From: Escherichia phage HK3 | Sequence record: PP526765 | Length of the DNA: 64,000 bases | Reading direction: 5' to 3' (one strand) | Part shown: positions 1 through 64,000 of the stretch, one piece after another | Layout of the letters: every line of letters begins with the position of its first letter | Position numbering within the stretch: position 1 is the first letter of the stretch | The notes under the pieces: generated by a model | What the model was told of the DNA's origin: nothing | The model's database searches: none | Seen by the model: the letters and a program-made list of their open reading frames with translations, nothing else | Position numbers and translations under genes: made by a program

Positions 1-128
1 ATGGTATGGGGTTTTTCAGACCCACAATGGAGTTTCGCATATCATGGTCAGATGGATTTATGGTCATGCTTCAAACCATTTTTAGGGTTAGCTATAGCAT
101 TCAGTGCATTACCAACTAAGGTGAAATT

Positions 129-524
129 ATGATTAAGTTGAACAAAAAACAGCTAGAGTGGATTAAAGATTACGCCTCAGAGTGTGGCTCTTGCGAAAAG
201 AATCACGTAAGATACTCAACATTCCACACGGTCTTCGCATTGTACATAGGCGACAACGTTCTGAGTGATTCCGTAGAAGATGGTGTAGCGTTGCCTAATG
301 AGTTACTTGATAAACTAGCTGTAGTCACTGGAACTTGGTCTGAAGAAGATGGTCATGAATTATCTGACAATGTTGTCTTCTACACCATTGAAAACATTAT
401 GAACCCAGAGTATATTGCACTCATGACTTGTGCACAAGACTGCGTGCTCTTACAAGACTTCATTAAAGAGCACTGTGAAGAGTTTATTACTAAACAGGTT
501 CCTTGTCAGGTAGTGTTTGAATGA
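129..524 (+). CDS. hypothetical protein (131 aa); start overlaps the stop of a short upstream ORF fragment (ATGA at 129-132)
   Basis: ORF track; tight packing ahead of the nrdG-like gene; no motif recognised. Confidence 0.5.
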   Translation: MIKLNKKQLEWIKDYASECGSCEKNHVRYSTFHTVFALYIGDNVLSDSVEDGVALPNELLDKLAVVTGTWSEEDGHELSDNVVFYTIENIMNPEYIALMTCAQDCVLLQDFIKEHCEEFITKQVPCQVVFE

Positions 525-559
525 GTAAAACAATTAAATAATATTGGTGAGGTAACTAG

Positions 560-1045
560 ATGAATTACATGGAGATTCGACCATTTGACACAGCTAATGG
601 TGAAGGGGTTCGTGTAAGCCTCTTCGTAGCTGGTTGTAAGCATCACTGTGAAGGCTGCTTTAATAGGGAGTCTTGGAAGTTTAATGCTGGTAAAGAGTTT
701 ACTTATGCAAACCTCTACGGCATCATTAAGTTAATGGATGATAATGCCATCAGTGGGTTATCAATACTTGGTGGGGAGCCTCTGGATGATAGAAACATTC
801 AAGAGGTTACCAACATATGCAAGCGTATTAAAACTGTTTATCCAGAAAAGTCTATATGGCTTTGGACAGGTTTTCAACTGCACGAAAAAATTCACCTAGA
901 TGTGATGAAATATGTTGACGTGGTGATTGATGGTAAGTATGATTCTTCTAAACCAACAGTTAAACCATATCGCGGTTCTGATAACCAAAACCTCTGGAGA
1001 AAAGAGTATGGGTGGCAAGGCGATTGTCAATGGCGAGCAGAGTAG
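560..1045 (+). CDS. nrdG: anaerobic ribonucleotide reductase activating protein (radical SAM, NrdG-like)
   Basis: N-terminal CxxxCxxC cluster (GCKHHCEGCF) typical of radical-SAM activases; size ~160 aa; GGTGAGG Shine-Dalgarno upstream of ATG. Confidence 0.75.
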   Translation: MNYMEIRPFDTANGEGVRVSLFVAGCKHHCEGCFNRESWKFNAGKEFTYANLYGIIKLMDDNAISGLSILGGEPLDDRNIQEVTNICKRIKTVYPEKSIWLWTGFQLHEKIHLDVMKYVDVVIDGKYDSSKPTVKPYRGSDNQNLWRKEYGWQGDCQWRAE

Positions 1046-1288
1046 TATAGCAGGACTATACACATACAACAGTGAGTTATTAGATGAGTGGACTAAGTTT
1101 ACATATGATAACCACGGGAAGGATGGTTTAGCATCTCTTGCTTGTATAGTTGGAGCAGGTGTATTCCTAGTCTTAGATGAAAAGTTTGGAGAGTACTACA
1201 AAACAAACCTCTTTTGTGGAATGTGGAGAGTCGGTATTACTCCAGAAGAGTTAATCAAGTTCTGTATAAAAGTTTGAGAGATAGTGAA

Positions 1289-1546
1289 ATGGGAATCTGG
1301 AATAGTTTTAAATCAAAAGTAAAAGCAGCATTGGCATCATTAGGTATGCTCACTGGTGTCGATGTGACCCATCTTATGCAAAACTTCAAGATGGATGAAA
1401 AGTTGGCTAATGAGATTATGAAAAGCATCTATGTAGGTCGTGGCAAAGGTGGTAAAAAACAAGCACATCGTCCAACTGGTGCAGCAGCAATTAAACGTGC
1501 AGCTAAGAAAGCTCGCAACCGTAAACGTAACAAGAAGGCTAAATAA
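1289..1546 (+). CDS. small protein with very basic C-terminus (KKARNRKRNKKAK)
   Basis: ORF track lists 1214..1546 from a TTG; first in-frame ATG at 1289 with GAGAG upstream. Confidence 0.4.
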   Translation: MGIWNSFKSKVKAALASLGMLTGVDVTHLMQNFKMDEKLANEIMKSIYVGRGKGGKKQAHRPTGAAAIKRAAKKARNRKRNKKAK

Positions 1547-1548
1547 TC

Positions 1549-1869
1549 ATGAGCAAAGTTTATAACACTCGTAAATTACAGATTTTCGTACTGTGCCAAT
1601 TTATGGCTAAAGAGTATAACTACTACTACTGCGGTACAGGGTTCATTAGCGATGATGACGGCTCATATCTACCATTCAAAGAGGCTGTAAAACTCTTCAA
1701 TGAAGAGGAAAATTCTAAGAAAGATATTGAAAAGGTTAAGCTAACCTACAGCAAGAAAGATAAGAAGATTATCTGCCTAGATAACTTTGTAAAAGTTACT
1801 GGAGAAGCAAAAGAGTTTATGGATGAGAGTGAGATTTCATTCACAAGCATCTTGAAAGTAGCTCAGTAA
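1549..1869 (+). CDS. hypothetical protein (106 aa)
   Basis: ORF track; starts 3 nt after previous stop. Confidence 0.45.
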   Translation: MSKVYNTRKLQIFVLCQFMAKEYNYYYCGTGFISDDDGSYLPFKEAVKLFNEEENSKKDIEKVKLTYSKKDKKIICLDNFVKVTGEAKEFMDESEISFTSILKVAQ

Positions 1870-1920
1870 ACAGATACTATAAGGGGACTGTAAAGGTTCC
1901 CTTTTTATTTTGGAGATGAA

Positions 1921-2454
1921 ATGTATCTGTCAAATCTAAAACGTTCGGCTGCAATGTCAGTTCTAAGACTCAGCTTTGAAGAACGTCAAGAGTTCATTGA
2001 CTCTCACCAATATGACCCTTCTAACTCTAATCACATGATTCTCTGGAATCGTGACAGCACTCGTGAAAGAGCACTATTTCGCTATTACCCACATTACACC
2101 ATAGATAATCTGTATGAATGTTTTGTTGTGAAGAACACCATTGCAGTGCTCAATAAGCTTTGTAGATACACAGGTAATCAAGCCTTCACATTAGGTCACC
2201 ACAAGCCTGTTACAAAAGGTGGTGAGCATCACTGTACAAACTGGTTTATCCAAACTAAAGCTGATAATCAGAAGCAAGGAGATAACCTCCTAAGTACTCC
2301 TAAGATGACCTATGAAGAGCAAGAGAAATATATCAAAAATAATATGCCAGATGTGCTTGACAACAACTATACAGATTTGGCAATATCTCTCCTGTTGAAG
2401 TTCGAGACAGTTTATAGGGCAACTTACAATGGCAGTAACAAACGTAACTTTTGA
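1921..2454 (+). CDS. putative HNH-type homing endonuclease
   Basis: motif LGHHKPVTKGGEHHCTNW resembles the HNH core (HH..KGG...N); inserted between nrdG and the Prs-like gene. Confidence 0.45.
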   Translation: MYLSNLKRSAAMSVLRLSFEERQEFIDSHQYDPSNSNHMILWNRDSTRERALFRYYPHYTIDNLYECFVVKNTIAVLNKLCRYTGNQAFTLGHHKPVTKGGEHHCTNWFIQTKADNQKQGDNLLSTPKMTYEEQEKYIKNNMPDVLDNNYTDLAISLLLKFETVYRATYNGSNKRNF

Positions 2455-2469
2455 TTGAGAGAGAAAACT

Positions 2470-3351
2470 ATGAAAACTATTATTGAAGCCGTTGTCACCG
2501 CACAAGAGAAATTCTTCCACACAGAAAAATTTAATATCATCCAATTCCCATCTGGAGAAATTGGTGGAAACTTCTCTGAAGATTTTGTTAAGTTTACTGA
2601 GTGTAATGCTGGTAAGATTGACAATGTTATACTTACTGTGCAGGGATATGATAAAGATACACTGTTTGCATTAGCTTTGGCTAAGGATGCCATTGACAGT
2701 CTTGTTCCATATAAATCAGCGATGAAAACCGTTGTTTTCGGGTTCTTACCGAATGCTCGATATGACCGCCATATGTTCAAAGGCGATTCAGCAGCACTGA
2801 AAGCTTTTGCCAACCTCGTTAATGCAATGGGTTTTGATGCAGTATGTACTCTTGACCCTCACAGCAATGTTGCAGAAAACTTATTTAAGTGCTTCCAGAG
2901 CATGAAGCAAAAAGATGTGGCAGTACACTTTGCAAGTGACCCACGCATTGATTTATTGGTAGCTCCAGATGCAGGTGCAGCTAAGAAGACTGAAGAGGCT
3001 GCTAAAGAGGTGGATAAACCATACATCACAATGTCTAAAGTACGCAACCTTAAGACTGGTGAAATTACTGGTATGCGAATCCTTGATGCTGTTGATTTGA
3101 CAGATAAAACTGTCATGATTCTCGATGATATCTGTGATGGTGGTCGAACCTTCATAGAAGCAGCTAAACATCTTCGTGAAGCAGGTGCAAAACGTGTGGA
3201 ACTCTATGTAACTCATGGCATTTTCTCTAAAGGTGTTGAAAACTTACTTGACAATGGTATTGACCATATCTACACTACAAACTCTTTAGGGGAAGCTAAA
3301 GACCGTGGCTTAACACATTATGCCCAAGTTACTGTAATTACCATTGATTGA
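2470..3351 (+). CDS. ribose-phosphate pyrophosphokinase-like protein (Prs family; possibly ADPR-PP synthetase type)
   Basis: PRPP-binding motif ILDDICDGGRTF near C-terminus; ORF track starts at a TTG (2455), first ATG at 2470. Confidence 0.7.
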   Translation: MKTIIEAVVTAQEKFFHTEKFNIIQFPSGEIGGNFSEDFVKFTECNAGKIDNVILTVQGYDKDTLFALALAKDAIDSLVPYKSAMKTVVFGFLPNARYDRHMFKGDSAALKAFANLVNAMGFDAVCTLDPHSNVAENLFKCFQSMKQKDVAVHFASDPRIDLLVAPDAGAAKKTEEAAKEVDKPYITMSKVRNLKTGEITGMRILDAVDLTDKTVMILDDICDGGRTFIEAAKHLREAGAKRVELYVTHGIFSKGVENLLDNGIDHIYTTNSLGEAKDRGLTHYAQVTVITID

Positions 3352-3360
3352 AACTTTATA

Positions 3361-3381
3361 GGGGCTTCAAAGCCCCATTTT
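3361..3381 (+). terminator. hairpin GGGGCTTCAAAGCCCC followed by ATTTTG
   Basis: perfect 6-bp GC stem directly after the Prs-like stop. Confidence 0.5.
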
Positions 3382-3397
3382 GAGAGAGATTAAAAAG

Positions 3398-5179
3398 ATG
3401 ACTAAATCACTTTATGCAGTACCAGCAGGTTTAAACGCGGATGCTTACAAGTCTGGCCATATTTATCAGTATCCTAGTGCAACAGAGTACCTAATGTTCA
3501 ACCTGACACCACGTAGTGATAAATGGTTTAACAGCCCTTTAGCAATTGACGGTGTAGTTGCTTTTGGTATTCAACGTTTTGTTAAAGATTACTTGATAGA
3601 CCACTGGAACACCACCTTCTTTGAACGTGACAAAAAAGAAGCAATTGATGAAATCTTAGAAGTCATGAACGGTGTTCTGGGTAAAGATGCTATTGGTCGA
3701 GAACATTGGGAAGCACTTCACGACTTAGGCTATCTACCAGTTGAAGTATACGCTGTAGAAGAAGGCACAGTTGTTCCTATGCGTGTACCAATGATTGTCT
3801 TCCAGAACACTGTTTCAGGTTTCCATTGGGTAGCGGGGTATCTGGAAGATGCTTTCTCTGCTGAGATTTGGAAGGCTTGCACCATTGCAACTATTGCATT
3901 GCACTACAAACGTATCTGTAAGAAGTGGGCTGACCTTACTTGTGACAATGACTTGCATTTGCCTTATCAGTGCCATGACTTTGCTATGCGTGGTATGTCT
4001 GGCTTTACTGATGACGCATTTAACGCTGTAGGCCACTTAACCAGCTTTAAAGGTACTGACAGTTTCCCTACTGTGTATACGGCTAAACGAATCTATGGAC
4101 AGTCCTACCCAATCTCTGATATTGGCAGCTCTGTACCAGCCACTGAACACTCTGTAATGTGTGCAAACATTGCTTGGGAAGGTGGTAATGAGTTGATTGA
4201 AGAAGAAAGACGCTTTAAAGGTGAGTTACAAACCTTCCGTCGTTTCTTAACAGAAACTTACCCAACTGGTATTGCAAGTGTTGTTTCAGACACTTATAAT
4301 TTCTGGAGAACTGTATCAGAAATCTTACCAGCACTTCGCAAAGAGATTATGGAACGTGATGGAAAACTGGTAATTCGTCCTGACTCTGGCGACCCTGTAC
4401 ATATTGTCACAGGCTATAAAGCAATCCACTTAGAGTGCGCTAAAAAAGCTTATTACGAACACCTAAGCAAGCTGGAAGCAAGCGACACAATGTTGAATGC
4501 TGTTCTGAACATGAAGCTTGAAAACATCAGTTATGGTATTGCTGGATGGCTACTGTCAGAAGGCTACGAGATGGTTGTTGACAGAGAAGACTTTGAAGTT
4601 GCTGATACAGTGATGTTGAAAAATGCTTATATGGTTGGCTCTGCAAACGTTGTAACACGTCCTGTAGCAGAGATTGATGGGGCTATTAAGACCCTGTATA
4701 ACATCTTTGGAGGGACTATCAACTCTAAAGGTTTTAAGGTACTAGATGAACACATTGGCCTTATCTATGGCGACTCTATCACGTTGGAACGTGCAAACGA
4801 AATCTTGAAGCGTTTGTATGAAATGGGTTTTGCAAGCTCTAACGTAGTGTTTGGTGTAGGTTCTTACACTTACCAGTACATGACTCGTGACACTTTTGCA
4901 TTTGCTGTCAAAGCAACTCTTGCAAGCATTGGCGGTAAAGAGATTATGCTTGCAAAAGACCCTAAAACAGATAGTGGTGTTAAGAAGTCTGCTTTTGGTG
5001 GTGTAGCGCCTATGTGGGATGGTGATAAGCTGAAAGCTGTAGATGGCTATGGATTCCAGAGCTTTGCAGATGCACTTGAACATCCAGCTTGTGCTTTACG
5101 TTTAGTCTTTAGCGACTCTGAGCAGTTCGGTTACACAACTCTTGGTGATATTCGAAACAATATTGACAAGCAGCTTTAA
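3398..5179 (+). CDS. nadV: nicotinamide phosphoribosyltransferase-like protein (NAMPT/NadV family; possibly Namat type)
   Basis: NAMPT signature stretches SVPATEHS, VVSDTYNFW, IRPDSGDP; track ORF starts at TTG 3380, first ATG at 3398. Confidence 0.85.
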   Translation: MTKSLYAVPAGLNADAYKSGHIYQYPSATEYLMFNLTPRSDKWFNSPLAIDGVVAFGIQRFVKDYLIDHWNTTFFERDKKEAIDEILEVMNGVLGKDAIGREHWEALHDLGYLPVEVYAVEEGTVVPMRVPMIVFQNTVSGFHWVAGYLEDAFSAEIWKACTIATIALHYKRICKKWADLTCDNDLHLPYQCHDFAMRGMSGFTDDAFNAVGHLTSFKGTDSFPTVYTAKRIYGQSYPISDIGSSVPATEHSVMCANIAWEGGNELIEEERRFKGELQTFRRFLTETYPTGIASVVSDTYNFWRTVSEILPALRKEIMERDGKLVIRPDSGDPVHIVTGYKAIHLECAKKAYYEHLSKLEASDTMLNAVLNMKLENISYGIAGWLLSEGYEMVVDREDFEVADTVMLKNAYMVGSANVVTRPVAEIDGAIKTLYNIFGGTINSKGFKVLDEHIGLIYGDSITLERANEILKRLYEMGFASSNVVFGVGSYTYQYMTRDTFAFAVKATLASIGGKEIMLAKDPKTDSGVKKSAFGGVAPMWDGDKLKAVDGYGFQSFADALEHPACALRLVFSDSEQFGYTTLGDIRNNIDKQL

Positions 5180-5194
5180 AAGTATATGATAAGA

Positions 5195-5216
5195 GGCTCC
5201 TACGGGAGCCTTTTTA
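5195..5216 (+). terminator. rho-independent terminator
   Basis: GGCTCC-TACG-GGAGCC hairpin plus TTTTT immediately after the NAMPT-like stop. Confidence 0.7.
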
Positions 5217-5232
5217 ATTTCTGGAGAATGCT

Positions 5233-5577
5233 ATGGACAACCTTTCCATATGGTTTAACAAGAAACCTGTACAACCGAAATACTTGCAAGTTGCCTATAC
5301 AGATATCCTTGAAGTTCTCGGTAAAGAAAAGTTTGAAAAGTTTTGTGAAGGCATCTACAATCATCACTGCCAATTTGCTACAAAAGAAGGTATGTTTGTC
5401 ATAGAACAGTTCTTTGGCAGAGACCCAGATGACTACGAAGAGATTAGCTTTGTAATGAAATATATGATAGAGTATATTGAAAATCGTGGATTCGAAGTTA
5501 ATCCTGAATTTTATGAGCACGAGGGTGTACCTTTAGCAAAAGGTTTTGATGGAATACTTGTTAGCTGGACTTGGTGA
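5233..5577 (+). CDS. hypothetical protein (114 aa)
   Basis: ORF track. Confidence 0.5.
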   Translation: MDNLSIWFNKKPVQPKYLQVAYTDILEVLGKEKFEKFCEGIYNHHCQFATKEGMFVIEQFFGRDPDDYEEISFVMKYMIEYIENRGFEVNPEFYEHEGVPLAKGFDGILVSWTW

Positions 5578-5918
5578 AAATTATGAAAATCAAAGAAATG
5601 AACATCAATATTGTCTTAGAAGAACGATGGGAGAACATCAAGAAGCCTGAAAATGGTCATAAGTTCCTCAACAAAATCTTAGTAGCAGCTAAAGAAGAAC
5701 TGACTGGCAAGGTTGCAGCAGCAATCACAATAAAGGTCTGTGTAAAAGGTCTTCCAGACAATCACCAATTTGCACTTGACGAGTTTAAAGAAAGCTTCTA
5801 CAATCCAAACAAACAGATGCTTGAAAGTAACTTTGCAGTATCTACAAGCATCGTTCATGACAGAAGCTTTATCCTTTACAAGAATATGAGAGGTGAGTCA
5901 TGCAAGCATATTGGATAG
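5571..5918 (+). CDS. hypothetical protein (115 aa)
   Basis: ORF track; overlaps previous stop (coupled). Confidence 0.5.
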   Translation: MVKIMKIKEMNINIVLEERWENIKKPENGHKFLNKILVAAKEELTGKVAAAITIKVCVKGLPDNHQFALDEFKESFYNPNKQMLESNFAVSTSIVHDRSFILYKNMRGESCKHIG

Positions 5919-6076
5919 AAATTTTACTGTCACTTGGTAGTATAGCAGTATTTGTTTACCTTCTTTGTAAGTACTATGCAGAACACAAAAAATGTGACTT
6001 CTGTAATGGAGAAGGCTATACAAGAGCAGGTTGTTGCCCTATGTGTGGCGGTTCTGGTAAAATGTTTAATAAGTAA
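5900..6076 (+). CDS. small (58 aa) membrane protein with C-terminal CxxC..CxxC zinc ribbon
   Basis: ATG at 5900 after GAGAGGTGAG; hydrophobic N-terminus; CDFCNG...CCPMCGG; below the 60-aa track cutoff. Confidence 0.35.
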   Translation: MQAYWIEILLSLGSIAVFVYLLCKYYAEHKKCDFCNGEGYTRAGCCPMCGGSGKMFNK

Positions 6077-6104
6077 TTTAACAGTAAACTAAGAGGAAAG
6101 TATT

Positions 6105-8471
6105 ATGCGCATGGTAAACGACCACGCAGAAGTGATTAAGAGTTCAACTTCTTTAGAGACATCTCAAGCACAGATTACAATGACACCTGAAATGTTCAGC
6201 CTTCTGAGTTCTGGTGTATATACCTTTAAAGAGCGAGCAGTAATTCGTGAACTGTCATGTAACGCAGTAGATGCTCAGAAAGAAGCTGGAAAAGAGAACA
6301 TCCCGTTCCATGTGCATTTACCGACTCGTTTTGAGCCTTACTTTGAAGTTCGTGATTTTGGAACTGGATTGACTCATGATAAAGTTATGAGTTTGTATCT
6401 AAACTACGGGGCTTCTACAAAGAATGACTCTAATGACTACATTGGTGCAATGGGTATCGGCTCAAAATCCCCATTTGCAATTGCTCAGTCATTCACAGTG
6501 TCCAGTTATGTTGATGGTGTTGTTAATAAGTATTCTGTTTATCTTGAGAATGGTATTCCTCAAGTAACTAAGCTGACCACCAACCCAACAAAAGAGCCAA
6601 ATGGTTTAGCTGTACGTGTAGCAGTTGCTGACCATCGTATCTCAAAGTTCTTTGAAGAGGCTGGTCACGTATACTCATACTTTGCTGTAAAACCGGAAAG
6701 TAACATTGAGTATGACGATGTATTAGCAGATATGAATGTCATTGCCCGTGAAGAAGGTGTTTATGATGCCATGATTCATAAGCAAAGCTGGCGTTCTAGT
6801 GGTAACAGGACAGAGTTTAATGTAGTGATGGGTAACATTGCCTACCCTGTTAACATGGAAGCACTACTTGGTGATGATTTCTTTAAAGTCTTGCCAGAGT
6901 TTTTCCGTAGGAGCGTAGACCTTGTAAACATCTATATGCCTATTGGTTCAGTTGCTATTGCAGCTTCTCGTGAAGCATTGCAGATGAATGATACAACAAA
7001 AAATGTTATCATTGAGGCTACTAAAAAGATAACTGAAGCAATTACAAAGGATGTTATCAAGAAAGTTAACAGTCAACCCACACTCATGGATGCTGCACAG
7101 GCTTATGCTGAGTTACGTTTGAACTCACGAGAGATGTTTAATGCTGTGTGTCCAAAGCTAGAGTGGGGAGGTGTTAAGCTTGATTCTCTGGAAGAAGAAT
7201 TACTAAATATTCGTCGTGGAATTATCTATGCAGAAGACGGCTCAGTTATCTATGAACGTGATGGTAAAGGTAATATTAAGGTTGACAGGAACGGAAACAA
7301 CATCCCTAAAGTAGATTATCTTTATGACCCAGTTGCTTATGTCAAGTTCAACTCTTTAGAAAGTAAGATTCGTGCAACAGCACTTTCCTACACTCAAGAG
7401 GCAAGTATGTTCAATATCTTTGGCGCAATGCGTAAAAGCCAAATTGAACAGTTCTTGTTTGTTATCAATGACCGTCGCAATAAAAACGGTACTGAGAAGA
7501 CTGTAGGACGCAATCAAATCTTGCGTGGCGCATGTCGAGACTATGCCAGTGAGTCAAGTCTGTTTCACAGATACAATGGTATCGTCTTTGTATTCTCGAC
7601 TGAAAAAGAGTTAGACGACCTAATCAATCTGCACAAACTTGATAAAAGCTTGTTAAAGATTGTGAAGATGTCTGATAAGGAACATCATTATCAGCGTAAA
7701 GAAGCTGTAAGAGGTGTTGTAAAACTCTGGAAAGCTGTTCCAGCAGAAGGTGTAGCTTCCTATAAAGAGGTGTCAGAAGACTTAGACACAATTGAAGAGC
7801 CTCAACTTTATATCAAGGCGGTAGGTGATACTGTTGATGGTGAATGTTTTTGCTCGTCTCCAGAAGATGTAGCTAAGTCAGTTGCCAATGTCATTGAAAA
7901 GACAGTCTATGTTTTCCGAAAAGCAAATTGGAAAAAGATACCAGAAGACTGGATTGAAGTAGATGAGAAGCTCTTGAACGACAGCTTAACTGATGTTCAC
8001 TGGATTAATCATAACAGGTATATGACACGTATCTATATGAATGGTGTCCTAGACCTTACAAGCAGTTGGATTATTGCCAGAAACTTTACGTTCAATAACA
8101 GGAAGATTTCTCGTGGTTATTGTTATTCACGAGACACAAACAAAACTATCTTCTTAGAAGGTAATGAAGATGCTGTTGAGGCAATGTTTGGTAAAATCCA
8201 ATACGTTGCTGCACCGTTTGCATACACTTACACTATTAGTCGTTTGCAAACTTTGAAAGAGTGCCTTGACAATGATACAAAGCTGTACAAGAAAATTAAG
8301 AAAGCTGGTGACCGTATGGTCATTAAGGTGACAAACTATCTTTCAAAAAGAAAACAAGAAAACTTCTTGCTTTCTCATTTAGATTGGAATAAAGTGTCAC
8401 CCATCGAAGTGAGTAAGTTCTTAGGCTTTGATGTGAAGTGTGTTCCAGAAGGGACTACAATTTACGATTAA
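6105..8471 (+). CDS. rIIA: rIIA-like protein (GHKL-type ATPase fold)
   Basis: N-terminal region reads like T4 rIIA (..RAVIRELSCNAVDA.., RDFGTGL.., GIGSKSPF); 788 aa; AAGAGGAAAG Shine-Dalgarno. Confidence 0.75.
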   Translation: MRMVNDHAEVIKSSTSLETSQAQITMTPEMFSLLSSGVYTFKERAVIRELSCNAVDAQKEAGKENIPFHVHLPTRFEPYFEVRDFGTGLTHDKVMSLYLNYGASTKNDSNDYIGAMGIGSKSPFAIAQSFTVSSYVDGVVNKYSVYLENGIPQVTKLTTNPTKEPNGLAVRVAVADHRISKFFEEAGHVYSYFAVKPESNIEYDDVLADMNVIAREEGVYDAMIHKQSWRSSGNRTEFNVVMGNIAYPVNMEALLGDDFFKVLPEFFRRSVDLVNIYMPIGSVAIAASREALQMNDTTKNVIIEATKKITEAITKDVIKKVNSQPTLMDAAQAYAELRLNSREMFNAVCPKLEWGGVKLDSLEEELLNIRRGIIYAEDGSVIYERDGKGNIKVDRNGNNIPKVDYLYDPVAYVKFNSLESKIRATALSYTQEASMFNIFGAMRKSQIEQFLFVINDRRNKNGTEKTVGRNQILRGACRDYASESSLFHRYNGIVFVFSTEKELDDLINLHKLDKSLLKIVKMSDKEHHYQRKEAVRGVVKLWKAVPAEGVASYKEVSEDLDTIEEPQLYIKAVGDTVDGECFCSSPEDVAKSVANVIEKTVYVFRKANWKKIPEDWIEVDEKLLNDSLTDVHWINHNRYMTRIYMNGVLDLTSSWIIARNFTFNNRKISRGYCYSRDTNKTIFLEGNEDAVEAMFGKIQYVAAPFAYTYTISRLQTLKECLDNDTKLYKKIKKAGDRMVIKVTNYLSKRKQENFLLSHLDWNKVSPIEVSKFLGFDVKCVPEGTTIYD

Positions 8472-8475
8472 AGTG

Positions 8476-8509
8476 TTTGACAAGGGGCTTCAAAGCCCCT
8501 TAGAATAGC
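8476..8509 (+). promoter_or_regulatory. TTGACA -35 box with hairpin AGGGGCTTCAAAGCCCCT in the spacer and TAGAAT -10 (promoter-hairpin cassette)
   Basis: same hairpin motif recurs in the small-ORF array cassettes. Confidence 0.45.
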
Positions 8510-8550
8510 CTTACAAAATGATTTATTAACTAACAAGAGAGAGTAATAAG

Positions 8551-9657
8551 ATGACTACTAAAACTAAAGCACAGATTGACGCAGAAATCTACAAACTGGT
8601 TAAAGAAGGCAAGCTGACTAAAACAGCTATTGCACAGAAGTTCAATACTTCAACCCGTTCAGTTGGTCGTGCTGTAGAGCGTCATGAAGCAACCTTAAAA
8701 GGTAAGAAAAAGGTAGCTTCGACACCAGCTAAGAAGACTTTGAAGCAAGTTGCTAAGACCTTTAAAAAGAAAGCTGACAAACCAGTTGAAAAGGTCGTTA
8801 AAGAGTCTGTACAGAAAGCTCCAGTAAATAAACTGCATGAAGCTATGCAGAAAGATGACAAGATTGAGTACATGATTACTGGCGACTCTGTAATTATGAC
8901 TTACGGTTCAGAATCTGAAATTGTTGAGTCTACTCATCCGAACTATCAAGAGATTGTAGTTCATGTTGTGAAAGGTGAGTTCAAGAAAGCCTTTGAACTG
9001 ATGAACATTCGTAAGTCTATCGAAAACTTCACTCAGGGTGCTATCACAATCAAAGGCGACAAGTTATTCTACGGTGCTGTTGAGATGCGTTCCACTCTGG
9101 TTGACCGTATCCTTCATATGATGAAGACTGGTGATAAAGGTTTTGAACGACTTGTAATGTTCTTCGAAAAACTGATGGAAAATCCATCTAAAGGTTCTGT
9201 AGAACAACTGTGGGGATTCATATCTCACCTTGATGTTGAAATTGATGAAGAGGGTTACATTATCGGTTGGAAAAAGGTACAAAGTAAAGCTGATGGCTCT
9301 CTGGTAGATAGCCACACTCATAAAGTACCTAATGACTTGGGTAACCTAGTTGAGATGCCTCGTTGGATGGTTGATAGTGACCCTAACCGCACTTGCTCTC
9401 AGGGTTTACATGTTGGTGCATGGGAATACGTATCATGTTTTGGAGGTGATACCATCCTGAAAGTTCGTGTCCATCCACGAGATGTTGTATCTGTTCCGGT
9501 TGATTACAACGATATGAAGATGCGTGTATCAGCTTATGAATCTTTTGCGATTGTTGACAGCAACCGTAAAGTTATCAAGACTCACTCTGGCTCTGGTGGG
9601 CATCGTGTAGTGATTGGTTCTCACGGTGAGCTAATCTCCAAAACACCACGCGTTTAA
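8551..9657 (+). CDS. rIIB: rIIB-like protein
   Basis: immediately downstream of rIIA; size and N-terminal pattern compatible with rIIB. Confidence 0.55.
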   Translation: MTTKTKAQIDAEIYKLVKEGKLTKTAIAQKFNTSTRSVGRAVERHEATLKGKKKVASTPAKKTLKQVAKTFKKKADKPVEKVVKESVQKAPVNKLHEAMQKDDKIEYMITGDSVIMTYGSESEIVESTHPNYQEIVVHVVKGEFKKAFELMNIRKSIENFTQGAITIKGDKLFYGAVEMRSTLVDRILHMMKTGDKGFERLVMFFEKLMENPSKGSVEQLWGFISHLDVEIDEEGYIIGWKKVQSKADGSLVDSHTHKVPNDLGNLVEMPRWMVDSDPNRTCSQGLHVGAWEYVSCFGGDTILKVRVHPRDVVSVPVDYNDMKMRVSAYESFAIVDSNRKVIKTHSGSGGHRVVIGSHGELISKTPRV

Positions 9658-9669
9658 TAGTTTACAATA

Positions 9670-9692
9670 GGCTGCTTCGGCGGCCTTTTTTA
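9670..9692 (+). terminator. rho-independent terminator
   Basis: GGCTGC-TTCG-GCGGCC hairpin (tetraloop) then TTTTTT. Confidence 0.7.
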
Positions 9693-9721
9693 TTTGTATT
9701 TTGTGCAGAGTGCTGTATAAT
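9693..9721 (+). promoter_or_regulatory. sigma70-like promoter TTTGTA-N17-TATAAT
   Basis: consensus -10 TATAAT at 9716-9721; spacer contains TGTGCAG, the core of the 14.2 kb direct repeats. Confidence 0.5.
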
Positions 9722-9752
9722 TGTTGTCACGATAAACTAAACAGGAGAACCA

Positions 9753-10301
9753 ATGAAGAAGTTGATTCTAGGTTTGTGCTTAATGTTTACAGCACACTTA
9801 TCTTATGCAGTTGACTGCCCAGAGCTATCAATTAGCCAAAAAGTAAACATGTTAAAAGCTTACCAGTATGGTGAGAATAATATGGGTAAAGGTTGGGGTA
9901 TCACTCTAGCTGCTATAGCCTTACAAGAGTCAGAGTTAGGTCTGAAGGTAGAGAATAAAAAGACCCATGACTATGGTATCTTCCAGAATCACTTGAAGAC
10001 TGTTGTAAAGCGTAACAAAATCAGTCCTAATGTGGCTAAAAAGAAACTCTTAAAAGATTTTGACTATGCTGCAAAGGAAACACACAAAGAGCTTGAATTT
10101 TGGACTAAGGTACACGGTCAACCAAAGTCAAAGAAGACTTTACAAAAAGTTTTAGCATCATATAATGCTGGGTATTCGTACAAAATTCCTAAAGCTAAGA
10201 AATACTCTCAAGATGTCTATAACAATATGAAAGTCATCGCTCAATGTGAATTTGCAACAAACATTTCTAAGGTAAATCATGAAAAAATTAAGAAAGTCTG
10301 A
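9753..10301 (+). CDS. secreted lytic-transglycosylase-like protein
   Basis: N-terminal signal peptide (MKKLILGLCLMFTAHLSYA); ..ALQESELG...DYGIFQN resembles the SLT-domain catalytic E-S plus GLMQ-like motif. Confidence 0.45.
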   Translation: MKKLILGLCLMFTAHLSYAVDCPELSISQKVNMLKAYQYGENNMGKGWGITLAAIALQESELGLKVENKKTHDYGIFQNHLKTVVKRNKISPNVAKKKLLKDFDYAAKETHKELEFWTKVHGQPKSKKTLQKVLASYNAGYSYKIPKAKKYSQDVYNNMKVIAQCEFATNISKVNHEKIKKV

Positions 10302-10974
10302 TGAAGTGCTGTGTCATGCTTACGACTTGCATCCTCATGAGTTAGGTCTTGATTCCTGTATATGGACTCCAGAACAGTGCAGGGATTTTGAAGACACTGC
10401 AAGAGAGGTTGTATGTTCACTTGAAGAGTTCCACACATCAGAACCAATTGTGAACGTTGTGGACAAAGAGACTGGACAATCTCTAGGTGTAAGACGTGAC
10501 AGTTTAGTCATAGTCAATAAAGACCTTGTAGAAAAAGGTAACCTCATCTTAGCAGATATTGATGGTGTTCTTACAAATTTTAATCACGAAGATTGCTCAA
10601 CGGAATTGACTGATGGGTCATTCTCACAGTACACTAATCTTCTTGACTCTGTAAGAGCAAAACCAACGTATGTTTTTAGTATTATTGATGCAATTGCTAA
10701 TCATGCTGCCATTGGACTCTTGACAGCGAGAGGTGAATCTCAGAGAATACCTACTGAGATGTTTTTAAGGCATAACATAGAGCACGATTACATGCTTTTT
10801 ATGCGTGGTTTTGGAACTAACTCTATAAATGCAGAAAGTTTGAAAGTTAGGATGATTCAGTCTTGCATTCTTCCTTACTTTGATATAGTATGTTTTATAG
10901 AAGATACAGAGAAGAATGTTCAGAAGGTAAACAGAATCCTTCCGCACATTAAAACTATGTTAGTAAAACATTGA
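10279..10974 (+). CDS. HAD-superfamily hydrolase, 5'(3')-deoxyribonucleotidase-like
   Basis: HAD motif I DIDGVL (ILADIDGVLTNF) and downstream T/D motifs; true start may be internal. Confidence 0.4.
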   Translation: MKKLRKSDEVLCHAYDLHPHELGLDSCIWTPEQCRDFEDTAREVVCSLEEFHTSEPIVNVVDKETGQSLGVRRDSLVIVNKDLVEKGNLILADIDGVLTNFNHEDCSTELTDGSFSQYTNLLDSVRAKPTYVFSIIDAIANHAAIGLLTARGESQRIPTEMFLRHNIEHDYMLFMRGFGTNSINAESLKVRMIQSCILPYFDIVCFIEDTEKNVQKVNRILPHIKTMLVKH

Positions 10975-10984
10975 GAGAAAACTT

Positions 10985-11449
10985 ATGAACAATATCATTA
11001 CGGTAGCACTGGACGTTACGGCAAACAAATCTGAAGTAGTTCGTAACATTATCAAAAGCAACTTTGAGGGTAAAATCTTCCGTGCTGTCAATGTAAAAGC
11101 AGATGGTAACATCCGAGAATACCGTGCTCTTCTGAATGTTAAGAAACACGTCAAAGGTGCTGGTTCAACGACTGCACACAAAGAAAACCTGATGACTATC
11201 TATGATATGGGTATGGCTTCAGAGTTAGGTGCTGAAGGTATCGTTAAAGAAGGTGCTCCGTATCGCTCTTTCAATCTGGAAACTGCTCTTATGCTTTCCT
11301 TTACAAGTGGTTCTAAAACAACTACTTATCTCTTTACTGATGCTGCAACGGTATCTGCTATCAAGGATAGCACCGTCAAAGCTGGGGTAGCTGCTGCTGC
11401 AAAAGCTTCTTCGATGGCTGCAAATGTCCTTGCTAAAGTCCTCGGTTAA
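10985..11449 (+). CDS. hypothetical protein (154 aa)
   Basis: ORF track; followed by a strong terminator. Confidence 0.5.
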   Translation: MNNIITVALDVTANKSEVVRNIIKSNFEGKIFRAVNVKADGNIREYRALLNVKKHVKGAGSTTAHKENLMTIYDMGMASELGAEGIVKEGAPYRSFNLETALMLSFTSGSKTTTYLFTDAATVSAIKDSTVKAGVAAAAKASSMAANVLAKVLG

Positions 11450-11471
11450 GGTTAAGATACAGGCTCCTTCG

Positions 11472-11493
11472 GGAGCCTTTTTCATTTCAGGAG
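11472..11493 (+). terminator. rho-independent terminator
   Basis: GGCTCC-TTCG-GGAGCC hairpin plus TTTTT. Confidence 0.7.
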
Positions 11494-11501
11494 ATTGTTA
11501 A

Positions 11502-11849
11502 ATGACATTTAAAGAGTTCTGCCAAGCTACTTTCATAATTATTTTCTTAGTTGGGGCGGGTGTCTGGGGAGGATACTCTTACAGAGACTACCAAGTTGCT
11601 GAAGCTGAGCTAAATAATGAGAAACTAATAAGTGTTGCCAAAGATGCTTATCAGGAAGGTTTAGCCACACTCAGCACCAATTACAAAAATGATTTGAAAG
11701 ATGTGCTTGCTAAGAATAAGCACACAAAAGAGGTAATAACATATGAAAAGACTAAGCCAGAGTTTTATAATGTTTGTGTTACTGATAATTATGTCAGGGT
11801 GTTCAACGAACAAAGTGAACAGTACATTCAAAAACTCCCAAGTAAGTAA
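11502..11849 (+). CDS. putative inner-membrane spanin (Rz-like)
   Basis: N-terminal TM helix (FIIIFLVGAGVWGGY) followed by a charged, helix-prone periplasmic region. Confidence 0.45.
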   Translation: MTFKEFCQATFIIIFLVGAGVWGGYSYRDYQVAEAELNNEKLISVAKDAYQEGLATLSTNYKNDLKDVLAKNKHTKEVITYEKTKPEFYNVCVTDNYVRVFNEQSEQYIQKLPSK

Positions 11850-12012
11850 GAGTGACAAGTACACTCAAGAAGAGTCAAGATTCACTGTCAAAGGTAATAC
11901 TGGTAGTGATGTGGCAGCAGCCCTTGAGTTTTATCGTGATGGTTTTTACCAGTGCACAATCAAAGCTAATAACCTTATTGATATGATTTTATTAGGGAAC
12001 AAACAGCAATGA
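11743..12012 (+). CDS. putative outer-membrane lipoprotein spanin (Rz1-like), starting inside the previous gene in another frame
   Basis: lipoprotein signal with lipobox IMSG-C (MKRLSQSFIMFVLLIIMSGCS); overlapped architecture typical of Rz/Rz1. Confidence 0.45.
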   Translation: MKRLSQSFIMFVLLIIMSGCSTNKVNSTFKNSQVSKSDKYTQEESRFTVKGNTGSDVAAALEFYRDGFYQCTIKANNLIDMILLGNKQQ

Positions 12013-12278
12013 CAGAGAATGAAGACACTTTCTATGTAGAAGGGTACTTACTACTACCACGACCAAAAGAAACTTATATGCGAATTGATTTCTCACCGAC
12101 CATTATGGATAACGTGATGTGTCATATTTTTATGCAAGGCATCACAGCACAACTGAAGCATGTTGGTAAAGAGTGCAAAATAAAGGTTGACACTCATCCA
12201 GAAATCAAAGAGAATCACTACACATGGTTCTTACCAGACTCTAAAGAAATCTTAGCAGTTCTTAAAACGAGGAAATGA
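12009..12278 (+). CDS. hypothetical protein (89 aa)
   Basis: ORF track; overlapping stop/start. Confidence 0.45.
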   Translation: MTENEDTFYVEGYLLLPRPKETYMRIDFSPTIMDNVMCHIFMQGITAQLKHVGKECKIKVDTHPEIKENHYTWFLPDSKEILAVLKTRK

Positions 12279-12589
12279 TTATGCAATTCCAGCCAACAAA
12301 TCGTGGATTTTCTTATGCAGAATTTAAAGATGCTAAAGGAGAGATTTGTACTTTACAAGAAAGTTCATCATATGAACCATGTATCTGGTTAGGTGCTAAA
12401 GAGGTCTCTATTCAGTACCTAGATGGTGGCTGGAAAACACTTGATATCCCATCGTTAGTAGGCAAAGACTTTGTAGGTAACCAAAGAATGAAGCTCAATC
12501 AAGAACAGGTAAAAGAGCTATTGCCGTACCTTCAATACTTTGCTGAAAATGGTGAATTACCAACAGAGGAACTTACAAATGCAGATTAA
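12275..12589 (+). CDS. hypothetical protein (104 aa)
   Basis: ORF track. Confidence 0.45.
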   Translation: MIMQFQPTNRGFSYAEFKDAKGEICTLQESSSYEPCIWLGAKEVSIQYLDGGWKTLDIPSLVGKDFVGNQRMKLNQEQVKELLPYLQYFAENGELPTEELTNAD

Positions 12590-12905
12590 CGGAAGAGATT
12601 TTGTAGCCGTTTACTACGAGAAAGATAAAGAAGTTGGCGTAGCACAAGTATCTTATGGTAATGGTAAGTGGTTGTATGGGACAATCGCAGTAGTCGGAAC
12701 AAGAAGTGATACAAAAACTTTTAAAGACTGTGTTGACCTTCTTGAAGAATCCATCCATAATCATTGGTGTCTGATATGGATGACTGACAACGAAGTGATA
12801 GAACGCTTCAAAAAGATTGGTATCAACATTGATAGCATTGAGCATGTTGACTTGTATGAGCTAACTGAGAAGGTAAACTATGAAAGTAATACTAGCCAGA
12901 GATAA
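12540..12905 (+). CDS. hypothetical protein (start may be ATG at 12579)
   Basis: ORF track. Confidence 0.4.
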   Translation: MLKMVNYQQRNLQMQINGRDFVAVYYEKDKEVGVAQVSYGNGKWLYGTIAVVGTRSDTKTFKDCVDLLEESIHNHWCLIWMTDNEVIERFKKIGINIDSIEHVDLYELTEKVNYESNTSQR

Positions 12906-13099
12906 AAAGACCCGCAAGATTGTACGTTCAGCAGTATTTATTGGAAGAAATGAAGTGATTCCTTTTACAGCAAATGATGTGATAGCCTACAGGAAAAAAT
13001 TAGCATTCAGTTATTGCTTACGTGGCTTTATCTCCCAGCCATTGGAAGACTTTAAAAGTCGTTGTGGTAAAGGTATCATCATTCAAGAGGCAATTATCA

Positions 13100-13300
13100 A
13101 TGGCTGACTTCTGCAAAGACTGTTCTATCGAAATGTTTGGACGTGATACAGGTGACTTAAAAGGTCTTATCACTGAAGACGACTTTAAAGCTGGTTATGC
13201 AATGCCAGTAATCTGTGAAGGTTGTGGGTGTATCTGGGTAGACCACGAAGGGCAACGTGTAAAACCTTCAGAGGATAAAGAATCTTGGGAGAGATGCTAA
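13100..13300 (+). CDS. small Cys-rich protein (CxxC...CxGC, 66 aa)
   Basis: ATG at 13100 (MADFCKDCS...ICEGCGC); stop overlaps next start (TAAATG). Confidence 0.35.
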   Translation: MADFCKDCSIEMFGRDTGDLKGLITEDDFKAGYAMPVICEGCGCIWVDHEGQRVKPSEDKESWERC

Positions 13301-14086
13301 ATGGGTATTGTAAAAATCATCAATGGGGATATCTTCTCCGCATTTGATAAAGGTAAGTTTGATATCATTGGTCACGGTTGTAACTGTATGAACTTAATGG
13401 GTGCGGGTATCGCTGACAAGATTTCTAAACTTTACCCAAAAGCATATGAGACCGATACAGAAGTTTATCTGTATGCAGGCGGTATAGGCCACAAACCCTG
13501 TGAAAATTTACTAGGCAACTTCTCTGTAGCACGTTTAGAACAAGGCCGTATAGCTAACCTTTACACTCAGCTTAAGACTGGTAAAGATGCCCGATACAGT
13601 GCTTTAGAGTCATCTTTGAAACAACTTAACAGATACTGTGAAGTTAATCAGTTGAAGAAAGTTGGTTTACCTATGATTAGTGCAGGTATCGGTGGACTTG
13701 ACCCTCAAGCCGTCACCGTTATCATTAATCAGGTGATGAAGAGTGTAGATGTCTATCTATATGTCTACGAAGGAGAGATGTACCACAAGTTACGCTCAGG
13801 TTGGAAGAACTACTGTGAACCAGAATACTTTGCAGGTGTAGTAGTGTTCACTGACGATGCAGTTACCCTCTTCAGACGAAGAAAAGGTAAGGTACATCAA
13901 AGTAACCCTCCGGTTGAAAAGATGTCTCTAAGTAACGCTCTAGTTACCCACCTGTCGAAGAGCAATCACAGAATTGCAGTAACATTTGGCAGTGATGCAG
14001 ATACATATATCTATGCAAGAACTGATGAGGATGTTGAGGGAATTTTCTCTTCACCGGAAGTTACCTTCTTAGACGCAAAGAACTAA
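13301..14086 (+). CDS. macro-domain protein, TARG1/OARD1-like ADP-ribose hydrolase fold, with C-terminal extension
   Basis: GDIF...DIIGHGCNCMNLMGAGIA and LPMISAGIGGLD match the TARG1-type macro motifs (GDLF...HCISEDCRMGAGIA...MPRIGCGLD) as recalled. Confidence 0.55.
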   Translation: MGIVKIINGDIFSAFDKGKFDIIGHGCNCMNLMGAGIADKISKLYPKAYETDTEVYLYAGGIGHKPCENLLGNFSVARLEQGRIANLYTQLKTGKDARYSALESSLKQLNRYCEVNQLKKVGLPMISAGIGGLDPQAVTVIINQVMKSVDVYLYVYEGEMYHKLRSGWKNYCEPEYFAGVVVFTDDAVTLFRRRKGKVHQSNPPVEKMSLSNALVTHLSKSNHRIAVTFGSDADTYIYARTDEDVEGIFSSPEVTFLDAKN

Positions 14087-14161
14087 GAAACTCTGTAGAA
14101 TATTCACAATAGACTAAGCCTTTCTTATCTGGTAAATTTTCAGGTAAGGAGGGCTTTTTCA

Positions 14162-14352
14162 TTTTAGAATTGTGCAGGTAGAGTTCTGGACAGAAATCTG
14201 TAGAGAGAATTTTGAACTCCAAAGAGAAAATTCATTTTCAAACTGTGCAGGTAATCTCCAAAGAGCTTTTTCATTTTCAAAATGTGCAGAGAAAAATCAG
14301 GTCGGGCAAGAAAAATCATTTTCGAATTGTGCAGGTAGGTGGGTGCAGGTGG
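14162..14352. repeat. four direct repeats, consensus TTTTCATTTTCRAAWTGTGCAGGTA (iteron-like)
   Basis: copies near 14162, 14236, 14272, 14318; no credible coding capacity. Confidence 0.7.
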
Positions 14353-14513
14353 GGATGTCGCCATTTCTCACAAGGCTACCACATCCGAAAAGAAAAGTCA
14401 ACAGAAAAATTTGTAGCGGATTGAAAAATAATTCTTGATTTGTGTTCTGTTTTGTGGTATTCGCGCGCACCCGTTTCATTACATTTTTGCCAAAAATATT
14501 TTTAAAATTTTTA

Positions 14514-14542
14514 TTGACTCATCGAACGGGTTTTTATAGTAT
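14514..14542 (+). promoter_or_regulatory. strong sigma70-like promoter TTGACT-N17-TAGTAT with A/T-rich UP-like tract
   Basis: read directly; flanked by inverted 7-mers ACCCGTT (14470) and AACGGGT (14525); heads the small-ORF array. Confidence 0.6.
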
Positions 14543-14595
14543 CTGCATCAGACGGGGCGACAAGCCCGATAGCCTTAAACTAGGAGATTCAAAAA

Positions 14596-14802
14596 ATGAT
14601 TTACAGCCGTGAATTGATGGTCACAACTAACGTTAACACAAAGGTAAAACGTTTTTATATGCAAGTATGCGGCGCATGGCGTAGAATATCAGAATCTGAC
14701 TATTGCAACTATGTAGAAACGGCTATTAATTCTAATTGCTATCTTACAAAGAATACAAAGCGACATATAAAACAGACAGCGGTTTACTATTACGATATAT
14801 AA
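14596..14802 (+). CDS. array small ORF 1 (68 aa)
   Basis: ATG 8 nt after TAGGAGA in conserved cassette. Confidence 0.5.
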   Translation: MIYSRELMVTTNVNTKVKRFYMQVCGAWRRISESDYCNYVETAINSNCYLTKNTKRHIKQTAVYYYDI

Positions 14803-14892
14803 AAAGTACTTTACAGGGGGCTTAAAAGCTGATATCTTAAGCCCCAGATAAAGAACTTTACCACATTAACCTTAAACTAGGAGATTCAAAAA

Positions 14893-15273
14893 ATGGCATA
14901 TCGTGCACCTAAATTCATCAATAAAGACAACTTCCGCAACGCACTGGAAAAATCACTTGATGAGAATTTTACAGGTCAGATTATTGTTGTTCACGCATTC
15001 AATTTTAAGTATGATATTAACGGGAACAGAATCAACCATTACACGGCAACCATGTTAGATGGTACACTATCAAGTGAAAAAGCTGTACTGAATGCACTTG
15101 CAGGACGTGGCAAAAACCTGATAAAATGCAATAAGAGACGTTATCAGGGCGGCGCATATGGTTATGATGACGCTGTTTACCATCTTGAAAATATGGGCTA
15201 TCAGGTGGAAAAAGCTGGGGTCTCTCAAATAATCGGCAGTGACGGCTATGTGACAATTTTCAAAATTAACTAA
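14893..15273 (+). CDS. array small ORF 2 (126 aa)
   Basis: conserved cassette upstream. Confidence 0.55.
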   Translation: MAYRAPKFINKDNFRNALEKSLDENFTGQIIVVHAFNFKYDINGNRINHYTATMLDGTLSSEKAVLNALAGRGKNLIKCNKRRYQGGAYGYDDAVYHLENMGYQVEKAGVSQIIGSDGYVTIFKIN

Positions 15274-15363
15274 TAAAGTACTTTACAAGGGGCTTATAGT
15301 TCGATAAAGTAAGCCCCAGATAAAGAACTTTACCACATTAACCTTAAACTAGGAGATTCAAAA

Positions 15364-15621
15364 ATGGCTATTATCAAAAACGTTACAATCCCTGCAAAAA
15401 CTCGTGATGACGCTCGCGTTATGGCTAAAAAGTTATGCGGAAAAGTGGTTGACAACGGAAAAAAATCTGCTGTAAGATGGGGTGTAAAGGTTGATAAATG
15501 TTTAACCTTAAAACGTAATTCAAACAACCTTTTTAAAGGTGTAAAATCACTCGGTAAAGTGAACGTTTTTACCAAAAAAGGCTATAAAATGCACTTATCA
15601 TTAACTTGCAATTTAATCTGA
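15364..15621 (+). CDS. array small ORF 3 (85 aa, basic)
   Basis: conserved cassette upstream. Confidence 0.5.
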   Translation: MAIIKNVTIPAKTRDDARVMAKKLCGKVVDNGKKSAVRWGVKVDKCLTLKRNSNNLFKGVKSLGKVNVFTKKGYKMHLSLTCNLI

Positions 15622-15711
15622 TAAAGTACTTTACATGGGGCTTAAAAGCTGATATCTTAAGCCCCAGATAAAGAACTTTACCACTAAATCCTTAAACTAG
15701 GAGATTCTAAA

Positions 15712-16008
15712 ATGAAATTATCGAATAACGTTCGTGAAAATCTAAGCAAATTACTCAATAAAATCGATTTTATTGAGACCTCAAGAAATACTCATGCGGT
15801 TATGGAATGGATACACGGCAAAATAAAAGGCCGTCGTGTGGTGATTTGCTTATGGAATAGTTGCAGGGAGTATAAAAAACCTGTATTACAAATTAATGTT
15901 TATGATAATACTTTTAAAAGCCCTGTAAAGTCTAAAAGTGACTTATTAGAATCTTATGAGATAACTTTAAATGGTAAGGTATCACGTAAAGAGGAAACAC
16001 CATGTTAA
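15712..16008 (+). CDS. array small ORF 4 (98 aa)
   Basis: conserved cassette upstream. Confidence 0.5.
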   Translation: MKLSNNVRENLSKLLNKIDFIETSRNTHAVMEWIHGKIKGRRVVICLWNSCREYKKPVLQINVYDNTFKSPVKSKSDLLESYEITLNGKVSRKEETPC

Positions 16009-16334
16009 TGATGGGGACAACTGCAATCATCGCCATTATAGCCCTTTATAAGGCTTACAGCGCCTACAATCTGGCAAGTAAGGCAATCACGCAGCAGGTT
16101 AATAATAACCTTGTAGAAAGCTTTCTAGGGCGTTTAAGCGATGAGCAAATAAAGCGGCTAGAAATGAGTTTCAGATTTCAATCAAAAACTTATCAAATCA
16201 GCGACATTTTCAAAGAGGATTTTCAGCTTGTCGATGATTATAACGCACTGATAAATGCTTTAAATATCAGTGACTTAAAAGATTATTACGCTGTAATTGT
16301 CCAAGAATTGAACAAACGAAAAAATTCCTCTTGA
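16002..16334 (+). CDS. array small ORF 5 (110 aa, N-terminal TM helix), coupled to ORF 4
   Basis: ATG overlaps previous stop; hydrophobic N-terminus. Confidence 0.5.
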   Translation: MLMMGTTAIIAIIALYKAYSAYNLASKAITQQVNNNLVESFLGRLSDEQIKRLEMSFRFQSKTYQISDIFKEDFQLVDDYNALINALNISDLKDYYAVIVQELNKRKNSS

Positions 16335-16423
16335 TTTTGGTTTTAAAAGCAAGTAAATTACTAATCAACGGGGAGGGAATGACCTTCCCCACTAAGTAAA
16401 ACCCTTAAACTAGGAGATTCAAA

Positions 16424-16696
16424 ATGTATACTACTAACAACGGTCGAACCTTAAACGTAACACTGCGCCACTATGTAAACGGTGTAATGCACTTCGAAGA
16501 TTTACAAGCTGAACAACATATTTTGGATTGGCAACTTGCAGGATTCCAAAAAACTGCTACCGGATACGGGAAAAAGATTCCAACTAGTTGGAAAGTATAC
16601 TACGAAGGCCGTTTGCGCAGAATTTATCAGGATGTTTACAGCAATAGCGCAAAAAGTTACATCATGGTAAAAGGTAAAAAATTACACTTAGTGTAA
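16424..16696 (+). CDS. array small ORF 6 (90 aa)
   Basis: type B cassette upstream. Confidence 0.5.
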   Translation: MYTTNNGRTLNVTLRHYVNGVMHFEDLQAEQHILDWQLAGFQKTATGYGKKIPTSWKVYYEGRLRRIYQDVYSNSAKSYIMVKGKKLHLV

Positions 16697-16783
16697 AGTA
16701 CTTTACAAGGGGCTTATAGTTCGATAAAGTAAGCCCCAGATAAAGGGCTTTACCGCATTAACCTTAAACTAGGAGATTCAAAA

Positions 16784-17188
16784 ATGGCTATCAATAAACG
16801 CGAATTATCAATTTTAAAAGCACGTTTGACCGTCAACCGGATTAATGTTATCACGTCATCAGCGCCAGACGAAACACTGCAAAACATTATCGGGAAGATT
16901 CAAAGTGTTATCTTAGACGTTGAAAGCGTAAAAAACTCACTGATTGACGTTGCAGCGGGTATCACGCTAGACGGCGCACAATATGAAATGGCTGACATGT
17001 TAGGCAAATCTAAGGTAATGAATAGAGAGCTGGATTTGAAAATGTTTCGTTTTGCTGTTAAAGTATGGCTAGCCATCGAATATGGCGCGAATTTTGCAAT
17101 CGCTGACTTTTTCGCCACCTGGTTACAACGTAATTTAACAAATCACGATTTTCGTGATATCTGCGACGTAATTTACGCAGAACTTTGA
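16784..17188 (+). CDS. array small ORF 7 (134 aa)
   Basis: type A cassette upstream. Confidence 0.55.
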   Translation: MAINKRELSILKARLTVNRINVITSSAPDETLQNIIGKIQSVILDVESVKNSLIDVAAGITLDGAQYEMADMLGKSKVMNRELDLKMFRFAVKVWLAIEYGANFAIADFFATWLQRNLTNHDFRDICDVIYAEL

Positions 17189-17292
17189 AAAATTTCTCTT
17201 GATTTTGGTTTTAAAAGCAAGTAAATTACTAATCAACGGGGAGGGAATGACCTTCCCCACTAAGTAAAACCCTTAAACTAGGAGATTCTAAA

Positions 17293-17496
17293 ATGGCTAC
17301 TATCAACGGTTTAAACATTGAAACTACTCACATCAAAGATATTAAAGTCGGTGATACAGTCCTTTTTCACGGCGTAGAAAAAACCGTTACGGCGAAAGAC
17401 ATCAAAGAGGATTCTTTCATGGGTCGGTCTCTCTTCGGTGATTCGTATTGCTTAGGTTACCGTGCAGTTTTAAAAGTTGTAAAAAATAATAAATAA
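17293..17496 (+). CDS. array small ORF 8 (67 aa)
   Basis: type B cassette upstream. Confidence 0.5.
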   Translation: MATINGLNIETTHIKDIKVGDTVLFHGVEKTVTAKDIKEDSFMGRSLFGDSYCLGYRAVLKVVKNNK

Positions 17497-17583
17497 AGTA
17501 CTTTACAAGGGGCTTATAGTTCGATAAAGTAAGCCCCAGATAAAGAGCTTTACCACTAAATCCTTAAACTAGGAGATTCAAAA

Positions 17584-18126
17584 ATGAAATGCTTTCACGG
17601 TACTACTCAAGAAAATTTTGTCAACCTGATTAATAACGGTGATAAGCCATCAGGCGCATGGAATTGTTCGGATATGGATGGGAATTTTTACGTTTATCCA
17701 GAAAATAAAATCTATGGTGACGATGAGGAAGAAATAGTCTCTGAAGGTATCCAGCAAGCTCTGGGCAATGCCGCTATCACCGCAGCTTTCCAGATGAAAA
17801 CTCAAAACATTGTTATCTTGGAACTTGATATTCCAGAAGATGAGTTAAATGATGATTATTCTTGCGATAATATGTCTGGCGTGGCAAGTTTTACAGAATA
17901 TTTCGATTTAAACTGGATTAAAAAGGTTTACACCACTGAATTCAATGCCATGTTTTCGCCATTTTGTCTTCCTTCACTGGATAACCCGAATTTAAACTAT
18001 ATTGATGAGTCTCTGGAACTTCTCGCTAAAAGTGTTCAGCAATCAGACAGTATTCAGGTTTTTTGTGACATCATGGACACACTGACGGGAAACATCGCAG
18101 AAAGAGATTTAAAGGGCTTTTTCTAA
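17584..18126 (+). CDS. array small ORF 9 (180 aa, acidic)
   Basis: type A cassette upstream. Confidence 0.55.
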   Translation: MKCFHGTTQENFVNLINNGDKPSGAWNCSDMDGNFYVYPENKIYGDDEEEIVSEGIQQALGNAAITAAFQMKTQNIVILELDIPEDELNDDYSCDNMSGVASFTEYFDLNWIKKVYTTEFNAMFSPFCLPSLDNPNLNYIDESLELLAKSVQQSDSIQVFCDIMDTLTGNIAERDLKGFF

Positions 18127-18192
18127 TAACCTATACAATCACCTTATAAACACTGATTAGCCCCTTCTAGGGGCTTTTAGGAGGCTTAAATC

Positions 18193-18426
18193 ATGCTTAC
18201 AACCGTTTACCTCATCCTTTCCATTTGTAACGGTCATTCATGCGATTTTAAAGGGCTTGAAGAATTTACAGGGAGTAAAGAAAATGCTATTCAGGTTTGC
18301 CAGATAGCAAGACAAGACTACCCCACCAGTGATGATATACAATGCTATTTTAAGACAGAAGACAGCGACGGCGTTTATTTTGACAGCGTTGATGGTCAAT
18401 ATGAAATTATCATAGAAAAAGACTAG
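18193..18426 (+). CDS. array small ORF 10 (77 aa)
   Basis: preceded by hairpin AGCCCCTTCTAGGGGCT and AGGAGG Shine-Dalgarno. Confidence 0.5.
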   Translation: MLTTVYLILSICNGHSCDFKGLEEFTGSKENAIQVCQIARQDYPTSDDIQCYFKTEDSDGVYFDSVDGQYEIIIEKD

Positions 18427-18516
18427 ACAAGCCTGATAGAAATCTGTAAATTGTCAATCAACGGGAGGTAATGACCTCCCAACGAAGTAAAACCCTTAAA
18501 CTAGGAGATTCAAAAA

Positions 18517-18858
18517 ATGGCTTATGTAACTGTAATTACCAATAAACCGGATTCATCTTGGTCAACTCAAGTAAGTGATAAGATGACACCTATGCAGTGC
18601 CTAAAATACTTTGAGCAATGGAATAAAGGCGAGGATATCAGCCCCTTTCAAGTGATGCAGATTATCCATACAGACAACGAAGGGATTAAAACGGTTTTAA
18701 ATAGTGAGTACTATGTAACCAGATTTGAAACGAGATGTAAAACGATGAAACTATTACGCGAATCCGGTTATCCTCATATTGCCGCGCTAATCTGGGATGA
18801 TTTGCTAAAAAATCAGCGTATCAGCTACGTAAAACCTGAAAAAATATTCATCAGTTAA
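18517..18858 (+). CDS. array small ORF 11 (113 aa)
   Basis: type B cassette upstream. Confidence 0.55.
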   Translation: MAYVTVITNKPDSSWSTQVSDKMTPMQCLKYFEQWNKGEDISPFQVMQIIHTDNEGIKTVLNSEYYVTRFETRCKTMKLLRESGYPHIAALIWDDLLKNQRISYVKPEKIFIS

Positions 18859-19080
18859 TCAATAACTTACAAAAAACTTTCAAAAAAGTATTGACAACAC
18901 CCCTTGACATTGGTAACTTTGTTCGAGGGGGTTTATCTTAAAGGGATTCACTTAAAAGATTTCTTTAAAGATAAGCTTAAAAAATTGCTTGCAATCAGAT
19001 ATCAAAACAAGTAAATTACTAATCAACGGGAGGGATAACCCCCCCCACTAAGTAAAACCCTTAAACTAGGAGATTCTAAA

Positions 19081-19611
19081 ATGAACAAATTTCAAGCTAT
19101 CAACTATATTCGTTCCGTCAATGTCATGTCAAAACCTGTAAAAGATACGTATGAATTTCGTTGCAATGGTGTGCATTTTGCGACCATCACCAAATCAGAA
19201 AACGGGGCTTATTACGTTCATCGCCGTAATGTTGCAACCGTTGTAGTCTCTCATTTTATGCAAGCTGTCGCGGAACTTCTCCCGATGTTTTTGGGTCTTT
19301 ACTTGGATGAGTGTAAGCACATTCACAATCACGTTAAAAACCTTTTAAACAGTTATAAAATGGCTTACGAGCGTTCAATCAAGTACTTAAACAAGTTTTA
19401 CAACGCACCTGAAAATACTGTATCAATGGCCTATGCTGAAAATGGTGAGTTAGTGAGTCTCTTCGAAGTGGAAGAAATCAAGCTGTACGATTTACTCCCT
19501 AGCGGTTACACTAAGACACTGGGAGAAGGTTTGTCTTTCAATATCAAGAATTTAGAAAAAACTTTAAAAGATATTGAAAAAGATATTGACGAGACAATCA
19601 AAAATCTGTAA
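19081..19611 (+). CDS. array small ORF 12 (176 aa)
   Basis: type B cassette plus extra TTGACA promoters at 18890-18920. Confidence 0.55.
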   Translation: MNKFQAINYIRSVNVMSKPVKDTYEFRCNGVHFATITKSENGAYYVHRRNVATVVVSHFMQAVAELLPMFLGLYLDECKHIHNHVKNLLNSYKMAYERSIKYLNKFYNAPENTVSMAYAENGELVSLFEVEEIKLYDLLPSGYTKTLGEGLSFNIKNLEKTLKDIEKDIDETIKNL

Positions 19612-19679
19612 ATTGTCAATCAACGGGGAGGGAATGACCTTCCCCACTAAGTAAAATCCTTAAACTAGGAGTTATCAAG

Positions 19680-19943
19680 ATGGAAAACGTAGAATTAACC
19701 ACACTTTTACAAATCGCAACCGACAAAGAAAACGTAGCATTATTACACCGCATTGAAAGCGATTTGTTCAATGGTGAAATCATCAAAGAGTCTTACGAAG
19801 TTGTCGGATTCAAAGATGGTAAAACATTTGGATTCTTTGACCTCGACAAATGCAACGCTGTTACAAATTACGATGTTTTATCTTGTGAGATTCTTACAAA
19901 ATACAACGAAAAAAGGCTTGCAACATACGCCAACATGCAGTAA
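19680..19943 (+). CDS. array small ORF 13 (87 aa)
   Basis: type B cassette upstream. Confidence 0.5.
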   Translation: MENVELTTLLQIATDKENVALLHRIESDLFNGEIIKESYEVVGFKDGKTFGFFDLDKCNAVTNYDVLSCEILTKYNEKRLATYANMQ

Positions 19944-20008
19944 ATTACTAATCAACGGGAGGGATGACCTCCCTACTAAATAAAGTCCTTAAACTAGGAG
20001 ACTCTAAA

Positions 20009-20257
20009 ATGGCAACTATCCGCGCAACTGTTAACGAATTTGGCTTCTACTCTCTGGATGTTAAATTCGACCTTGTGGGTACTGATAACGCCTTTGAAAT
20101 GGTGAAAGTTCTTATCAGTCAGACCATCAAAGACTATAATCCTTCAGATGAGTTCTGGAAAGAAACAAAACAGGAAGTTCTCAAAGAGGGCTATTCATAT
20201 CACCATTGGGGTGAAAAAATCGTCTCCCTGTACTACGACAAAGAAGGCACTAACTAA
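20009..20257 (+). CDS. array small ORF 14 (about 82 aa)
   Basis: type B cassette; ATG at 20009 (track ORF 19964 starts inside the cassette). Confidence 0.5.
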   Translation: MATIRATVNEFGFYSLDVKFDLVGTDNAFEMVKVLISQTIKDYNPSDEFWKETKQEVLKEGYSYHHWGEKIVSLYYDKEGTN

Positions 20258-20296
20258 TCGACGCAGCGGGGCTAAAATAGCCCCAGATACCTTTAC

Positions 20297-20323
20297 AGCC
20301 CCTTTCCAATAGGGGCTTTTTTA
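20297..20323 (+). terminator. rho-independent terminator closing the array
   Basis: AGCCCCT-TTCCAAT-AGGGGCT hairpin plus TTTTTT; a second GGGGCT...AGCCCC hairpin just upstream. Confidence 0.65.
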
Positions 20324-20329
20324 CGTCTC

Positions 20330-21890
20330 ATCAAATCCCTTTCCTTTCCCTTTCCAGAATCTATCTCATACCTTAAAAAGCAATAACTCTATAGCTTACT
20401 CTATAGCCTTTTATTAAATCAACTTAAATATAAGCCCATAACCCGAAAGGGAAGGGCAACCGTTTAAACGCTCTATAAAGCCCTATAACGGCCTTATTAA
20501 CATAACTTAAGGGATTGCATTACCTAACCCTTAAAAGCCCTTTATAAAGCTTTCTAGGGGCTTAAAAGAGCCTTAAAAGAATCTTATAAGGGTGTAAGCT
20601 TTATCATCTCGTTAGTTATCTTGTGAACTACTAAAAAGGGCTTGTCAGTGTCTTAAAAGTATGTTATAGGGGCTATAAAGTTGCTTAAAAGTTGCTTAAA
20701 AGTTACGTAAATGCTAGCCCCCTTAACATTTTCTTAACAATTTCTTAACAAACCCTACATAGTTATGCTTTCAAGACACTTGTTAGTAACTTGTTAGCCC
20801 CTTGTTAAATCTCTGTTAAGACCACGTAAAAGCTTTGTAAGAGCCTTTGACATAGCCTTTAAAGCTCCTGTAAAGCCCTATAAAGAGCTTTCTACATAGT
20901 TGGGGTGGAATTACTAGAAAGAGACTAAAAAGAGCTTATAAGGAGCTATAGAGAGCTTTTAAAAGGGCTGTTTAAAAGGTCACTAAGAAAGGAAAGGGAA
21001 CGATAAGACCAGAGATAGTGACCATGTTAATAGATTGTTAAAAAGGTTAAACACTTGTTAGGAACTTGTTAATTATCTTAACAAAATAACTCTTTAAAAT
21101 TAACTATTTAGCCCTTGTTAGTCATCTGTTAATCCTCTGTAAAGACTATGTATCAACTGTTAAGAAACTGTTACCCTCTTGTTAAAACTGTTAAGAATCT
21201 GTTAAGTCCTCTGAAGAGATGTTAAAAGGTTGTAGCAACTGTTAAGAGATTGTTAATGATATTTTAAAATTTTGCAAAGGGGGTGTTAAGGAGCTGTTAA
21301 GGGCTACCAAGCAGATATACATCCTAGACAGATATTTTTGAGTTCCTTCAAAGACCCTAAAAAATGACTTGATAGTCCTATTTTATAAAAATTTTAAAAT
21401 TCTGAATAATTACCTAGACAGTCTTTTAAAAATACAGGCATAAACAGGCTTATAAGATACCTTGTTAATACCGTGTTAGACCTTGTGAGATAAGGTCTGT
21501 AAAGATATTCCTGTTAAGTTTGTTAAAACAGCCTATATAGAGGCTTAGTAATACCTAGTGAACACCTATAGAGGGTAACATAGTTGACCTAATGGGTTAC
21601 TGTTAAGTAACACAGGTAACCTAGAGATTAAGAGGTGTATAGGGGCTTCTAAGAGGGTGTAGAGGTATGGTTAAGGTGATTGTATAGGTTGTTAAGAAGG
21701 CTTGTTAGAGGGCTGTTTAGAAGGGCTATACAGATGGCTATTAAGACCACTAGATAGATACTAAGATACTATATAGTACTATATAACTATATAGAGAGTA
21801 AGCTTAAGAAGGTTGTTAAGAAGGGTAGATATTTTATTCACATATGCTGGTGACCCAGAGGTTGGGACAACCGATGAAATTTTATAAAAA
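20330..21890. repeat. 1.6 kb ORF-free field dense in degenerate 8-mers (CTGTTAAG, CTTGTTAR, CTTAAAAG, CTATAAAG) with AT-rich palindromes
   Basis: no ORF of 60 aa or more on either strand; CTGTTAAG-type units recur about every 11 bp in 21150-21270; ACTATATAGTACTATATA palindromes at 21760-21800. Confidence 0.75.
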
Positions 21891-21892
21891 TT

Positions 21893-21925
21893 AAAAAGCC
21901 CCCAATTAAGGAGGCTCTTAAGATA
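21893..21925 (-). terminator. terminator for the minus-strand block
   Basis: minus-strand reading gives AGCCTCC...GGGGGCT hairpin followed by a T-run. Confidence 0.45.
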
Positions 21926-21927
21926 TT

Positions 21928-22521
21928 TTAAACCAGTGTTTCCAGAACTGTCTTCAGTGATGACTTGGTTGTCTGATAAAAATGAGTAAATCCATTGTTA
22001 TTATCAAATACCTGCATCATGATATCATCTCCCTTGATTGGGTACACTCGGATATCATAGTGAAACCCATTAAAGACAGCAGAACCATTACAGAATGCAC
22101 TAAAGTCATCCACTGAAATGTACTCTTCATGACCTGTGATTTTTATACAAACACCTTTACTTGGTCTCTTAGGGTTAATATCTTCCATCACAGACATACT
22201 CTGACCACCAAGAGATACCATAGTGACTACTTTACGGTTCTTCTGTCTAAAGTACATCTTAACTTTCTGTAAAGTGTCTTCATAGAACGGATAAGACCTT
22301 TCTACAAAGACTCCTTCAAGTGGCTCTTTACCATTTTCAACTTCTCTGTTATGCCGTACTGCAAAGATAATTTGTTGGAACCAGTCAAGATTTTCTTCGG
22401 AGAGTGCTTCCCGAATATCAGCCCAATCAAGTACTAGGTAGTTGCCTTCAACTTCTTTTAAGTTATCTTTTTCCATATCTATCACACCATTATCGTAAAA
22501 CTTGGTAATCTGGTACTGCAA
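21928..22521 (-). CDS. hypothetical protein (197 aa)
   Basis: ORF track; co-directional tightly packed block. Confidence 0.5.
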   Translation of the reverse strand: MQYQITKFYDNGVIDMEKDNLKEVEGNYLVLDWADIREALSEENLDWFQQIIFAVRHNREVENGKEPLEGVFVERSYPFYEDTLQKVKMYFRQKNRKVVTMVSLGGQSMSVMEDINPKRPSKGVCIKITGHEEYISVDDFSAFCNGSAVFNGFHYDIRVYPIKGDDIMMQVFDNNNGFTHFYQTTKSSLKTVLETLV

Positions 22522-22954
22522 ACTTATTGTTGTTGTTCTTAATGAGGTCTTCTTCTGTTACTAAAAATGTAAGACCACACAAGTGTGTATATCTGCTATC
22601 ATACTCAAATATTTTAAGTAAGTATTTACCATCATGGTAAACAGATTCTACTACACCTTTTGCAACAATCTTTCCAGTCTTGAAGTCTTTAAGGCGGTAT
22701 ACATTACCGGCTTTAGGAACTGTTTTCATCTCAGGTTCTTTTAGTTTCTCACCAACTTCTACATCACCTAGTAAGTGAGAACTTTCAAAAGCTACATATT
22801 GCATATAAGCTTCTGAGCATTCCCAGATAAAGCAATGTACAAGAGCCTTAGCAGCATGTCTTGAACAATTCAACTTGTCACAAATCTCTTTGTACATTTC
22901 ATCTTTAGTTGAGTTGTCAAGCATTGCTTTTTGAACAACTTCTTTAATTTTCAT
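22490..22954 (-). CDS. hypothetical protein (154 aa)
   Basis: ORF track. Confidence 0.5.
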   Translation of the reverse strand: MKIKEVVQKAMLDNSTKDEMYKEICDKLNCSRHAAKALVHCFIWECSEAYMQYVAFESSHLLGDVEVGEKLKEPEMKTVPKAGNVYRLKDFKTGKIVAKGVVESVYHDGKYLLKIFEYDSRYTHLCGLTFLVTEEDLIKNNNNKFAVPDYQVLR

Positions 22955-23007
22955 TTCGCTACCTTCTAAGTTTCTACAAAGGGGCTATCAAGTAACCCCT
23001 CAAGTTA

Positions 23008-23232
23008 TTACTCAGACTTTTCAGTCTTCTTGTCGGACTTCTTACTAGCCTTCTTCTCAGCTTTCTGCTCAGGTTCCTTCTCAGAAGTTTCCTTGATAAT
23101 CATATCAAGAAGCTCTGACAGGTCACTCTTCAGCAGAGTAACAGGCTGCTCATTGTAGAAGTTTTTGTCAAGATAATCTTTGAACTCTTCAATAGATGGA
23201 AATCCAAAAATTGGTACAGGTGTCTTAATCAT
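23008..23232 (-). CDS. small protein with Lys-rich C-terminus (74 aa)
   Basis: ORF track. Confidence 0.4.
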   Translation of the reverse strand: MIKTPVPIFGFPSIEEFKDYLDKNFYNEQPVTLLKSDLSELLDMIIKETSEKEPEQKAEKKASKKSDKKTEKSE

Positions 23233-23308
23233 TACTTAGTTTCTCCATAGGCATCTTTTAAGATTGCCTTGTTAATCATTTCAGCGATTGCAAAACGAAC
23301 ACATACAG

Positions 23309-23842
23309 CTATAATTGTAGGTTGCATTCTTTACTTACCTCTTCAAGTTTAACCTCAGAATCCTTAAGTCGTTTCTTATGAACTCTGAATCTTAGTAGTG
23401 AGATGATGATACCAGCTAAAGGAACAACATACAAGTACCAAACATCATATGCCTTTGCAGTAATCTGTGTAATGGTCAAGTCTTGAGCTATGGAACTGAT
23501 TGCTGATACTGCCAGTATCGTTGCTAAGAAGAATGCCAGTACCATAATAATACTCAGGCATCCTCTGGCATGGTGTTCATGCTTAATGCACTTATTCTTT
23601 TCGTCAACAACCCTGTTGTAGTCATTTGTAAAGTCTCTGTAGAAAGCTTTCAAGTATTCTTGACTGTAGCCTTCAAAGCAACCTGTACCGTACCAATAAT
23701 CACCACCAAAGTGTGCTATGATACCGGTATCTCCATTTGGTTTGGTTACTCTTAAAGAGACGTGATGACCAGTCTTCTGGTAGTCTATTTTATATCTTTC
23801 TTCGTAAATCATTTCCCAACCCCTCTCAATCGTTTGTTCCAC
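23309..23842 (-). CDS. membrane protein (177 aa; two hydrophobic segments)
   Basis: ORF track; hydrophobic stretches LSIIMVLAFFLATILAV and YLYVVPLAGIIISLL. Confidence 0.5.
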   Translation of the reverse strand: MEQTIERGWEMIYEERYKIDYQKTGHHVSLRVTKPNGDTGIIAHFGGDYWYGTGCFEGYSQEYLKAFYRDFTNDYNRVVDEKNKCIKHEHHARGCLSIIMVLAFFLATILAVSAISSIAQDLTITQITAKAYDVWYLYVVPLAGIIISLLRFRVHKKRLKDSEVKLEEVSKECNLQL

Positions 23843-24042
23843 TCAAGGTCAACAAGTCTTTGCAGGACTTTCCCTCTAGGTGTTACACCTTTTAAATCTG
23901 CATCGTAGCAACGGTAAAAGTCACCTTCAGCGTGTTTACCATAGCATTTTCTGATATTCTGACTTCTACGATATTGTTCTAATAGAGATAGTCTGTAGTA
24001 ATCTTCAACTGTAGTTAGTTTTTTCATTCTTTCACCACGCAT
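23809..24042 (-). CDS. hypothetical protein (77 aa)
   Basis: ORF track. Confidence 0.4.
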   Translation of the reverse strand: MRGERMKKLTTVEDYYRLSLLEQYRRSQNIRKCYGKHAEGDFYRCYDADLKGVTPRGKVLQRLVDLEWNKRLRGVGK

Positions 24043-24110
24043 CTTCTTAAGAAACTAAAAAGGGAACTACCTCTCGATAGCTCCCATCATAGTTAACATT
24101 GTATATTCGG

Positions 24111-24692
24111 TCAAGAGTATTTTTTAGGCAGTAATGCGCTACGTTTGTTACTCTCTTCACTCAACAGTGCGATGAAGTCATCCCCTTTGCCTTTCCACGG
24201 GCTGAATGAAGGGATATGTTCACGAATAGCCTCAATAACCGTCTTAAGTGCTGTATTTTTCATCCACCAATCGGAATCTGCTGATGCCACTACGTAGTAT
24301 CCACCATCATCAGTAATGATTGGCTCTGAGATACATGGTGAAATAAGAGTGGTGATGATTGAGCCATTGTTCATGTAGTATGTGCGCTTCATAACCTTTT
24401 CAAGAAGCTTGTGAAGGTCACCAAACAGTGTTACAAGCTCTTTATGGTCAATGTCTTTTTCGAGATTTGCTCGATACTTCAAAAGTGCAGCATCAACTTC
24501 TCTGTCATTAAACTTGAAGTACTGGACTTCCTCAACAAGACAAACACTGATGTTGTTGACATTCATAGTCAACTTGCAGACTTTTGCAGGAGAATTAATA
24601 CTTGGTTGAAAAAGTGCAACACACCCTTCAATGTTCCCAAAATGTTGGACTAGTGTTACTTGTGGGGTAATATTCTGTTGCTCTTCGGACAT
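24111..24692 (-). CDS. hypothetical protein (193 aa)
   Basis: ORF track. Confidence 0.5.
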   Translation of the reverse strand: MSEEQQNITPQVTLVQHFGNIEGCVALFQPSINSPAKVCKLTMNVNNISVCLVEEVQYFKFNDREVDAALLKYRANLEKDIDHKELVTLFGDLHKLLEKVMKRTYYMNNGSIITTLISPCISEPIITDDGGYYVVASADSDWWMKNTALKTVIEAIREHIPSFSPWKGKGDDFIALLSEESNKRSALLPKKYS

Positions 24693-25036
24693 TACAGTTT
24701 CCTCATTAAATACTTTTTAAGTTGTGTGTTAGGTTTCTCAAAAACTTCTATAGAAGATATCTTGACAGATTCACCACGCATACCTGTATGTTTGAATATA
24801 TAGTACTCTAACATACCTATATACTTTGCTGGTAAGTCATGTTTGATATACACCGTTACAGAATCTTCAAATTCAACAACCTTCGTACCATCTTTGTAGT
24901 TAAACTCTTTAGGATGGTTGTAGTTGTCTATATCATACATTAAAAAGAGTCTTTTACGTTGTAGGTCAAGCTTATTTGTTAAAGACTCTTTAATGTCTGA
25001 GAAGTTTTTGTACACTGTGACATGGAGCTTACTCAT
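24692..25036 (-). CDS. hypothetical protein (114 aa)
   Basis: ORF track. Confidence 0.5.
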   Translation of the reverse strand: MSKLHVTVYKNFSDIKESLTNKLDLQRKRLFLMYDIDNYNHPKEFNYKDGTKVVEFEDSVTVYIKHDLPAKYIGMLEYYIFKHTGMRGESVKISSIEVFEKPNTQLKKYLMRKL

Positions 25037-25322
25037 CGTTAAACTCTCTGACGAAGAAATAGTTGACTTTGTTATTACCTACCATAAGGTCAAAGCAGGT
25101 ATTTTCAAAAGGTTTGTTGTAGGCATCATATGAAACATATGGGTCAGCTACTTGCTTAGTGCTTAACTTCTTACTTGATGGTTTTAAGAGGCCACCATAC
25201 AGTTTCTTGATAGCCTCTTCTACAACAGACCAGATAATCTCGTCAGTAATTTCTTCGTACAGGTCAAGTTCACGCTCTAGTGAGAAGTCACAAATAGGGA
25301 AAATAACCTGCACTTTACTCAT
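25029..25322 (-). CDS. hypothetical protein (97 aa)
   Basis: ORF track. Confidence 0.45.
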   Translation of the reverse strand: MSKVQVIFPICDFSLERELDLYEEITDEIIWSVVEEAIKKLYGGLLKPSSKKLSTKQVADPYVSYDAYNKPFENTCFDLMVGNNKVNYFFVREFNDE

Positions 25323-25723
25323 TAGCGAATGACCTGTGTTACCTGAATAGCTTCAGTTACTGACAAATCACCAACCGTTTCTTCTTTGACGAAGGTGAAG
25401 GTCAGTTCAACAGGCTCTTGCTCTTCTTCTTCTTGCTCAACTGGAACACCATTAAGCTCATCAAAGATTGATTGAGTTGTCCAGTCTTCTCCACCATCTG
25501 GGTAGTGGATTGCATAAAGAGGGAACTCTAAATTATACCAAGCAAAAACAGGGCAACCATCTACATCATCTCGGCATCTGTGGAGATATGTGTTTGTACC
25601 TTCAAAATGCAAATGGAGATTACCATTCTCCTCAAAGATGAGAGCATCTTGCAGGTCTAGTTCCTCATTTTCGCTGTAACGGCTGACATCAACTTTAACG
25701 TGAATATGACTATTATTATTCAT
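25322..25723 (-). CDS. hypothetical acidic protein (133 aa)
   Basis: ORF track. Confidence 0.5.
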   Translation of the reverse strand: MNNNSHIHVKVDVSRYSENEELDLQDALIFEENGNLHLHFEGTNTYLHRCRDDVDGCPVFAWYNLEFPLYAIHYPDGGEDWTTQSIFDELNGVPVEQEEEEQEPVELTFTFVKEETVGDLSVTEAIQVTQVIR

Positions 25724-26114
25724 AAAAACCTCTCTCTGCTTGTTCGATTTTCGCTTTTAGAACTTCACACCGCTCTATGTGATATCTGGCTTCATGTTCA
25801 TGTGTCGCCAAAGTTCTTTCAAGAATGGTTTTATAGTAACCTGCAAGTTGCTCTCTTGTCAATGGGTTCTCTGAAATAATATCAAGACCACTTTCACCTA
25901 GAGTATTAAACTGGCCATGTTCATTTACATGGTAAGTCTCAAATTTGAATAAACCGTTATTAGCAGCCTCAATAGGTGAGAGTTCAACCAACTCAACAGT
26001 GAACATTGTATGCACCCTATCACCAACTGTAACAATGTTACTTCCAATGATGCGTACAAGCGAACCATTACGAGTGTACTTAAAAGTCCCAAAGTCACTA
26101 GCCCAAAGTTTCAT
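25716..26114 (-). CDS. hypothetical protein (132 aa)
   Basis: ORF track. Confidence 0.5.
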   Translation of the reverse strand: MKLWASDFGTFKYTRNGSLVRIIGSNIVTVGDRVHTMFTVELVELSPIEAANNGLFKFETYHVNEHGQFNTLGESGLDIISENPLTREQLAGYYKTILERTLATHEHEARYHIERCEVLKAKIEQAERGFYE

Positions 26115-26127
26115 AGTTTTCTCCTTA

Positions 26128-26155
26128 GAAAATAAAAAAGGCTCCCGAAGGAGCC
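26128..26155 (-). terminator. rho-independent terminator downstream of the lysozyme gene
   Basis: GGCTCC-CGAA-GGAGCC hairpin with a T-run on the minus strand. Confidence 0.6.
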
Positions 26156-26165
26156 TATGAAGATA

Positions 26166-26630
26166 TTACTTTGGGTATACACTGTCAAGATAAATGTCAG
26201 CTTCCATTCTACGTCTGTTTTTCAGACCGTTTGAAGTGACCTTCTTACCTTTGACCGTAACCTTGTTCCACCACTGCATAGCTTCTGCACAACCGCCCTT
26301 ATTACCAGCGTTGTGGCGCTTGATAAATGTGGAGTCCTGCATAGCTGTGATGCCGATGTTGTATGTTTCACTTACAAGTGCATCGAACTCATTCTGAGAA
26401 GTTGGAACCTTGATAGCTTTATTCACTGCTGCAACGAACTTCTCAACATCTGCGAGAAGATACTGTTCAGCTTGTTCAGCAGTAATTTTCATACCCATCT
26501 TAACAGGTTTTCCGTCCATACGGATTGTACCATACCCGATTGTCGGGATTCCGGCAGAATCTTCGTAAGCCTCTAACTTCAGACCTTCAAAGAACTTAAT
26601 AGCTTCTAAACCTTTTCTTGAGAGTTGCAT
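26166..26630 (-). CDS. endolysin, T4-lysozyme-like (GH24)
   Basis: FEGLKLEAYEDSAGIPTIGYGT reproduces the T4 lysozyme catalytic E-(8)-D-(5)-T spacing. Confidence 0.8.
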   Translation of the reverse strand: MQLSRKGLEAIKFFEGLKLEAYEDSAGIPTIGYGTIRMDGKPVKMGMKITAEQAEQYLLADVEKFVAAVNKAIKVPTSQNEFDALVSETYNIGITAMQDSTFIKRHNAGNKGGCAEAMQWWNKVTVKGKKVTSNGLKNRRRMEADIYLDSVYPK

Positions 26631-27262
26631 TATTCCTCCCCTGCTGGGTTAACTGTAACTGTTGCTGCATTAGATGTCACAGAGCCACCTGCACCAGTAA
26701 CTACACAGGTGTAGCTTCCTGCATCAGCAGCAGTTGCACCTTCTTTGGTATAAGTTGCAGCAGTTGCTTCTGGGATAACTTCCTCACCCTTCTTCCACTG
26801 ATAGCCTGTTGCATCAGTAGCAACAACACTTAGTGTCAAGGTGTCACCTTCAGTGATTTCTTGATTGGTTGGCTGCTGAGTGATTGATGGTGGTTTGACA
26901 GCACCTTTCAACTTAGCATTCAGCATTGAGAATGGTTTAACTCTTGCCAGCCATTCACAGTAAATTGTGTCAACATCTTTACCATTGATGATTGCATATT
27001 GTAAGTCCATGAAGAAGTCAGAAGTTCTCATTTGAGCACCGATGCTGTAAAGCAACTCATCACTAAATGGGACTTTATAGGCTGGTTTGTAGTCAAACTT
27101 CTTAACTTCTGCAATATCAGCTTCAGGCCAATACGAACTATATGTAAGCGGTAAAATAGCCTCTTGATATGTTCTAAAATCATATCTCTTACCAGCCTTT
27201 ACATTTGCAACGAAGCCCTTCACAAACTCTTTGAAGTCTGGGTAAGTCTTTGCTTTAATCAT
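26630..27262 (-). CDS. protein with N-terminal domain paralogous to the next gene and a C-terminal Ig-like domain
   Basis: C-terminus GDTLTLSV..GYQW..DAGSYTCVV..VTV has an I-set Ig signature; N-terminus aligns by eye with ORF 27259..27630. Confidence 0.55.
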   Translation of the reverse strand: MIKAKTYPDFKEFVKGFVANVKAGKRYDFRTYQEAILPLTYSSYWPEADIAEVKKFDYKPAYKVPFSDELLYSIGAQMRTSDFFMDLQYAIINGKDVDTIYCEWLARVKPFSMLNAKLKGAVKPPSITQQPTNQEITEGDTLTLSVVATDATGYQWKKGEEVIPEATAATYTKEGATAADAGSYTCVVTGAGGSVTSNAATVTVNPAGEE

Positions 27263-27630
27263 TTCTTTTTAGCCTCTAAATGTGCGTTTAGTCTAAAATA
27301 ACCTTTGTGATGCGGAGATACATCACCAACAACAATACCCTTAACCTTATAACCTTTACCAATTACATACTGGATATCCATAAGGAATCTTCCAAGTCCA
27401 ACAATATGGAACATTGGATATAACAGTTTCTCAGAATCTGGAATATTGATTTCAGGTTTGTAGGTGCGTTGTTCGCTTGTTGGTGTAATATCTTCTTCAG
27501 GCCATTTACTGAGTCTCCATGTCAAAGGTGTTGGGATAACATCATTAAGGTTGTACCTTTCACCATTTTGCACGGAATTGATATAGGATTGTAGGAAGCA
27601 ATAAAAGTCTTTTGCACTCTTAGCTTTCAT
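27259..27630 (-). CDS. paralog of the N-terminal domain of the previous protein (123 aa)
   Basis: shared pattern KAK..DF...RY...PLT...WPE.DI...YKP...SE.LLY...FMD.QY.I..GK. Confidence 0.5.
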   Translation of the reverse strand: MKAKSAKDFYCFLQSYINSVQNGERYNLNDVIPTPLTWRLSKWPEEDITPTSEQRTYKPEINIPDSEKLLYPMFHIVGLGRFLMDIQYVIGKGYKVKGIVVGDVSPHHKGYFRLNAHLEAKKK

Positions 27631-27677
27631 TAAATATCCTTATAAATAGTTAAAGGGGCTGATGCCCCTATCCACAC

Positions 27678-28268
27678 TTAAGCTTTGGTCTTAAGTAGGT
27701 TCTTAAGTTTTTTAAGATTCATACTCTCATCAAACTTAAAACCAAATCCATTGACATAATCAATGAACTCGGATTTCTTACTGAGTGACAATGCGTAACT
27801 CATATCAAAGTTCTTACTTGTTTCTGCGTCTGGACTAGAGTTCACATCAAATGAAATTTCTGTCGGCTCTTGCTTACTTTTTCTAATATTATCAACCAAC
27901 AAACATGTATAGTTTGCTGGATAGAAATTTACACTACCATCAACGTAGCTGTACTTATTATTATGGATAAGGTTGGAAAAGACCTTAAGGAATGTTTCTG
28001 AGTCGTGGCAAACAAGCTTGAATTGGCTGCTCTCTCCAAGCGCAACTAATGAGTACGGACTTTCACTATCGAAGTCATAGTTTGGATTCGATGTCGTAAC
28101 TGTTACACGCATCAAGTTATTAGCAATAGTCTTCTGTTTAAAAGAATTTGGAACATAGTGAAGACCTCTATCGCACTGATTAACTAATTCTTTCAATAGG
28201 TCATTTGCATATGGTGAATTAATTGATACAGAGCCATCACTATTATAATTAAAACTTACTGTTAACAT
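27678..28268 (-). CDS. hypothetical protein (196 aa)
   Basis: ORF track. Confidence 0.5.
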   Translation of the reverse strand: MLTVSFNYNSDGSVSINSPYANDLLKELVNQCDRGLHYVPNSFKQKTIANNLMRVTVTTSNPNYDFDSESPYSLVALGESSQFKLVCHDSETFLKVFSNLIHNNKYSYVDGSVNFYPANYTCLLVDNIRKSKQEPTEISFDVNSSPDAETSKNFDMSYALSLSKKSEFIDYVNGFGFKFDESMNLKKLKNLLKTKA

Positions 28269-28495
28269 TTTTCAGTTCTCCTGCGATTTATGATTTTGCT
28301 GCAATAGAGAAACGAAGTAAACTCACTGGAAGAAACCATTAAGTGTTGTTCACTAGATTGAGCCATTGCCCTGAAATACATTCCAGTCAAAGCATCGTAG
28401 TGACTATTCTTTCCAATTGAGGTTATATAGCCATGACTCTTTGCAGTTTTATATAAATCTATAATATCTGCGATTTCTAATTGGGAACTACACAT
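28262..28495 (-). CDS. hypothetical protein (77 aa)
   Basis: ORF track. Confidence 0.4.
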   Translation of the reverse strand: MCSSQLEIADIIDLYKTAKSHGYITSIGKNSHYDALTGMYFRAMAQSSEQHLMVSSSEFTSFLYCSKIINRRRTEKC

Positions 28496-28887
28496 AGATA
28501 ATCCTCTTGTCTTCTGTAATTTTGAAAGAACAGGTACAGACCAATTTCAGAGGATGAATAGTAGAGCAACTCTACCCTTTTTGATTCCTTACAGTGATTG
28601 GTATTTTTACCTTTCTTCGGGTTGTTTGATTTTCTCATTAAGTCTCCTTTGTAGAACAAGGCAGACCTACAGCTTTAAGTAAGATGGTACAGTAATCCAT
28701 ACAACAAGTCAAGAACTATTGCAAGTTAAAAAAGTTGTTGACAAAGTACTTGACAAGGTGTAGGCTTATAAATACTTAGAAGATAACTTAAAAGGTTCCT
28801 CTAAAAAGGCTATTTAAACAGATATCTTTCTGGATATCTATCTTTTATCTTAAAAGCCTTTTAAGAGGTCTTATAAGAGGCATACCA

Positions 28888-29259
28888 ATGAAAAACAGAA
28901 CAAACAAAGGCCAGTTTAAAAAAGGCCAGTCTGGAAACCCATCTGGAAGACCAAAAGGCTCTCGTAACAAAAGCTCACTTGTAAAAGCTCAACTGACCAT
29001 TGATAATTCTGCTGAGTTCGCTGCAAAGCTGTTTGAGGCGATTGTTACAAGGGACGCGGCTAAGCTTGCAGAGTTCGGTTTGACGACTGACGATGTAAAC
29101 CTGAAGTCAATGATGGAAGCTGGTAAAACTATCATGACCCACTCAGCAGGTGAGATGAAAGCCATTGCAGCAGACACTAAGAAGACTCCTGATAATGGTG
29201 GTCAACAACAGACAGATAACAAACCAACGTTCTCTGCTGTAGCGACTCTCAAAAAATAA
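28888..29259 (+). CDS. hypothetical protein with N-terminal basic motif KKGQSGNPSGRPKGSRN
   Basis: ORF track; function not assigned. Confidence 0.5.
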   Translation: MKNRTNKGQFKKGQSGNPSGRPKGSRNKSSLVKAQLTIDNSAEFAAKLFEAIVTRDAAKLAEFGLTTDDVNLKSMMEAGKTIMTHSAGEMKAIAADTKKTPDNGGQQQTDNKPTFSAVATLKK

Positions 29260-29272
29260 TTTTAAAAGGTGT

Positions 29273-29302
29273 TGACAGACTCTACAAAGTTGCTCTAAAG
29301 TC
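29273..29302 (+). promoter_or_regulatory. promoter TTGACA-N18-TAAAGT bracketed by inverted repeat GACAGACT / AGTCTGTC (candidate operator)
   Basis: read directly upstream of the vWA-domain gene. Confidence 0.45.
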
Positions 29303-29338
29303 TGTCACATCAAACAAAATGAGAGAAGAGAGTAAAAT

Positions 29339-30754
29339 ATGAGCAAGTTATTTAAACATGCGCACCTTCATGCAGGTCGAACTGAAAATGGTGCTGTAAA
29401 CCATACTTCATCAATGTCTGCTCTGGTAGACTTCTACAAAGCCGCTGGTTCAAGCCGTAGCAATGTAGAAATCTTACCAGACCTGTTCTACAAAGCTTTG
29501 CGTGAGGATGTTGATGTTGCAGTTCGTATTTTACTGCATATGCGAGATGTACGAGAAGGTATGGGCGAGCGTAAAGCTTTCCGAACTGTTTTGCTTCAAG
29601 CGATTGAAGATAAGGTTTTAGAACCTACACAGGTTCTTCGCATTATGGATAAGATTGCAGAACTTGGTCGTTTTGATGACTTCAAAATCTTTGTAGGTAC
29701 TCGTTTTGAGACAGACGCCTTCAAACATTTAGAAGCAGCATTACTAGACCCTGCAACAGCAGGTTTAGCAGCTAAGTGGTTGCCACGAGTAAAACCACGC
29801 CACAAACAGTTTGTAAAACGTTTCTGCAAGTTTGCAAACTTAAGTGAGAAGGAGTATCGCACACTGTTGTCTGCACTATCTGATACGGTTGAGCAAAAAA
29901 TCTCTGCTAATGAGTTTGGTAAGATTGACTACAGCAAGATTCCTTCACTAGCTGCTGCACGTTACCAAAAACTCTTTAACCGTAAAGATGGTGAACGTTA
30001 CAAAGCTTACATCGAGTCGCTCTCAAAGGGTGAGGCTAAGATTAATGCTGGTGCTGTTTACCCATACGATGTGATTAAATCTATTAAGTATGGTAATGCA
30101 GATGTTGCTAATGAGCAGTGGAAAGCACTTCCAAACTGGATGGCAGAAGGTGAAAACATCTTGTGTATGACTGATGTTTCAAGCTCAATGTCTTGGGTGA
30201 ATCTTGGTTCAATCACTGCCCTTGATATTGGTGTATCACTTGCTTTGTATGTAGCAGAACGCAATACTGGTTGCTTTAAAGATGAGTTAATGGTTTACTC
30301 AACAAACCCTCACTTCATTGAACTGAGTGGTGATTTACGAAACCGTCATCGTCAGGTGATGCGTCACGTTGAATATGGCTCAACTAACTTACAAGCAGCT
30401 TTTGACCGTATTCTTGAAATAGGTAAGAGAAACAACTTGACTCAGAAAGATATGCCAAGTAAGCTTATTATCTTCTCTGATATGGAGTTTAATCAGGTTG
30501 ATGGTGCAAATGGTCATACAAACTTTGAAGCAATTCAGAGTAAGTACAAAAAAGCCGGATACGAAATGCCACAACTAGTATTCTGGTACTTAGCAAACCG
30601 TAATGGTACTTGCGAAGTATCTGTTAAGGATAATGGTGTAGCAATGGTATCAGGGTTCTCTCCAGCCACTTTAAAAGCTCTACTTGGTGGTGAGAAGTTT
30701 GACCCAATCAGCGTAATGCTCAAAGCAGTAATGATTGACCGTTATATCTGGTAA
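29339..30754 (+). CDS. vWA-domain protein with MIDAS motif; candidate Ro60/TROVE-like (Rsr-like) RNA-binding protein
   Basis: C-terminal vWA signature ILCMTDVSSSMS (DxSxS); about 470 aa with helical N-terminal region; sits directly upstream of the tRNA/ncRNA cluster; TROVE assignment is inference. Confidence 0.4.
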   Translation: MSKLFKHAHLHAGRTENGAVNHTSSMSALVDFYKAAGSSRSNVEILPDLFYKALREDVDVAVRILLHMRDVREGMGERKAFRTVLLQAIEDKVLEPTQVLRIMDKIAELGRFDDFKIFVGTRFETDAFKHLEAALLDPATAGLAAKWLPRVKPRHKQFVKRFCKFANLSEKEYRTLLSALSDTVEQKISANEFGKIDYSKIPSLAAARYQKLFNRKDGERYKAYIESLSKGEAKINAGAVYPYDVIKSIKYGNADVANEQWKALPNWMAEGENILCMTDVSSSMSWVNLGSITALDIGVSLALYVAERNTGCFKDELMVYSTNPHFIELSGDLRNRHRQVMRHVEYGSTNLQAAFDRILEIGKRNNLTQKDMPSKLIIFSDMEFNQVDGANGHTNFEAIQSKYKKAGYEMPQLVFWYLANRNGTCEVSVKDNGVAMVSGFSPATLKALLGGEKFDPISVMLKAVMIDRYIW

Positions 30755-30772
30755 AAAGTTTTAAAAAGGGTA

Positions 30773-30801
30773 TTGACAATGTGTTTGATACCCTTTAATA
30801 T
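30773..30801 (+). promoter_or_regulatory. promoter TTGACA-N17-TAATAT with flanking inverted repeat GGGTAT / ATACCC
   Basis: read directly. Confidence 0.5.
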
Positions 30802-30863
30802 GTTCTACATAGAAACGAGATGAGAGCTTTTCTAAGATACTGAAAAATATTTTAAAAAAGTTC

Positions 30864-30893
30864 TTGACAACCACTAAAAAATAATGTTAAAGT
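30864..30893 (+). promoter_or_regulatory. promoter TTGACA-N18-TAAAGT for the tRNA cluster
   Basis: about 25 nt upstream of the first tRNA; flanking inverted repeat ACCACT / AGTGGT. Confidence 0.45.
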
Positions 30894-30919
30894 GGTTACA
30901 TAGAGTTTGAAAAGTTTAT

Positions 30920-30996
30920 CTCTGTTTAGCTCAGCTTGGTAGAGCGTTCCGTTTGGGGCGGTAAGGCCGGAGGTTCAAGTCCTCCAACAGAGACCA
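30920..30996 (+). tRNA. tRNA-Pro (anticodon UGG)
   Basis: 7-bp acceptor CTCTGTT/AACAGAG, D-stem GCTC/GAGC, T-arm GGAGG-TTCAAGT-CCTCC, encoded CCA. Confidence 0.6.
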
Positions 30997-31003
30997 AATT
31001 AAT

Positions 31004-31081
31004 GTTCCAGTAGACAAAATGGTATAGTCACCACTCTTTCAAAGTGGATATTTGAGGGTTCAAATCCCTTCTGGAACGCCA
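31004..31081 (+). tRNA. tRNA-Glu (anticodon UUC)
   Basis: perfect acceptor GTTCCAG/CTGGAAC, anticodon stem CCACT/AGTGG, loop CTTTCAA, T-loop TTCAAAT, CCA. Confidence 0.6.
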
Positions 31082-31087
31082 GTTTTG

Positions 31088-31162
31088 ACAGAAGACCAAT
31101 TACAGCAAACTTAATCTTATTCATCTGAAGGTAAATCGGACAAAGAAGAGATTTGGTCTGGT
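31088..31162 (+). ncRNA. structured spacer element a (conserved 5' CAGAAGACCAATTACAGCAA, 3' TTGGTCTGG)
   Basis: 7-bp long-range stem AGACCAA/TTGGTCT; one of four sibling elements. Confidence 0.45.
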
Positions 31163-31172
31163 CATTAAGAAT

Positions 31173-31249
31173 TGCGGGTATAGAGAAAGGGCGTCTCACA
31201 TGTCTCATTAGCATGGTATCGGCAGGTTCGACTCCTGCACCCGCCTCCA
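31173..31249 (+). tRNA. tRNA with CAU anticodon (elongator Met or Ile-lysidine type)
   Basis: loop CTCATTA, D-stem GAGA/TCTC, T-arm GCAGG-TTCGACT-CCTGC, CCA; mismatch at acceptor pair 1:72. Confidence 0.5.
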
Positions 31250-31255
31250 AATTTA

Positions 31256-31320
31256 CAGAAGACCGTTTACAGCAATATTTATTAAATTTTTAGCGGAAAA
31301 ATTGAAAGATACGGTCTGGT
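31256..31320 (+). ncRNA. structured spacer element b (5' CAGAAGACCGTTTACAGCAA, 3' ACGGTCTGG)
   Basis: stem AGACCGT/ACGGTCT; GT/AC replaces the AA/TT of elements a and c. Confidence 0.45.
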
Positions 31321-31333
31321 AATACTAAACATG

Positions 31334-31410
31334 GTTAGGAAGCACATAAGGTATGTGCGGTCGCCTGTTAAGCGAATGGCACAGGGTTCGAATCCCTGAC
31401 TAACCGCCAA
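31334..31410 (+). tRNA. tRNA-Asn (anticodon GUU)
   Basis: D-stem GCAC/GTGC, loop CTGTTAA, T-arm CAGGG-TTCGAAT-CCCTG, CCA. Confidence 0.55.
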
Positions 31411-31481
31411 ATTTAGGAGAGAAGCGATTGCTCACCGATTTGTAAGGTGCAAGTCCTTAGCCTGAATAGAATAATAAAATG

Positions 31482-31569
31482 TGTCGTTATCCCGTAGATG
31501 GTAGCGGTGGGGACTGTAAATCCCTTGTCATTGAGACTCGGTAGGTTCGACTCCTACACGGCACACCAA
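31482..31569 (+). tRNA. tRNA-Tyr (anticodon GUA), long variable arm
   Basis: acceptor GTGTCGT/ACGGCAC, anticodon stem GGGGA/TCCCT, loop CTGTAAA, 88 nt, T-loop TTCGACT, CCA. Confidence 0.6.
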
Positions 31570-31630
31570 TTTTGAGAGGGCTATTTAGCCCCTCCCTTAA
31601 AGAGTTCTTACGAGTACCCTTTAAAGGAGC

Positions 31631-31704
31631 AGAAGACCAAATACAGCAAGTTACTTAAAATTTCAAGCCAATTCAATTTTGAAAAATTTAAAACTTGGTC
31701 TGGC
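31631..31704 (+). ncRNA. structured spacer element c (5' CAGAAGACCAAATACAGCAA, 3' TTGGTCTGG)
   Basis: stem AGACCAA/TTGGTCT. Confidence 0.45.
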
Positions 31705-31717
31705 TCAACAAATTTAC

Positions 31718-31848
31718 AGAAGACCGTTTACAGCAAAACTTAAACAATCTATTTCTCGGTAAAGAAAAGGTGAAGGTTCGATTCCTTCACTCGGCAGATG
31801 TCGAGTTGGTGTAATGGTAGCACTTAAGATGATAAACAACGGTCTGGT
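31718..31848 (+). ncRNA. structured element d with circularly permuted tRNA-like module (candidate YrlA-like Y RNA)
   Basis: order: 5' stem strand AGACCGT (31722) - T-arm GAAGG-TTCGATT-CCTTC (31773-31789) - acceptor-like hairpin ACTCGGC-AGAT-GTCGAGT (31790-31807) - D-arm GTGT-AATGGTA-GCAC (31810-31824) - 3' stem strand ACGGTCT (31840-31846). Confidence 0.5.
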
Positions 31849-31849
31849 A

Positions 31850-31985
31850 ATTATCTTTGCAGTAGCTTATGTGGCTAATTATATCGTCCCATGAGTGCCG
31901 ATGAATTTCCTTAGCATGATTCTAGATTAGCTTAATAGGAAATGACTCTACAGACCCTTTAGCAAGGTCTGCGTAGGTTACTGCA
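31850..31985 (+). ncRNA. element enclosed by a perfect 16-bp inverted repeat (AATTATCTTTGCAGTA ... TACTGCAAAGATAATT) around 104 nt
   Basis: arms at 31850-31865 and 31970-31985; interior has further hairpins (AGACC...GGTCT); no ORF. Confidence 0.5.
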
Positions 31986-31999
31986 AAGATAATTTAATA

Positions 32000-32075
32000 G
32001 AAGTGTAGCAGAATGGTGATGCGGCAGACTTTTAATCTGATAGGTGATGGGTTCGAATCCCTCCACTTCTACCAA
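32000..32075 (+). tRNA. tRNA-Lys (anticodon UUU)
   Basis: perfect acceptor AGAAGTG/CACTTCT, loop CTTTTAA, T-loop TTCGAAT, CCA; T-stem only 3 clean pairs. Confidence 0.5.
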
Positions 32076-32079
32076 TATG

Positions 32080-32156
32080 GTTCAGTCGCAGATAAGGTAA
32101 TGCAGGGGTCTCATAAGCCCTATGAATGTGGGTTCGATTCCCATCTGAGCCTCCAA
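32080..32156 (+). tRNA. initiator-like tRNA-fMet (anticodon CAU)
   Basis: anticodon stem-loop GGGCTCATAACCC with three G:C pairs closing the loop; T-arm GTGGG-TTCGATT-CCCAT; CCA. Confidence 0.55.
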
Positions 32157-32158
32157 TG

Positions 32159-32234
32159 CTGTGAAAGCACATATGGATGTGCATTCGGCTGATAACCGAA
32201 AGGAAGAAGGTTCGAATCCTTCTCACAGTACCAA
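32159..32234 (+). tRNA. tRNA-Ile (anticodon GAU)
   Basis: D-stem GCAC/GTGC, anticodon stem TTCGG/CCGAA, loop CTGATAA, T-arm GAAGG-TTCGAAT-CCTTC, CCA. Confidence 0.65.
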
Positions 32235-32249
32235 TTTCAATAAAGTTGT

Positions 32250-32278
32250 TGACATTGAGATGTGACCACTTTATAGTA
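32250..32278 (+). promoter_or_regulatory. internal promoter TTGACA-N17-TATAGT inside the tRNA cluster
   Basis: read directly. Confidence 0.55.
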
Positions 32279-32481
32279 ACCTTAGTTTTCGTTGCGTAGC
32301 GTCTATTTTGCAAATTTAAAATAAATGCAAACGACAATGTTTTTCTGGCAGTAGCTTGATAGGCTAAACACCAGTGAGGTCTTCCAATCCCTCATCAAAG
32401 AATTTGGCGTACTAGCCCACGGTATGATTAATAAGGTGGGCATCTTTAAGGGTTTTTTAAGAGAGTCTTTAAAGATTAATG

Positions 32482-32558
32482 CACCCTTAGTTCAACTGGA
32501 CAGAACAAATGACTTCTAATCATTAGGTTACAGGTTCGAATCCTGTAGGGTGTGCCAA
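32482..32558 (+). tRNA. tRNA-Arg (anticodon UCU)
   Basis: D-stem GTTC/GAAC, anticodon stem AATGA/TCATT, loop CTTCTAA, T-arm ACAGG-TTCGAAT-CCTGT, CCA. Confidence 0.65.
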
Positions 32559-32700
32559 ATAGTTAGCAGATTGCTTAGACGACCTTATCGGGTCTCCGTG
32601 TAGGGAGGTGGTCTGTATCTCATGTTTTCCAGAACATGTAAATAATCTGAGAAGGGGCTTTACAGTGTTGAGATAATACGGTAAGCTTCGAATTATAGTA

Positions 32701-32783
32701 TGGGACGATGTTAAGACTCTAAGGCATGAGCAACGGCTTCCAACACCGTTTCAAAGGGATTCAACTCCTCCGTCCCATGCCAA
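32701..32783 (+). tRNA. atypical tRNA-like gene (possible anticodon CCA, Trp); irregular D and T arms
   Basis: perfect 7-bp acceptor ATGGGAC/GTCCCAT plus G-CCA, but T-stem has only 3 clean pairs and the D-region is 26 nt. Confidence 0.35.
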
Positions 32784-32796
32784 AGTCTTATTAGGG

Positions 32797-32886
32797 GTAG
32801 GTAGCGGCTAATGGTAGCCAAACTGTCTTGAAAACAGTTGCCACTGTAGAGATACGGTGAGGGTTCGACTCCTTTACTTACCGCCT
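32797..32886 (+). tRNA. tRNA-Ser (anticodon UGA), long variable arm
   Basis: anticodon stem ACTGT/ACAGT, loop CTTGAAA, 20-nt variable arm, T-loop TTCGACT; CCA not fully encoded. Confidence 0.55.
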
Positions 32887-33040
32887 AATAAGATTTAAAG
32901 CCAAGCTTCATTCGGATGTTGCTTTGGTATCCCTCGTGTATTGTCGTACACACTGATAAAGCACCTAGTAGGTGTCACGGAGAAGAGATAATATCAAGCT
33001 CTCCAAAGGTTCTAGTCACCGGATTAAACAAGACTATGCA

Positions 33041-33063
33041 AAGACCTGTTTAGGTCTTTTTAG
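33041..33063 (+). terminator. short hairpin AAGACC-TGTTTA-GGTCTT followed by TTTTT inside the tRNA cluster
   Basis: read directly; may instead be a processing signal. Confidence 0.35.
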
Positions 33064-33141
33064 AGGGCTTCTAAGGTTATTACAGCTTGTTGTGGAACCT
33101 TGTTGCTTAGGTTCTTAGAAGTTCTCTAAAAAGATTTAATG

Positions 33142-33218
33142 CACCTATAGCCCAACTGGTAGAGGCAGCAGACTTAGAATCTGCTCAGTGTGAGTTCGAA
33201 TCTCTCTAGGTGTACCAA
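33142..33218 (+). tRNA. tRNA with anticodon UAG (Leu by anticodon; short variable arm)
   Basis: 6-bp anticodon stem AGCAGA/TCTGCT, loop CTTAGAA, T-loop TTCGAAT, CCA; 77 nt. Confidence 0.45.
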
Positions 33219-33225
33219 ATTAATG

Positions 33226-33301
33226 CAGGTGTAGCAAAATGGTTATGCGGCTGACTCTTAATCAGTAAGACGATGGTTTCAATTCCCTCCACCTGTACCA
33301 G
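33226..33301 (+). tRNA. tRNA-Lys (anticodon CUU)
   Basis: loop CTCTTAA; T-arm paralogous to the Lys-UUU gene; CCA. Confidence 0.45.
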
Positions 33302-33307
33302 ACATTG

Positions 33308-33383
33308 GGGATGTAGTTTACATGGTTAAAACATAAGTTTTGCAAACTTAAGTACAGGGTTCAATTCCCTGCTTCTCCACCAA
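33308..33383 (+). tRNA. tRNA-Ala (anticodon UGC)
   Basis: G3:U70 pair in acceptor stem (Ala identity), D-stem GTTT/AAAC, anticodon stem TAAGT/ACTTA, loop TTTGCAA, CCA. Confidence 0.7.
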
Positions 33384-33389
33384 TTAGTG

Positions 33390-33464
33390 CATCCATAGTT
33401 TAAACGGGAAAATTACAGTCTTCCAAACTGAGGTTGAGGGTTCGATTCCCTCTGGATGCTCCAA
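33390..33464 (+). tRNA. tRNA-Gly (anticodon UCC)
   Basis: perfect acceptor GCATCCA/TGGATGC, loop CTTCCAA, T-arm GAGGG-TTCGATT-CCCTC, CCA. Confidence 0.65.
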
Positions 33465-33470
33465 ATAATG

Positions 33471-33547
33471 CTGCTTTCGTATAATTGGCTATTACACATC
33501 CCTTGTAAGGATGGAAATGCAGGTTCGAGTCCTGTGAGCAGCACCAA
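33471..33547 (+). tRNA. tRNA-Thr (anticodon UGU)
   Basis: anticodon stem CATCC/GGATG, loop CTTGTAA, T-loop TTCGAGT, CCA. Confidence 0.6.
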
Positions 33548-33551
33548 TTCA

Positions 33552-33637
33552 GAGGTCAAGTGAAAGACCGCTGGTGTCAACTGAAGACCGTAACAAATTC
33601 CACGGAGTTGAGTTAGCGGCACAACTTCAGACCTCTT
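33552..33637 (+). ncRNA. structured spacer element closed by AGAGGTC / GACCTCT stem, containing a GAAGACCGT motif
   Basis: 7-bp inverted termini; interior shares GAAGACCGT with elements a-d. Confidence 0.35.
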
Positions 33638-33642
33638 TCATA

Positions 33643-33717
33643 CTCGCTTAGTTTATATGGTAAAACACCACCCTTACAAGATGAAGAAAAAGGTTCAAGT
33701 CCTTTAGTGAGTACCAT
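33643..33717 (+). tRNA. tRNA-Val (anticodon UAC), weak anticodon stem
   Basis: D-stem GTTT/AAAC, loop CTTACAA, perfect T-arm AAAGG-TTCAAGT-CCTTT, CCA. Confidence 0.4.
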
Positions 33718-33718
33718 G

Positions 33719-33796
33719 TTCCAATATCCCAATTGGCAGAGGATGCAAGCTCAAACCTTGTACTAGTGACGGTTCGAATCCGTCTTGGAACACCAA
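33719..33796 (+). tRNA. tRNA with anticodon CAA (Leu by anticodon; short variable arm)
   Basis: perfect acceptor GTTCCAA/TTGGAAC, anticodon stem GCAAG/CTTGT, loop CTCAAAC, T-arm GACGG-TTCGAAT-CCGTC, CCA. Confidence 0.5.
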
Positions 33797-33910
33797 TTTT
33801 GGGAGAGCACTATGAGTGATAAGTCAATAGCAAAAAAGTTTAGAGCGTCATACCTAAACAGACGTAAAAACAAAGATTGTGAAAAACTGTATGGTGTTCT
33901 TGTAGGTAAG

Positions 33911-33986
33911 CAGGATTAGTTCAAATGGATAGAGCAGCAGTCTACGAAGCTGTTAATAGGGGTTCGAATCCCTTATCCTGCGCCAA
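33911..33986 (+). tRNA. tRNA-Arg (anticodon ACG)
   Basis: perfect acceptor GCAGGAT/ATCCTGC, loop CTACGAA, T-loop TTCGAAT, CCA. Confidence 0.65.
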
Positions 33987-34004
33987 TTTTAAGAGGCTAT
34001 TTAG

Positions 34005-34562
34005 ATGAGATATTTGAAGTATGCTTCATGGATTTTCCTAGCTTTGTTAGACCCATTGGCAGCAACCTTAGCAGTTATCTTAGCACCTTTTGTAGTTCCA
34101 TTCTACAGTGAGAAGAAAGGGCACTTACCTTTCGGCTTCAGATGGATGGAGACATATGACAACCCAATTGATGGTGATAAAGGTCATGTTGAACGATGGG
34201 CTAAGATTAGAAAGATTGGTAAGCTTGGTGTCTATATGCAGAGAGTCGGTTGGCTCTGGAGAAACAAAGCTTATAACTTCTCTTACCATGTGTTAGGAAG
34301 AGATGTAAAAGATGTTACTAAGTGGAAAGGTAATATCAACGTAAGCTCTGACCCTGAAGATAATCAGACAGGTTATCTCCTAATGTGGAACAGTAATGCT
34401 TGGGGATTATTCGCTTTTATCCCATCAATTAAAGTCTTTGGTAAACAATTCTACTGGAGAATTTATATTGGGTGGAAACTAAAAAGTGTTGTCCCAGAAG
34501 AAAGAGCATTCTCAAGGGAAAGAGTTATGTTGGCATTCTTTATTCATCCACTGAGAAAGTAA
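34005..34562 (+). CDS. hydrophobic protein encoded inside the tRNA cluster (185 aa)
   Basis: ORF track; AAGAGG Shine-Dalgarno 9 nt upstream; hydrophobic N-terminal helix. Confidence 0.55.
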   Translation: MRYLKYASWIFLALLDPLAATLAVILAPFVVPFYSEKKGHLPFGFRWMETYDNPIDGDKGHVERWAKIRKIGKLGVYMQRVGWLWRNKAYNFSYHVLGRDVKDVTKWKGNINVSSDPEDNQTGYLLMWNSNAWGLFAFIPSIKVFGKQFYWRIYIGWKLKSVVPEERAFSRERVMLAFFIHPLRK

Positions 34563-34570
34563 AGATTTAA

Positions 34571-34646
34571 AGGGGATTAGTTTACAAGGTTAAAACCTCG
34601 GTCTTTGAAATCGAAGAAGTTGGTTCAATTCCAACATCCCCCGCCA
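34571..34646 (+). tRNA. tRNA-Gln (anticodon UUG)
   Basis: D-stem GTTT/AAAC, anticodon stem TCGGT/ATCGA, loop CTTTGAA, perfect T-arm GTTGG-TTCAATT-CCAAC, CCA; A1:C72 mismatch. Confidence 0.6.
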
Positions 34647-34648
34647 AT

Positions 34649-34727
34649 GCTCCATTACTCCAATTGGCAGAGAGGCCAGACTTAAAATCTGTGTTATGTA
34701 TCGGTTCGAATCCGATATGGAGTACCA
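34649..34727 (+). tRNA. tRNA with anticodon UAA (Leu by anticodon; 7-nt variable region)
   Basis: acceptor GCTCCAT/ATGGAGT, loop CTTAAAA, T-arm ATCGG-TTCGAAT-CCGAT, CCA. Confidence 0.45.
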
Positions 34728-34732
34728 AATTT

Positions 34733-34808
34733 AGCGGTATAGCATAACTGGCAATGCAACAGTCTCTGAAGCTGTCTTATTAAGGTTCAAATCCTTATGC
34801 CGCTGCCA
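34733..34808 (+). tRNA. tRNA-Gln (anticodon CUG)
   Basis: D-stem GCAT/ATGC, anticodon stem ACAGT/GCTGT, loop CTCTGAA, T-arm TAAGG-TTCAAAT-CCTTA, CCA. Confidence 0.65.
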
Positions 34809-34839
34809 CTTCTAAGGATTCTTACGAGAGTCCTTAAAT

Positions 34840-34915
34840 GTGGCCTTATCATAAACGGTAATGACCCATGCTGTGAACATGGTCTATACGGGTTCAAATC
34901 CCGTAGGTCACCCCA
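34840..34915 (+). tRNA. tRNA-His (anticodon GUG)
   Basis: D-stem TCAT/ATGA, perfect anticodon stem CCATG/CATGG, loop CTGTGAA, T-arm ACGGG-TTCAAAT-CCCGT, C73, CCA. Confidence 0.65.
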
Positions 34916-34920
34916 ATTTA

Positions 34921-34997
34921 TAGTCCAAGTAGCTTATATGGTTAAAGCGCGTGTCTGAAAAACATGAGAAGAGGGTTCAAATCCCACTGGATTACCA
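34921..34997 (+). tRNA. tRNA-Phe (anticodon GAA)
   Basis: anticodon stem CGTGT/ACATG, loop CTGAAAA, T-loop TTCAAAT; acceptor register uncertain by 1 nt. Confidence 0.5.
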
Positions 34998-35013
34998 ATT
35001 TCAAAGGTGCTTA

Positions 35014-35748
35014 ATGAAAGAGATGACAGAACAAGGTAAGGAGATTTTTAATCTCTTAAAAACTGGTAAAGGGTTTTCTAACCCCCTTATTACTGGTGCA
35101 GCAGTTCTCGGTGGAACCGTAGCTGCCTCTACATCACTTGTAAGCTCTATTAGCTCTGTAACAGACCCTACAATAAAGGATAAACTTATTGCTGCTGGAC
35201 TTACAACAGTTCTGCTTAACAGCTTTACAACGAGTCTGACAAGCACTACAGCAACTACTAAGACCCTAACAGACTATGGTCAAAAATCTATTGATGAGTT
35301 TTCATCACGTATGCAGGTAGCAAAGGGATACTCCAATGTTATGGGTGCAGTAGGAGAACAAGTTGGTTGTACACCATTTAGTGGTATTATGGGTGTTGCT
35401 ACAGAGTATGGTCAAAAAGCTATGGATACAATTAACAGCACACTAGATGGCGTTAATGATGTATTAAGCGACTTACAGGATGCTATTGATAAAGGTCTTA
35501 ATACTATTTCTGATTTAGCTAACCAAGCTGTTAGTAAGATTAATGAAGGTATCTCAAAGATTACAGCTTATGCAGATGAAGTTGTGCAGATGATTGAAGA
35601 AGAAGCTGCCCTTATTGCAGAGTACCTTAAAACGAATATCAATGGGTTCTTAGCAGGTATCTTACCAGACTGGTTTGATGATGCTTGTAAAACTGGTGTG
35701 ATTGACACTATTGCAACACCAGAAATGAAGAACGCATTACAGAAATAA
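35014..35748 (+). CDS. Ser/Thr-rich hypothetical protein (about 244 aa)
   Basis: ATG at 35014 after AAAGGTG; track ORF 34951..35748 would overlap the tRNA-Phe gene. Confidence 0.5.
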   Translation: MKEMTEQGKEIFNLLKTGKGFSNPLITGAAVLGGTVAASTSLVSSISSVTDPTIKDKLIAAGLTTVLLNSFTTSLTSTTATTKTLTDYGQKSIDEFSSRMQVAKGYSNVMGAVGEQVGCTPFSGIMGVATEYGQKAMDTINSTLDGVNDVLSDLQDAIDKGLNTISDLANQAVSKINEGISKITAYADEVVQMIEEEAALIAEYLKTNINGFLAGILPDWFDDACKTGVIDTIATPEMKNALQK

Positions 35749-35749
35749 C

Positions 35750-35842
35750 GGAAGATTAACCCTAAAAGGTAAGGGAGCAGTTTGCTAAACTGCCAGTAGC
35801 TGAGAAATCGGTGTACCAGTTCAAGTCTGGTATCTTCCTCCA
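35750..35842 (+). tRNA. tRNA-Ser (anticodon GCU), long variable arm
   Basis: acceptor GGAAGAT/ATCTTCC, perfect anticodon stem GCAGT/ACTGC, loop TTGCTAA, 21-nt variable arm, T-arm ACCAG-TTCAAGT-CTGGT, CCA. Confidence 0.65.
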
Positions 35843-35846
35843 ATTT

Positions 35847-35922
35847 GAATCCGTGACAGAAATGGCTATGTACCTGTCTGCAAAACAGGTTTATAAGGGT
35901 TCGAGTCCCTTCGGATTCTCCA
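35847..35922 (+). tRNA. tRNA-Cys (anticodon GCA)
   Basis: perfect acceptor GAATCCG/CGGATTC, anticodon stem CCTGT/ACAGG, loop CTGCAAA, T-arm AAGGG-TTCGAGT-CCCTT, CCA. Confidence 0.7.
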
Positions 35923-35959
35923 AGTTATTTTACTCTCTCTCAATTAAAATAATAATAAT

Positions 35960-36019
35960 GCCCTGCTATAAGTATTCTTCCTTTCGCTACCGAAGAGTAT
36001 TTTTAGACAGGGCTTTTTT
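35960..36019 (+). terminator. long hairpin terminator after the tRNA cluster
   Basis: GCCCTG...CAGGGC stem with nested TATTCTTC/GAAGAGTA pairing, then TTTTTT. Confidence 0.6.
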
Positions 36020-36084
36020 ACAGAGTTATACTTTATAAGAAGACTTATACAGTATGTCTCTGACGTACATTGTGGTTTCTCCTT

Positions 36085-36109
36085 GACGGTCTCTGTACCG
36101 TCTTTTTTA
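36085..36109 (+). terminator. rho-independent terminator
   Basis: GACGGT-CTCTGT-ACCGTC hairpin plus TTTTTT. Confidence 0.6.
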
Positions 36110-36144
36110 AGGAGAAACATGGTTAATTATTTGGAGAAAACATA

Positions 36145-36345
36145 ATGAGCGAGACCGTTTATAAAGAACTTTATGAAGCCAATAAAAAGCTGGAATTTAT
36201 GCAGACTACTATTATGGCAATTGCAGACAGATTGTCTGTAGCAACAGGTATTGATATCAAAGAAGCCTCTATGGATGCACTTCTTGATGCTGTTGATGCA
36301 AAGTTCGAAGTTAAGAAAGAAGAGACTGCTACAGACTCTGAATAA
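36145..36345 (+). CDS. small acidic protein (66 aa)
   Basis: ORF track; immediately upstream of the large terminase. Confidence 0.45.
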   Translation: MSETVYKELYEANKKLEFMQTTIMAIADRLSVATGIDIKEASMDALLDAVDAKFEVKKEETATDSE

Positions 36346-36366
36346 TTCTATTTGCGGAGGTGCTTA

Positions 36367-37968
36367 ATGGACTTAAATGCTGTTAAGCAGAAGCGAGTGG
36401 AAGATGTTAGGAAAGTCCTAGCTGGAGAGTTGGGGCTTTCTGATGAAGTAAAAGAAATTATCAAATCATTCGGTAAAGACCCCTCTAAATTCCTTCCAAC
36501 TCAAATTCTGACTTTATTAAGATACACACCAGACCAAGTTAGACTTATCTTCAAATTGATGACTGATAAGAACTATGTAGCCCCTCAGCCGGGTTCTCAA
36601 GAGGTGTTTTTAAATACTAATGCTGACTTGGTTTTATATGGTGGTGCTGCTGGTGCTGGTAAAACTGCTGCATTGTTAATGGACTCTTTAAGGTTTATTG
36701 AAGACCCTAACTATAATGCTGTATATTTCCGTCGAAATACAACACAGTTACAAGGTGGTTTATGGCCTGCTGCAAAGAAACTATTTGGTAAGTTTGGTGG
36801 GGTTCCTCACGAGCAGAAGATGACTATCACATTCCCTTCTGGGGCAACTATCAAGTTCACCTACCTAGAACTTGAAAAGCACGCTGAAGGTCATCAGGGT
36901 ATTGAATACTCAGCTATTTACTTTGACGAAGGTACACACTTCTCTGCTTCACAGATTTCATACCTACAGACTCGTCTGCGTTCTGGTGCTGAAGGTGACT
37001 CATACATGAAGATTTCCATGAACCCAGATAGAGACCACTTCATTTATGATTGGGTAGAACCCTTCTTAGATGAAGAAGGTTACCCAGACCCTGAGAAGTG
37101 CGGTCGTATTCGTTGGTATGTTATGAATGATGGTGTGATGGTTTCTGATTGGGAAAGAGACAAGATTCTTGAAATGTTCCCTCTTGAGATTCCTCAGACA
37201 TACACCTTCATCTCTGGTACGATTGATGATAACCCAATTCTTGACTTCTTAGAACCTAAATATCGTGGTAAGTTGGAAAACAACACACCTGTAAACGTTG
37301 CAAGACTTCGTTTCGGTAACTGGAAGGCTCGTGCAGAAGGTTCAAACTATTGGCAAAGACAATGGTGTGAGATTGTTGATTCACTCCCAGAAGATGTGTT
37401 TGATGTCAGAGCATGGGACTTAGCAGCGACTTTACCATCTGAAATTAACCCTAACCCAGACTGGACAGCGGGTGTTAAGATGGGTAAATCTAAAAAAGAC
37501 GGTTGCTATTATATCATTGATGTAGTAAGATTTAGAGATAGACCCTCTGGAGTCGAAACACAAATTAATTTGACTGCTGAAAGTGACGGTAAGCGAACTG
37601 GTATTTTTATCCCTCAAGACCCAGGCGCTGCTGGTAAATCCTATGCAACATCCCTCATCAGGAAACTTGCCGAGAAAGGTTATCGCGCAAGAGCTAAACC
37701 AACAAATAAAGATAAAGTTACCCGCTTTGCGGGATTTTCTGCTGCTTCGGAAGCTGGACTTGTAAAAGTCTTGAGAGGCAGTTGGAACGAAGCTTACTTT
37801 CAAGAACTTGAAGGCTTTTGTGGTGATGGTAAAACGAAAGATGACCAAGTGGATGCTACCAGTGATGCTTTCAACAGTCTTAACGAAGTTAAATTATTCA
37901 AGCCACCATCAATGGGTGCTCACACAGATTTAGTGAGAGGAAACCCATATGAGGGGCTTAGACGTTGA
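36367..37968 (+). CDS. terL: terminase large subunit
   Basis: Walker A LYGGAAGAGKT; size about 530 aa; GCGGAGGTG Shine-Dalgarno before ATG 36367 (track ORF starts at TTG 36352). Confidence 0.8.
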   Translation: MDLNAVKQKRVEDVRKVLAGELGLSDEVKEIIKSFGKDPSKFLPTQILTLLRYTPDQVRLIFKLMTDKNYVAPQPGSQEVFLNTNADLVLYGGAAGAGKTAALLMDSLRFIEDPNYNAVYFRRNTTQLQGGLWPAAKKLFGKFGGVPHEQKMTITFPSGATIKFTYLELEKHAEGHQGIEYSAIYFDEGTHFSASQISYLQTRLRSGAEGDSYMKISMNPDRDHFIYDWVEPFLDEEGYPDPEKCGRIRWYVMNDGVMVSDWERDKILEMFPLEIPQTYTFISGTIDDNPILDFLEPKYRGKLENNTPVNVARLRFGNWKARAEGSNYWQRQWCEIVDSLPEDVFDVRAWDLAATLPSEINPNPDWTAGVKMGKSKKDGCYYIIDVVRFRDRPSGVETQINLTAESDGKRTGIFIPQDPGAAGKSYATSLIRKLAEKGYRARAKPTNKDKVTRFAGFSAASEAGLVKVLRGSWNEAYFQELEGFCGDGKTKDDQVDATSDAFNSLNEVKLFKPPSMGAHTDLVRGNPYEGLRR

Positions 37969-37984
37969 TAGCTAGGTGAGAAGA

Positions 37985-39451
37985 ATGGCAGATATTACAG
38001 AAACACAAGAAAGCTTACCACCATTTAGAATGGGTGAAGTAGGTTCTTTGGGTCTGAAGGTTAAGAATGGAAGAATCTATGAAGAACCTCGTCAGGCACT
38101 AAGGTTCCCCGAAAGTATTAAAACTTTCCAATTAATGATGCGTGACCCTGCTGTAGCAGCATCTGTAAATATTATTAAGATGTTTGTCAGAAAAGTCAAC
38201 TGGAGATTCGTACCTCCAAAGGGAAAAGAGCAAGACCCTAAAATGCTTGAAAGAGCAGACTTCTTTAATTCTTTAATGGATGACATGGAGCATGATTGGG
38301 CAGATTTTATTAACTCTGTAATGTCATTCTGCACTTATGGGTTCTGTGTTAATGAGAAGGTTTATAAGAAACGTCAGGGTAAGAAAGGAAAGTACCAGTC
38401 TAAGTTTGATGATGGTCTAATTGGATGGGCTAAGTTACCAATCAGAAACCAATCAACGCTTGATAAGTGGTACTTTGACGAAGACTTTAGAAAAGTTACT
38501 GGTGTTAGACAGAATCTGAGAAATGTTTCACATATTGCTGGAGCAATTAATCTTGGAGAAAGACCACTAACAAGAAAACTCCCACGAGCTAAATTCATGC
38601 TGTTTAAGTATGATGATGAGTATGGTAACCCAGAAGGTCGTTCACCATTACTTAACGCTTATGTACCGTGGAAGTATAAAGTACAGATTGAAGAGTATGA
38701 AGCTGTTGGTGTTTCAAGAGACTTAGTAGGTATGCCAAAGATTGGTTTACCACCAGATTATCTGGATGAAAATGCAGAACCTGAAAAGAAAGCTTTCGTA
38801 CAATACTGCAAAACTGTTGTTAATGATATGATTGCTAATGACAGAGCAGGTTTAATCTGGCCTAGATATATCGACCCAGATACTAAAGAGGATATCTTTG
38901 AGTTCTCATTAGTTTCTAGACAGGGTGCTAAAGCATATGACACAGGCTCTATTATTGACAGATATTCCAAGCAAATTATGATGGCATTTATGTCAGATGT
39001 TCTTGCTATGGGTCAGTCAAAATACGGTTCATTCTCTCTTGCAGATTCTAAGACAAGCTTATTAGCAATGTCAGTAGATATTCTGCTGAAGCAAATTAAG
39101 AACGTAATTAACCGTGATTTAGTTGCACAGACTTATGCTCTTAATATGTGGGACGATGAAGAACATGTACAAATCACATATGATGATATCGAAACTCCAG
39201 ACCTTGAAGTAATTGGTTCTTACATTCAGAAGACTGTTGCAGTAGGTGCTTTGGAAGTTGACAAAGAGCTATCTAATAAACTTAGAGAGCATATTGGTCT
39301 TCCTCCTGCTGATGAGTCTCAGCCAGTATCTGAAAAGCTTTCTCCAAATACCCAAAGCCGTTCAGGAGATGGCTATAAGACCGCTGGAGAAGGTACTGCA
39401 AAGACACCTTCAGCGAAAGACCCAAGCACAGCAAATAAGGCAAATAAATAA
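37985..39451 (+). CDS. portal protein (putative)
   Basis: about 490-aa ORF directly after terL; ATG 37985 with AGGTGAG upstream. Confidence 0.6.
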   Translation: MADITETQESLPPFRMGEVGSLGLKVKNGRIYEEPRQALRFPESIKTFQLMMRDPAVAASVNIIKMFVRKVNWRFVPPKGKEQDPKMLERADFFNSLMDDMEHDWADFINSVMSFCTYGFCVNEKVYKKRQGKKGKYQSKFDDGLIGWAKLPIRNQSTLDKWYFDEDFRKVTGVRQNLRNVSHIAGAINLGERPLTRKLPRAKFMLFKYDDEYGNPEGRSPLLNAYVPWKYKVQIEEYEAVGVSRDLVGMPKIGLPPDYLDENAEPEKKAFVQYCKTVVNDMIANDRAGLIWPRYIDPDTKEDIFEFSLVSRQGAKAYDTGSIIDRYSKQIMMAFMSDVLAMGQSKYGSFSLADSKTSLLAMSVDILLKQIKNVINRDLVAQTYALNMWDDEEHVQITYDDIETPDLEVIGSYIQKTVAVGALEVDKELSNKLREHIGLPPADESQPVSEKLSPNTQSRSGDGYKTAGEGTAKTPSAKDPSTANKANK

Positions 39452-39951
39452 TGGCTGAAGTTATCTCTATTTCAAATGCTACACGAGTGCATTCGTATAG
39501 AGGTGTTCTTATCATTACTGATAAGTTATCTGTAGAGGCTGGCTCAAGGGTCAGCCTTTCAGGTTATGTTGGTGATGGTGGAACCTCTGACGTTTTCACT
39601 ATTTGTAGGTTACTTGATGCACCAATGAGTGGAAAACCGTTTATTTCAGGAAATTGTAGTGAAATTGTTAAAATTCCATTTGACAGTTCATGCCTTTTGG
39701 GTGTAAAGTTATATAACTGCGAGAATAAACGTATCAATGTTAATAGCATTGAAGCCGCTTTCATTACCCTCGACACTGCATTTCAATCTCCAATGACAGT
39801 TAATAAAGAAACAAACAGACTTGAATACATTTTTTCACAAAATGATTACAAAGTACTTGTCAAAGGTAAAGTATATGATATGATTGTAAATGTGGTAGAT
39901 GAATCTGGTAACCATTCAACAGTCCTTAAACAAAAAGTAAGGTTTAATTAA
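39451..39951 (+). CDS. hypothetical head-module protein (166 aa)
   Basis: ORF track; coupled starts. Confidence 0.5.
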   Translation: MAEVISISNATRVHSYRGVLIITDKLSVEAGSRVSLSGYVGDGGTSDVFTICRLLDAPMSGKPFISGNCSEIVKIPFDSSCLLGVKLYNCENKRINVNSIEAAFITLDTAFQSPMTVNKETNRLEYIFSQNDYKVLVKGKVYDMIVNVVDESGNHSTVLKQKVRFN

Positions 39952-40283
39952 TGGGAACATTAACTATTGATGGTAAGAATAAAATCCTCGCCACGCTAAC
40001 CCCAACGACTATTATTTTACACAATGTAGACCCAACGGCAGACCCTACAGCAAATAAGGTTACTCAGCCAGTGGCTATTTATTTTTCTGAACCGGATAAT
40101 GGCTTGATTGCCTCAGAAGACACAGTTAATATTACTGTCCCAGCTTCTGCAACGGTCTCACACTATAGCTTGTGGGATGCTAACGATAAATGCGTGGCAA
40201 CTGGTGCTCTTAGCAAACCTCAATTCTTTGCTGAAGAAGGTATCTATGTTATCTCTTCAGTCTCTGTAGATTTAAACAAATAG
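39951..40283 (+). CDS. hypothetical head-module protein (110 aa)
   Basis: ORF track. Confidence 0.5.
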   Translation: MGTLTIDGKNKILATLTPTTIILHNVDPTADPTANKVTQPVAIYFSEPDNGLIASEDTVNITVPASATVSHYSLWDANDKCVATGALSKPQFFAEEGIYVISSVSVDLNK

Positions 40284-40294
40284 GGTGAGTAAAA

Positions 40295-41641
40295 ATGAGT
40301 TCGAATATCTTCAGACTTGCTGATAGATTGTTCAACCAACCTTTACTAGCCACTGAATCATTAGCTCACTCAGCAGCAACTTATGTGAATAACAGATTGC
40401 TGGGTGATGTCCAAGCAGCAGTAAACTTTGATAAACCCAAAGGTGAAGCAAGAAGTCTTTTAAAAGTAAAAGATGACATTGCTATTATTCCTATTATGGG
40501 TGGTTTAACTCATCGTATGACATTCATTGATGCAATGTGTACAGGTGGTTTAAGCTCTTATGAAGGTTTGCGTAGAGGCTTTGACGAAGCTTTAGCAGAT
40601 GAGTCAATTAAGACTATTGTTCTGCATATTGATTCTGGTGGTGGTGAAGCTTCAGGTTGCTTTGAATTAGCACGTCACATCATGGCTTCAAGAGGCCAAA
40701 AGAAAATTATTGCTTATGTAGATGAGTTCGCTTGTTCCGCTGCATATGCTCTTGCATCTTCTGCTGAAGAAATTATTGCATCACCAGATGCAGATGTTGG
40801 TTCTATTGGTGTAATCATGGTTCATCAGGAATTAACTAAGGCATTTGAAAAGAATGGCGTAACAATTAACGTCATCAAAGCTGGTGAGTTTAAAGGTATG
40901 GGTTCACCATTCCAAGCACTCTCAGAAGAAAGCAAAGAAAGACTTCAAAAGAGAATTAATGATACCTACGCAACCTTTACAGGTTTTGTAGCTGAATCTC
41001 GTAATCTCTCTGAAGAAGCTGTAAAGAATACTGAGGCGAATGTTTATTCTGCTCAGGAAGCTCTTGAACTTGGTTTAATTAACTCAATCATGTCTCAAGA
41101 TGATTTCTTAAATTACTTACAAGGTTCTGAAGAGGCTCCTGTAAGTTTAAACGTTAACAATTCAGGTGAAGAAATGACTGAACAAGAAAAGCAAGAACTA
41201 GAAGCTTTGCGTCTTCAGGTTGCTCAAATGAAAGCTAAAGAACAGGAAGCTGCTTTGTCAGATTTGACTAATAAGATTTCTGCTTCTGCTGAAGCTTTTG
41301 GATTTGATGCAAAAGAAGCTGCAACGACTATTTTAGGTGCTGGTCTTGATAACCCTCTGAGTGTTCTGTTTATGAATGCTATGGAAGGTGCTAACCAGAA
41401 ACTTAATGAAACTATCGCATCCCATGCTTCTGCAATGGAAGAAAAAGAATCAGAAATTACCAAGTTGAAAGAAACTGCTGGTGCTGTTCTTGAACATTCC
41501 AACGCTATGGAAGAAGTGGGTAATGACGGCGAAGCTGATTTGGTTGAAGAAGAAAAAGAACCAGCTAAGAATGCTTCCGAAGACACTGCTGAACAACGCA
41601 AACTGGCTCTCCAGAATGCTCTAAAATCTCTTATCAAATAA
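40295..41641 (+). CDS. prohead serine protease (SppA/ClpP-like) fused to a coiled-coil scaffold-like C-terminal region
   Basis: IVLHIDSGGGEASG...EFACSAAYALAS resembles the S49/ClpP fold; C-terminal third is helical and E/K/A-rich. Confidence 0.6.
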   Translation: MSSNIFRLADRLFNQPLLATESLAHSAATYVNNRLLGDVQAAVNFDKPKGEARSLLKVKDDIAIIPIMGGLTHRMTFIDAMCTGGLSSYEGLRRGFDEALADESIKTIVLHIDSGGGEASGCFELARHIMASRGQKKIIAYVDEFACSAAYALASSAEEIIASPDADVGSIGVIMVHQELTKAFEKNGVTINVIKAGEFKGMGSPFQALSEESKERLQKRINDTYATFTGFVAESRNLSEEAVKNTEANVYSAQEALELGLINSIMSQDDFLNYLQGSEEAPVSLNVNNSGEEMTEQEKQELEALRLQVAQMKAKEQEAALSDLTNKISASAEAFGFDAKEAATTILGAGLDNPLSVLFMNAMEGANQKLNETIASHASAMEEKESEITKLKETAGAVLEHSNAMEEVGNDGEADLVEEEKEPAKNASEDTAEQRKLALQNALKSLIK

Positions 41642-41652
41642 GGAACACAATA

Positions 41653-42030
41653 ATGGCATATCAAGGTTTTACTAAGTTAGGTAAAAGAGAACCTCTGAAT
41701 GATATCATTCTTTGGGAACAGGTTACCCCAACAGGCCACTCTCGTAAAGAGTATACTCCAAAAGCTTCTACAGAATACCGTGTAGGTGAAGTTCTGAAAG
41801 CAGATGGCTCTAAAGTTGCAGCAGGAGAAGAATCTCAGGCTGATTCTGTATGTATCGTTAACTTTTATGCAGACCTGCAACTGTCTTACCACGGTCAGTT
41901 GAAAGTTGTTGGTATCCACCGTGATGCAGAGCTAAAAGACCTGCTAATTCTTGAATCAAGCGTTGATGCTGCTGAAGTCAAGAAAGCTCTGGCTGCTAAA
42001 GGTATTGATTTCGTACCAACTGGCCTGTAA
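41653..42030 (+). CDS. hypothetical head protein (125 aa)
   Basis: ORF track; between protease and capsid genes. Confidence 0.45.
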   Translation: MAYQGFTKLGKREPLNDIILWEQVTPTGHSRKEYTPKASTEYRVGEVLKADGSKVAAGEESQADSVCIVNFYADLQLSYHGQLKVVGIHRDAELKDLLILESSVDAAEVKKALAAKGIDFVPTGL

Positions 42031-42063
42031 TAACAATAATAAGACATTCTGGAGAATTTTACA

Positions 42064-43170
42064 ATGTTGACTAATTCTGAAAAAAGCAGATTTTTCCTTG
42101 CTGACCTGACTGGTGAAGTCCAGTCTATCCCAAATACTTATGGGTATATTTCCAACTTAGGTCTGTTCCGTTCAGCACCAATCACCCAAACTACTTTCCT
42201 TATGGACTTGACTGATTGGGATGTTAGCTTGCTTGATGCGGTAGACCGTGATAGCCGTAAAGCAGAGACTAGCGCACCTGAGCGTGTTCGTCAAATCAGC
42301 TTCCCAATGATGTACTTCAAAGAAGTTGAAAGCATTACTCCTGATGAGATTCAGGGTGTACGTCAGCCGGGTACTGCAAACGAACTGACTACTGAAGCTG
42401 TAGTACGTGCTAAGAAGCTGATGAAGATTCGTACCAAGTTCGATATTACTCGTGAGTTCCTGTTTATGCAAGCTCTGAAGGGTAAAGTTGTTGATGCTCG
42501 TGGTACTCTGTACGCTGACCTGTACAAGCAGTTCGACGTTGAGAAGAAGACTGTTTACTTCGACCTTGCCAACCCTAATGCTGACATCGACGCTTCTATC
42601 GAAGAACTGCGTATGCACATGGAAGACGAAGCTAAGACTGGCACTGTAATCAACGGCGAAGAAATTCACGTAGTTGTTGACCGTGTATTCTTCAGCAAAC
42701 TGGTTAAGCATCCTAAGATTCGTGACGCTTATCTTGCACAGCAGACTCCGCTGGCTTGGCAACAGATTACTGGTTCTCTGAGAACTGGTGGTACTGACGG
42801 CGTTCAGGCTCATATGAACACCTTCTACTACGGTGGTGTTAAGTTTGTCCAGTACAACGGTAAGTTCAAAGACAAGCGTGGTAAGGTTCACACTCTGGTG
42901 GGCATTGATGATGTAGCAGCAACTGTTGGTGTTGGTCATGCCTTCCCTAACGTATCTATGCTGGGTGAAGCTAACAACATCTTCGAAGTGGCATATGGCC
43001 CATGTCCTAAGATGGGTTATGCAAATACACTTGGTCAGGAACTGTACGTATTTGAATACGAAAAAGACCGTGACGAAGGTATTGACTTCGAAGCTCACTC
43101 TTACATGCTGCCATACTGCACTCGTCCTCAGTTGCTAGTAGATGTTCGCGCTGACGCTCAAGGTGGCTGA
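42064..43170 (+). CDS. major capsid protein (putative)
   Basis: 368-aa ORF after protease/scaffold; AGGAG-like Shine-Dalgarno; position-based call. Confidence 0.55.
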   Translation: MLTNSEKSRFFLADLTGEVQSIPNTYGYISNLGLFRSAPITQTTFLMDLTDWDVSLLDAVDRDSRKAETSAPERVRQISFPMMYFKEVESITPDEIQGVRQPGTANELTTEAVVRAKKLMKIRTKFDITREFLFMQALKGKVVDARGTLYADLYKQFDVEKKTVYFDLANPNADIDASIEELRMHMEDEAKTGTVINGEEIHVVVDRVFFSKLVKHPKIRDAYLAQQTPLAWQQITGSLRTGGTDGVQAHMNTFYYGGVKFVQYNGKFKDKRGKVHTLVGIDDVAATVGVGHAFPNVSMLGEANNIFEVAYGPCPKMGYANTLGQELYVFEYEKDRDEGIDFEAHSYMLPYCTRPQLLVDVRADAQGG

Positions 43171-43190
43171 TAAACTTAGGAGGGTTATGA

Positions 43191-43640
43191 ATGTGTTATA
43201 CAGGCGACCCAGCCAATAACCCTCTTGATAGAGTAAGAATCCTCTGCACAGACACCAATAATGATGAGATTCTTATTGAGCAGTCTGTGCTAGAGTGGTT
43301 CTATCTAGAATCTGGAAAGGATGAAAAGAAAGCAGCCATCAAAGCTCTTAAATATTTACTCTTTCAAGTAGCCAAGATGGGAGATGAGAAGGTTGGTGGT
43401 GTTTATTTACGTAACTCTTCCAGATTCAAATCTCTGAAAGCTGTTTATGACGACCTTGTTAAAAGCTCTGTTTCAGGACTACCCTATGCAGGTGGTATTA
43501 GCCAGTGTGATATTGATATGCGTCGTCAGAATCCTTGCTCTGTCAAGAAATACACAGAATATGGTGATGCTGCCAGATACGAAGGCAGAGATTACTGCAA
43601 CCGTGTTAATGGCGTATTTATTATCGAGCGAGATGAATAA
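43191..43640 (+). CDS. head-tail connector/completion protein (putative)
   Basis: ORF track; position. Confidence 0.4.
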   Translation: MCYTGDPANNPLDRVRILCTDTNNDEILIEQSVLEWFYLESGKDEKKAAIKALKYLLFQVAKMGDEKVGGVYLRNSSRFKSLKAVYDDLVKSSVSGLPYAGGISQCDIDMRRQNPCSVKKYTEYGDAARYEGRDYCNRVNGVFIIERDE

Positions 43641-44122
43641 TGGTTAAAAGGGTTATTCACCCCGCTAGAGCAAAATTAGTCGGGGCTATGAAGAACTTGC
43701 AAACGGCTAATGCTCAAGTTGGGTATTTTCAAGAACAAGGTCAACATAGCTCTGGTTTTTCTTATCCTGCTTTAATGTATTTACAAGAAGTTATTGGGGT
43801 TCCTTCAGCTTCTGGTAAAGTATATCGTAGGTTGTTTGAAATCACTATGATGCTAAACAAACAGACCTTGTTAGAGCAGACTAAGAAGAATCTATATAAG
43901 CAACTTAGCAGTCTCAATACAGACCCTTCAAATACCTTAGAAGCATTTGCAAAGAATGCTCAGAAGGCAATTAAAAGAGGTTTTGGTAATTCTGCTATCC
44001 TCCCTCCTAACGCACCTTCCACAGTTAAGAAAAAAGGCTTTAATGCACCTCTTGTTGAGACAGGTGACTTAAGGGAGAACCTTGCTTATAAAATTTCTAC
44101 TAAGAAGGGTATTAAAAAATGA
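43640..44122 (+). CDS. head-tail joining protein (putative)
   Basis: ORF track; position. Confidence 0.4.
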   Translation: MVKRVIHPARAKLVGAMKNLQTANAQVGYFQEQGQHSSGFSYPALMYLQEVIGVPSASGKVYRRLFEITMMLNKQTLLEQTKKNLYKQLSSLNTDPSNTLEAFAKNAQKAIKRGFGNSAILPPNAPSTVKKKGFNAPLVETGDLRENLAYKISTKKGIKK

Positions 44123-44520
44123 GGCTCTTAAACAGACACAGCTTTATAGTAAAGCGTAAAGTCTCTGAAGACGGTTATTATAATGATGATGGTGATTGGG
44201 TAGCTTCACAAGATATTGTTGAGGTTAACTGTAAAGGCAATATCCAGCCATACATCAAAGGTTCTGTAAAGAACGGTACACAGATTGCTTTACCGGAAGG
44301 TATTAGACTCACCGATACAAGAATCCTGTATACTGCATATAAACTTAGAACTTCAGATGATGTGGAGTGGAATGAGTCTGACATTGTTATGATTGATGGT
44401 CATGAGTATGAAGTATTTATGACTATGGATTGGTCGCAACAATTAGCCCATACGTCCCATTACGAATATATCATTATTAGAAGGGATAAAATGAATGCAG
44501 TTAGAAACAGCAGAACTTGA
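44119..44520 (+). CDS. hypothetical structural protein (133 aa)
   Basis: ORF track. Confidence 0.4.
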   Translation: MRLLNRHSFIVKRKVSEDGYYNDDGDWVASQDIVEVNCKGNIQPYIKGSVKNGTQIALPEGIRLTDTRILYTAYKLRTSDDVEWNESDIVMIDGHEYEVFMTMDWSQQLAHTSHYEYIIIRRDKMNAVRNSRT

Positions 44521-45094
44521 AAAAGGTCTAGTTAGAACCTTAGTGGATGTTATTGGTCACAGACTAGCTCGTGATAAAAATAATAGGCCAAACGTAATTA
44601 GAGCTTACCCTTCTGATAACTCAAATGACAAAGGTTTAAAACCTGACCAACCATTTATCACCGTATACTGTCAAGATGCTGCAACACCTTATGGTTGGGT
44701 TCTTGATAAGTTTGTTGAGGATGATGTAGTTTGTTATAGAATTGCTTTTCAGATTCCTGTATTAATTACGGTAAATGGTAAAGGTGCTCATAGTATTATG
44801 CTTGAGCTTAAACAACGATTAGAGATGAGTTCAGTAAGAGATTTAATTCTTGAAGAAACAGGAGCTACAGTACTAGACACTGGAGCAATCCCAAATGATT
44901 ACACTTATCTCAATACAGATTTCGAAAATTCTGCACCTCTTGTTGTAACACTTGTAAAAAACTCAGTCCTGAAAGATGAACGTGGAAGTATTATTGAGCG
45001 TGTCATTACTGATGGTGAGTTGGTTTATGAAGAAGGACAAGAGCCACCAGAATATACTATCCATCTAGATGTAGACTCCAAAGGGGTAAAATAA
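44495..45094 (+). CDS. hypothetical structural protein (199 aa)
   Basis: ORF track. Confidence 0.4.
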   Translation: MQLETAELEKGLVRTLVDVIGHRLARDKNNRPNVIRAYPSDNSNDKGLKPDQPFITVYCQDAATPYGWVLDKFVEDDVVCYRIAFQIPVLITVNGKGAHSIMLELKQRLEMSSVRDLILEETGATVLDTGAIPNDYTYLNTDFENSAPLVVTLVKNSVLKDERGSIIERVITDGELVYEEGQEPPEYTIHLDVDSKGVK

Positions 45095-46447
45095 ATGTGG
45101 AATCCAATTGTTAATGTAGATATTACATTGAACACCGCAGGAACTACAAGAGAAGGTTTTGGTTTGCCACTATTCTTAGCTTCAACAGATAACTTTGAAG
45201 AAAGAGTTCGTGGTTACACTTCCTTAACTGAAGTTGCTGAAGATTTCGATGAGAAGTCTGCTGCATATAAGGCTGCTAAACAACTTTGGAGTCAAACTCC
45301 TAAAGTAACTCAGCTTTATATTGGTAGACGTGCTATGCAGTACACTGTGTCAATTCCTGACTCTGTTACTGAAAGTACCGATTATTCTTTAACTGTAGCT
45401 GTGGGCGGTGGAGTTTCTCAACCATACCAGTACACATCAAAAAGCTCAGACACTGCTGAGAAGGTGTTACAGCAGCTTAAAACACAGATTGAAGCTGACC
45501 CAGCAATTAAAGATAAAGTTTCTGTGAATGTAACTGGTAGCAATGCTTCTGCCACAATGATTATTACCAAAGCTGGTGATAATGACTTTGTGAAAGTAAC
45601 AACTACAGCGCATACTGTGTATGTTGCAAGCACAACTGCTGATACAGCATCAACTGCTCTGGCAGCCATCGAAGCTTATTCTACCGACTGGTATTTCATT
45701 GCAGCAGAAGATAGAACTCAACAGTTTGTCTTAGCAATGGCTTCTGAGATTCAGGCTCGTAAGAAAATATTCTTCACTGCTAACTCTGATGTAGCAGCAC
45801 TGCAAGGCACAGAATTAAACAGTGCAAATGATGTTCCAGCACAGCTTGCTAAGAGTATGTACACCCGCACAGTTTGCTTGTGGCATCACACAGCAGCAGA
45901 AGACTATCCAGAGATGGCATACATTGCTTATGGCGCTCCGTATGATGCAGGTTCAATTGCTTGGGGCAATGCTCAGTTGACTGGTGTAGCTGCTTCTCTA
46001 CAGCCAGCTAATAAGAGACCTCTGACAAGTATTCAGAAGTCAGCTTTAGATGCACGTCACTGTAACTTTATTGACCTTGATGGTGGTGTTCCAGTGGTTC
46101 GTAGAGGGATTACTTCTGGTGGGGAATGGATTGATATCATCCGTGGTGTTGACTGGTTAGAATCAGACCTGAAAACTTCTCTGAGAGACTTGCTAATTAA
46201 CCAGAAGGGTGGTAAGATTACTTATGATGATACTGGTATTACTCGTATTCGTCAAGTCATTGAAACCTCTCTACAAAGAGCAGTCAACAGAAACTTCCTG
46301 TCATCTTACACAGTTAATGTTCCTAAAGCCTCTCAAGTTGCTTTAGCAGACAAGAAAGCTCGTATCCTGAAAGACGTTACCTTCGCAGGTATCTTAGCAG
46401 GTGCTATCTTGGATGTTGACTTGAAAGGTACAGTGGCTTACGAATAA
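45095..46447 (+). CDS. tail sheath protein (putative)
   Basis: 450-aa ORF immediately before a ~150-aa tube-sized ORF. Confidence 0.5.
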   Translation: MWNPIVNVDITLNTAGTTREGFGLPLFLASTDNFEERVRGYTSLTEVAEDFDEKSAAYKAAKQLWSQTPKVTQLYIGRRAMQYTVSIPDSVTESTDYSLTVAVGGGVSQPYQYTSKSSDTAEKVLQQLKTQIEADPAIKDKVSVNVTGSNASATMIITKAGDNDFVKVTTTAHTVYVASTTADTASTALAAIEAYSTDWYFIAAEDRTQQFVLAMASEIQARKKIFFTANSDVAALQGTELNSANDVPAQLAKSMYTRTVCLWHHTAAEDYPEMAYIAYGAPYDAGSIAWGNAQLTGVAASLQPANKRPLTSIQKSALDARHCNFIDLDGGVPVVRRGITSGGEWIDIIRGVDWLESDLKTSLRDLLINQKGGKITYDDTGITRIRQVIETSLQRAVNRNFLSSYTVNVPKASQVALADKKARILKDVTFAGILAGAILDVDLKGTVAYE

Positions 46448-46462
46448 TAGAGGTAAATTGGA

Positions 46463-46909
46463 ATGGCTATGTATCAGCAATATTCCCCTAAAGACGTTGT
46501 ATGTAGCTGGAACGGCATTGCTATTGAAGGCTTTGCTCCAGATTCATTCTTGCGTCTACAGAGAACATCACCACTTATCACACCAGTTGTAGGTGCAGGT
46601 GGTCAAGTTGCTCTGACAAGAAATGCAGACAAGACAGGTACTATTGAGATTGAGCTAATGCAGACTTCTCTCTCTAATCAGATGCTTTCTGCAATTCAAG
46701 CTAAACAAGACAATATGGAACTTGAAGAAGATATCTCTTCTAACTTCGTAATCTACGACCCATCAGGCTCTGTTCTGGCAACTGGTATTAATGCTTGGTT
46801 GCAGGAACTACCACAGATTGAACTTGGTCGTGACCAGAACTCTAAAACTTGGATTTTTGGTTGTGAGAAGCTAGACTACACTTCTACAATTCCAGCGTCA
46901 AGTGTTTAA
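46463..46909 (+). CDS. tail tube protein (putative)
   Basis: 148-aa ORF after the sheath gene; followed by a terminator. Confidence 0.5.
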   Translation: MAMYQQYSPKDVVCSWNGIAIEGFAPDSFLRLQRTSPLITPVVGAGGQVALTRNADKTGTIEIELMQTSLSNQMLSAIQAKQDNMELEEDISSNFVIYDPSGSVLATGINAWLQELPQIELGRDQNSKTWIFGCEKLDYTSTIPASSV

Positions 46910-46919
46910 TAAATCCTAT

Positions 46920-46952
46920 AAGGGGGAGACTTTAAAAGGTCTTCCCCTTTTT
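46920..46952 (+). terminator. rho-independent terminator
   Basis: GGGGGAGAC-TTTAAAAG-GTCTTCCCC hairpin plus TTTTTT. Confidence 0.7.
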
Positions 46953-46982
46953 TGTTTCTTTTAAAAGTATTAAGGAATCACA

Positions 46983-47381
46983 ATGAAAACAGAATCTAGA
47001 GTAATTAATGGTAAGAAAGTAAATATCATTCTGCTTGGGGCAAGAGATGGTATTAAGATGTCTATGAAGTTGGGTAAAATTGTTGTTCCAACTTTTGCAC
47101 AGATGCTATCAAGTCTGACGGATAAAGATAAGAAAGAGGCTCCAATGGTTCCATTTAAAGAACTTGTTGAAGCTTGTTTTGACAGAATTGAGGAAATTAA
47201 CCTAGAAGAAATGGCTACCCTGCTATTTCAAGGGGCAACTGTTGATGACTTCCCACTTAATATTGATACATACTTCCAAGCAAACTATGGTGAATTTATT
47301 GATTACTTAGCATTTGCGCTGGAGGCAAACTTCGGAAGTTTTTTCGAAGCAAGCATTTTCAAAAGCCTAACTTCTCAGTAA
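46983..47381 (+). CDS. tail assembly chaperone (putative)
   Basis: position immediately upstream of the tape measure gene. Confidence 0.4.
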   Translation: MKTESRVINGKKVNIILLGARDGIKMSMKLGKIVVPTFAQMLSSLTDKDKKEAPMVPFKELVEACFDRIEEINLEEMATLLFQGATVDDFPLNIDTYFQANYGEFIDYLAFALEANFGSFFEASIFKSLTSQ

Positions 47382-47383
47382 AC

Positions 47384-47622
47384 ATGGGTAACACTCTACA
47401 GACACCACTGACTGATGCTGCTGTAGAGTCAACCTATGAAGAAGCAGACGAGATGAAATTTGTGCTTGCTATTTATGGTATGGAAGGGTGTAAAGAAACA
47501 CTTGACCAACTCTTTGCTATGACATTCTCTGATTTATTATCATTGAGACAATTTCTTGAAATTCAGAGGTCGTATAAAGAGGAAATTGCTTACAACGAAC
47601 TTAGAAGAGCAGGAAAAATGTA

Positions 47623-47623
<1 letters not shown>
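47384..47623 (+). CDS. small acidic protein (79 aa), possibly chaperone partner
   Basis: ORF track. Confidence 0.35.
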
Positions 47624-55654
<8,031 letters not shown>

Positions 55655-55656
55655 TA

Positions 55657-56826
55657 ATGGCAGTAGGTGAAATTCAAATTAGTGCCTTGCCTCAAGCAGC
55701 CTTACCGATTGACCTTAGTGATATCTTCCATCTTAAGCAGGGTATTGAGGATAAGAGATGTACTCTTGAGCAACTACTTGCTCCACACTCAAGCTTAAGA
55801 AATAACCCTCATGGTGTTACTAAAACACAAATTGGTTTAGATAATGTTATTAATGCTCTTCAGTTAGTTGCTGCAAATAACTTATCAGATATTGTTAATG
55901 TAGCTGAGGCAAGAAAAAATCTACAGATTATGTCTTCAGAAGAGGTTAATAGTCTTATTCAACAGCATATTAATGACAAGAGCAACCCACACAATACAAC
56001 TAAGGCACAGGTTGGTTTAAGTAATGTCCAGAACTGGACAACATCTAACCTTTATAATGAAGATGCAGATAAGTATGCTACAGCAAGAGCAGTAAATAAC
56101 TTGTACAAGGCTGTTCAGGCTTCTTATCCAGTAGGTACTATCCATCTCTCTATGAATCCTGCAAACCCTTCTACATATTTAATTTGTGGAGGTACTTGGG
56201 AGTTAGTCTCAAAAGGGAGAGCACTTGTAGGTTATGATAGTGATTCTAGGCCAGTTGGTAGTAACTTTGGCTCTAGCAGTGTTAGTTTGTCTAGCAACAA
56301 TTTACCATCACACAGCCATTCTATCTACCTAACAGGTGGGAATCATAGTCATGGTGCAAATGTCTCAGTTAGTGCGTTTGATTATGGTACTAAATCAACC
56401 TCATCATTTGATTACGGTACTAAGACTACAAACACTACGGGTGCTCATACACACTCTGTGAGTGGTTCAACAAATACAACAGGTGCTCACACGCATGGAT
56501 ATGTCACTGGTTACCAAGATACTGGTGCATCAGGTGATTGGGATAGGGATGGACACAGGAATACTGTTCAGACCGATAGTGCTGGTAACCACTCTCACTC
56601 CATCAGTGGTACTGCTGCATCCAATGGTAATCATAATCACACGGTGGCTATTGGTTCGCACTCACACACTGTTGCTATCGGAGCGCATTCACACAATGTA
56701 ACAGCTAGTGTTACTGGAGCCGGAGAACACACCCATTCAGGTACTACCGGTGCTACTGGTGCTGGTCAAGCATTTAGTGTTGAGCAACCATCTTTTGTAG
56801 TTTATGTATGGCAAAGAACAGCTTAA
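55657..56826 (+). CDS. short tail fiber / receptor-binding protein with His-x-His tip domain
   Basis: C-terminal 180 aa carries at least 9 HxH motifs (SHSHS, NHSHG, AHTHS, AHTHG, NHSHS, NHNHT, SHSHT, AHSHN, EHTHS) and ends ...AFSV...W.RTA. Confidence 0.65.
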
Positions 56827-56873
56827 AATTCTTTACAGGGGGCTGTATAGCCCTCTTTCTAGAGGACAAAATA

Positions 56874-59396
56874 ATGGCAGATTACAAATTGAGTCAATTG
56901 AACTCAATCGACACAATCCGTTCAGATGACCTTCTTCATGTCAGAGTTAAAAAGAGACCTGAAATGCTGGGTGATGAAGACCGTCGAATGACCTATCAAG
57001 ACTTCTTAGCGTCTTTTAAACTAGAAAGGTTTGTTCAGATTGCTGGTAGCACTATGACGGGTGACTTAGGAATTGTTAAGTTACTTTATGGTGGCAAGGT
57101 AGTCTTTGACCCTACAGGCTCTTCTGAGATTACTATGGGGGATGTTTTAAAGACTTTTAAAATTAATGCAAATGGTCTTAAACTAACTATTGCAGATGCT
57201 TCAAGGTCTGCAACCGTTTATCATACTCTGAATAAGCCAAGCCCTAATGAACTTGGGATGAGAACTAATGAAGAGAATGATGAAAGATATGCAAGACTTG
57301 CTGTTACAAACTCATTCCAAGCTAAACAGAGTGTCGTAGCAAATGGTGAGCAGTTGACACTGAAGACCCCTGCGGGTGCAAGTGAGGCATACTCCGCTAT
57401 TGTAGGTCGAAATGCCAATAATGATAAAACTTGGGCTGTTGGGAATCTAACTCAAGGAAGTCTTGATGTCCATCTCGAAAACAGCAGAGGTTCAAGAATC
57501 ACTCTAGGTGCAATTGTGTCTGTTAATAAGGCTCTCGCTATTACTGGACAGGTTCAACCTTCTGACTTCTCTAACTTAGATGCTAGATACTTTACTCAGA
57601 CAGTGGCTAATCAGAGATTTGCGCAGTTAGCTGCGAATAACACTTTTAGTGGTTTAAACACCTTCAGCAATTATGTTAGTGTTAGCTCTAATGCTGCCGC
57701 TATCATGCTAAAAAATAAAGCTGTTAATGAATCTTTGTTCATCCTAGCAAAAGATGTTGAAAACAATAACCTGTGGTATATTGGTAAAGGTGGTGCAAAT
57801 GATAATATCACATTTTATGATTACAAGGGTAACACCTCTCTTGTCTTCAACTCATCTGGTGCTGCATTTAACAAACCTGTAAAAATCACTGGTCAAGTTC
57901 AACCCTCTGATTGGTCTAACATTGACGCTAGATACATCCCAGCAGGAACATTAAGTACAATTGCCAGAACTAATGCAAGTAACACGTTCACTGCAAAGCA
58001 GGTTATTAACACTAATGGTGAAGCCCTTACGTTACAAGGAAAGACAACCGCAGCACTTTACATTAGAGGTAAGGATTATGATGGAACGAATAGGTGGTAT
58101 GTTGGTAATGACAGTGAGAGTGACACTCTTAGTGTATATAACTATAAAACTGGTAAAAGCCTAAGCATTGGTTCCGAAGTAGCAATTAATGCAACATTAG
58201 TAATTGATGGTCAAGTACAACCTAGCAACTGGTCTAACTTAGATGCTAGATACTTCACTCAAAGTTCTAGCGACGGCAGATACCTGATAATTAGAAGCGC
58301 AGGCTTTAATTTAGGAGACGGTGAAAAGTGGGCTAAAATTGCTACTGTTGTGATGCCGCAATCAGCATCAACGGCAGTTATTGAGGTTTTTGGTGGCGCA
58401 GGGTTTACTATCAATAAACCAAATCAAGCAGGGAAGTGTGAGATTGTTTTACGAACATCAAATAACAACCCAAAAGGTTTGAATGCTGTAGCTTGGAAAA
58501 CCGCTGAGAATAACATCATCACTGATATCGGTCATGTGAATACGTCTGGTGACACTTATGATATTTACTGTCGAGTTGGTCCGTACCAAAATGGTACAAC
58601 AGCAAGAGTTCAATCTTCTAGTAATGCAAGTGTACAGTTGTTTGAAGTCCCACAGACATTTAATGATGCACCACAAGGTATTGTGAAGGGTACAGTTGCA
58701 AAATACTACACTAGTTTGCAAAAACCAACCCCTTCAGAGATTGGTGCATACACTAAAACTGAAACTGACCAGAAGATTGCACAGGCAGTAAGTGATTCTA
58801 CAGACCTTAATAAAATCTATCCAGTGGGTATTGTGACATGGTTTAACAGTAATGTTGACCCTAATACAGCACTGCCTGGTCTAACTTGGACGTACCTCAA
58901 CAATGGCGTTGGTAGAACTATCAGAATTGCAGCGGCAAACGGTTCAGATGTTGCTACAACTGGTGGTTCAGACTCTGTGACGTTAGCTGTTGGGAACCTG
59001 CCTTCACACACTCACAGTTTTTCTGCTACCACTTCATCTTTTGACTACGGAACAAAAAACACTAACACGACTGGTGCTCACACTCACTCTGTGAGTGGTT
59101 CAACGAATACAACAGGTGCTCACACACATGGTTATACTACTGGTGCGCAACCAAGTGGTACAAGGGGTGATTGGGATTCTGACGGTAACAGGAATACCGT
59201 ACAAACGGGTAGTGCTGGGAATCACTCACACACTGTATCTGGTACTGCTGCATCAAATGGTAACCATGCTCACAGTGTTGGTATTGGTGCTCACAACCAC
59301 ACAGTTAGTGGTAACACTGGTGGTACAGGTTCTGGTTCAGCATTTAGTGTTACTAACCAGTTCTATAAGTTAATGGCTTGGGTGAGAACTGCTTAA
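56874..59396 (+). CDS. long tail fiber with three internal shaft repeats and a paralogous His-x-His tip
   Basis: GQVQPS(D/N)(F/W)SN(L/I)DARY repeated near 57540, 57895, 58210; C-terminus mirrors that of 55657..56826; ATG 56874 preferred over track start 56808. Confidence 0.65.
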
Positions 59397-59475
59397 TCCC
59401 TTATTGACTGATTGTTAAGATGGTGTTAATATTCTTTATGGGTATTCTCACCATCTTGGCTGATGAGGTGATTAA

Positions 59476-59673
59476 ATGCCTACAATCCTAGCAATTATTC
59501 TAAAAAATCTAGGTAGCTTCTTCTGGAAACTCATTTTATCCCTTCTAAGTGAATACATGATTGAGAAAGTGTTCTTTAGGCTTGCAAGATACCTTGCTAG
59601 TAAAACAGACACACCTATTGATGATGAGTTCGTAGATAACTTAGAAAAAGCTTTTAAGGGGGAGAATAAATGA
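59476..59673 (+). CDS. small membrane protein (65 aa; holin-like?)
   Basis: single hydrophobic helix then charged C-terminus. Confidence 0.35.
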   Translation: MPTILAIILKNLGSFFWKLILSLLSEYMIEKVFFRLARYLASKTDTPIDDEFVDNLEKAFKGENK

Positions 59674-60041
59674 AGTGGCTAGAGGAAGCTTTTAAAAATA
59701 ATATTGGTGCAATTGTAGTAGGTATTTTTAGTGTTATTGGGATGTATACCACAATGCAGGTTGCAAGTGGTAAACAAGAAGTGTCTATCACAACAAAGTT
59801 ACAGCAGCTAGATAATTATTCCAAAAGTAACTATTCAGCTATTCGTGATTTACAGTCTGACATGAGATTGCTTCAGCTAGGGATGGAGAACCAGAAAGTT
59901 CAGTTAGAGAATGTTAAGGGTGAGAACGCAAAACTTACTAAGACTCTTGATAAGTTCTCTGACAGTGTGAACAATCTGGCTCAATCAGTATCAGCCCTCC
60001 AAGCTATTACTGAAAAGAACACAAAGAGTACTGAAAAGTAA
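59670..60041 (+). CDS. N-terminal TM helix plus helical C-terminal region (123 aa)
   Basis: ORF track; coupled to previous ORF. Confidence 0.4.
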   Translation: MKWLEEAFKNNIGAIVVGIFSVIGMYTTMQVASGKQEVSITTKLQQLDNYSKSNYSAIRDLQSDMRLLQLGMENQKVQLENVKGENAKLTKTLDKFSDSVNNLAQSVSALQAITEKNTKSTEK

Positions 60042-60047
60042 AGTTTA

Positions 60048-60076
60048 AGGCTCCTTTTTACGGGAGCCTTTTTTGT
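60048..60076. terminator. hairpin terminator between convergent units (likely bidirectional)
   Basis: AGGCTCC-TTTTTACG-GGAGCCT hairpin with T-run on plus and A-run upstream. Confidence 0.65.
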
Positions 60077-60077
60077 T

Positions 60078-60977
60078 TTATTTACCTACTGACAAAGGTG
60101 CTTCAATCTTTCCTGCATGTTGGTAATTGCTAATACCACCAATAAAGTCACTTGCAGTCAGATGTTTCAGGTCACTTAAAGTATTAAGCTGTAAACCAAT
60201 CTCAAAAGTCGGTGCATGAAACTCTTCATTGTTCATCAGTTCATAGACCTGCTTCATATGATTCTGATAAATCTGAGTATCTCCAAAGACACCTATCAAG
60301 TACCGTGGAGTGTACCCAGTCATCTTGCAAAGAACTTCCAGAATAAAACCATAAGATGCAATATTAAACGGAAGTCCTAAAAAGGTGTCTACAGAACGCT
60401 GATACCATTGTAAGTCAACTTCACCTTCGTTAGTGATATAAATCTGAAACAGAACATGACAAGGTGCTAAAGCCATCGAGTTGGATGCAATATCTGCTGC
60501 ATTCCAAGCATTAACAAGCATGTAGCGGTCTGTAATATCACCCTTCATCTTCGTCACTAAGGTCTCTAACTGGTCTACAACACAACCGTTATGGCCTTCA
60601 AAGTTTCTCCACTGAACTCCGTAGATTCTTCCACCTGCATCCTCTAACCAATCCTGTTCAGAAGAATAATTAGAGCTTAACCAACGTTTAAAATCATCTG
60701 ACCAGATAGTCCAGCGTTCCCCATCATTTTCACCCCAAGTACGGTAACGGAGTTCACCCAGCTTATTCTCACCATTCAGGAACCATAAAGCTTCCCCGAT
60801 AACTTGCCGTGTAAACACCTGTTTAGATGTTAAGAGTGGGAAACCAGTTCGCATATCAAAACGAAACTGAGGTGGAGCAAATGCAGAGATAACATCTCCA
60901 GTTCGTGTAGTACGCAATTCACCAACGGATAAAACATGGTTCAGGATATTTTTGTAGCTTGAATCTGCTTGTGACAT
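60078..60977 (-). CDS. thyA: thymidylate synthase
   Basis: ThyA signatures ALAPCH, QRSVDTFLGLPFNIASY. Confidence 0.85.
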   Translation of the reverse strand: MSQADSSYKNILNHVLSVGELRTTRTGDVISAFAPPQFRFDMRTGFPLLTSKQVFTRQVIGEALWFLNGENKLGELRYRTWGENDGERWTIWSDDFKRWLSSNYSSEQDWLEDAGGRIYGVQWRNFEGHNGCVVDQLETLVTKMKGDITDRYMLVNAWNAADIASNSMALAPCHVLFQIYITNEGEVDLQWYQRSVDTFLGLPFNIASYGFILEVLCKMTGYTPRYLIGVFGDTQIYQNHMKQVYELMNNEEFHAPTFEIGLQLNTLSDLKHLTASDFIGGISNYQHAGKIEAPLSVGK

Positions 60978-60978
60978 A

Positions 60979-61524
60979 TCAAAAGTGTCCTTTTACTTGT
61001 GGAACATAAATCTCAAAAGTTGCTTTACCATCCTCTGATGGTTTTGACTGTACCTTTGTAAATACACGGTTATCATACAACTTCTCAAAGAAGTTTTCAA
61101 AAGGTAAATGCACAGTGGCCTCTTCAGTAACTTTATGGAAAACAGTATGGAACACCACACTAGCATACGGTAAAGCATTGACAAGGACACCTGCACCACC
61201 AATTACAAAGACATCTTCATCAATAGAGCTATCAAGATACTTCAAAAATGCTCCAAATGACTCTTTACTGGCTTTTGCATACATTACATCATCTTTGCCA
61301 AAGTCTATACCTAAGTATGGTACAGAATTTGTTAAGATGAGGTTTGCACGTTCTGGTAAAGGTTTACTACCCAGAGTCTTAAAAGTCTCATTACCCATGA
61401 CTACTAAGTTATTTTTAGTGAGTCTCTTAAACTCTTGCATATCCTGTTTATGTCGAGGCCACGGCATACCAGTTGGAGTACCAAACTCCCCATTTTCACC
61501 ACTTGCAAAGATTAATTTAATCAT
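60979..61524 (-). CDS. folA: dihydrofolate reductase
   Basis: DHFR-like N-terminus (IKLIFASGENGEFGTPTGMPWP) and size 181 aa; adjacent to thyA. Confidence 0.75.
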   Translation of the reverse strand: MIKLIFASGENGEFGTPTGMPWPRHKQDMQEFKRLTKNNLVVMGNETFKTLGSKPLPERANLILTNSVPYLGIDFGKDDVMYAKASKESFGAFLKYLDSSIDEDVFVIGGAGVLVNALPYASVVFHTVFHKVTEEATVHLPFENFFEKLYDNRVFTKVQSKPSEDGKATFEIYVPQVKGHF

Positions 61525-61781
61525 TTTGTAAATCCTTTCTTAATGAACCAGTTGATAACATTCTTCACAGCTTTATTGCTGTGATAGATTAAGTGTGGTG
61601 TAGGTTGGTATGAACCATAAGCCCAGAATGATAGATGCTCACCACAACCAACACATGTAGTACTTTCTTCAGCTATATGACCATTAACAATCACATGAAC
61701 TTCACCTTGTAAGTCTGTACACCCACAATGTGGACAACGGATAGGTGTTCCATCAGACTCATAGCAGTGTTCAATTTTCAT
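61521..61781 (-). CDS. small zinc-ribbon protein (CPHCGC...CVGCG)
   Basis: ORF track; two CxxC pairs. Confidence 0.45.
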   Translation of the reverse strand: MKIEHCYESDGTPIRCPHCGCTDLQGEVHVIVNGHIAEESTTCVGCGEHLSFWAYGSYQPTPHLIYHSNKAVKNVINWFIKKGFTK

Positions 61782-62297
61782 TTATTTAACCTCAAAAACT
61801 GGCTCAAGAACCAATATAAAGTCTACACAGTCATCTTCTTCATCCAGAATACCATCAAAGTTCTTAGGAACGAAGTCGAAGAGGCTCATAACAAAACAGT
61901 CAGAAGTGACCCTGATAGTTCCTCCAATGTTCTCTACAGTTAACACTGTACGACTTTCTTTTACCTCCCTCAGAAGATTACCCACAAAGTCATCTAAGAA
62001 GTACTTCATCAGTGACTTAAAACCTTTAGGGTAATCTGTACCAGAGTATGTTTCAATCTGAGGTACAAGCTTAACATTTATACTAGTCTTTGTTAAGAAT
62101 GTATTAGAGAACATACTATCAGGTAACTTACAAACAGTCTTTCCAGTACCTTCATGTTCAATCTCAACAAAACCAGCTTCATCGCCACACGTAACTATTT
62201 TAAAAGATGCTTCATTCTCATACTGTGAAGCCATAAACTTTTTAAGCATTTCTTTAAGGAAATCTGCATGAGCATCTTGTAAGTAGATATCAATCAT
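61782..62297 (-). CDS. hypothetical protein (171 aa)
   Basis: ORF track. Confidence 0.5.
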   Translation of the reverse strand: MIDIYLQDAHADFLKEMLKKFMASQYENEASFKIVTCGDEAGFVEIEHEGTGKTVCKLPDSMFSNTFLTKTSINVKLVPQIETYSGTDYPKGFKSLMKYFLDDFVGNLLREVKESRTVLTVENIGGTIRVTSDCFVMSLFDFVPKNFDGILDEEDDCVDFILVLEPVFEVK

Positions 62298-62310
62298 AAT
62301 TCATCACCTA

Positions 62311-62670
62311 TTATGGGAACAGACACTTAATGTCATCGTTTTTGAAAACGAAGCTTGTGTAGTTGTGACCGTCAACATCCAGCCAAACAGCCTGAACATC
62401 TACACCATCAAGATTGTGGTAAAGCTCTTTGATGAAGTGGTCTTTCACAATCTTGCTGCTAGTTGTTTCCAGCTTAATGTTTGAGATTGCTGAACCTACA
62501 GCCATATAACCCATGACACGTTTCTTCTCAGTATGCTTAATCTTACCATCTTTGTAAGCCATAATAAGATTGGAAAGAATCTTCACACCATAATACTTTT
62601 CAAGGTGAGTTGGTACACCATAAAAACCTAATGCGAAGTTTTCAGAGTGGATAATGTTTTCACGTTTCAT
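62311..62670 (-). CDS. hypothetical protein (119 aa)
   Basis: ORF track. Confidence 0.5.
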   Translation of the reverse strand: MKRENIIHSENFALGFYGVPTHLEKYYGVKILSNLIMAYKDGKIKHTEKKRVMGYMAVGSAISNIKLETTSSKIVKDHFIKELYHNLDGVDVQAVWLDVDGHNYTSFVFKNDDIKCLFP

Positions 62671-62671
62671 A

Positions 62672-63001
62672 TTAATCTGCCAACCTTAAATTAAAATTAA
62701 CACCAAATTTTTCGCATACTTCCAACATAAACTCAAGAGAGACATTACCAGTGAGATTGATTATGTTGGATACACGAGCCTGAGAGATACCACAAATTTT
62801 AGCAACTTGCTCTTGAGAAAGACCTCTGGATTTAATCTCTCTCTTAAAACGATGTGCAACGAAGTCTCTCATTTCGTCTACATCCATTGGACAAATATAA
62901 CTCTCCATTTCAGCCTCTCTGTCAGCCTCCCAATCATCTTGTGGAGCATAAGGGTCAAAAACCTCATTCATCTTTCTTCTTCCGTTTGCGTGAAGTGTCA
63001 A
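62672..63001 (-). CDS. XRE-type helix-turn-helix DNA-binding protein
   Basis: LSQEQVAKICGISQARVSNI matches the XRE-family HTH pattern. Confidence 0.55.
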   Translation of the reverse strand: MTLHANGRRKMNEVFDPYAPQDDWEADREAEMESYICPMDVDEMRDFVAHRFKREIKSRGLSQEQVAKICGISQARVSNIINLTGNVSLEFMLEVCEKFGVNFNLRLAD

Positions 63002-63176
63002 TCAATGAATCTATGTTTGTAGCCCTAACCTTTTCACGTTCATCGTTAAGATAATCATCAAGAGCCTTTTCAATCTGTGAATCATCTTGACAGATAACTG
63101 TAAAGACTGTAAAGCCGTCTGTATCATCAATTATCTTACCATAACCGCTTCTGGGATGTAACTTTTTAAGAGCCAT
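62964..63176 (-). CDS. hypothetical protein (70 aa)
   Basis: ORF track. Confidence 0.4.
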   Translation of the reverse strand: MALKKLHPRSGYGKIIDDTDGFTVFTVICQDDSQIEKALDDYLNDEREKVRATNIDSLIDTSRKRKKKDE

Positions 63177-63177
63177 A

Positions 63178-63561
63178 TCAAATACCTGTGCAGCTTCTGT
63201 TTTCTAAGAAATACTCAACACCATACATAGCTTTTTGCATCAAATCCTCTTTAAACTGGATGCGATGATTGAGCATAGTCTGTACATCAATATCCTCATG
63301 GTGCTTCTCTTTAATGTTTGCAGATTGCAGGAAATACTCTGCAAGAACACGATACTGATAGTCAGTCACCTTATCAGTCATCTCTGTTAAAGACTCTTCA
63401 GAGATTGGTTTAAGTAACTCACCATTAGCCAGAGCAACACCTTTAACAATCTGGCAAGTGTCTTCTGGAACACCTGATAAGTCCACATTGGGAAGTTCTG
63501 TTGCATTAGCTGGTAAATTCATTGCCATAACCATTGCAGCAGCTAATAAAATCTTTTTCAT
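63178..63561 (-). CDS. secreted/periplasmic protein (127 aa)
   Basis: N-terminal signal peptide MKKILLAAAMVMAMNLPANA. Confidence 0.5.
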   Translation of the reverse strand: MKKILLAAAMVMAMNLPANATELPNVDLSGVPEDTCQIVKGVALANGELLKPISEESLTEMTDKVTDYQYRVLAEYFLQSANIKEKHHEDIDVQTMLNHRIQFKEDLMQKAMYGVEYFLENRSCTGI

Positions 63562-63639
63562 AATGACCTCAAAGTTATATTAAATTTTGTATTACATTGA
63601 GTATAAAAATAAGCTATAACACCTGACTTGTCAACAGAT

Positions 63640-64000
63640 TTTATAGCTTATTTGGCAGATTTTTTATAAGGCTACTGCCATCCTTCCATACCAAACCCTA
63701 CCTTACCACACCATACCATACCAAACCCGACCAAACCCGACCGAGCATCGCTTAAAAATCCTCTTAGAAGACTCTTAAGTGATGTAATCGAATTTTAATG
63801 TAGCTCCGATTAACTACCCATACCTCACCTTACTTAACCGTACCGCACAGAACCACACCAAACCTAACACCACTTCTCATCACCTTATTAAAAACCATGT
63901 TTAAAGACCTTTTAAAAAGATGAGTCTCATTTTAATGTAGATGAGACTAACTACCCACACCAGACCTAGCCTTGCCTTACCATACCGAACAATACATCAC
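63640..64000. repeat. non-coding CA-rich repeat region with two copies of a unit built around ATTTTAATGTAG...TAACTACCCA
   Basis: copies near 63798 and 63938; CCATACC/ACCAAACCCGACC-type short repeats at 63670-63730. Confidence 0.6.

Follow-up and report, generated by a model that had tools for sequence, protein, structure and literature searches.

A spacer in the tRNA array of Escherichia phage HK3 (sequence record PP526765), a Felix O1-like myovirus of the Ounavirinae, is likely to encode a Y-RNA-like noncoding RNA of the YrlA type, linked to a divergent Ro60-like protein. Y RNAs and Ro60 are conserved from bacteria to humans, and their functions are still poorly understood. The phage element, which we call F4, is a complete framed module with a tRNA-like insert, 138 bases long. 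It is found between tRNA-Tyr (31481-31568) and tRNA-Lys (31999-32074) in the window, by which we mean the whole 64-kb stretch of phage DNA analyzed here. ARAGORN finds 25 tRNA genes in this array (30920-35922), all on the plus strand. The 5' and 3' ends of F4 form a bulged stem that encloses a tRNA mimic composed of a V region, a T-arm, a closed acceptor-like stem, U8 and a D-arm, with no anticodon arm. We established the structure of the RNA, its covariation, its repetition along the array, its strand-specific linkage to a gene and the predicted fold of the protein encoded by that gene. F4 is probably the partner of this protein, a divergent phage Ro60, to judge from the linkage and from analogy with known systems.

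A permuted tRNA mimic in a repeated frame

The original prediction placed a circularly permuted tRNA-like module at 31718-31848. The location stands; the extent does not, since an outer 4-bp stem has to be added and the element runs from 31714 to 31851. The terminal stem (AGACCGT/ACGGTCT), the T-arm (GAAGG-TTCGATT-CCTTC), the closed 7-bp hairpin (ACTCGGC-AGAT-GTCGAGT) and the D-arm (GTGT-AATGGTA-GCAC, with its GG) are all present where they were said to be (Table 1), and the MFE fold gives every one of these stems. Indeed, it recovers all the arms of F4 (z = -2.2 to -2.5). The permutation had also been read correctly. The order of the parts exactly matches that of YrlA described by Chen et al. 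in 2014: 5' stem strand, V, T-arm, closed acceptor-like stem, D-arm, 3' stem strand (PMC4201824). The acceptor-like stem has its full 7 bp and an A at the discriminator position.

F4 is not a conventional tRNA, as had been recognized from the outset. Its acceptor is closed by a tetraloop, it has no conserved anticodon stem, and neither ARAGORN nor Rfam calls a tRNA or tmRNA there. Searched against Rfam, at the gathering threshold or relaxed to E <= 10, the spacer has no meaningful family; all that matches is part of the tRNA model, at 14.9 bits, on the T-arm. ARAGORN finds no tmRNA in the window, Rfam gives no tmRNA match at E <= 10, and the ORF list contains no tag reading frame. A strict descriptor of the architecture has F4 as its sole match in the 64-kb window and gives one match, without the motif described below, in 705 kb of control phage DNA. 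Two further pairings were considered and dropped from the model: an anticodon-like stem of 4-5 bp in the MFE fold (CUUAA/UUAAG), which is not kept in Mooglevirus-type relatives, and an extended 7-bp T-stem, in which position 48 varies (U, C, A) and the pairing is not kept. The V-arm-like hairpin is variable in sequence and length across the family, with other hairpins in its place in three members (L052, L068 and L056). Several relatives carry a 'tRNA-Asp' annotation under the spacer. The annotation refers to an additional, ordinary tRNA that lies between tRNA-Tyr and the spacer, not to F4.

The frame around the mimic is repeated. The window has four copies of its 5' motif, AGAAGACCnnnnACAGCAA (at 31090, 31257, 31631 and 31718), against an expectation of 0.22, and all are on the plus strand inside the tRNA array. 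The four elements, F1 to F4, share a common fold, a bulged helix with an outer 4-bp stem, AGA opposite G and an inner 7-bp stem. Only F4 has the tRNA-like insert; F1 to F3 are frame-only, and F2 is kept at the same site in relatives. The stems of the scaffold covary between the paralogues, both the outer stem (UGAC/GUCA, UUAC/GUAA, GAGC/GCUC) and the inner one (AGACCGU/ACGGUCU versus AGACCAA/UUGGUCU). The family consensus begins with the outer stem, a bulge of 2-3 nt and an inner 7-bp stem of the form 5'-AG.../...CU-3', followed by an almost invariant unpaired G. In the interior comes the junction motif (U/A)UNCNGCAA and then either V, T, closed acceptor, U8 and D, or a short hairpin. The C, G, C and A of the junction motif are invariant in 15 diverse members, and the motif is found in nearly all of 48 aligned members.

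F4 is adjoined by a long multibranched hairpin RNA that contains a minimal version of the frame (Table 1). Its fold is kept in two different sequence versions, the mini-frame is always present, and it shows a compensated change (CAAACC/GGUUUG). This hairpin is possibly a fifth, YrlB/Yrn2-like partner RNA, a membership that we infer. Three features go beyond the original prediction: the repeated closing-stem scaffold (4-5 copies), the Ro60-like gene upstream and the absence of the canonical YrlA Ro-binding motif.

Table 1. Coordinates of the Ro60-like gene, the framed RNA modules and the parts of F4 in the window
Feature	Position	Strand	Sequence or parts	Remarks
Ro60-like protein gene (predicted fold)	29339-30754	+	471 aa	Pfam DUF2828 + DUF7788 + weak VWA_2; PHROG 850 'RNA-binding protein'
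F1, frame-only	31086-31165	+	UGAC-AGA-AGACCAA-UUACAGCAA ... UUGGUCU-G-GUCA	Between tRNA-Glu and tRNA-Met; R2 46.3 bits, E = 3e-7
F2, frame-only	31253-31323	+	UUAC-AGA-AGACCGU-UUACAGCAA ... ACGGUCU-G-GUAA	Between tRNA-Met and tRNA-Asn; R2 51.8 bits, E = 2e-8
F3, frame-only	31627-31707	+	GAGC-AGA-AGACCAA-AUACAGCAA ... UUGGUCU-G-GCUC	R2 39.8 bits, E = 7e-6
F4, with tRNA-like insert	31714-31851	+		R1 159.9 bits, R2 125.7 bits
F4 outer stem	31714-31717 / 31847-31850	+	TTAC / GTAA, 4 bp	Flanks AGA/G bulge
F4 bulge	31718-31720 / 31846	+	AGA opposite unpaired G	Sequence and fold
F4 inner closing stem	31721-31727 / 31839-31845	+	AGACCGT / ACGGTCT, 7 bp	Sequence, covariation
F4 junction motif	31728-31736	+	UUACAGCAA; consensus (U/A)UNCNGCAA	Candidate protein-binding site
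F4 V-arm-like hairpin	31747-31771	+	AUCU-A-UUUCU-CGGUAA-AGAAA-AGGU	MFE fold
F4 T-arm	31772-31788	+	GAAGG-UUCGAUU-CCUUC	Sequence, fold, pairing in homologues
F4 closed acceptor-like hairpin	31789-31806	+	ACUCGGC-AGAU-GUCGAGU	7 bp, one G.U
F4 U8-G9	31807-31808	+		Sequence
F4 D-arm	31809-31823	+	GUGU-AAUGGUA-GCAC	A14, G18-G19, A21 present
Long multibranched hairpin RNA adjoining F4	31852-31991	+		z = -5.4
Minimal frame hairpin	31951-31971	+	CAGACC-CUUUAGCAA-GGUCUG	Inside the 31852-31991 hairpin RNA

Conservation and covariation of the element

The 430-nt spacer matches 251 Ounavirinae records at 84-98% identity, with at least 80% of the spacer covered in 238 of them; most are Felixounavirus or Mooglevirus phages of Escherichia, Salmonella or Shigella. 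Close relatives show no change in the T- and D-arms, and their acceptor-like hairpin comes in four unrelated versions, each of which pairs fully (ACTCGGC/GTCGAGT, ACACGTT/GGCGTGT, ACCCTTC/GAAGGGT and GCGATCC/GGGTGGC). In a more distant phage contig (L056), the T-stem is altered as well, to ACAGG/CCTGT. Small ORFs lie over F4 on both strands (39 aa on plus, 41 aa on minus); the substitution pattern is that of paired RNA.

Distant members needed a different treatment. Their MAFFT alignment was structurally wrong outside the T-arm, and covariance-model alignments were used instead. The model R1 was seeded with Ounavirinae sequences only and then used to align 30 homologues from diverse phages. 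In this alignment, which was fitted to the structure of the model and is hence biased toward it, 96.1% of the pairing cells are paired (compared with 61% in shuffles and 36-41% with slid partners) and 25 of 27 base pairs, from all five helices, show two-sided changes; none of 500 shuffles reached the observed values. The slid-partner control and the explicit stems of individual sequences argue that the covariation signal is real despite the fitted alignment. In the outer and inner stems, all 11 pairs have changes on both sides. The T-arm is paired in 100% of cells, with four of its five pairs compensatory and the fifth, G53-C61, invariant, as in tRNAs. All seven pairs of the acceptor-like hairpin are compensatory, as are three of the four in the D-arm, where 98.8% of cells are paired. 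The pairings put forward in the original prediction are therefore kept in related phages, with compensatory changes across the 30 homologues.

The likeness to tRNA extends beyond the helices. The nucleotides U8, A14, G18-G19 and G53-C61 are kept, and the Levitt pair 15:48 covaries, being G15:C48 in seven of 22 members and A15:U48 in ten (Fisher p = 7e-4). If the parts are put back into tRNA order in silico and given a generic anticodon arm, ARAGORN calls a tRNA in 17 of 17 members, compared with none of the 17 in native order and six of the 17 with shuffled 3' strands. Together, the Levitt covariation and the un-permuted ARAGORN calls support a tRNA-like tertiary fold. Some phages manage without the element. 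F3 and F4 are absent from phage ESCO49, and in another isolate (L111) a natural T-loop-to-T-loop deletion has shortened F4, with the Ro60-like gene retained. F4 is thus dispensable for viability in some isolates.

The upstream gene and its linkage to the RNAs

The gene upstream of the array is the orthologue of Bas63 gp130. On the same strand, F1 starts 332 nt and F4 960 nt beyond its end. Its product is predicted to have a Ro60/Rsr-like fold, with a HEAT-repeat ring and a C-terminal vWA domain containing a MIDAS. The AlphaFold2 model (51 homologues) has a pLDDT of 89.9 and a pTM of 0.89. In a Foldseek search of the PDB with this model, the top nine matches are all Ro60/Rsr/TROVE proteins in full-length alignments (E to 5.6e-8, TM 0.49-0.65), including Xenopus and human Ro60, D. 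radiodurans Rsr and the Ro60 of Thermus phage phiLo (PDB 9KOP); below the top nine come vWA domains only. The structural similarity of the predicted model to Ro60 goes with 12-16% sequence identity. The MIDAS DxSxS residues, D279, S281 and S283, are invariant in the 51 homologues. Pfam has no TROVE match (PF05731) for the ORF, only DUF2828, DUF7788 and VWA_2. Against the PDB, phmmer found nothing, and a profile search reached TROVE proteins at E = 2, in the MIDAS region only. These sequence searches failed; it was the fold comparison alone that revealed the relationship to Ro60. Members of the family are found in 709 phage records, whose hosts are very diverse, and those from mycobacteriophages carry the annotation 'Ro-like RNA binding protein'. 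A literature search on DUF2828 by name found nothing relevant.

Linkage between the gene and the RNAs was examined in 75 IMG/VR loci (871 kb) around distant homologues of the gene, at 39-48% identity. The first descriptor (T-arm, hairpin and D-arm) also caught tandem-tRNA junctions with similar acceptor stems (L067, L206); these were separated out by ARAGORN and by requiring the frame. The strict descriptor finds seven stand-alone modules in the gene loci, all on the strand of the gene and all with a CAGCA or CCGCA motif after a 5' stem strand that is specific to the locus. A second-generation covariance model, R2, used at a threshold of E <= 0.1, gives 65 matches in 39 of the 75 loci, all 65 on the strand of the gene (binomial p ~5e-20), and many of them directly abut the Ro60-like gene. 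Control phage DNA (866 kb) yields one partial match, at a tRNA junction. The remaining 36 loci have no R2 match, which may reflect the sensitivity of the model or real absence. The linkage holds in the direction from gene to RNA, and the loci found by pattern (L034, L056, L057 and L069) break off in or close to the RNAs, probably because the contig ends there.

Individual phages illustrate the arrangement. In mycobacteriophage Whirlwind, R2 finds a 65-bit match that follows the Ro-like gene at a distance of about 100 nt and lies 2.7 kb from the only tRNA. The Rfam YrlA model matches this RNA partially, on the tRNA-like core (38.3 bits); R2 matches it at full length. In Listeria phage cka15, three frame-only modules lie directly upstream of the gene; beyond them comes a tRNA array, and on the downstream side of the gene are RtcB and an RNA ligase. 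R2 matches fall between the tRNAs and the gene in Campylobacter phage F370, and in another locus (L220) modules follow the DUF2828 gene though there is one tRNA in 13 kb.

Relation to known RNAs and a possible role

YrlA is the partner of bacterial Rsr/Ro60 and is encoded within ~4 kb of the Ro60 orthologue, on the same strand (PMC4201824). Binding to Ro60/Rsr in vivo and the modifications pseudouridine-55 and dihydrouridine are further marks of YrlA. F4 is like YrlA in its module order, its tRNA invariant nucleotides and its covarying Levitt pair (17 of 22 members are compatible). It also shares its strand with a Ro60-type gene less than 4 kb away, a gene that is Ro60-like by predicted fold and not by Pfam TROVE. 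As YrlA is by YrlB, F4 is accompanied by shorter paralogues without a tRNA-like part. In other respects the two differ. The proposed Ro-binding motif of YrlA, GNCGAAN0-1G (or CGAA) near the 5' end, is absent from F1-F4, which have instead the UNCNGCAA junction motif and the AG.../...CU-G bulged stem. The partner is a DUF2828/DUF7788 protein, and the RNAs come in 4-5 copies within a tRNA array. Nor does RF02553, the Rfam YrlA model (gathering score 69 bits), detect F4 in 31560-32010 at E <= 10. The comparison with YrlA models suggested in the original prediction succeeds for the order of the modules and fails for the Rfam model. F4 is a YrlA-like RNA; it is not Rfam YrlA in the strict sense. 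[quoted passage not shown] Chen et al. searched only genomes annotated with a TROVE domain (PMC4201824), a restriction through which they may have missed phages of the DUF2828 type.

Two phage systems are close to the present one. The Ro60 of Thermus phage phiLo has been shown biochemically to bind two Y-like RNAs of the phage, and its partners also include host PNPase (PMC12135203). With Yrl1 and Yrl2 (PDB 9KOP, 9L5Y), it is likewise a phage Ro60 homologue with adjoining Y-like RNAs. It differs in that the protein is a canonical TROVE protein and the RNAs are recognized via a CGAA motif; the paper, in which tRNA occurs twice, describes no tRNA-like domain or tRNA-array context for Yrl1 and Yrl2 (PMC12135203). 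Closer still is gp130 of Bas63 (Felixounavirus), a Ro60-like protein encoded upstream of tRNA genes that counters the Ppl defense (2024 PhageMaP preprint, PMC11482910). It comes from the same genus and holds the same position as the gene in the window, directly upstream of tRNA genes. On its own, in T7 or from a plasmid, gp130 counters Ppl (PMC11482910), so this activity needs none of the RNAs described here. The preprint speculated that some annotated tRNA genes are Y RNAs and identified no RNA (PMC11482910); the present RNAs sit in spacers, not in annotated tRNA genes. With metazoan Y RNAs, the family shares the pairing of its 5' and 3' ends into a bulged stem (the proposed protein site), the presence of several paralogues and an interior that would serve as effector module. 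It lacks their GGUCCGA/UUGAC helix, and metazoan Y RNAs are without a tRNA-like domain.

Could F4 be something simpler? Genes in which the 3' half (T-arm and acceptor 3' strand) comes before the 5' half are familiar as the permuted tRNA genes of Cyanidioschyzon merolae and as two-piece tmRNA genes, and in F4 too the T-arm part precedes the D-arm part. A functional molecule of this kind, its acceptor loop opened, CCA added and the product aminoacylated for use in translation or tagging, would have the gene order, the 7-bp acceptor stem and the discriminator A seen here, as well as a precedent in the cleavage and CCA-tailing of M. smegmatis YrlA. We think this very unlikely, however, for a module that has no anticodon arm (the anticodon-like stem being lost in Mooglevirus-type relatives), no tag ORF, no tmRNA call by ARAGORN, no dedicated processing signals and an acceptor stem whose sequence varies freely, unlike one that bears identity. 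It is scarcely credible that F4 is a decayed tandem-tRNA junction, the 3' half of one pseudogene joined to the 5' half of the next by chance or duplicated acceptor complementarity. Ordinary tRNA-tRNA junctions are locally similar and are caught by simple patterns (L004, L012, L015, L016), and the matches in L067 and L206 do straddle two real tRNAs. Yet no tRNA remnant flanks F4; covariation is seen in the closed hairpin and in both the closing and the outer stem; the architecture recurs in unrelated phages with different sequences; and 96% pairing is not what one expects of a pseudogene. With its closing stem present and covarying, the decayed tRNA pseudogene that the original prediction had named as an alternative is effectively ruled out.

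The modules might instead serve the tRNA precursor, as punctuation recognized by RNase P, RNase Z or RNase E or as stabilizing elements, independently of the Ro60-like protein. All of them lie between tRNA genes on the tRNA strand, and the 7-bp acceptor-like stem is a known determinant for RNase P, which cleaves M. smegmatis YrlA. What makes a processing role improbable in our view is that the frame-only modules have no tRNA-like part whatsoever, that modules track the DUF2828 gene where tRNAs are scarce (L220, Whirlwind), that a control array of 26 tRNAs (L067) gives one weak partial match only, at a tRNA junction, and that neither the UNCNGCAA motif nor the bulged stem is characteristic of the substrates of RNase P or RNase Z. 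A proposed role of phage tRNA arrays is to counter defenses that target tRNA, and the mimic alone could act as a decoy that titrates or triggers host tRNA-targeting nucleases or sensors, with the Ro60-like protein unrelated or stabilizing. The defense-countering activity of the orthologue gp130 and the RNA-repair context in the Listeria phage, where the gene sits beside RtcB and RNA ligase, are in keeping with such a role, but anticodon nucleases usually attack the anticodon arm, which the mimic does not have, most modules in each genome are frame-only, and the linkage is to the Ro60-like gene and to no defense-related marker. A decoy independent of the protein thus has only a small chance of being the answer; it is also a role that overlaps with the main explanation.

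That explanation, a YrlA-type RNA linked to a divergent Ro60-like protein, suggests a mechanism in which binding, processing and biological role are modeled on Rsr/YrlA and phiLo Ro60/Yrl. The modules would be transcribed together with the tRNAs and freed by the tRNA-processing enzymes that cut the neighboring tRNAs. The ring formed by the Ro60-like protein, whose gene lies directly upstream, would bind the scaffold (5'-AG.../...CU-G-3' plus UNCNGCAA). The tRNA-like module may then engage factors that recognize tRNA (TruB, Dus, RNase P or the CCA-adding enzyme) or an exonuclease, for instance PNPase, and the engaged mimic could tether or gate the Ro60-like protein for RNA surveillance, repair or counter-defense during infection. 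Tethering or gating of this kind has been proposed for Rsr/YrlA/PNPase and phiLo Ro60/Yrl/PNPase. A broader proposal is possible, and we offer it tentatively, as one that we doubt more than we believe. The framed RNAs and the DUF2828-type protein might constitute a widespread phage RNP system of tRNA arrays, in which the ring is loaded at several sites on the precursor and the mimic recruits host tRNA enzymes or nucleases, guarding or repairing the tRNA pool or blunting defenses that act on RNA, with a recognition code (AG.../...CU-G plus UNCNGCAA) unlike that of all known Y RNAs.

F4 and its relatives are a large RNA family absent from Rfam, located beside a phage version of Ro60. The family is unannotated in these genomes because Rfam and tRNA finders miss it. 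Our results indicate that hundreds of phages share this pairing of protein and RNA, with hosts that include Escherichia, Salmonella, Vibrio, Listeria, Staphylococcus, Campylobacter and Mycobacterium. Some of the 'spacer' sequence between phage tRNA genes can thereby be accounted for, and the Ro60-like protein of Felix O1-type phages gains concrete, testable candidates for its RNA partners. They may represent a second, sequence-distinct solution to the interaction between Ro60 and Y RNA, and Bas63 in E. coli would be a genetically tractable system in which to study the role of the tRNA-mimic domain.

Surroundings of the YrlA-like RNA in the tRNA array

F4, the YrlA-like RNA with its permuted tRNA-like insert, is followed directly by a strongly folded hairpin (see the table). 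Its fold is kept in two differing sequence versions among Felixounaviruses, and the mini-hairpin CAGACC-CUUUAGCAA-GGUCUG carries a compensated change in Mooglevirus-type phages. The element is possibly another Y-like RNA, one belonging to the "long hairpin" type.

On the other side of the spacer, immediately 3' of tRNA-Tyr, window 31569-31626 forms two small hairpins, both of which relatives keep; one is the GC-rich GAGAGGGCUAUUUAGCCCCUC (z = -2.45). Many relatives have a tRNA-Asp gene between tRNA-Tyr and the spacer (L001:227-303, L002:228-303), which is absent from the window at 31568/31569, and neither an Asp nor a Trp species is found among the window's 25 tRNAs. Upstream of all this lie two promoter-like sequences, TTGACA-18-TAAAGT, which has an extended TG, and TTGACA-17-TAATAT. 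These sigma-70 consensus matches suggest that a promoter may belong to the array itself.

Features in the window and in other phage loci
Feature	Coordinates	Placement or content	Remarks
Sigma-70-like promoter matches	window 30864-30893 and 30773-30801	between Ro60-like gene and first tRNA	consensus matches only
Multibranched long hairpin, 140 nt	window 31852-31991	directly 3' of F4	MFE -51.5 kcal/mol, z = -5.4
Mini-hairpin CAGACC-CUUUAGCAA-GGUCUG	window 31951-31971	constant part of the long hairpin	
tRNA-like modules	L069:2515-3077	three modules	
tRNA-like modules	L158:7662-11409	five modules	mixed type
tRNA-like modules	L056:8741-8955		second module begins at contig end

Natural deletion and repetition

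Two natural deletion variants were seen. At L111:5545-5720 the F4 T-loop is joined to that of tRNA-Lys, an event that takes out the remainder of F4 together with the long hairpin and the greater part of tRNA-Lys; phage ESCO49 (L072) is without both F4 and its frame-only paralogue F3. T-loop repeats appear to serve as points at which the array recombines. Some phages (L069, L158, L056) have several tRNA-like modules in tandem.

The segment after the D-arm

In J3, the segment that links the D-arm to the 3' stem strand, GGUCAAA or GGCAAUAAAA is frequent (L166, L168, L170, L179, L183, L220). The J3 of mycobacteriophage Whirlwind (L233:6100-6115), GGUCGAAG, fits the canonical GNCGAAG motif of YrlA; compared with YrlA, it sits on the 3' side. 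The J3 motif may represent either an additional contact site or a remnant of the canonical YrlA motif.

Neighbourhoods of Ro60-like genes

In Whirlwind the Ro60-like gene is preceded by a band-7-like gene and a tRNA-Tyr. Listeria phage cka15 has, upstream of its Ro60-like gene and inside a tRNA array, a match to ROOL RNA (Rfam RF03087; L234:2928-3479) of 90.1 bits (E = 4e-17), slightly under the gathering score of 99.1. Several tiny CDSs annotated "hypothetical protein" overlie that region. A few kilobases downstream of the cka15 Ro60-like gene come two ligase genes, one for an RtcB-type "tRNA splicing ligase" and one for an RNA ligase (L234:7310-8521 and 10081-10455), a layout similar to that of the Salmonella rsr-yrlBA-rtcBA RNA-repair operon.

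Follow-up and report, generated by a model that had tools for sequence, protein, structure and literature searches.

A Conserved Structured RNA Preceding tRNA-Lys(UUU) in the tRNA Array of a Felix O1-Like Phage

Genomic Context of Element e

The window, i.e., the whole 64,000-nt stretch of DNA that was analyzed, belongs to a Felix O1-like phage (Ounavirinae) and harbors an array of 25 tRNA genes on the + strand (Table 1). The region matches 253 phage records, almost all of them from Ounavirinae (Felixounavirus, Mooglevirus, and Suspvirus), with Escherichia, Salmonella, Shigella, and Citrobacter as the hosts. A gene for a Ro60-like protein immediately precedes the array on the same strand, and two tandem sigma70-like promoters precede the first tRNA. 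Within the array, four related modules (a–d) are followed by a further element, designated here as element e, which is 146 nt long and ends 4 nt before tRNA-Lys(UUU). The search for terminator-like sites on the + strand between the promoters and e found none; with promoters upstream and no terminator before it, e should therefore be co-transcribed with the tRNAs. The matching records carry no annotation at e beyond occasional short hypothetical ORFs, and a search of the literature on non-coding RNA or transcriptomics of Felix O1/Felixounavirus returned nothing useful.

Table 1. Positions in the window of element e, its parts, and the neighboring features.
Feature	Position	Strand	Remarks
Ro60-like gene	29339..30754	+	DUF2828 + DUF7788/vWA, 471 aa; directly upstream of the array
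Two tandem sigma70-like promoters	30773..30893	+	At 30773 and 30864, before the array
tRNA array	30920..35922	+	25 genes
Module a	31089..31161	+	Model R1 E = 6e-6
Module b	31256..31319	+	Model R1 E = 2e-7
Module c	31630..31703	+	Same closing stem and motif; insert short and different
Module d, YrlA-like	31717..31847	+	Conserved closing stem CAGAAGACCGUU...AACGGUCUGG and UACAGCAA
Element e	31849..31994	+	146 nt
Closing helix of e, 5' strand	31849..31871	+	Pairs with 31972-31994; first 16 nt form the left arm of the inverted repeat
Hairpin H1 of e	31884..31904	+	5-bp stem UCGUC/GAUGA
Hairpin H2 of e	31905..31943	+	Lower stem covaries
Hairpin H3 of e	31947..31975	+	CUAC-AGACC-CUUUAGCAA-GGUCU-GC-GUAG
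Closing helix of e, 3' strand	31972..31994	+	Last 16 nt form the right arm of the inverted repeat; tRNA-Lys 4 nt further
tRNA-Lys(UUU)	31999..32074	+	First tRNA of the Lys-Met-Ile sub-cluster
tRNAs abutted by a helix	31999; 32481; 33141; 33910		tRNA-Lys; tRNA-Arg; tRNA-Leu; tRNA-Arg

Inverted Repeat and Predicted Fold

The first-pass annotation had described a perfect 16-bp inverted repeat, far beyond chance, lying between module d and tRNA-Lys. Both arms are present, AATTATCTTTGCAGTA at 31849-31864 and its exact reverse complement at 31979-31994, and the location was correctly given, as it falls between the end of d at 31847 and the start of tRNA-Lys at 31999. The arms themselves had been placed at 31850-31865 and 31970-31985, which is off by 1 nt on the left and by 9 nt on the right. 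The interval of 104 nt reported between them holds for arms of 21 nt (31849-31869 and 31974-31994), obtained on allowing two G.U/G.T positions, whereas the 16-nt arms are 114 nt apart. The departure from chance was borne out, since this is the only perfect inverted repeat of at least 16 nt within 250 nt in the 64-kb window, while 100 first-order Markov simulations of the window produced two such repeats in total. Besides the two arms, the 16-mer occurs in one more exact copy, overlooked in the earlier annotation, at 22357-22372 on the minus strand, within an ORF.

Fold prediction had been suggested as a check on the repeat. As a + strand RNA, e gave a folding energy of -51.4 kcal/mol, with z = -6.0 relative to dinucleotide shuffles and none of 200 shuffles being equally stable; the minus strand of the same 146 nt gave -43.2 kcal/mol. 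The predicted structure consists of a long closing helix around three internal hairpins (H1, H2, and H3). The helix comprises 22-23 bp once G.U pairs are counted, with RNA folding giving 23 pairs, and the apex of H2 carries the palindrome UCUAGA at 31921-31926. In the columns of the RNAalifold alignment described below, the closing helix occupies 1-23 with 124-146, H1 36-56, H2 57-95, and H3 103-123.

Searches for known RNA families and catalytic RNAs were negative. With Rfam 15 at the gathering threshold, tRNAs alone were detected in the window and nothing was returned for e; on relaxing the threshold to E <= 10, the best overlap with e was MIR476 at E = 6.8, which is noise. No core of a self-cleaving ribozyme (hammerhead, hairpin, or twister) was found in e by eye or by Rfam.

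Conservation and Covariation of Element e

Element e was found at the same site in Felixounavirus, Mooglevirus, and Suspvirus as well as in three more distant relatives. The full-length window-type sequence is present in ∼59 of 234 records, and the others, including Felix O1, match its 3' third alone. In Felix O1 (L001 1750-1893), the outer helix is the same and the interior is largely different. Comparison of the closing helices of the window type and the Felix O1 type revealed seven double (compensatory) and two single (wobble) changes, with 22 of 22 pairs kept, and all 22 pairs are likewise formed in each of 10 window-type sequences. RNAalifold analysis of these 10 sequences, which come from three genera, yielded 49 pairs, of which six showed double changes. 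On the same alignment, 99% of the cells were paired as compared to 29-44% in slid controls, and the covariation score was 0.108 as compared to 0.068 in shuffles, none of 500 shuffles scoring as high. Two adjacent pairs (columns 16/131 and 17/130) swap between G.U and A-U, and several G.U pairs are invariant. The structure fits a + strand RNA only, because, read from the opposite strand, the invariant or swapped G.U pairs become A.C mismatches.

When a covariance model (R2) was built from window-type e sequences alone, e scored 165 bits on the + strand and 30 bits on the minus strand. This model detected the Felix O1-type element (E = 2e-10) and the elements of L150 (Yersinia phage vB_YenM_P778; 1e-7), L148 (2e-6), and L149 (4e-4), and gave no match in 55 unrelated viral loci. 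The homologs lie directly 5' of tRNA-Lys(UUU) in L001, L148, L149, and L150, the gap being 1-16 nt in all lineages. Among 17 + strand sequences, several pairs of the closing helix show three different pair types; this cross-lineage alignment was fitted to the model and hence favors structure in covariation counts.

The three hairpins differ in the way they are conserved. H1, H2, and most of the interior of e have strongly diverged between lineages. Within the window type, the H1 stretch GUCGUCCCAUGAGUGCCGAUGA is nearly invariant, with one single-base change each in 2 of the 10 sequences, and no covariation was seen in H1 among them; the predicted hairpin is supported by its conservation and by folding. 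In the lower stem of H2, changes on both sides were observed in four of eight pairs, and the apex AUUCUAGAUU is common to the window type and the Felix O1 type. Six lineages retain the loop of H3, C(U)UUAGCAA / CUUAAGCAA, over a stem that changes completely (AGACC/GGUCU, AAACC/GGUUU, AGAC/GUCU, AGUC/GACU, GUUC/GAAC, and AAAGUC/GACUUU). In view of its folding, strand preference, and covariation, e is very likely a functional RNA structure of the + strand.

Ro60-Like Protein and Y-RNA-Like Modules

The protein encoded directly upstream of the array (ORF 29339-30754) contains the Pfam domains DUF2828 and DUF7788 with a weak vWA match, and it also matches PHROG 850, 'RNA-binding protein'. In sequence profiles, the vWA region alone touches Ro60 (E ∼0.5), and there is no match to TROVE at the sequence level. 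Tertiary structure prediction with AlphaFold (AF2) from a 34-sequence alignment gave a model with pLDDT 88 and pTM 0.88, which was used in place of a single-sequence model (pLDDT 44) that was set aside. The top 10 PDB matches of the model in Foldseek were all Ro60/Rsr/TROVE structures with full-length alignments, E-values of 2e-8 to 9e-7, and TM up to 0.66, and they included the Ro60 of Thermus phage phiLo. The MIDAS residues D279, S281, and S283 (D-x-S-x-S) are invariant. As judged from the predicted fold, the protein is a very divergent structural homolog of Ro60 with the TROVE+vWA architecture. The ortholog in Bas63, gp130, has been described as structurally Ro60-like and as countering Ppl defence, and the same study speculated that some of the 'tRNA genes' of Bas63 are Y RNAs and identified none (PhageMaP preprint, 2024, PMC11482910).

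Modules a–d share one layout, namely, an outer stem of 4-5 bp, an internal loop, the stem AGACCNNN/NNNGGUCU, the single-stranded motif UACAGCAA, and a variable insert. They also carry CAGAAGACC, which is similar to the published Ro60-binding motif and is not a match to it. The outer stem of module b covaries, being UUAC/GUAA in the window and UUGC/GCAA in phiSUSP1, as does the inner stem of the modules, which is AGACC/GGUCU here and AGACU/AGUCU in L149. Compensatory changes were observed in 14 of 31 pairs in the alignment of module d. In the insert of this module, a variable arm is followed by a canonical T arm, then by a capped acceptor-like stem-loop, and last by a D arm, and the acceptor-like stem-loop is entirely different in sequence yet paired in the window, phiSUSP1, and Michonne. 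The order of domains in d matches that of YrlA, a tRNA-like Y RNA encoded beside Ro60 genes of bacteria and phages (Chen et al., 2014, PMC4201824). A reading of the AGA/G internal loop of a–d as a kink-turn was rejected, as the non-bulged strand is without GA. The Ro60-like gene and the Y-RNA-like modules sharing a motif with e form a context that the first-pass annotation had missed.

Model R1, a covariance model for module d whose training set was limited to Felix-like sequences and L149, detected modules a–c and three to four sites in L152, a 143-kb phage (E = 1e-11, 1e-9, and 5e-4 among them), along with sites in Vibrio phage phi-pp2 (L151; 6e-5), L153 (1e-4), and L150 (2e-4). All the matches are in loci fetched via homologs of the Ro60-like protein and are placed on the strand of that gene. 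None was found in ∼690 kb of unrelated viral DNA. A scan of IMG/VR with a degenerate module pattern gave mostly single chance matches in unrelated contigs, which were reused as negative controls.

Relationship of Element e to the Modules, Y RNAs, and T4 Stable RNAs

Module d starts with UUAC-AGA-AGACC-GUUUACAGCAA and ends with GGUCU-G-GUAA. If two short gaps are disregarded, the 5' side of hairpin H3 of e agrees with a–d at 17 of 18 positions, and on the 3' side GGUCUG is the same in both; for this reason, H3 is read as a reduced copy of a module that has no insert and forms a side branch of a larger RNA. The stem of H3 is not always equal to the module stem of its own genome, as seen in L148 and L149, and model R1 gave no match on e.

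The nearest known relatives in layout are the Y RNAs and YrlA (PMC4201824), including Yrl1/2 of Thermus phage phiLo (PMC12135203). Like these, e has a gene for a Ro60 fold nearby, being located ∼1.1 kb downstream of it on the same strand, and a long end-pairing stem that closes a multi-loop, its predicted ends pairing in a covarying helix of 22-23 bp around a large loop. It also sits among a–d, which combine a common stem with variable 'effector' inserts, d having the V-T-acceptor-D order. Element e differs from the Y RNAs and YrlA in several respects. The Ro60-binding motif (CGAA / GNCGAAN0-1G / GGUCCGA) is absent from its stem, and the T arm, the acceptor-like stem-loop, and the D arm are absent as judged by Rfam at E <= 10 and by R1. 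Its U-rich and AGCAA motif is carried on a terminal hairpin instead of the closing stem. The protein for which e is a candidate ligand is a Ro60 (DUF2828) that has diverged strongly. Despite the likeness in gross layout, e thus lacks features by which the Y RNAs and YrlA are defined.

In the more distant Ro60-like loci L151-L153, the modules are present and e is absent. Hence, e is not an obligatory partner of the Ro60-like system; by the same observation, it is specific to the Felix O1-like lineage and tied more tightly to tRNA-Lys than to the protein. That e acts as a ligand or partner in a Ro60-like RNP system is accordingly a tentative proposal, which we rate at a little under even odds.

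The stable RNAs rnaC and rnaD of T4 (species 1 and 2) provide a second comparison. Like e, they are small (119-139 nt), non-tRNA, encoded among the genes of a phage tRNA cluster in the orientation of the tRNAs, and presumably cut from the tRNA precursor (T4 annotation). Neither R1 nor R2 gave a match to them (L154 1909-2172). Unlike e, rnaC has a T-arm-like hairpin at its end, and T4 has no Ro60-like gene beside its tRNA cluster in the 5 kb examined. An R1 match elsewhere in the T4 locus (L154 3327-3444) spans two adjacent tRNAs and was rejected as a false positive of the kind that Chen et al. (PMC4201824) caution against. Taken together, e is a structured RNA encoded on the + strand in the phage tRNA operon, conserved and present once per genome, and neither a DNA feature nor a mobile one. 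It represents an RNA family that is new, though the general kind to which it belongs is known, i.e., a non-tRNA RNA in a phage tRNA cluster beside Ro60.

Probable Role of the Closing Helix in Processing of the tRNA Precursor

Four tRNAs of the window (Table 1) are preceded, at a distance of 1-7 nt, by helices of 16-28 pairs, and like helices were also found before tRNAs in L148, L149, L150, and L153. At random positions, 13 pairs were reached in 3.75% of cases and the maximum was 18. The closing helix of e has a trait of RNase III substrates, with about two turns of double-stranded RNA (22-23 bp) flanking a unit 4 nt before tRNA-Lys. E. coli RNase III has a part in T4 tRNA maturation, and the helices of the T4 tRNA precursor resemble that of e in being formed by at least 20 bp from the flanks of a polycistronic unit and in preceding the first tRNA of a sub-cluster (PMC4810235). 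Element e differs from them in its conserved, structured interior of 100 nt, and its cleavage by RNase III is putative. On balance, the closing helix probably has a role in the processing of the precursor.

Proposed Function

The first-pass annotation had offered three options for the segment, namely, a stable ncRNA, a processing scaffold, and a miniature mobile element. The compensatory conservation of e in at least six phage lineages and its ending 1-16 nt before tRNA-Lys(UUU) in each support the first two, which may both hold; the third was rejected. The reading preferred here, with a probability of roughly 0.5, is that e is a processed, stable spacer RNA whose helix marks a processing site and whose loop probably ties it to the Ro60-like/Y-like system. 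A polycistronic transcript would start at the promoters near 30773 and 30864. RNase P, cutting where tRNA-Lys begins 4 nt further on, would define the 3' end of e, and the 5' end of e could arise from cleavage in or at the long helix (RNase III-type), or from a cut separating d from e. Such cuts would free the sub-cluster of Lys-Met-Ile tRNAs from the Y-like RNAs that precede it, and what is left between them would be a compact RNA that may resist exonucleases. In this product, H3 would display the U-rich and AGCAA motif on an AGACC/GGUCU stem such as closes modules a–d. Since the H3 motif is common to a–d, the excised e would probably be bound by the same partner, for which the Ro60-like protein encoded just upstream is the best candidate.

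It may be speculated further that Felix O1-like phages and other phages with a DUF2828-type Ro60, including KVP40-like Vibrio phages, encode a set of Y-like RNAs in their tRNA arrays, in which e would be a distinct class of ligand, an AGCAA hairpin on a long helix, and that these RNAs form an anti-defence or RNA-quality-control RNP with the Ro60-like protein. We regard this wider proposal as doubtful. Phage tRNA arrays are usually annotated as tRNAs and 'spacers', and in the present array at least five spacers are conserved structured RNAs. The coordinates, structures, and shared motif given here for a–d and e turn the speculation on Y RNAs in Bas63 into testable candidates, and suggest that the Ro60/Y-RNA partnership is far commoner in large phages than the annotation of TROVE domains shows. 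As for e itself, the main value lies in a clear falsifiable model and in the removal of the mobile-element reading.

Alternative Explanations

The processing part of the proposed mechanism could be true alone, and this is the main rival. Here, e would be a cis-acting processing or insulating element only, a leader hairpin of the tRNA-Lys-Met-Ile sub-cluster that serves as an RNase III site or assists RNase P, and its excised product would be broken down without acting in trans. The constant position of e 1-16 nt 5' of tRNA-Lys(UUU) is in agreement with such a role, as is the presence of comparable helices with unrelated interiors abutting other tRNA sub-clusters (32441-32476, 33050-33139, and near 33798). 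The strong divergence of H1 and H2 between lineages is as expected of a spacer, e is absent at the distant Ro60-like loci, and T4 offers a precedent for RNase III in tRNA maturation (PMC4810235). However, a bare cleavage helix needs no 9-nt loop conserved in six lineages, nor does it need a nearly invariant 22-nt H1 segment and a covarying H2 stem, and the motif in common with a–d is left unexplained. A purely cis-acting element is considered a serious but less probable explanation, at not much above one chance in four.

It is rather improbable that e is a stable RNA acting in trans and unrelated to the Ro60-like protein, e.g., a decoy or regulator directed against host tRNA-targeting defences or RNases. 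tRNA-Lys(UUU) is a frequent target of anticodon nucleases, and e is linked to this tRNA and has conserved loops; the tRNA cluster of T4 with its stable RNAs rnaC/rnaD provides a precedent. A proposal that H3 imitates the anticodon stem-loop of tRNA-Lys (CAGA...UCUG, CUUU...) was dropped for lack of covariation between its stem and the anticodon stem of the neighboring tRNA: the changes of the H3 stem in Mooglevirus, L148, and L149 have no counterpart in tRNA-Lys. No target is known for a decoy or regulator, and the sole long complementarity of e in the window, at 22357-22372, is not conserved.

A decayed tRNA gene is very unlikely. The first 20 bases of the interior, GCAGTAGCTTATGTGGCTAA, do look like the acceptor/D-arm start found in tRNA-Phe and in a tRNA-like stretch at 32348, but e is without a T arm, ARAGORN makes no tRNA call at e, the Rfam tRNA model has no match there even at E <= 10, and purifying and compensatory selection holds e in a different fold.

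Still less credit is given to e as the source of an antisense RNA regulating the ORF at 21928-22521 through the copy at 22357-22372. This site offers an exact 16-mer (17 nt with a flanking base) complementary to the 3' arm of e, and the chance expectation of such a match in the window was estimated at well below 1. Against this, the site in the ORF is not conserved in Felix O1 or phiSUSP1, changes in the arm are unmatched by changes in the ORF, and the arm is locked inside a 22-bp helix. The match is treated as a coincidence or a very recent event.

The weakest alternative is a MITE or the remnant of one, for which the perfect 16-bp terminal inverted repeats and the size of ∼150 bp speak. The earlier annotation had proposed to look for presence/absence polymorphism in related genomes and for copies at many unrelated sites. 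Among ∼250 related phage records no such polymorphism was seen, no relative had an empty site (only the interior differs), and the full element occurs as a single copy in the window and at one site in ∼234 records. There was no match to e in 5,426 complete E. coli genomes, and a search of 185,579 bacterial and archaeal species genomes with the H3 pattern gave one chance match, the Bartonella locus L155, which is without the helix and was not found by R2. The 19-mer match in L021 was likewise set down as a chance match. Unlike MITEs, e is confined to a single-copy, fixed locus in all relatives, is not found in the hosts, and shows no target-site duplication, its flanks (...CTGGT|AATTATC...GATAATT|TAATAG) being without a direct repeat; together with arms that evolve as an RNA helix, through compensatory and G.U steps as RNA pairing would, this leaves the mobile-element reading with next to no probability.

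Ro60-Like Protein Gene and Y-RNA-Like Modules

The protein gene upstream of modules a–d, the Y-RNA-like modules that precede the structured element e, encodes a DUF2828/DUF7788 protein. Its homologs number in the thousands: of the candidates scored, 2,836 fell at E ≤ 0.001, and those with a traced source came from phage genomes or phage-sized contigs. Neither Pfam nor NCBIfam attaches a Ro60 label to this protein family. Module d was found to be YrlA-like, with a V arm, a T arm, a capped acceptor stem, and a D arm. Relatives adjoin Ro60-like genes in the more distant phage loci L148–L153, including that of Vibrio phage phi-pp2.

Features predicted in and upstream of the tRNA array
Feature	Position	Strand	Description
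DUF2828/DUF7788 protein	29339-30754	+	Ro60 fold (TROVE + vWA) over full length
Modules a, b, c, d	31089-31161, 31256-31319, 31630-31703, 31717-31847		Common covarying stem and UACAGCAA motif
Sigma70-type promoter	32249-32277		Near-consensus; within array, after tRNA-Ile; TTGACA, 17-nt spacer, TATAGT
Motif/small GC-rich hairpin sites	32455-32471, 33987-34003, 34820-34836, 31569-31600		UUUUAAGAG(N)CUUUA
Long hairpin	32441-32476		16 pairs; ends 2-4 nt before tRNA-Arg(UCU)
Long hairpin	33050-33139		28 pairs; ends 2-4 nt before tRNA-Leu(UAG); z = -5.3
Long hairpin	~33798-33906		16 pairs; ends 2-4 nt before tRNA-Arg(ACG)

Apical Palindrome and Arm Sequence of Element e

The apex of hairpin H2 of e carries the 6-nt palindrome UCUAGA (31921–31926), which is retained in the Felix O1 type. 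The corresponding place in L148 (~8349–8354) holds a different palindrome, ACUAGU, and e as found in L149 and L150 showed no palindrome centred on CUAG. The apex could be a site for loop–loop (kissing) dimerisation. The 16-mer forming the left arm of the closing helix (AATTATCTTTGCAGTA) recurs exactly a third time, on the minus strand at 22357–22372 within ORF 21928–22521(−), where it encodes QIIFAV; this site and the 3′ arm of e are complementary over 17 nt. Comparison with the homologous site in Felix O1 and phiSUSP1 revealed no conservation of the copy.

Organization of the tRNA Array

The near-consensus promoter predicted within the array implies a second transcription unit. A recurrent motif and small GC-rich hairpins were observed between the tRNA sub-clusters. 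Besides e, long hairpins also precede three tRNAs, and the one before tRNA-Leu(UAG) is present in L148 as well.

The tRNA-Asp(GUC) gene, which directly follows tRNA-Tyr in Felix O1 (L001 1387–1470), VpaE1, Mooglevirus, and Suspvirus, is absent from the window at 31568/31569. As this junction sits within the CCAAT common to the 3′ ends of consecutive tRNAs, the sequence suggests deletion by recombination between these short repeats.

A tRNA-like sequence not called by ARAGORN, which may represent an unusual or decaying tRNA, occurs at 32698–32785. Its terminal stem (GUAUGGGACG/CGUCCCAUGC) spans 10 bp and is succeeded by CA, giving the 3′ end ...AUGCCA, and it includes a weak hairpin resembling a T arm. 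Another stretch, at 32347–32420, is degenerate and tRNA-like, and its first 20 bases (GCAGTAGCTTGATAGGCTAA) share 80% identity with bases 11–30 of e. tRNA-like genes whose interior carries a long insertion, with acceptor and T arms intact, were observed at L149 7600–7700 and L150 9015–9150, and are conserved across two distant Ounavirinae-like phages.

What the first reader, a model, noticed from the sequence alone, without database searches (positions are those of the whole stretch)
32701..32783. Atypical tRNA-like gene with perfect acceptor stem but irregular D and T arms
A perfect 7-bp acceptor helix (ATGGGAC/GTCCCAT) with discriminator and CCA frames an 83-nt molecule. Its T-stem has only three clean pairs and the D-region is 26 nt. 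The best anticodon reading is CCA (Trp) with a C:A mismatch in the stem. It may be a divergent functional tRNA, a pseudogene or a tRNA-like RNA with another role.
Basis: seen in the sequence. Interest (0 to 1): 0.45.

Follow-up and report, generated by a model that had tools for sequence, protein, structure and literature searches.

The report
Hidden non-canonical tryptophan tRNA in Felix O1 phages
An 83-base gene in the tRNA cluster of this Felix O1-type phage is a conserved, oddly shaped tRNA with a tryptophan anticodon that standard tRNA finders miss, and it probably supplies the tryptophan tRNA these phages were thought to lack.

Summary
The window is a Felixounavirus tRNA cluster with 25 ARAGORN tRNAs and none for Trp or Asp. 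ARAGORN, published tRNAscan-SE runs and the Rfam tRNA model (no hit at E<=10) all miss the element. It is nevertheless present in 235 phage records across Ounavirinae. Thirteen distinct variants form one cloverleaf: 99.2% of cells pair, and 8 of 19 pairs show compensatory double changes against 0 in slid controls. U33-CCA-A37, G73 and the encoded CCA end never vary. Departures from a normal tRNA are an invariant 10-nt acceptor-to-D connector (GAUGUUAAGA) instead of 2 nt, a 3-bp D helix, a 4-bp T stem and a conserved C.A or C.C at 31.39. Carriers lack any other Trp tRNA; Yersinia phage P778 has tRNAs for the other 19 amino acids in its cluster region. A minority of relatives carry a 71-nt detectable tRNA-Trp plus an HNH-like ORF in exactly this slot. 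Best reading: a functional, structurally non-canonical tRNA-Trp. It is not a pseudogene, although the window's copy has a private G-to-A at 32759 that breaks G53-C61. Expression and charging are untested.

The parts
32700..32782 (+). Whole 83-nt non-canonical tRNA-Trp-like gene, including the encoded 3' CCA
   Evidence: Sequence. Family covariance model R1 scores it 106.2 bits. Conserved in 235 phage records. It is exactly the segment exchanged for the alternative allele in wV8-type phages: window 32700-32783 against L002 2141-2637.
32700..32706 (+). Acceptor stem 5' strand ATGGGAC, pairing with 32772-32778
   Evidence: 7 of 7 pairs, 100% paired in 13 variants. Pairs 1-72 (AU/GU/GC) and 2-71 (UA/CG) change on both sides.
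32707..32716 (+). Invariant 10-nt connector GATGTTAAGA between acceptor and D helix (a normal tRNA has 2 nt). G32707 may pair with C32771, giving an 8-bp acceptor.
   Evidence: Invariant in all 13 variants down to about 75% overall identity. RNAalifold adds the G8-C pair. It aligns with positions 8-17 of the canonical phiEa21-4 tRNA-Trp.
32717..32730 (+). D-like arm: 3-bp helix CTC/GAG (32717-19 with 32728-30) and 8-nt loop TAAGGCAT holding the conserved GG (32723-24)
   Evidence: The middle pair is U-A in 8 variants and A-U in 5, and one pair changes C-G to U-G. 100% paired. GG is invariant.
32732..32750 (+). Anticodon arm: stem AACGG/CCGTT (32732-36 with 32746-50), C.A at 32737/32745, 7-nt loop TTCCAAC (32738-44), anticodon CCA at 32740-32742
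   Evidence: 4 of 5 stem pairs show compensatory double changes. TCCAA is invariant. The core CGGCCTCCAAAACCG, as carried by other family members (the window copy has CGGCTTCCAACACCG), is identical to the canonical tRNA-Trp of phiEa21-4, including the C31.A39 mismatch.
32751..32755 (+). Variable region TCAAA (5 nt)
   Evidence: Invariant in 13 variants.
32756..32770 (+). T arm: 4-bp stem GGGA/CCTC (32756-59 with 32767-70) and 7-nt loop TTCAACT. A32759 is a private G-to-A that breaks the G53-C61 equivalent.
   Evidence: Pair 50-64 is G-C in 11 variants and U-A in 2. The loop is TTCGAAT in most genera. Every other record, including the 99.4%-identical BPSELC-1, has G at 32759.
32772..32782 (+). 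Acceptor 3' strand GTCCCAT, discriminator G (32779) and encoded CCA (32780-82)
   Evidence: G and CCA are invariant in 13 variants. 24 of 25 ARAGORN tRNA calls in the cluster also end in an encoded CCA.
32558..32699 (+). Conserved upstream spacer shared by carriers of both alleles. It ends in AGT, so U is at -1 directly before the mature 5' end.
   Evidence: wV8-type relatives match only up to 32699. AGT is invariant in 8 sequences across genera. The weak promoter-like site at 32668-32696 (9 of 12 matches) is not above shuffle expectation.
32481..32557 (+). Upstream neighbour tRNA-Arg(TCT)
   Evidence: ARAGORN and Rfam, 69.7 bits. The same neighbour is present in Moogle, Sf14, Sf17, EcSzw-2, P778 and Arno18.
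32796..32885 (+). Downstream neighbour tRNA-Ser(TGA)
   Evidence: ARAGORN and Rfam, 33.2 bits. The same neighbour is found in relatives carrying either allele, except Arno18, where ARAGORN calls no tRNA-Ser in the fetched region.
32249..32277 (+). Best sigma-70-like site upstream (TTGACA-17-TATAGT, 11 of 12 matches). It is a candidate promoter for an Arg / Trp-like / Ser transcript.
   Evidence: Consensus scan only. No terminator-like site is predicted on the + strand between it and 32782. The link to the element is an inference.

Best explanation
The element is the resident tryptophan tRNA gene of Felix O1-like phages (Ounavirinae), in a non-canonical shape. It is probably transcribed with its neighbours tRNA-Arg(TCT) and tRNA-Ser(TGA). 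It would then be cut at its 5' end by RNase P (conserved U at -1), carries its own encoded CCA end, is charged by the host TrpRS through anticodon CCA, discriminator G73 and the A1-U72 pair, and reads UGG codons. Its body keeps a 12-bp acceptor/T stack (7+4 with an A.C, or 8+4 if G8 pairs with C65), a T loop of the TTCRAHT type, GG in the D loop and a 7-nt anticodon loop with U33 and A37. It differs from a normal tRNA in four ways: an invariant 10-nt connector where normal tRNAs have two nucleotides, a D helix of only 3 bp, a 4-bp T stem, and a conserved C.A or C.C at 31.39. Shown here: conservation, covariation, invariant identity positions, the missing-isotype pattern and the allele replacement. 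Inferred, not shown: transcription, processing, aminoacylation and ribosomal use. The window's own copy has one private substitution (G-to-A at 32759) that removes the G53-C61 equivalent, so it may work less well than the family norm.
For: (1) Structure under selection. In 13 distinct variants from Felixounavirus, Mooglevirus, Suspvirus and Yersinia/Pectobacterium phages, 99.2% of cells pair (shuffles 88.1 +/- 1.4, 0 of 500 reach it). 8 of 19 pairs have changes on both sides (25 cells), against 0 in all six slid controls, and the covariation score is 0.358 against at most 0.061. RNAalifold independently returns the same four helices. (2) Decoding and identity positions never vary: TCCAA in the loop, G73 and CCA. 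The 32/38 positions vary as they do in real tRNAs. (3) The 15-nt anticodon-arm core carried by most family members is identical to that of the canonical 76-nt tRNA-Trp of Erwinia phage phiEa21-4, including C31.A39. A model built only from this family matches about 40 genuine tRNAs end to end, and that tRNA-Trp scores 34.9 bits. (4) Missing-isotype logic. The window has 25 tRNAs but no Trp. Yersinia phage P778 has tRNAs for 19 amino acids in the 6-kb cluster region scanned, with only Trp missing, and Arno18 also has no Trp there. Published whole-genome tRNAscan-SE runs give Sf14 26 tRNAs for 19 amino acids with no Trp row (PMC12482277). Felix O1's table of 22 tRNAs shows no Trp in the 18 rows I could read, and that paper did not turn up in my three-term search that included 'Trp' (PMC3185647). 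(5) Same slot, same anticodon. In wV8-type phages exactly this segment is replaced by a 71-nt tRNA-Trp(CCA) that ARAGORN calls and Rfam scores at 33.2 bits. The record counts fit mutual exclusivity: 272 = 235 + 23 + 14 Erwinia. (6) ARAGORN's permissive mitochondrial mode calls Trp(cca) in 4 of 4 members. (7) A contrasting tRNA-like remnant in Kolesnikvirus accumulates uncompensated acceptor changes, which shows what decay looks like in this phage group.
Against: No detector built for bacterial tRNAs accepts it. ARAGORN at default settings finds nothing and the Rfam tRNA model gives no hit at E<=10. I know of no characterised elongator tRNA with a 9-10-nt acceptor-to-D connector, so fit to EF-Tu and the ribosome is not assured. 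U8 is replaced by G. The anticodon arm could equally be a 5-bp stem with a 9-nt loop. The T stem has only 4 pairs, one of them G.U, and it tolerates breaks in two lineages (the window's G53A and the G.U-to-U.U change in SP116). There is no transcript or charging evidence. The covariation rests on only 13 distinct sequences in about 4 haplotype groups, so the independent events are few (about 8). The Felix O1 'no Trp' statement rests on 18 of 22 table rows plus an indirect search inference. The TrpRS identity rules are from my own knowledge of E. coli, not tested here.
Confidence: 0.68

Rival explanations
1. It is a tRNA-like RNA that is made and folded but is not used for decoding. Examples are a decoy or sponge for a host tRNA-targeting defence nuclease or a tRNA-binding enzyme, or a regulator that mimics tRNA-Trp. 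The invariant 10-nt connector would then be the site bound by the partner.
For: The most conserved stretch is the non-tRNA part, GGGACGATGTTAAGA, invariant across all genera, which suggests a constraint beyond ordinary tRNA function. Standard tRNA models reject the molecule. Host defences that cut tRNAs, including tRNA-Trp, are documented, for example retron Eco2 (PMC12916289). A second tRNA-like element without an anticodon loop sits in the same slot in Kolesnikvirus phages.
Against: A decoy would not need U33-CCA-A37, G73 and the CCA end all to be invariant while the stems drift by compensation. It also does not explain why carriers lack exactly Trp, or why the replacing allele is a detectable tRNA-Trp. 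No partner protein is evident next to the gene.
Confidence: 0.15
2. It is a decaying tRNA-Trp pseudogene that persists only because it sits inside a conserved tRNA cluster.
For: No tRNA finder calls it. The window copy has a private G53A equivalent that breaks the most conserved T-stem pair, and the SP116 lineage has U.U in the T stem. The single-sequence folding energy is not unusual.
Against: Only 2 of 247 stem cells in the family are unpaired. Eight pairs carry compensatory double changes, and the flanks diverge much faster than the element between genera: about 83-85% identity for the element against about 66-71% upstream. A true decaying relative in Kolesnikvirus looks different, with uncompensated acceptor changes and no anticodon loop.
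Confidence: 0.07
3. It is a charged tRNA-Trp whose altered D region or enlarged anticodon loop changes decoding. The model is the Hirsh D-arm suppressor of E. coli tRNA-Trp, which reads UGA. A 9-nt loop might instead allow +1 frameshifting.
For: Both Ounavirinae Trp alleles have abnormal D arms: the 83-nt form and the 71-nt form, whose D region aligns poorly to the Rfam model. The anticodon arm can be drawn with a 9-nt loop. That D-arm changes in tRNA-Trp alter decoding is established knowledge recalled by me, not tested here.
Against: TGA terminates 14 of 56 long ORFs in the window, so efficient UGA suppression would be costly. The C.A at 31.39 is shared with a canonical-shaped tRNA-Trp, which favours a 7-nt loop. 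No programmed read-through or frameshift site was sought or found.
Confidence: 0.07

Closest known systems
Canonical phage-encoded tRNA-Trp (for example Erwinia phage phiEa21-4, 24578-24653)
   Same: Anticodon CCA, loop CUCCAAA, the 15-nt anticodon-arm core carried by most family members including C31.A39, G73, A1-U72, a TTCGAAT T loop, GG in the D loop, and location in the Ounavirinae tRNA cluster.
   Different: The window element has a 10-nt connector where the canonical tRNA has 2 nt, a new 3-bp D helix made from inserted bases, a 4-bp T stem instead of 5 bp, and an encoded CCA. It fails the Rfam and ARAGORN models, which the canonical gene passes.
The 71-nt tRNA-Trp plus HNH-like endonuclease cassette of wV8, SUSP1 and Sf19
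   Same: Same genomic slot between tRNA-Arg(TCT) and tRNA-Ser(TGA), same anticodon, G73 and encoded CCA. It is also structurally reduced in the D arm and is often left unannotated or labelled 'tRNA-OTHER'.
   Different: There is no recognisable sequence similarity outside the anticodon loop. It is 12 nt shorter and passes the Rfam threshold (33.2 bits). It is linked to a 134-aa ORF with weak, below-cut-off HNH matches that some records annotate as HNH endonuclease. It is nearly invariant (98.6-100%) across three genera, and the Sf19-SUSP1 cassette is 99.8% identical while the flanks are 80-84%. This fits a mobile replacement allele.
Structurally aberrant tRNAs (metazoan mitochondrial tRNAs; tRNA-Sec and tRNA-Pyl)
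   Same: They are functional tRNAs that depart from the 7/5 cloverleaf and are missed by standard models. ARAGORN's mitochondrial mode calls the element Trp. A possible 8-bp acceptor recalls bacterial tRNA-Sec.
   Different: Those classes shrink or lose arms (mitochondrial), or have long variable arms and a UCA or CUA anticodon (Sec, Pyl). Here the change is an expansion between the acceptor and the D helix, with a normal short variable region and a sense anticodon. The Rfam tRNA-Sec model gave no hit.
Homing-endonuclease-driven exchange in phage tRNA regions (T4 SegB; recalled from my own knowledge)
   Same: An endonuclease-like ORF embedded in a phage tRNA cluster, with sharp-edged replacement of the neighbouring tRNA gene between related phages.
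   Different: No cleavage site or homing has been shown here. The ORF's HNH match is below Pfam's cut-off.

Membership tests
Canonical bacterial-type tRNA (Rfam RF00005) | Covariance-model score at or above the gathering threshold of 29 bits | tested here: not met
   No match even at E<=10, either in 5.5 kb or in 103 nt. The neighbouring tRNAs score 33-70 bits.
Canonical bacterial-type tRNA (Rfam RF00005) | 7-bp acceptor stem, discriminator base and a 3' CCA | tested here: met
   7 of 7 pairs, 100% paired in 13 variants, with two pairs covarying. G73 and CCA are invariant.
Canonical bacterial-type tRNA (Rfam RF00005) | Two-nucleotide connector (U8, N9) between the acceptor and D stems | tested here: not met
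   The connector is 10 nt, GAUGUUAAGA (9 nt if G8 pairs), and invariant. The first base is G, not U.
Canonical bacterial-type tRNA (Rfam RF00005) | D arm with a 3-4-bp stem and a loop containing G18 G19 | tested here: met
   3-bp helix CWC/GWG with one compensatory pair. The 8-10-nt loop has an invariant GG. The contact between GG and the T loop is not testable here.
Canonical bacterial-type tRNA (Rfam RF00005) | 5-bp anticodon stem and a 7-nt loop with U33 and a purine at 37 | tested here: inconclusive
   Five covarying Watson-Crick pairs are followed by a conserved C.A or C.C. This is either a 6-layer stem with a 7-nt loop (U33, A37 present) or a 5-bp stem with a 9-nt loop. The same C.A occurs in a canonical-shaped tRNA-Trp, which favours the 7-nt reading.
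Canonical bacterial-type tRNA (Rfam RF00005) | 5-bp T stem with G53-C61 and a T-Psi-C-R-A loop | tested here: not met
   The family has 4 pairs plus an A.C (or G8-C65). The loop TTCGAAT or TTCAACT fits. The window copy has A53.C61.
tRNA-Trp isoacceptor (E. coli TrpRS identity set, recalled: C34 C35 A36, G73, A1-U72) | Anticodon CCA, discriminator G73 and an A1-U72 pair | tested here: met
   CCA and G73 are invariant. Pair 1-72 is A-U in 8 variants, G.U in 3 and G-C in 2.
tRNA-Trp isoacceptor | Aminoacylation with tryptophan and decoding of UGG | not testable with these tools
   Needs tRNA-seq, acid gels or in vitro charging.
tRNA pseudogene | Uncompensated substitutions in stems and loss of invariant positions across relatives | tested here: not met
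   2 of 247 stem cells are unpaired and 8 pairs are compensatory. The Kolesnikvirus remnant shows the opposite pattern.
tRNA-Sec, tmRNA, YrlA and other Rfam tRNA-like families | A match to the family covariance model | tested here: not met
   No Rfam family of any kind matches 32690-32792 at E<=10.

The most novel reading that the evidence does not exclude
The expanded, invariant acceptor-to-D connector is an adaptive feature and not a tolerated scar. It would give a charged tRNA-Trp a new property. That property could be altered decoding (low-level UGA read-through in the manner of the Hirsh D-arm suppressor, or frameshifting through a 9-nt loop). It could instead be resistance to, or titration of, a host tRNA-targeting defence nuclease, so the phage keeps translating when host tRNA-Trp is attacked.
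Probability: 0.12. Interest if true: 0.8.

Novelty: new variant of a known kind. Interest (0 to 1): 0.55.

Why it matters
Felix O1 is a classical reference phage, and its relatives are widely used for typing, biocontrol and defence-system screens. Their published tRNA inventories (Felix O1: 22 tRNAs; Sf14: 26 tRNAs for 19 amino acids) appear to omit a gene that is present in more than 230 sequenced genomes. If the element is a working tRNA-Trp, several of these phages encode tRNAs for all 20 amino acids or nearly so. That affects codon-adaptation analyses and arguments that phage tRNAs replace host tRNAs destroyed during infection. It would also be a natural elongator tRNA that tolerates an 8-nt expansion at the 8/9 junction, a part of the tRNA core normally regarded as fixed. 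This gives a test case for RNase P, TrpRS, EF-Tu and ribosome tolerance, and possibly a scaffold for tRNA engineering. It also shows that standard detectors have a blind spot that comparative covariation analysis can fill.

Tried and rejected
(1) An alternative D stem using the ancestral 5' strand (GUU pairing with GAGC, as in E. coli-like tRNA-Trp) is rejected. Column 32 switches between A and U while its proposed partner is invariant, whereas CWC/GWG covaries in 13 of 13 variants.

(2) A connector/D-loop pseudoknot (AUG with CAU) is 100% pairable, but only through one-sided wobble changes. I keep it as a tentative tertiary contact only.

(3) Complementarity between the D region (TAAGACT) and the 3' trailer (AGTCTTA) is absent in SUSP2, P778 and Arno18, so I treat it as coincidental or lineage-specific.

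(4) An own promoter: the TTGAGA-17-AATTAT site at 32668-32696 matches only 9 of 12 positions, and promoter-like sites in the region are not above shuffle expectation (16 against 12.9 +/- 3.7).

(5) Wider homolog searches. The invariant 15-mer found 85 loci in IMG/VR, of which about 30 are true copies, all close Ounavirinae, and the rest are chance hits inside coding DNA. A T-arm 20-mer found only family members plus an unrelated class II tRNA, L095. Gapped patterns returned 20 loci from JGI metagenomes and 112 from IMG/VR, and the family model accepted none of them.

(6) Protein-coding reading: only a 36-aa TTG ORF on the minus strand overlaps the element. The 'hypothetical protein' calls in some records are not supported by the substitution pattern.

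(7) The Kolesnikvirus element at the same slot (L096 23959-24044) is not a member of this family. It has no anticodon loop and its changes are uncompensated.

(8) Relaxed ARAGORN in bacterial mode gives inconsistent, misregistered calls.

Full report
CONTEXT. The window is a Felix O1-like myovirus (Felixounavirus, Ounavirinae). The 801 bases around the finding are 99.4% identical to Salmonella phage BPSELC-1 and match 272 phage records. ARAGORN finds 25 tRNA genes on the + strand between 30920 and 35922, and Rfam confirms 23 of them at gathering score. No Trp or Asp tRNA is called. The finding lies between tRNA-Arg(TCT) at 32481-32557 and tRNA-Ser(TGA) at 32796-32885.

CHECKING THE OBSERVATION. 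The features are real but shifted by one base. ATGGGAC is at 32700-32706, GTCCCAT at 32772-32778, the discriminator G at 32779 and CCA at 32780-32782, giving 83 nt. Taken alone this is weak evidence. A perfect 7-bp helix followed by NCCA at tRNA-like spacing occurs 10 times in the window, against about 3.25 in Markov-1 random sequences. The minimum-energy fold is a four-way junction, but its energy is ordinary (z = -1.09). ARAGORN does not call the element, and the Rfam tRNA model gives no match at E<=10, either within 5.5 kb or when only 103 nt are supplied.

COMPARATIVE EVIDENCE. The 83-mer is found in 235 phage records: 193 at 95-99% identity, 37 at 80-95% and 5 at 60-80%. I fetched copies from Felix O1, Moogle, Sf14, Sf17, EcSzw-2, Yersinia phage P778 and Pectobacterium phage Arno18, and took further variants from IMG/VR. 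None is annotated as a tRNA, and ARAGORN calls none of them.

Thirteen distinct sequences align with only two small indels. On the cloverleaf read from that alignment, 99.2% of 247 stem cells form standard pairs (shuffles 88.1 +/- 1.4; 0 of 500 reach the observed value). Eight of 19 pairs have changes on both sides (25 cells), while all six slid controls have none. The covariation score is 0.358 against at most 0.061. By helix:
- Anticodon stem: compensatory changes in 4 of 5 pairs (AACGG/CCGTT, GTAAG/CTTAC, GTAGG/CCTAC).
- Acceptor top: A-U and U-A switch to G-C and C-G.
- D-like helix: U-A switches to A-U.
- T-stem pair 50-64: G-C switches to U-A.

RNAalifold, given no structure, returns the same four helices plus an invariant G8-C65 pair. 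The flanks diverge faster than the element between genera, about 66-71% identity upstream against 83-85% for the element. A model built only from this family finds the window copy at 106 bits. It also matches about 40 genuine tRNAs end to end in the window and in relatives, so the fold is tRNA-like in the reciprocal direction as well.

ANATOMY.
- Conserved, tRNA-like features: a 7-bp acceptor; GG in the D loop; a loop reading Y-U-C-C-A-A-M with invariant U33, CCA and A37; a 5-nt variable region; a T loop that is TTCGAAT in most genera and TTCAACT in the Felix group; G73; and an encoded CCA. The three bases before the 5' end (AGT, so U at -1) are invariant across genera.
- Non-canonical features: an invariant 10-nt connector GAUGUUAAGA in place of U8-N9; a D helix of only 3 bp; a T stem of 4 pairs with A49.C65, or an 8+4 stack if G8 pairs with C65; and a conserved C.A (C.C in P778 and Arno18) below five Watson-Crick anticodon-stem pairs.

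The C.A is not peculiar to this family. The canonical 76-nt tRNA-Trp of Erwinia phage phiEa21-4 has the identical 15-nt core CGGCCTCCAAAACCG, which is the form carried by most family members; the window copy differs at two loop positions. This ties the family to an Ounavirinae tRNA-Trp lineage and favours a 7-nt loop. In the model-to-tRNA alignment the invariant connector lines up with positions 8-17 of that tRNA (UAGUUUAACU), and the family has about six extra bases just before the D-loop GG. My inference is that an insertion, possibly a small duplication in the D arm, created a new 5' D-stem strand and left the old one as a conserved single-stranded connector. A 3-bp pairing between the connector (AUG) and the D loop (CAU) is always possible but is supported only by wobble-preserving changes.

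WHY TRP.
- Carriers of the element have no other Trp tRNA. This holds for the window and for the 6-kb cluster regions scanned in P778, whose called tRNAs cover the other 19 amino acids, and in Arno18.
- Published whole-genome tRNAscan-SE runs agree. Sf14 has 26 tRNAs for 19 amino acids with Arg-TCT followed directly by Ser-TGA (PMC12482277). Felix O1's table of 22 tRNAs shows no Trp in the 18 rows I could read, and that paper did not come up in my three-term search that included 'Trp' (PMC3185647).
- In a minority of relatives (wV8, O157 typing phages, VpaE1_ev78, SUSP1, Sf19 and others; 23 Ounavirinae records) similarity to the window stops exactly at 32699 and resumes at 32784. The intervening segment is a 71-nt tRNA-Trp(CCA) that ARAGORN calls and Rfam scores at 33.2 bits, followed by a 134-aa ORF.
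- That ORF has only sub-threshold Pfam HNH matches but is annotated as an HNH or predicted endonuclease in SUSP1 and Sf19.
- The record counts fit mutual exclusivity (272 = 235 + 23 + 14 Erwinia).
- The two alleles alternate even within one species: Sf17 carries the 83-nt element and Sf19 carries the cassette.
- The Sf19 and SUSP1 cassettes are 99.8% identical although their flanks are 80-84% identical, which fits a mobile cassette replacing the resident gene.
- Two unrelated sequences with the same anticodon, discriminator and CCA end, swapping at one slot, is what functional equivalence predicts.
- ARAGORN's permissive mitochondrial mode calls Trp(cca) in all four members tested.

MECHANISM AND RIVALS. 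The best-supported reading (confidence about 0.68) is a functional but structurally non-canonical tRNA-Trp. It would be co-transcribed with its neighbours; the best promoter-like site is at 32249-32277, with no + strand terminator predicted before 32782. It would then be processed by RNase P, charged by host TrpRS through CCA, G73 and A1-U72 (an identity rule recalled from E. coli work, not tested here), and used at UGG. UGG makes up about 10 per 1000 codons in the window's long ORFs.

The rivals are as follows.
- A tRNA-like decoy or regulator (about 0.15). The extreme conservation of the non-tRNA connector favours it. It does not explain the invariant decoding and identity positions or the missing-isotype pattern.
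- A pseudogene (about 0.07). Covariation contradicts it for the family. By contrast, the tRNA-like remnant in the same slot of Kolesnikvirus phages shows uncompensated acceptor changes and has no anticodon loop.
- A decoding-altered tRNA-Trp (about 0.07). It is attractive because D-arm changes in tRNA-Trp are known to alter decoding, but TGA ends 14 of 56 long ORFs.

The window's own copy differs from every other record, including BPSELC-1, by a G-to-A at 32759. This breaks the G53-C61 equivalent. It may be a slightly impaired allele or a sequencing error.

NOVELTY. I found no description of this element in the searchable literature, in GenBank annotations of the fetched records, or in Rfam. 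It is a new structural variant of a known kind of gene, a phage-encoded tRNA. It is not a new class of system. Transcription, processing and aminoacylation remain to be shown.

Noticed in passing
window 31566-31570, against L002 924-1001: The window lacks the tRNA-Asp(GTC) gene that follows tRNA-Tyr in wV8-type phages and Felix O1. The absence is a clean 78-nt gap with full homology on both sides. The window also has about 61 extra bases between tRNA-Asn and tRNA-Tyr (31416-31476). So this genome has no called Asp tRNA.
   Followed up: partly
L096 (Erwinia phage phiEa21-4) 23959-24044: There is an unannotated tRNA-like element directly after tRNA-Arg(TCT). It has a 7-bp closing helix, a GGTTCGAATCC T loop and a CCA end, but no anticodon-type loop. 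It is conserved in 36 Kolesnikvirus-type records, yet its acceptor changes are uncompensated. It looks like a decaying tRNA relic or a different small RNA.
   Followed up: partly
L002 2147-2217 (wV8-type), L234 and L235 701-771: The alternative 71-nt tRNA-Trp also has a reduced D arm. It is labelled 'tRNA-OTHER' in wV8 and is unannotated in Sf19 and SUSP1. It shows 80% identity over 60 nt to a region of Vibrio phages D484, K566 and K567, and 93% identity over its 3' 29 nt to the tRNA-Trp of large Vibrio phages. This hints at acquisition from outside Ounavirinae.
   Followed up: partly
window 32558-32699: The 142-nt spacer upstream of the element is 93-98% conserved in Felixounavirus carriers of both alleles. 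It contains strong hairpins (GACCTTATCGGGTC and CATGTTTTCCAGAACATG). Its function is unknown and no Rfam family matches it.
   Followed up: no
window 32455-32480; L096 24265-24289: A shared leader motif, GAGAGTCTTTNAGATTRAAT, directly precedes tRNA-Arg(TCT) in the window and tRNA-Leu in phiEa21-4. It may be a conserved processing or promoter signal at the start of tRNA sub-clusters.
   Followed up: no
window 34005-34562 and 34951-35748: Two protein ORFs sit inside the tRNA cluster and match families of unknown function: DUF7338 (E = 3e-62) and DUF7217 (E = 1e-88). The second ORF's listed GTG start overlaps tRNA-Phe, so its true start is probably further downstream.
   Followed up: partly
Phage database records GU169904.1 (Staphylococcus phage SA1) and MG065664.1 (Campylobacter phage A132): These records, named for unrelated hosts, contain the Felix O1-type element. 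This suggests chimeric or mislabelled records.
   Followed up: no
L001 (Felix O1) 1111-1503 and 138-623; window 32233-32481: HNH endonuclease ORFs occupy different inter-tRNA gaps in different Felixounavirus genomes. Felix O1 has one where the window has tRNA-Arg(TCT). The tRNA cluster therefore appears to be a hotspot of endonuclease-linked gene gain and loss.
   Followed up: no

Follow-up and report, generated by a model that had tools for sequence, protein, structure and literature searches.

Three tRNA-Leu genes without a long extra arm in the tRNA array of a Felix O1-like phage

Bacterial tRNA-Leu is described as a class II tRNA in textbooks and in the recent primary literature alike. A type I tRNA-Leu of Streptomyces was presented in 2019 as the first, in a study that held E. 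coli LeuRS (EcLeuRS) to charge type II species only; this short tRNA-Leu(CAA) of Streptomyces coelicolor is charged by a bacterial LeuRS beside type II isoacceptors, ScoLeuRS ignores A73, and EcLeuRS did not charge the short tRNA in vitro (PMC6614811). For EcLeuRS, identity is determined by A73 – the crucial element – along with G18G19, A20a and the A15:U48 pair; the enzyme can do without the long arm both in vitro and in vivo, the sequence and folding of the arm are uncorrelated with leucylation, and arm-less variants remain active (PMC9976931). Earlier work summarized in the same source (Asahara 1993/1998, Tocchini-Valentini 2000, Larkin 2002) showed that EcLeuRS can charge arm-less RNAs given A73 and the D/T-loop tertiary contacts. 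The C-terminal domain of EcLeuRS touches arm nucleotides 47f-47i, and its leucine-specific domain prefers larger arm loops.

Escherichia phage HK3 (PP526765), a Felix O1-like phage of Salmonella and E. coli, carries three tRNA-Leu genes that have no long extra arm. They lie within an array of 25 tRNA genes (ARAGORN, Rfam) at 30920-35922 (+) of the window, the 64,000-nucleotide stretch of the genome analysed here: tRNA-Leu(UAG) at 33141-33217 (+; 77 nt, Rfam 57.3 bits), tRNA-Leu(CAA) at 33718-33795 (+; 78 nt, 47.0 bits) and tRNA-Leu(UAA) at 34649-34727 (+; 79 nt, 47.5 bits). All three were found by both ARAGORN and Rfam and fold as standard cloverleaves with an encoded CCA end; all are members of RF00005 (gathering score 29), with matches that span the full model (positions 1-71) and four cloverleaf helices, with which the ARAGORN cloverleaves agree. 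Two open reading frames lie inside the array, one with DUF7338 (34005-34562) and one with DUF7217 (34951-35748), and a search of the array gaps for other RNA families (Y-RNA-like, tmRNA) gave none above noise.

The variable regions (positions 44-48, assuming a 5-bp anticodon stem) are UCAGU in Leu(UAG), ACUAGU in Leu(CAA) and GUUAUGU in Leu(UAA) – 5, 6 and 7 nt – and neither ARAGORN nor the Rfam model places a helix in any of them; the stem-loop of more than 10 nt that defines the class II long arm is absent from all three. A preliminary description of this DNA had reported the UAG, CAA and UAA anticodons, the lengths of 77-79 nt and the variable regions of 5-7 nt, and both programs bear these out. 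It was also right to call so short a region atypical of bacterial tRNA-Leu, and atypical it is in an enterobacterial cell: the tRNA-Leu genes fetched from E. coli K-12, seven in number, are all 85-87 nt long with stem-loop arms. Three neighbours in the array, predicted by ARAGORN, serve as internal controls: tRNA-Tyr(GUA) at 31481-31568 (+; 88 nt, with an extra-arm stem-loop), tRNA-Ser(UGA) at 32796-32885 (+; 90 nt, 5-bp extra-arm stem) and tRNA-Ser(GCU) at 35750-35842 (+; 93 nt, 4-bp extra-arm stem). These are type II, with variable arms of 15-21 nt and stems of 3-5 bp, and the array thus retains long arms where the synthetase uses them.

On the reading that we favour, the three genes very probably encode phage tRNAs for leucine that are functional and short-armed (type I). 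Each has A73, A9 and C12-G23, with G1.U72 in Leu(UAG) and Leu(UAA). Two D-loop sequences occur, CAACUGGUAGA and CAAUUGGCAGA – C13-AACUGGUAGA in Leu(UAG), C13-AAUUGGCAGA in Leu(CAA) and Leu(UAA) – of 11 nt on a 3-bp D stem, with G18G19 and A20a in the layout N13-A14-A15-Y-Y-G18-G19-Y20-A20a-G21-A22. The anticodon loops are CUUAGAA (with A37 rather than G37), CUCAAAC and CUUAAAA (A36A37A38), respectively, and there are two mismatches, U50.U64 in the T stem of Leu(UAG) and C27.U43 in Leu(UAA). All three have A15 as well as U48, and the A15:U48 Levitt pair would be expected to form. The D-loop pattern N-AA-YY-GG-Y-AGA occurs in three of the 25 window tRNAs and in seven of the seven fetched E. coli tRNA-Leu genes, and a pattern that combines a Leu-type D loop, U33-N-A35-R36, the T loop and short-arm spacing matches exactly the three Leu genes (0 expected from 100 shuffles).

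The full E. coli leucine identity set is confined, within the window, to the three Leu tRNAs, and it is identical in all seven E. coli K-12 genes, which represent all five isoacceptors. Because the complete set is found in only these three of the 25 tRNAs, and in the E. coli tRNA-Leu genes fetched, charging by the host LeuRS is the best reading, and the phage tRNAs with their A9, C12-G23, C13 core are putative EcLeuRS substrates. The unusual identity rules that the preliminary description had considered are superfluous, as the three, alone among 25, hold the exact E. coli set; the long arm, which it took for a LeuRS identity feature, does not act as one for the relevant host enzyme, that of E. 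coli (PMC9976931). The rejection of the short Streptomyces tRNA-Leu by EcLeuRS is a real caveat to the presumed charging of the phage tRNAs. The Streptomyces tRNA has C48 (loop ACAGC), which makes A15:U48 impossible, whereas the phage tRNAs have U48, and C48 may explain the failure of EcLeuRS on it. Given the contacts of EcLeuRS domains with the arm, charging of the phage tRNAs may also be less efficient.

The Leu tRNAs would be processed from the 25-gene array and then leucylated by the LeuRS of the host – E. coli, Salmonella, Shigella or Citrobacter – which would recognize them by their acceptor end and D/T elbow, the extra arm being unneeded. A phage-encoded LeuRS was considered and set aside for the part of the genome searched: there is no aaRS domain in the window ORFs of at least 450 aa, the window being 64 kb of a roughly 86-kb genome with about 22 kb outside it. 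The UAA anticodon would decode UUA/UUG, CAA would decode UUG, and UAG, through U34, would decode CUA/CUG and probably CUU/CUC too, so that the three together could cover all six Leu codons. Late translation would depend less on the host tRNA-Leu pool, and the tRNAs would serve the TTA/CTA/CTT-heavy codon usage of an AT-rich phage (GC 38.9%). Leu codons make up 1165 of 14786 codons in the 56 window ORFs, an ordinary frequency, and are apportioned as TTA.28, CTT.26, CTG.15, TTG.13, CTA.11 and CTC.07. Relative to what we take to be the E. coli frequencies, TTA, CTA and CTT are two to three times higher in the phage and CTG about threefold lower. TTA and CTA are significantly enriched in phage Sf14 relative to Shigella (PMC12482277), and Leu[TTA] has been named as benefiting in Felix O1 (PMC3185647).

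A short-arm signature was derived from 111 short-arm genes of viruses and 91 of bacteria, and a long-arm signature from 88 viral long-arm Leu genes together with those of E. coli, T4 and T5; the collection patterns demanded TGGYAGA in the D loop and GTTCGAATC as the T loop. Judged by sequence, short-arm tRNA-Leu is a distinct and coherent class with the core A9, C12-G23, C13. This core is present in all three window genes and its elements have class frequencies of 85-95% among the matches listed; the long-arm core – G9, G12-C23, R13 – is found in none of the three. Among the matches listed, C stands at position 13 in 94-95% of the short-arm genes and G or A in 99% of the long-arm ones, the frequency contrasts between short and long arms at N9 and 12-23 are 0.86-0.90, and a gene's nearest neighbour belongs to its own class in 85% of cases, compared with 51% after shuffling; the class samples are pattern-selected, drawn from scans that each gave at least 120 loci, so these figures describe composition and context only and may be confounded by host taxon. 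The short-arm consensus variable region is N-N-A/G46-G/U47-U48, with 5 nt in about 88% of members among the matches listed. The window genes have the marks of the class, a Leu anticodon and a region of about 5 nt that ends in U48 and forms no helix, and the 6 nt of Leu(CAA) and 7 nt of Leu(UAA) fall inside the observed class range.

Among the matches listed, the phages with short-arm genes infect at least seven groups of hosts, and such genes occur also as solitary chromosomal genes in Actinomycetota. Outside Actinomycetota they stand almost only in multi-tRNA arrays, again among the matches listed, and Enterococcus phage Bop has both short- and long-arm Leu genes. The tRNA arrays of phages widely harbour this short-arm lineage, which is native to Actinomycetota. 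Three other origins were considered and set aside. A recent deletion derivative of a host tRNA-Leu is at odds with a stem identity to E. coli of 32-56%, lower than that to unrelated phage and Actinomycetota short-arm genes, and with a core that differs systematically; recent anticodon remoulding of an array neighbour is not supported, the best non-Leu neighbours having 60-67% stem identity and no Leu D loop; and a host-derived or prophage-borne E. coli copy is not indicated for Leu(UAG), which has no blastn match in 5,426 E. coli genomes. The missing arm is not a recent accident, the genes belonging to a lineage with a remodelled tRNA core.

As to why the arm is missing, we give about an even chance to inheritance of an old, portable short-arm lineage, which would work since bacterial LeuRS needs no arm. 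An adaptive loss, which competes only with this part of our explanation, is possible but unlikely: the phage would go on translating Leu codons when toxins, nucleases or the enzymes of rival phages disable long-armed class II tRNAs. Several observations are in keeping with it. Leu is the only class II tRNA able to shed its arm and yet keep its synthetase; in the same arrays the tRNAs for Ser and Tyr retain their arms, consistent with the need of SerRS for one; short-arm Leu genes outside Actinomycetota keep, among the matches listed, almost entirely to multi-tRNA arrays; the three anticodons could serve every Leu codon with no host tRNA-Leu; and changes in sequence are known to let phage tRNAs escape defences that target tRNAs (PMC10264068). 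However, the authors of the Sf14 study saw no support for nuclease escape in that phage (PMC12482277). T4 and T5 do with long-arm Leu tRNAs, phage Bop holds both forms, and the short form is an ordinary chromosomal gene in Actinomycetota, so that a defence context is not required. It counts further against an adaptive loss that we know of no toxin in E. coli or Salmonella that is specific for the arm of tRNA-Leu. T-even infection is said, in an old report, to cleave a host tRNA-Leu, which we do not use as evidence here. Selection to escape toxins or nucleases that recognize long-armed class II tRNAs seems a doubtful cause, and protection from Ser mischarging as phage tRNAs drift a decidedly improbable one. 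The broadest version – a distinct, horizontally spreading short-arm lineage with a co-adapted core, carried by phages of many bacterial phyla because it is "disarmed", escaping AbiEii/MenT-like enzymes of hosts or rival phages and yet charged – can be offered only tentatively, as an outside chance; if it is true, natural tRNA-Leu of type I is a routine substrate of enterobacterial LeuRS during infection, against the published type II-only claim.

Conservation bears on whether the tRNAs are used at all. Hundreds of Ounavirinae genomes have the three Leu genes in near-identical form, and Leu(UAG) is 100% identical in many Felixounavirus genomes. The Leu orthologues of Moogle and Henu12 have 1-4 substitutions, with two in Leu(CAA) from both, and tRNA positions are 94-95% identical with these two phages, compared with 91-92% for the spacers; Leu(UAA) differs from its orthologues at zero to two positions. 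From the Leu(UAG) orthologue of Pseudomonas phage phiPsa315 there are 20 differences, all 20 of them in stems: in eight pairs both bases have changed, in four only one has, with pairing kept, and one mismatch is repaired, while all loops and the variable region are unchanged. Across 125 distinct short-arm Leu tRNAs, canonical pairs fill 97.6% of stem cells, compared with 59.5% with shuffled partners, and each stem position shows 4-6 pair types. These orthologue and class-wide pairing patterns point to selection on function.

It is therefore hard to see the tRNAs as having no part in translation, whether as pseudogenes, as decoys for tRNA-targeting enzymes or as ligands of the Ro-like RNA-binding protein encoded upstream, and we regard this as very unlikely. 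The T-stem U.U mismatch of Leu(UAG) and the 27-43 C.U mismatch of Leu(UAA) would suit it, as would Rfam scores (47 bits) below those of many neighbours and a DUF2828/DUF7788 "RNA-binding protein" directly upstream of the array, also in Moogle and Elmer; the rejection of the Streptomyces short tRNA-Leu by EcLeuRS lends it some weight too (PMC6614811). Yet the genes are kept near-identical across the subfamily, differences from the distant orthologue are stem-confined and compensatory with loops and anticodon unchanged, canonical pairing holds throughout the class at variable pair types, CCA is encoded, the identity set is complete, and the anticodons match codons that are enriched in the phage. 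A decoy would not require three different, correct Leu anticodons.

That the tRNAs carry an amino acid other than leucine, by mischarging or by deliberate recoding, with the class II hallmark gone, is highly improbable. The preliminary description had raised the possibility, and the short variable region does remove one typical feature of bacterial tRNA-Leu. Among the Sf14 orthologues, Leu(UAG) has tRNAscan-SE isotype scores for Ile2 (65.7) and Lys (63.4) near that for Leu (67.4), and half of the Sf14 tRNAs score best for a non-cognate isotype, phage tRNAs being divergent; the Leu model is nonetheless best for all three orthologues, at 67.4, 49.1 and 60.2 (PMC12482277). The 3:70 pairs are A-U, U-A and U-A, and the lack of G3:U70 excludes AlaRS; the lack of a long arm excludes SerRS (PMC9976931). 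The whole E. coli Leu set is in all three tRNAs and in no others of the array, and the frequency of Leu codons is, as noted, ordinary. On established identity rules, other synthetases that accept A73 (those for Ile, Val, Met, Lys, Phe, Tyr, Thr and Pro) should need anticodon bases that are absent here.

The chance that wrong boundaries or anticodons conceal long arms is vanishingly small: the genes had been assigned by hand in the preliminary description, which placed the 34649 start and the 34727 end exactly and put the other two starts, at 33142 and 33719, 1 nt downstream of the true ones, but ARAGORN and Rfam concur on anticodons and short variable regions, automated prediction – named beforehand as the test that could refute the observation – left the anticodons unchanged and revealed no long arm after boundary correction, and the gene lengths leave no space for one, with neighbouring tRNAs beginning 2-8 nt away.

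Full-text searches of the literature turned up no account of phage tRNA-Leu with a short arm. If the phage tRNAs are charged in E. coli and Salmonella, as conservation suggests, the best-studied LeuRS would have in them natural substrates of type I, and they would be a system in which to dissect arm-independent recognition, the role of A15:U48 versus C48 and the 9/12-23/13 core. The presence of short-arm Leu beside long-armed Ser and Tyr tRNAs across many host phyla raises the question of what selects viral tRNA architecture, which may be linked to tRNA-targeting immunity. In phages, tRNA-Leu of 74-79 nt should be allowed for by isotype models and annotation pipelines, and these tRNAs could be compact scaffolds for LeuRS-based suppressor engineering.

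The tRNA-Leu species of E. coli K-12 (leuQPV/T CAG, leuU GAG, leuW UAG, leuX CAA and leuZ UAA) are class II and presumably share their synthetase with the phage tRNAs. Leu anticodons, A73, a 3-bp D stem, an 11-nt D loop and A15/U48 are common to both, as is G1.U72 in the UAA species. The E. coli tRNAs differ, however, in their 13-15 nt stem-loop arm (85-87 nt in all, against 77-79 nt and no such arm), in a core of G9, G12-C23 and G/A13 instead of the A9, C12-G23 and C13 of the phage, in stem sequence (only 32-56% identical), and in the G37 of the CUN species, where phage Leu(UAG) has A37. T4 tRNA-Leu(UAA) and T5 tRNA-Leu(UAG) are, like those of the window, members of coliphage arrays and have A73 and a D loop of the Leu type, but at 87 and 85 nt, with arms of 13-15 nt, they are class II, and the classic model phages consequently never displayed the short form.

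Close in kind is the type I tRNA-Leu(CAA) of Streptomyces coelicolor, like the phage tRNAs a natural bacterial-type tRNA-Leu with a short variable loop (5 nt); the fetched solitary actinobacterial short-arm genes share the C13 D loop, and their stems are up to 75% identical to window Leu(UAG). The Streptomyces gene is chromosomal, from a high-GC actinomycete, and has C48, whereas the phage-borne genes have A15 and U48; the window genes must work with an enterobacterial LeuRS, and the Streptomyces tRNA is rejected by EcLeuRS. Animal mitochondrial tRNA-Leu(UUR), compared by description, is likewise type I and short in its variable region, its identity residing in A73 and A14 and its recognition involving no long arm (PMC9976931), but a mitochondrial LeuRS is dedicated to it, its structure is floppy and non-canonical, and its evolutionary context is another. 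The engineered arm-less or minimal E. coli tRNA-Leu molecules are laboratory constructs built on type II scaffolds, of which the phage tRNAs are the apparent natural counterparts.

ARAGORN identifies 25 tRNA genes on the plus strand of the window between 30920 and 35922, three of which have leucine anticodons: tRNA-Leu(UAG) at 33141–33217 (77 nt), tRNA-Leu(CAA) at 33718–33795 (78 nt) and tRNA-Leu(UAA) at 34649–34727 (79 nt). All three are plus-strand genes with an encoded CCA, and score 57.3, 47.0 and 47.5 bits, respectively, with Infernal and the Rfam tRNA model (threshold 29 bits). Their variable regions measure 5, 6 and 7 nt, and neither program places a helix in them. The tRNA-Tyr (88 nt) and tRNA-Ser (90 and 93 nt) genes of the same array keep variable arms of 15–21 nt with stems of 3–5 bp, so the short region is specific to the leucine genes and not to the programs or to the tRNAs of this phage generally. 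A search pattern that places the leucine-type D loop, U33-N-A35-R36 and the T loop at the distances of a short-arm tRNA matches exactly these three genes in the window, with 0 expected by chance. The leucine anticodons and short variable regions of the preliminary description are thus borne out, as are its gene locations, although two of the starts shift by one base. The tRNAs of this phage group are generally divergent. tRNA-Met(CAU) (31173–31249) and tRNA-Tyr (31481–31568) are called by ARAGORN yet fall under the Rfam tRNA gathering score, and tRNA-Ser(UGA) barely passes the threshold at 33 bits; tRNA-Tyr is flagged 'pseudo' in the Felix O1 genome paper (PMC3185647), and for half of the tRNAs of Shigella phage Sf14 the best-scoring isotype model is a non-cognate one (PMC12482277).

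More than 200 Felix O1-like phages (Felixounavirus, Ounavirinae) with Salmonella, E. coli, Shigella and Citrobacter hosts are 94–98% identical to the 2-kb stretch around the three genes, and three tRNA-Leu genes are already annotated at the same site in public records, Felix O1 included; in this respect, being annotated in a familiar group of phages, they are ordinary. The window is 38.9% G+C, and the large terminase gene adjoins the tRNA array, with portal, tape measure, baseplate and tail fibre proteins further on. Directly upstream of the array is a 471-aa protein with DUF2828 and DUF7788 domains and a weak VWA match (29339–30754, plus strand; PHROGs 'RNA-binding protein', phrog_850, 8e-184). 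An 'RNA-binding protein' gene likewise precedes the array of Citrobacter phage Moogle, and a 'Ro-like RNA binding protein' gene that of Streptomyces phage Elmer; this Ro/TROVE-like protein and phage tRNA arrays may be functionally linked. A permissive Rfam scan of the array gaps found no Y-RNA-like element. Two conserved plus-strand orfs are embedded in the array, one with DUF7338 (34005–34562) and one with DUF7217 and weak similarity to a GTP-binding phrog (34951–35748); in several relatives the alignment is interrupted in this interval by an insert of ~420 bp that carries an HNH endonuclease annotation. A tRNA-Asp(GUC) gene directly follows tRNA-Tyr in Moogle, Felix O1 and Sf14 and is missing at 31568–31999, where the junction is a clean absence of the ~77-nt gene; no Asp-like tRNA sequence is present anywhere in the window.

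Leucine codons in 56 non-overlapping orfs of the window are distributed as TTA.28, CTT.26, CTG.15, TTG.13, CTA.11 and CTC.07. Those of E. coli are roughly TTA.13, CTT.10, CTG.50, TTG.13, CTA.04 and CTC.10. TTA and CTA are significantly enriched in Sf14 relative to Shigella (PMC12482277), and Leu[TTA] is counted among the codons helped by phage tRNAs in Felix O1 (PMC3185647). By standard wobble rules, the UAA, CAA and UAG anticodons together could read all six leucine codons.

According to a recent review, E. coli leucyl-tRNA synthetase (EcLeuRS) relies on A73, on the tertiary pair A15:U48 and, within the D loop, on G18G19 and A20a; both anticodon and long arm are explicitly left out, the sequence and folding of the arm are uncorrelated with leucylation, and activity remains after its deletion (PMC9976931). 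The long arm had been described previously as a LeuRS identity feature, which for E. coli it is not. Among the 25 array tRNAs parsed, only the three leucine genes combine A73, U48 and a 3-bp D stem with an 11-nt loop (N-AA-YY-GG-Y-A-G-A), an identity set also present in all seven E. coli K-12 tRNA-Leu genes fetched (five isoacceptors) and in T5 tRNA-Leu. They have neither G3:U70 nor a long arm, the marks of the other two anticodon-independent synthetases, and tRNAscan-SE isotype models put Leu first for all three Sf14 orthologues, in a paper that is silent on the variable region (PMC12482277). No synthetase domain was found in window orfs of at least 450 aa. Given the identity set, the isotype ranking, the absent Ala and Ser marks and the lack of a synthetase domain in these orfs, the best reading is that host LeuRS would leucylate these tRNAs. 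Charging with a different amino acid, suggested initially, is made unlikely by these same marks and the Leu-first ranking, and unusual identity rules need not be invoked, the genes passing every sequence-level E. coli leucine identity test bar the class II arm.

The main counter-evidence to host charging comes from Streptomyces coelicolor, the only bacterium described with a type I tRNA-Leu: in a 2019 study EcLeuRS was unable to charge that tRNA and was stated to charge type II only (PMC6614811). The S. coelicolor variable loop is ACAGC, giving C48, so that A15:U48 cannot form, whereas the three phage tRNAs have A15 and U48; this difference plausibly explains the failure. Because EcLeuRS contacts arm nucleotides 47f–47i and has a leucine-specific domain with a preference for larger arm loops (PMC6614811), the phage tRNAs may be charged less efficiently than host tRNA-Leu. 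The anticodon loop of Leu(UAG) (33173–33179, CUUAGAA) has A37 following G36. All E. coli CUN-reading leucine tRNAs have G37 (UUNAGGU), the m1G37/TrmD context, and TrmD would not act on the phage tRNA. Among the matches listed, A37 after G36 is found in 36 short-arm viral Leu(NAG) tRNAs versus 24 with G37, and is the minority in long-arm ones (16 versus 34).

Three comparisons support selection on these genes as tRNAs. Orthologues in Moogle and Shigella phage Henu12 differ at 1–4 positions, with identities of 94–95% at tRNA positions versus 91–92% in spacers. Leu(UAG) of Pseudomonas phage phiPsa315 (Otagovirus) is of equal length and all 20 differences lie in stems, with eight pairs changed on both sides and four on one side with pairing kept; a U50.U64 mismatch in the window is a U-A pair in phiPsa315, and neither the variable region (UCAGU) nor any of the D, anticodon and T loops is changed. 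Across 125 distinct short-arm tRNA-Leu, 20 stem positions have 97.6% canonical pairs versus 59.5% with shuffled partners, most positions having 4–6 pair types.

Sensitive BLAST aligns Leu(UAG), with no gap in the variable region, to genes annotated as tRNA-Leu in unrelated phages, and ARAGORN on the fetched loci identifies short-arm genes in Mycobacterium phage Roots515 (CAG, GAG and CAA; 74–76 nt), Elmer (two UAG; 76 nt), Cronobacter phage CR3 and phiPsa315 (both CAA and UAG), Enterococcus phage Bop (UAG), cyanophage P-RSM6 (UAA) and crAss-like phage cr111_1 (UAG and UAA). Ser and Tyr tRNAs are long-armed wherever these arrays carry them. In Bop (vB_OCPT_Bop, fetched locus 4825–5068 and 5301–5648) a long-arm Leu(UAA) of 86 nt lies beside the short-arm Leu(UAG) of 76 nt, and a gene annotated as tmRNA comes next.

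Pattern scans of public collections (at least 120 loci each) were used for composition and context only. Among the IMG/VR matches listed, 128 of 131 to the short-spacing pattern are tRNA-Leu of 72–79 nt, with all six leucine anticodons and, within 3 kb, a median of 6.5 further tRNAs; matches to the long-spacing pattern are tRNA-Leu of 81–90 nt. Among those listed for GTDB species genomes, 122 of 123 are tRNA-Leu of 73–79 nt: 84 are in Actinomycetota, 74 of them solitary chromosomal genes, and 38 are from other phyla, three of them solitary and most in arrays of at least three tRNAs (Acidobacteriota, Planctomycetota, Bacteroidota [Chryseobacterium], Myxococcota, Pseudomonadota and a Lachnospiraceae MAG). 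The array context points to prophages, or to phage contigs that ended up in MAG bins. One listed match is in a Nitrososphaerales archaeon MAG and none is in Enterobacteriaceae; a search of 5,426 complete E. coli genomes with Leu(UAG) gave no match. Two Streptomyces matches, at contig ends or on a plasmid (one is plasmid-borne), are 76-nt tRNAs of a different, non-Leu-like architecture with a leucine anticodon (UAA), having a D arm (GCUC-AGUGGCA-GAGC) with an ordinary 4-bp stem and a 7-nt loop, and a variable region of 7 nt.

The two classes also differ at N9, N13 and the 12–23 pair. These positions belong to the part of the core that lies against the variable region in the folded tRNA, and the search patterns left them free. 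Among the matches listed, N13 is C in 94–95% of short-arm genes, viral and bacterial, versus G or A in 99% of long-arm ones (E. coli, T4 and T5 likewise); N9 is A in 85% versus G in 100%, and 12–23 is C-G in 86% versus G-C in 99%. The window's three genes bear the short-class signature. Their mean stem identity is 0.47–0.57 to short-arm genes of other phages and Actinomycetota (among the matches listed), versus 0.37–0.48 to viral long-arm and 0.32–0.46 to E. coli tRNA-Leu, and of 199 viral sequences among those listed, 85% have a nearest neighbour from their own class, versus 51% when labels are shuffled (at most 63% in 500 shuffles). Within the limits set by host-taxon confounding and short tRNA length, core signature, stem identities and nearest neighbours argue for a coherent, co-adapted lineage and not sporadic deletions.

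The missing arm would be explained most simply by phages carrying a short-arm lineage, old and portable, that would work wherever LeuRS ignores the arm. The short arm could possibly be an escape from enzymes recognizing long-armed class II tRNAs, leucine being the one class II tRNA that can do without its arm and still be served by its synthetase, because SerRS depends on arm size (PMC9976931). However, T4 and T5 use long-arm tRNA-Leu, and the short form is an ordinary gene in Actinomycetota. We know of no toxin acting on long-armed tRNA-Leu in enterobacteria, and nuclease escape was unsupported in the Sf14 study (PMC12482277). Full-text literature searches found no prior description of short-arm tRNA-Leu in phages; its occurrence in enterobacterial phages, its breadth in phage arrays and the core signature appear to be new.

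In the three genes both the arm and the core signature of class II tRNA-Leu are absent, and by sequence they belong with the type I tRNA-Leu of mitochondria and Streptomyces. The tRNA-Leu of T4 (87 nt) and T5 (85 nt), in contrast, are of the long form, which may be why the short-arm pattern went unnoticed.
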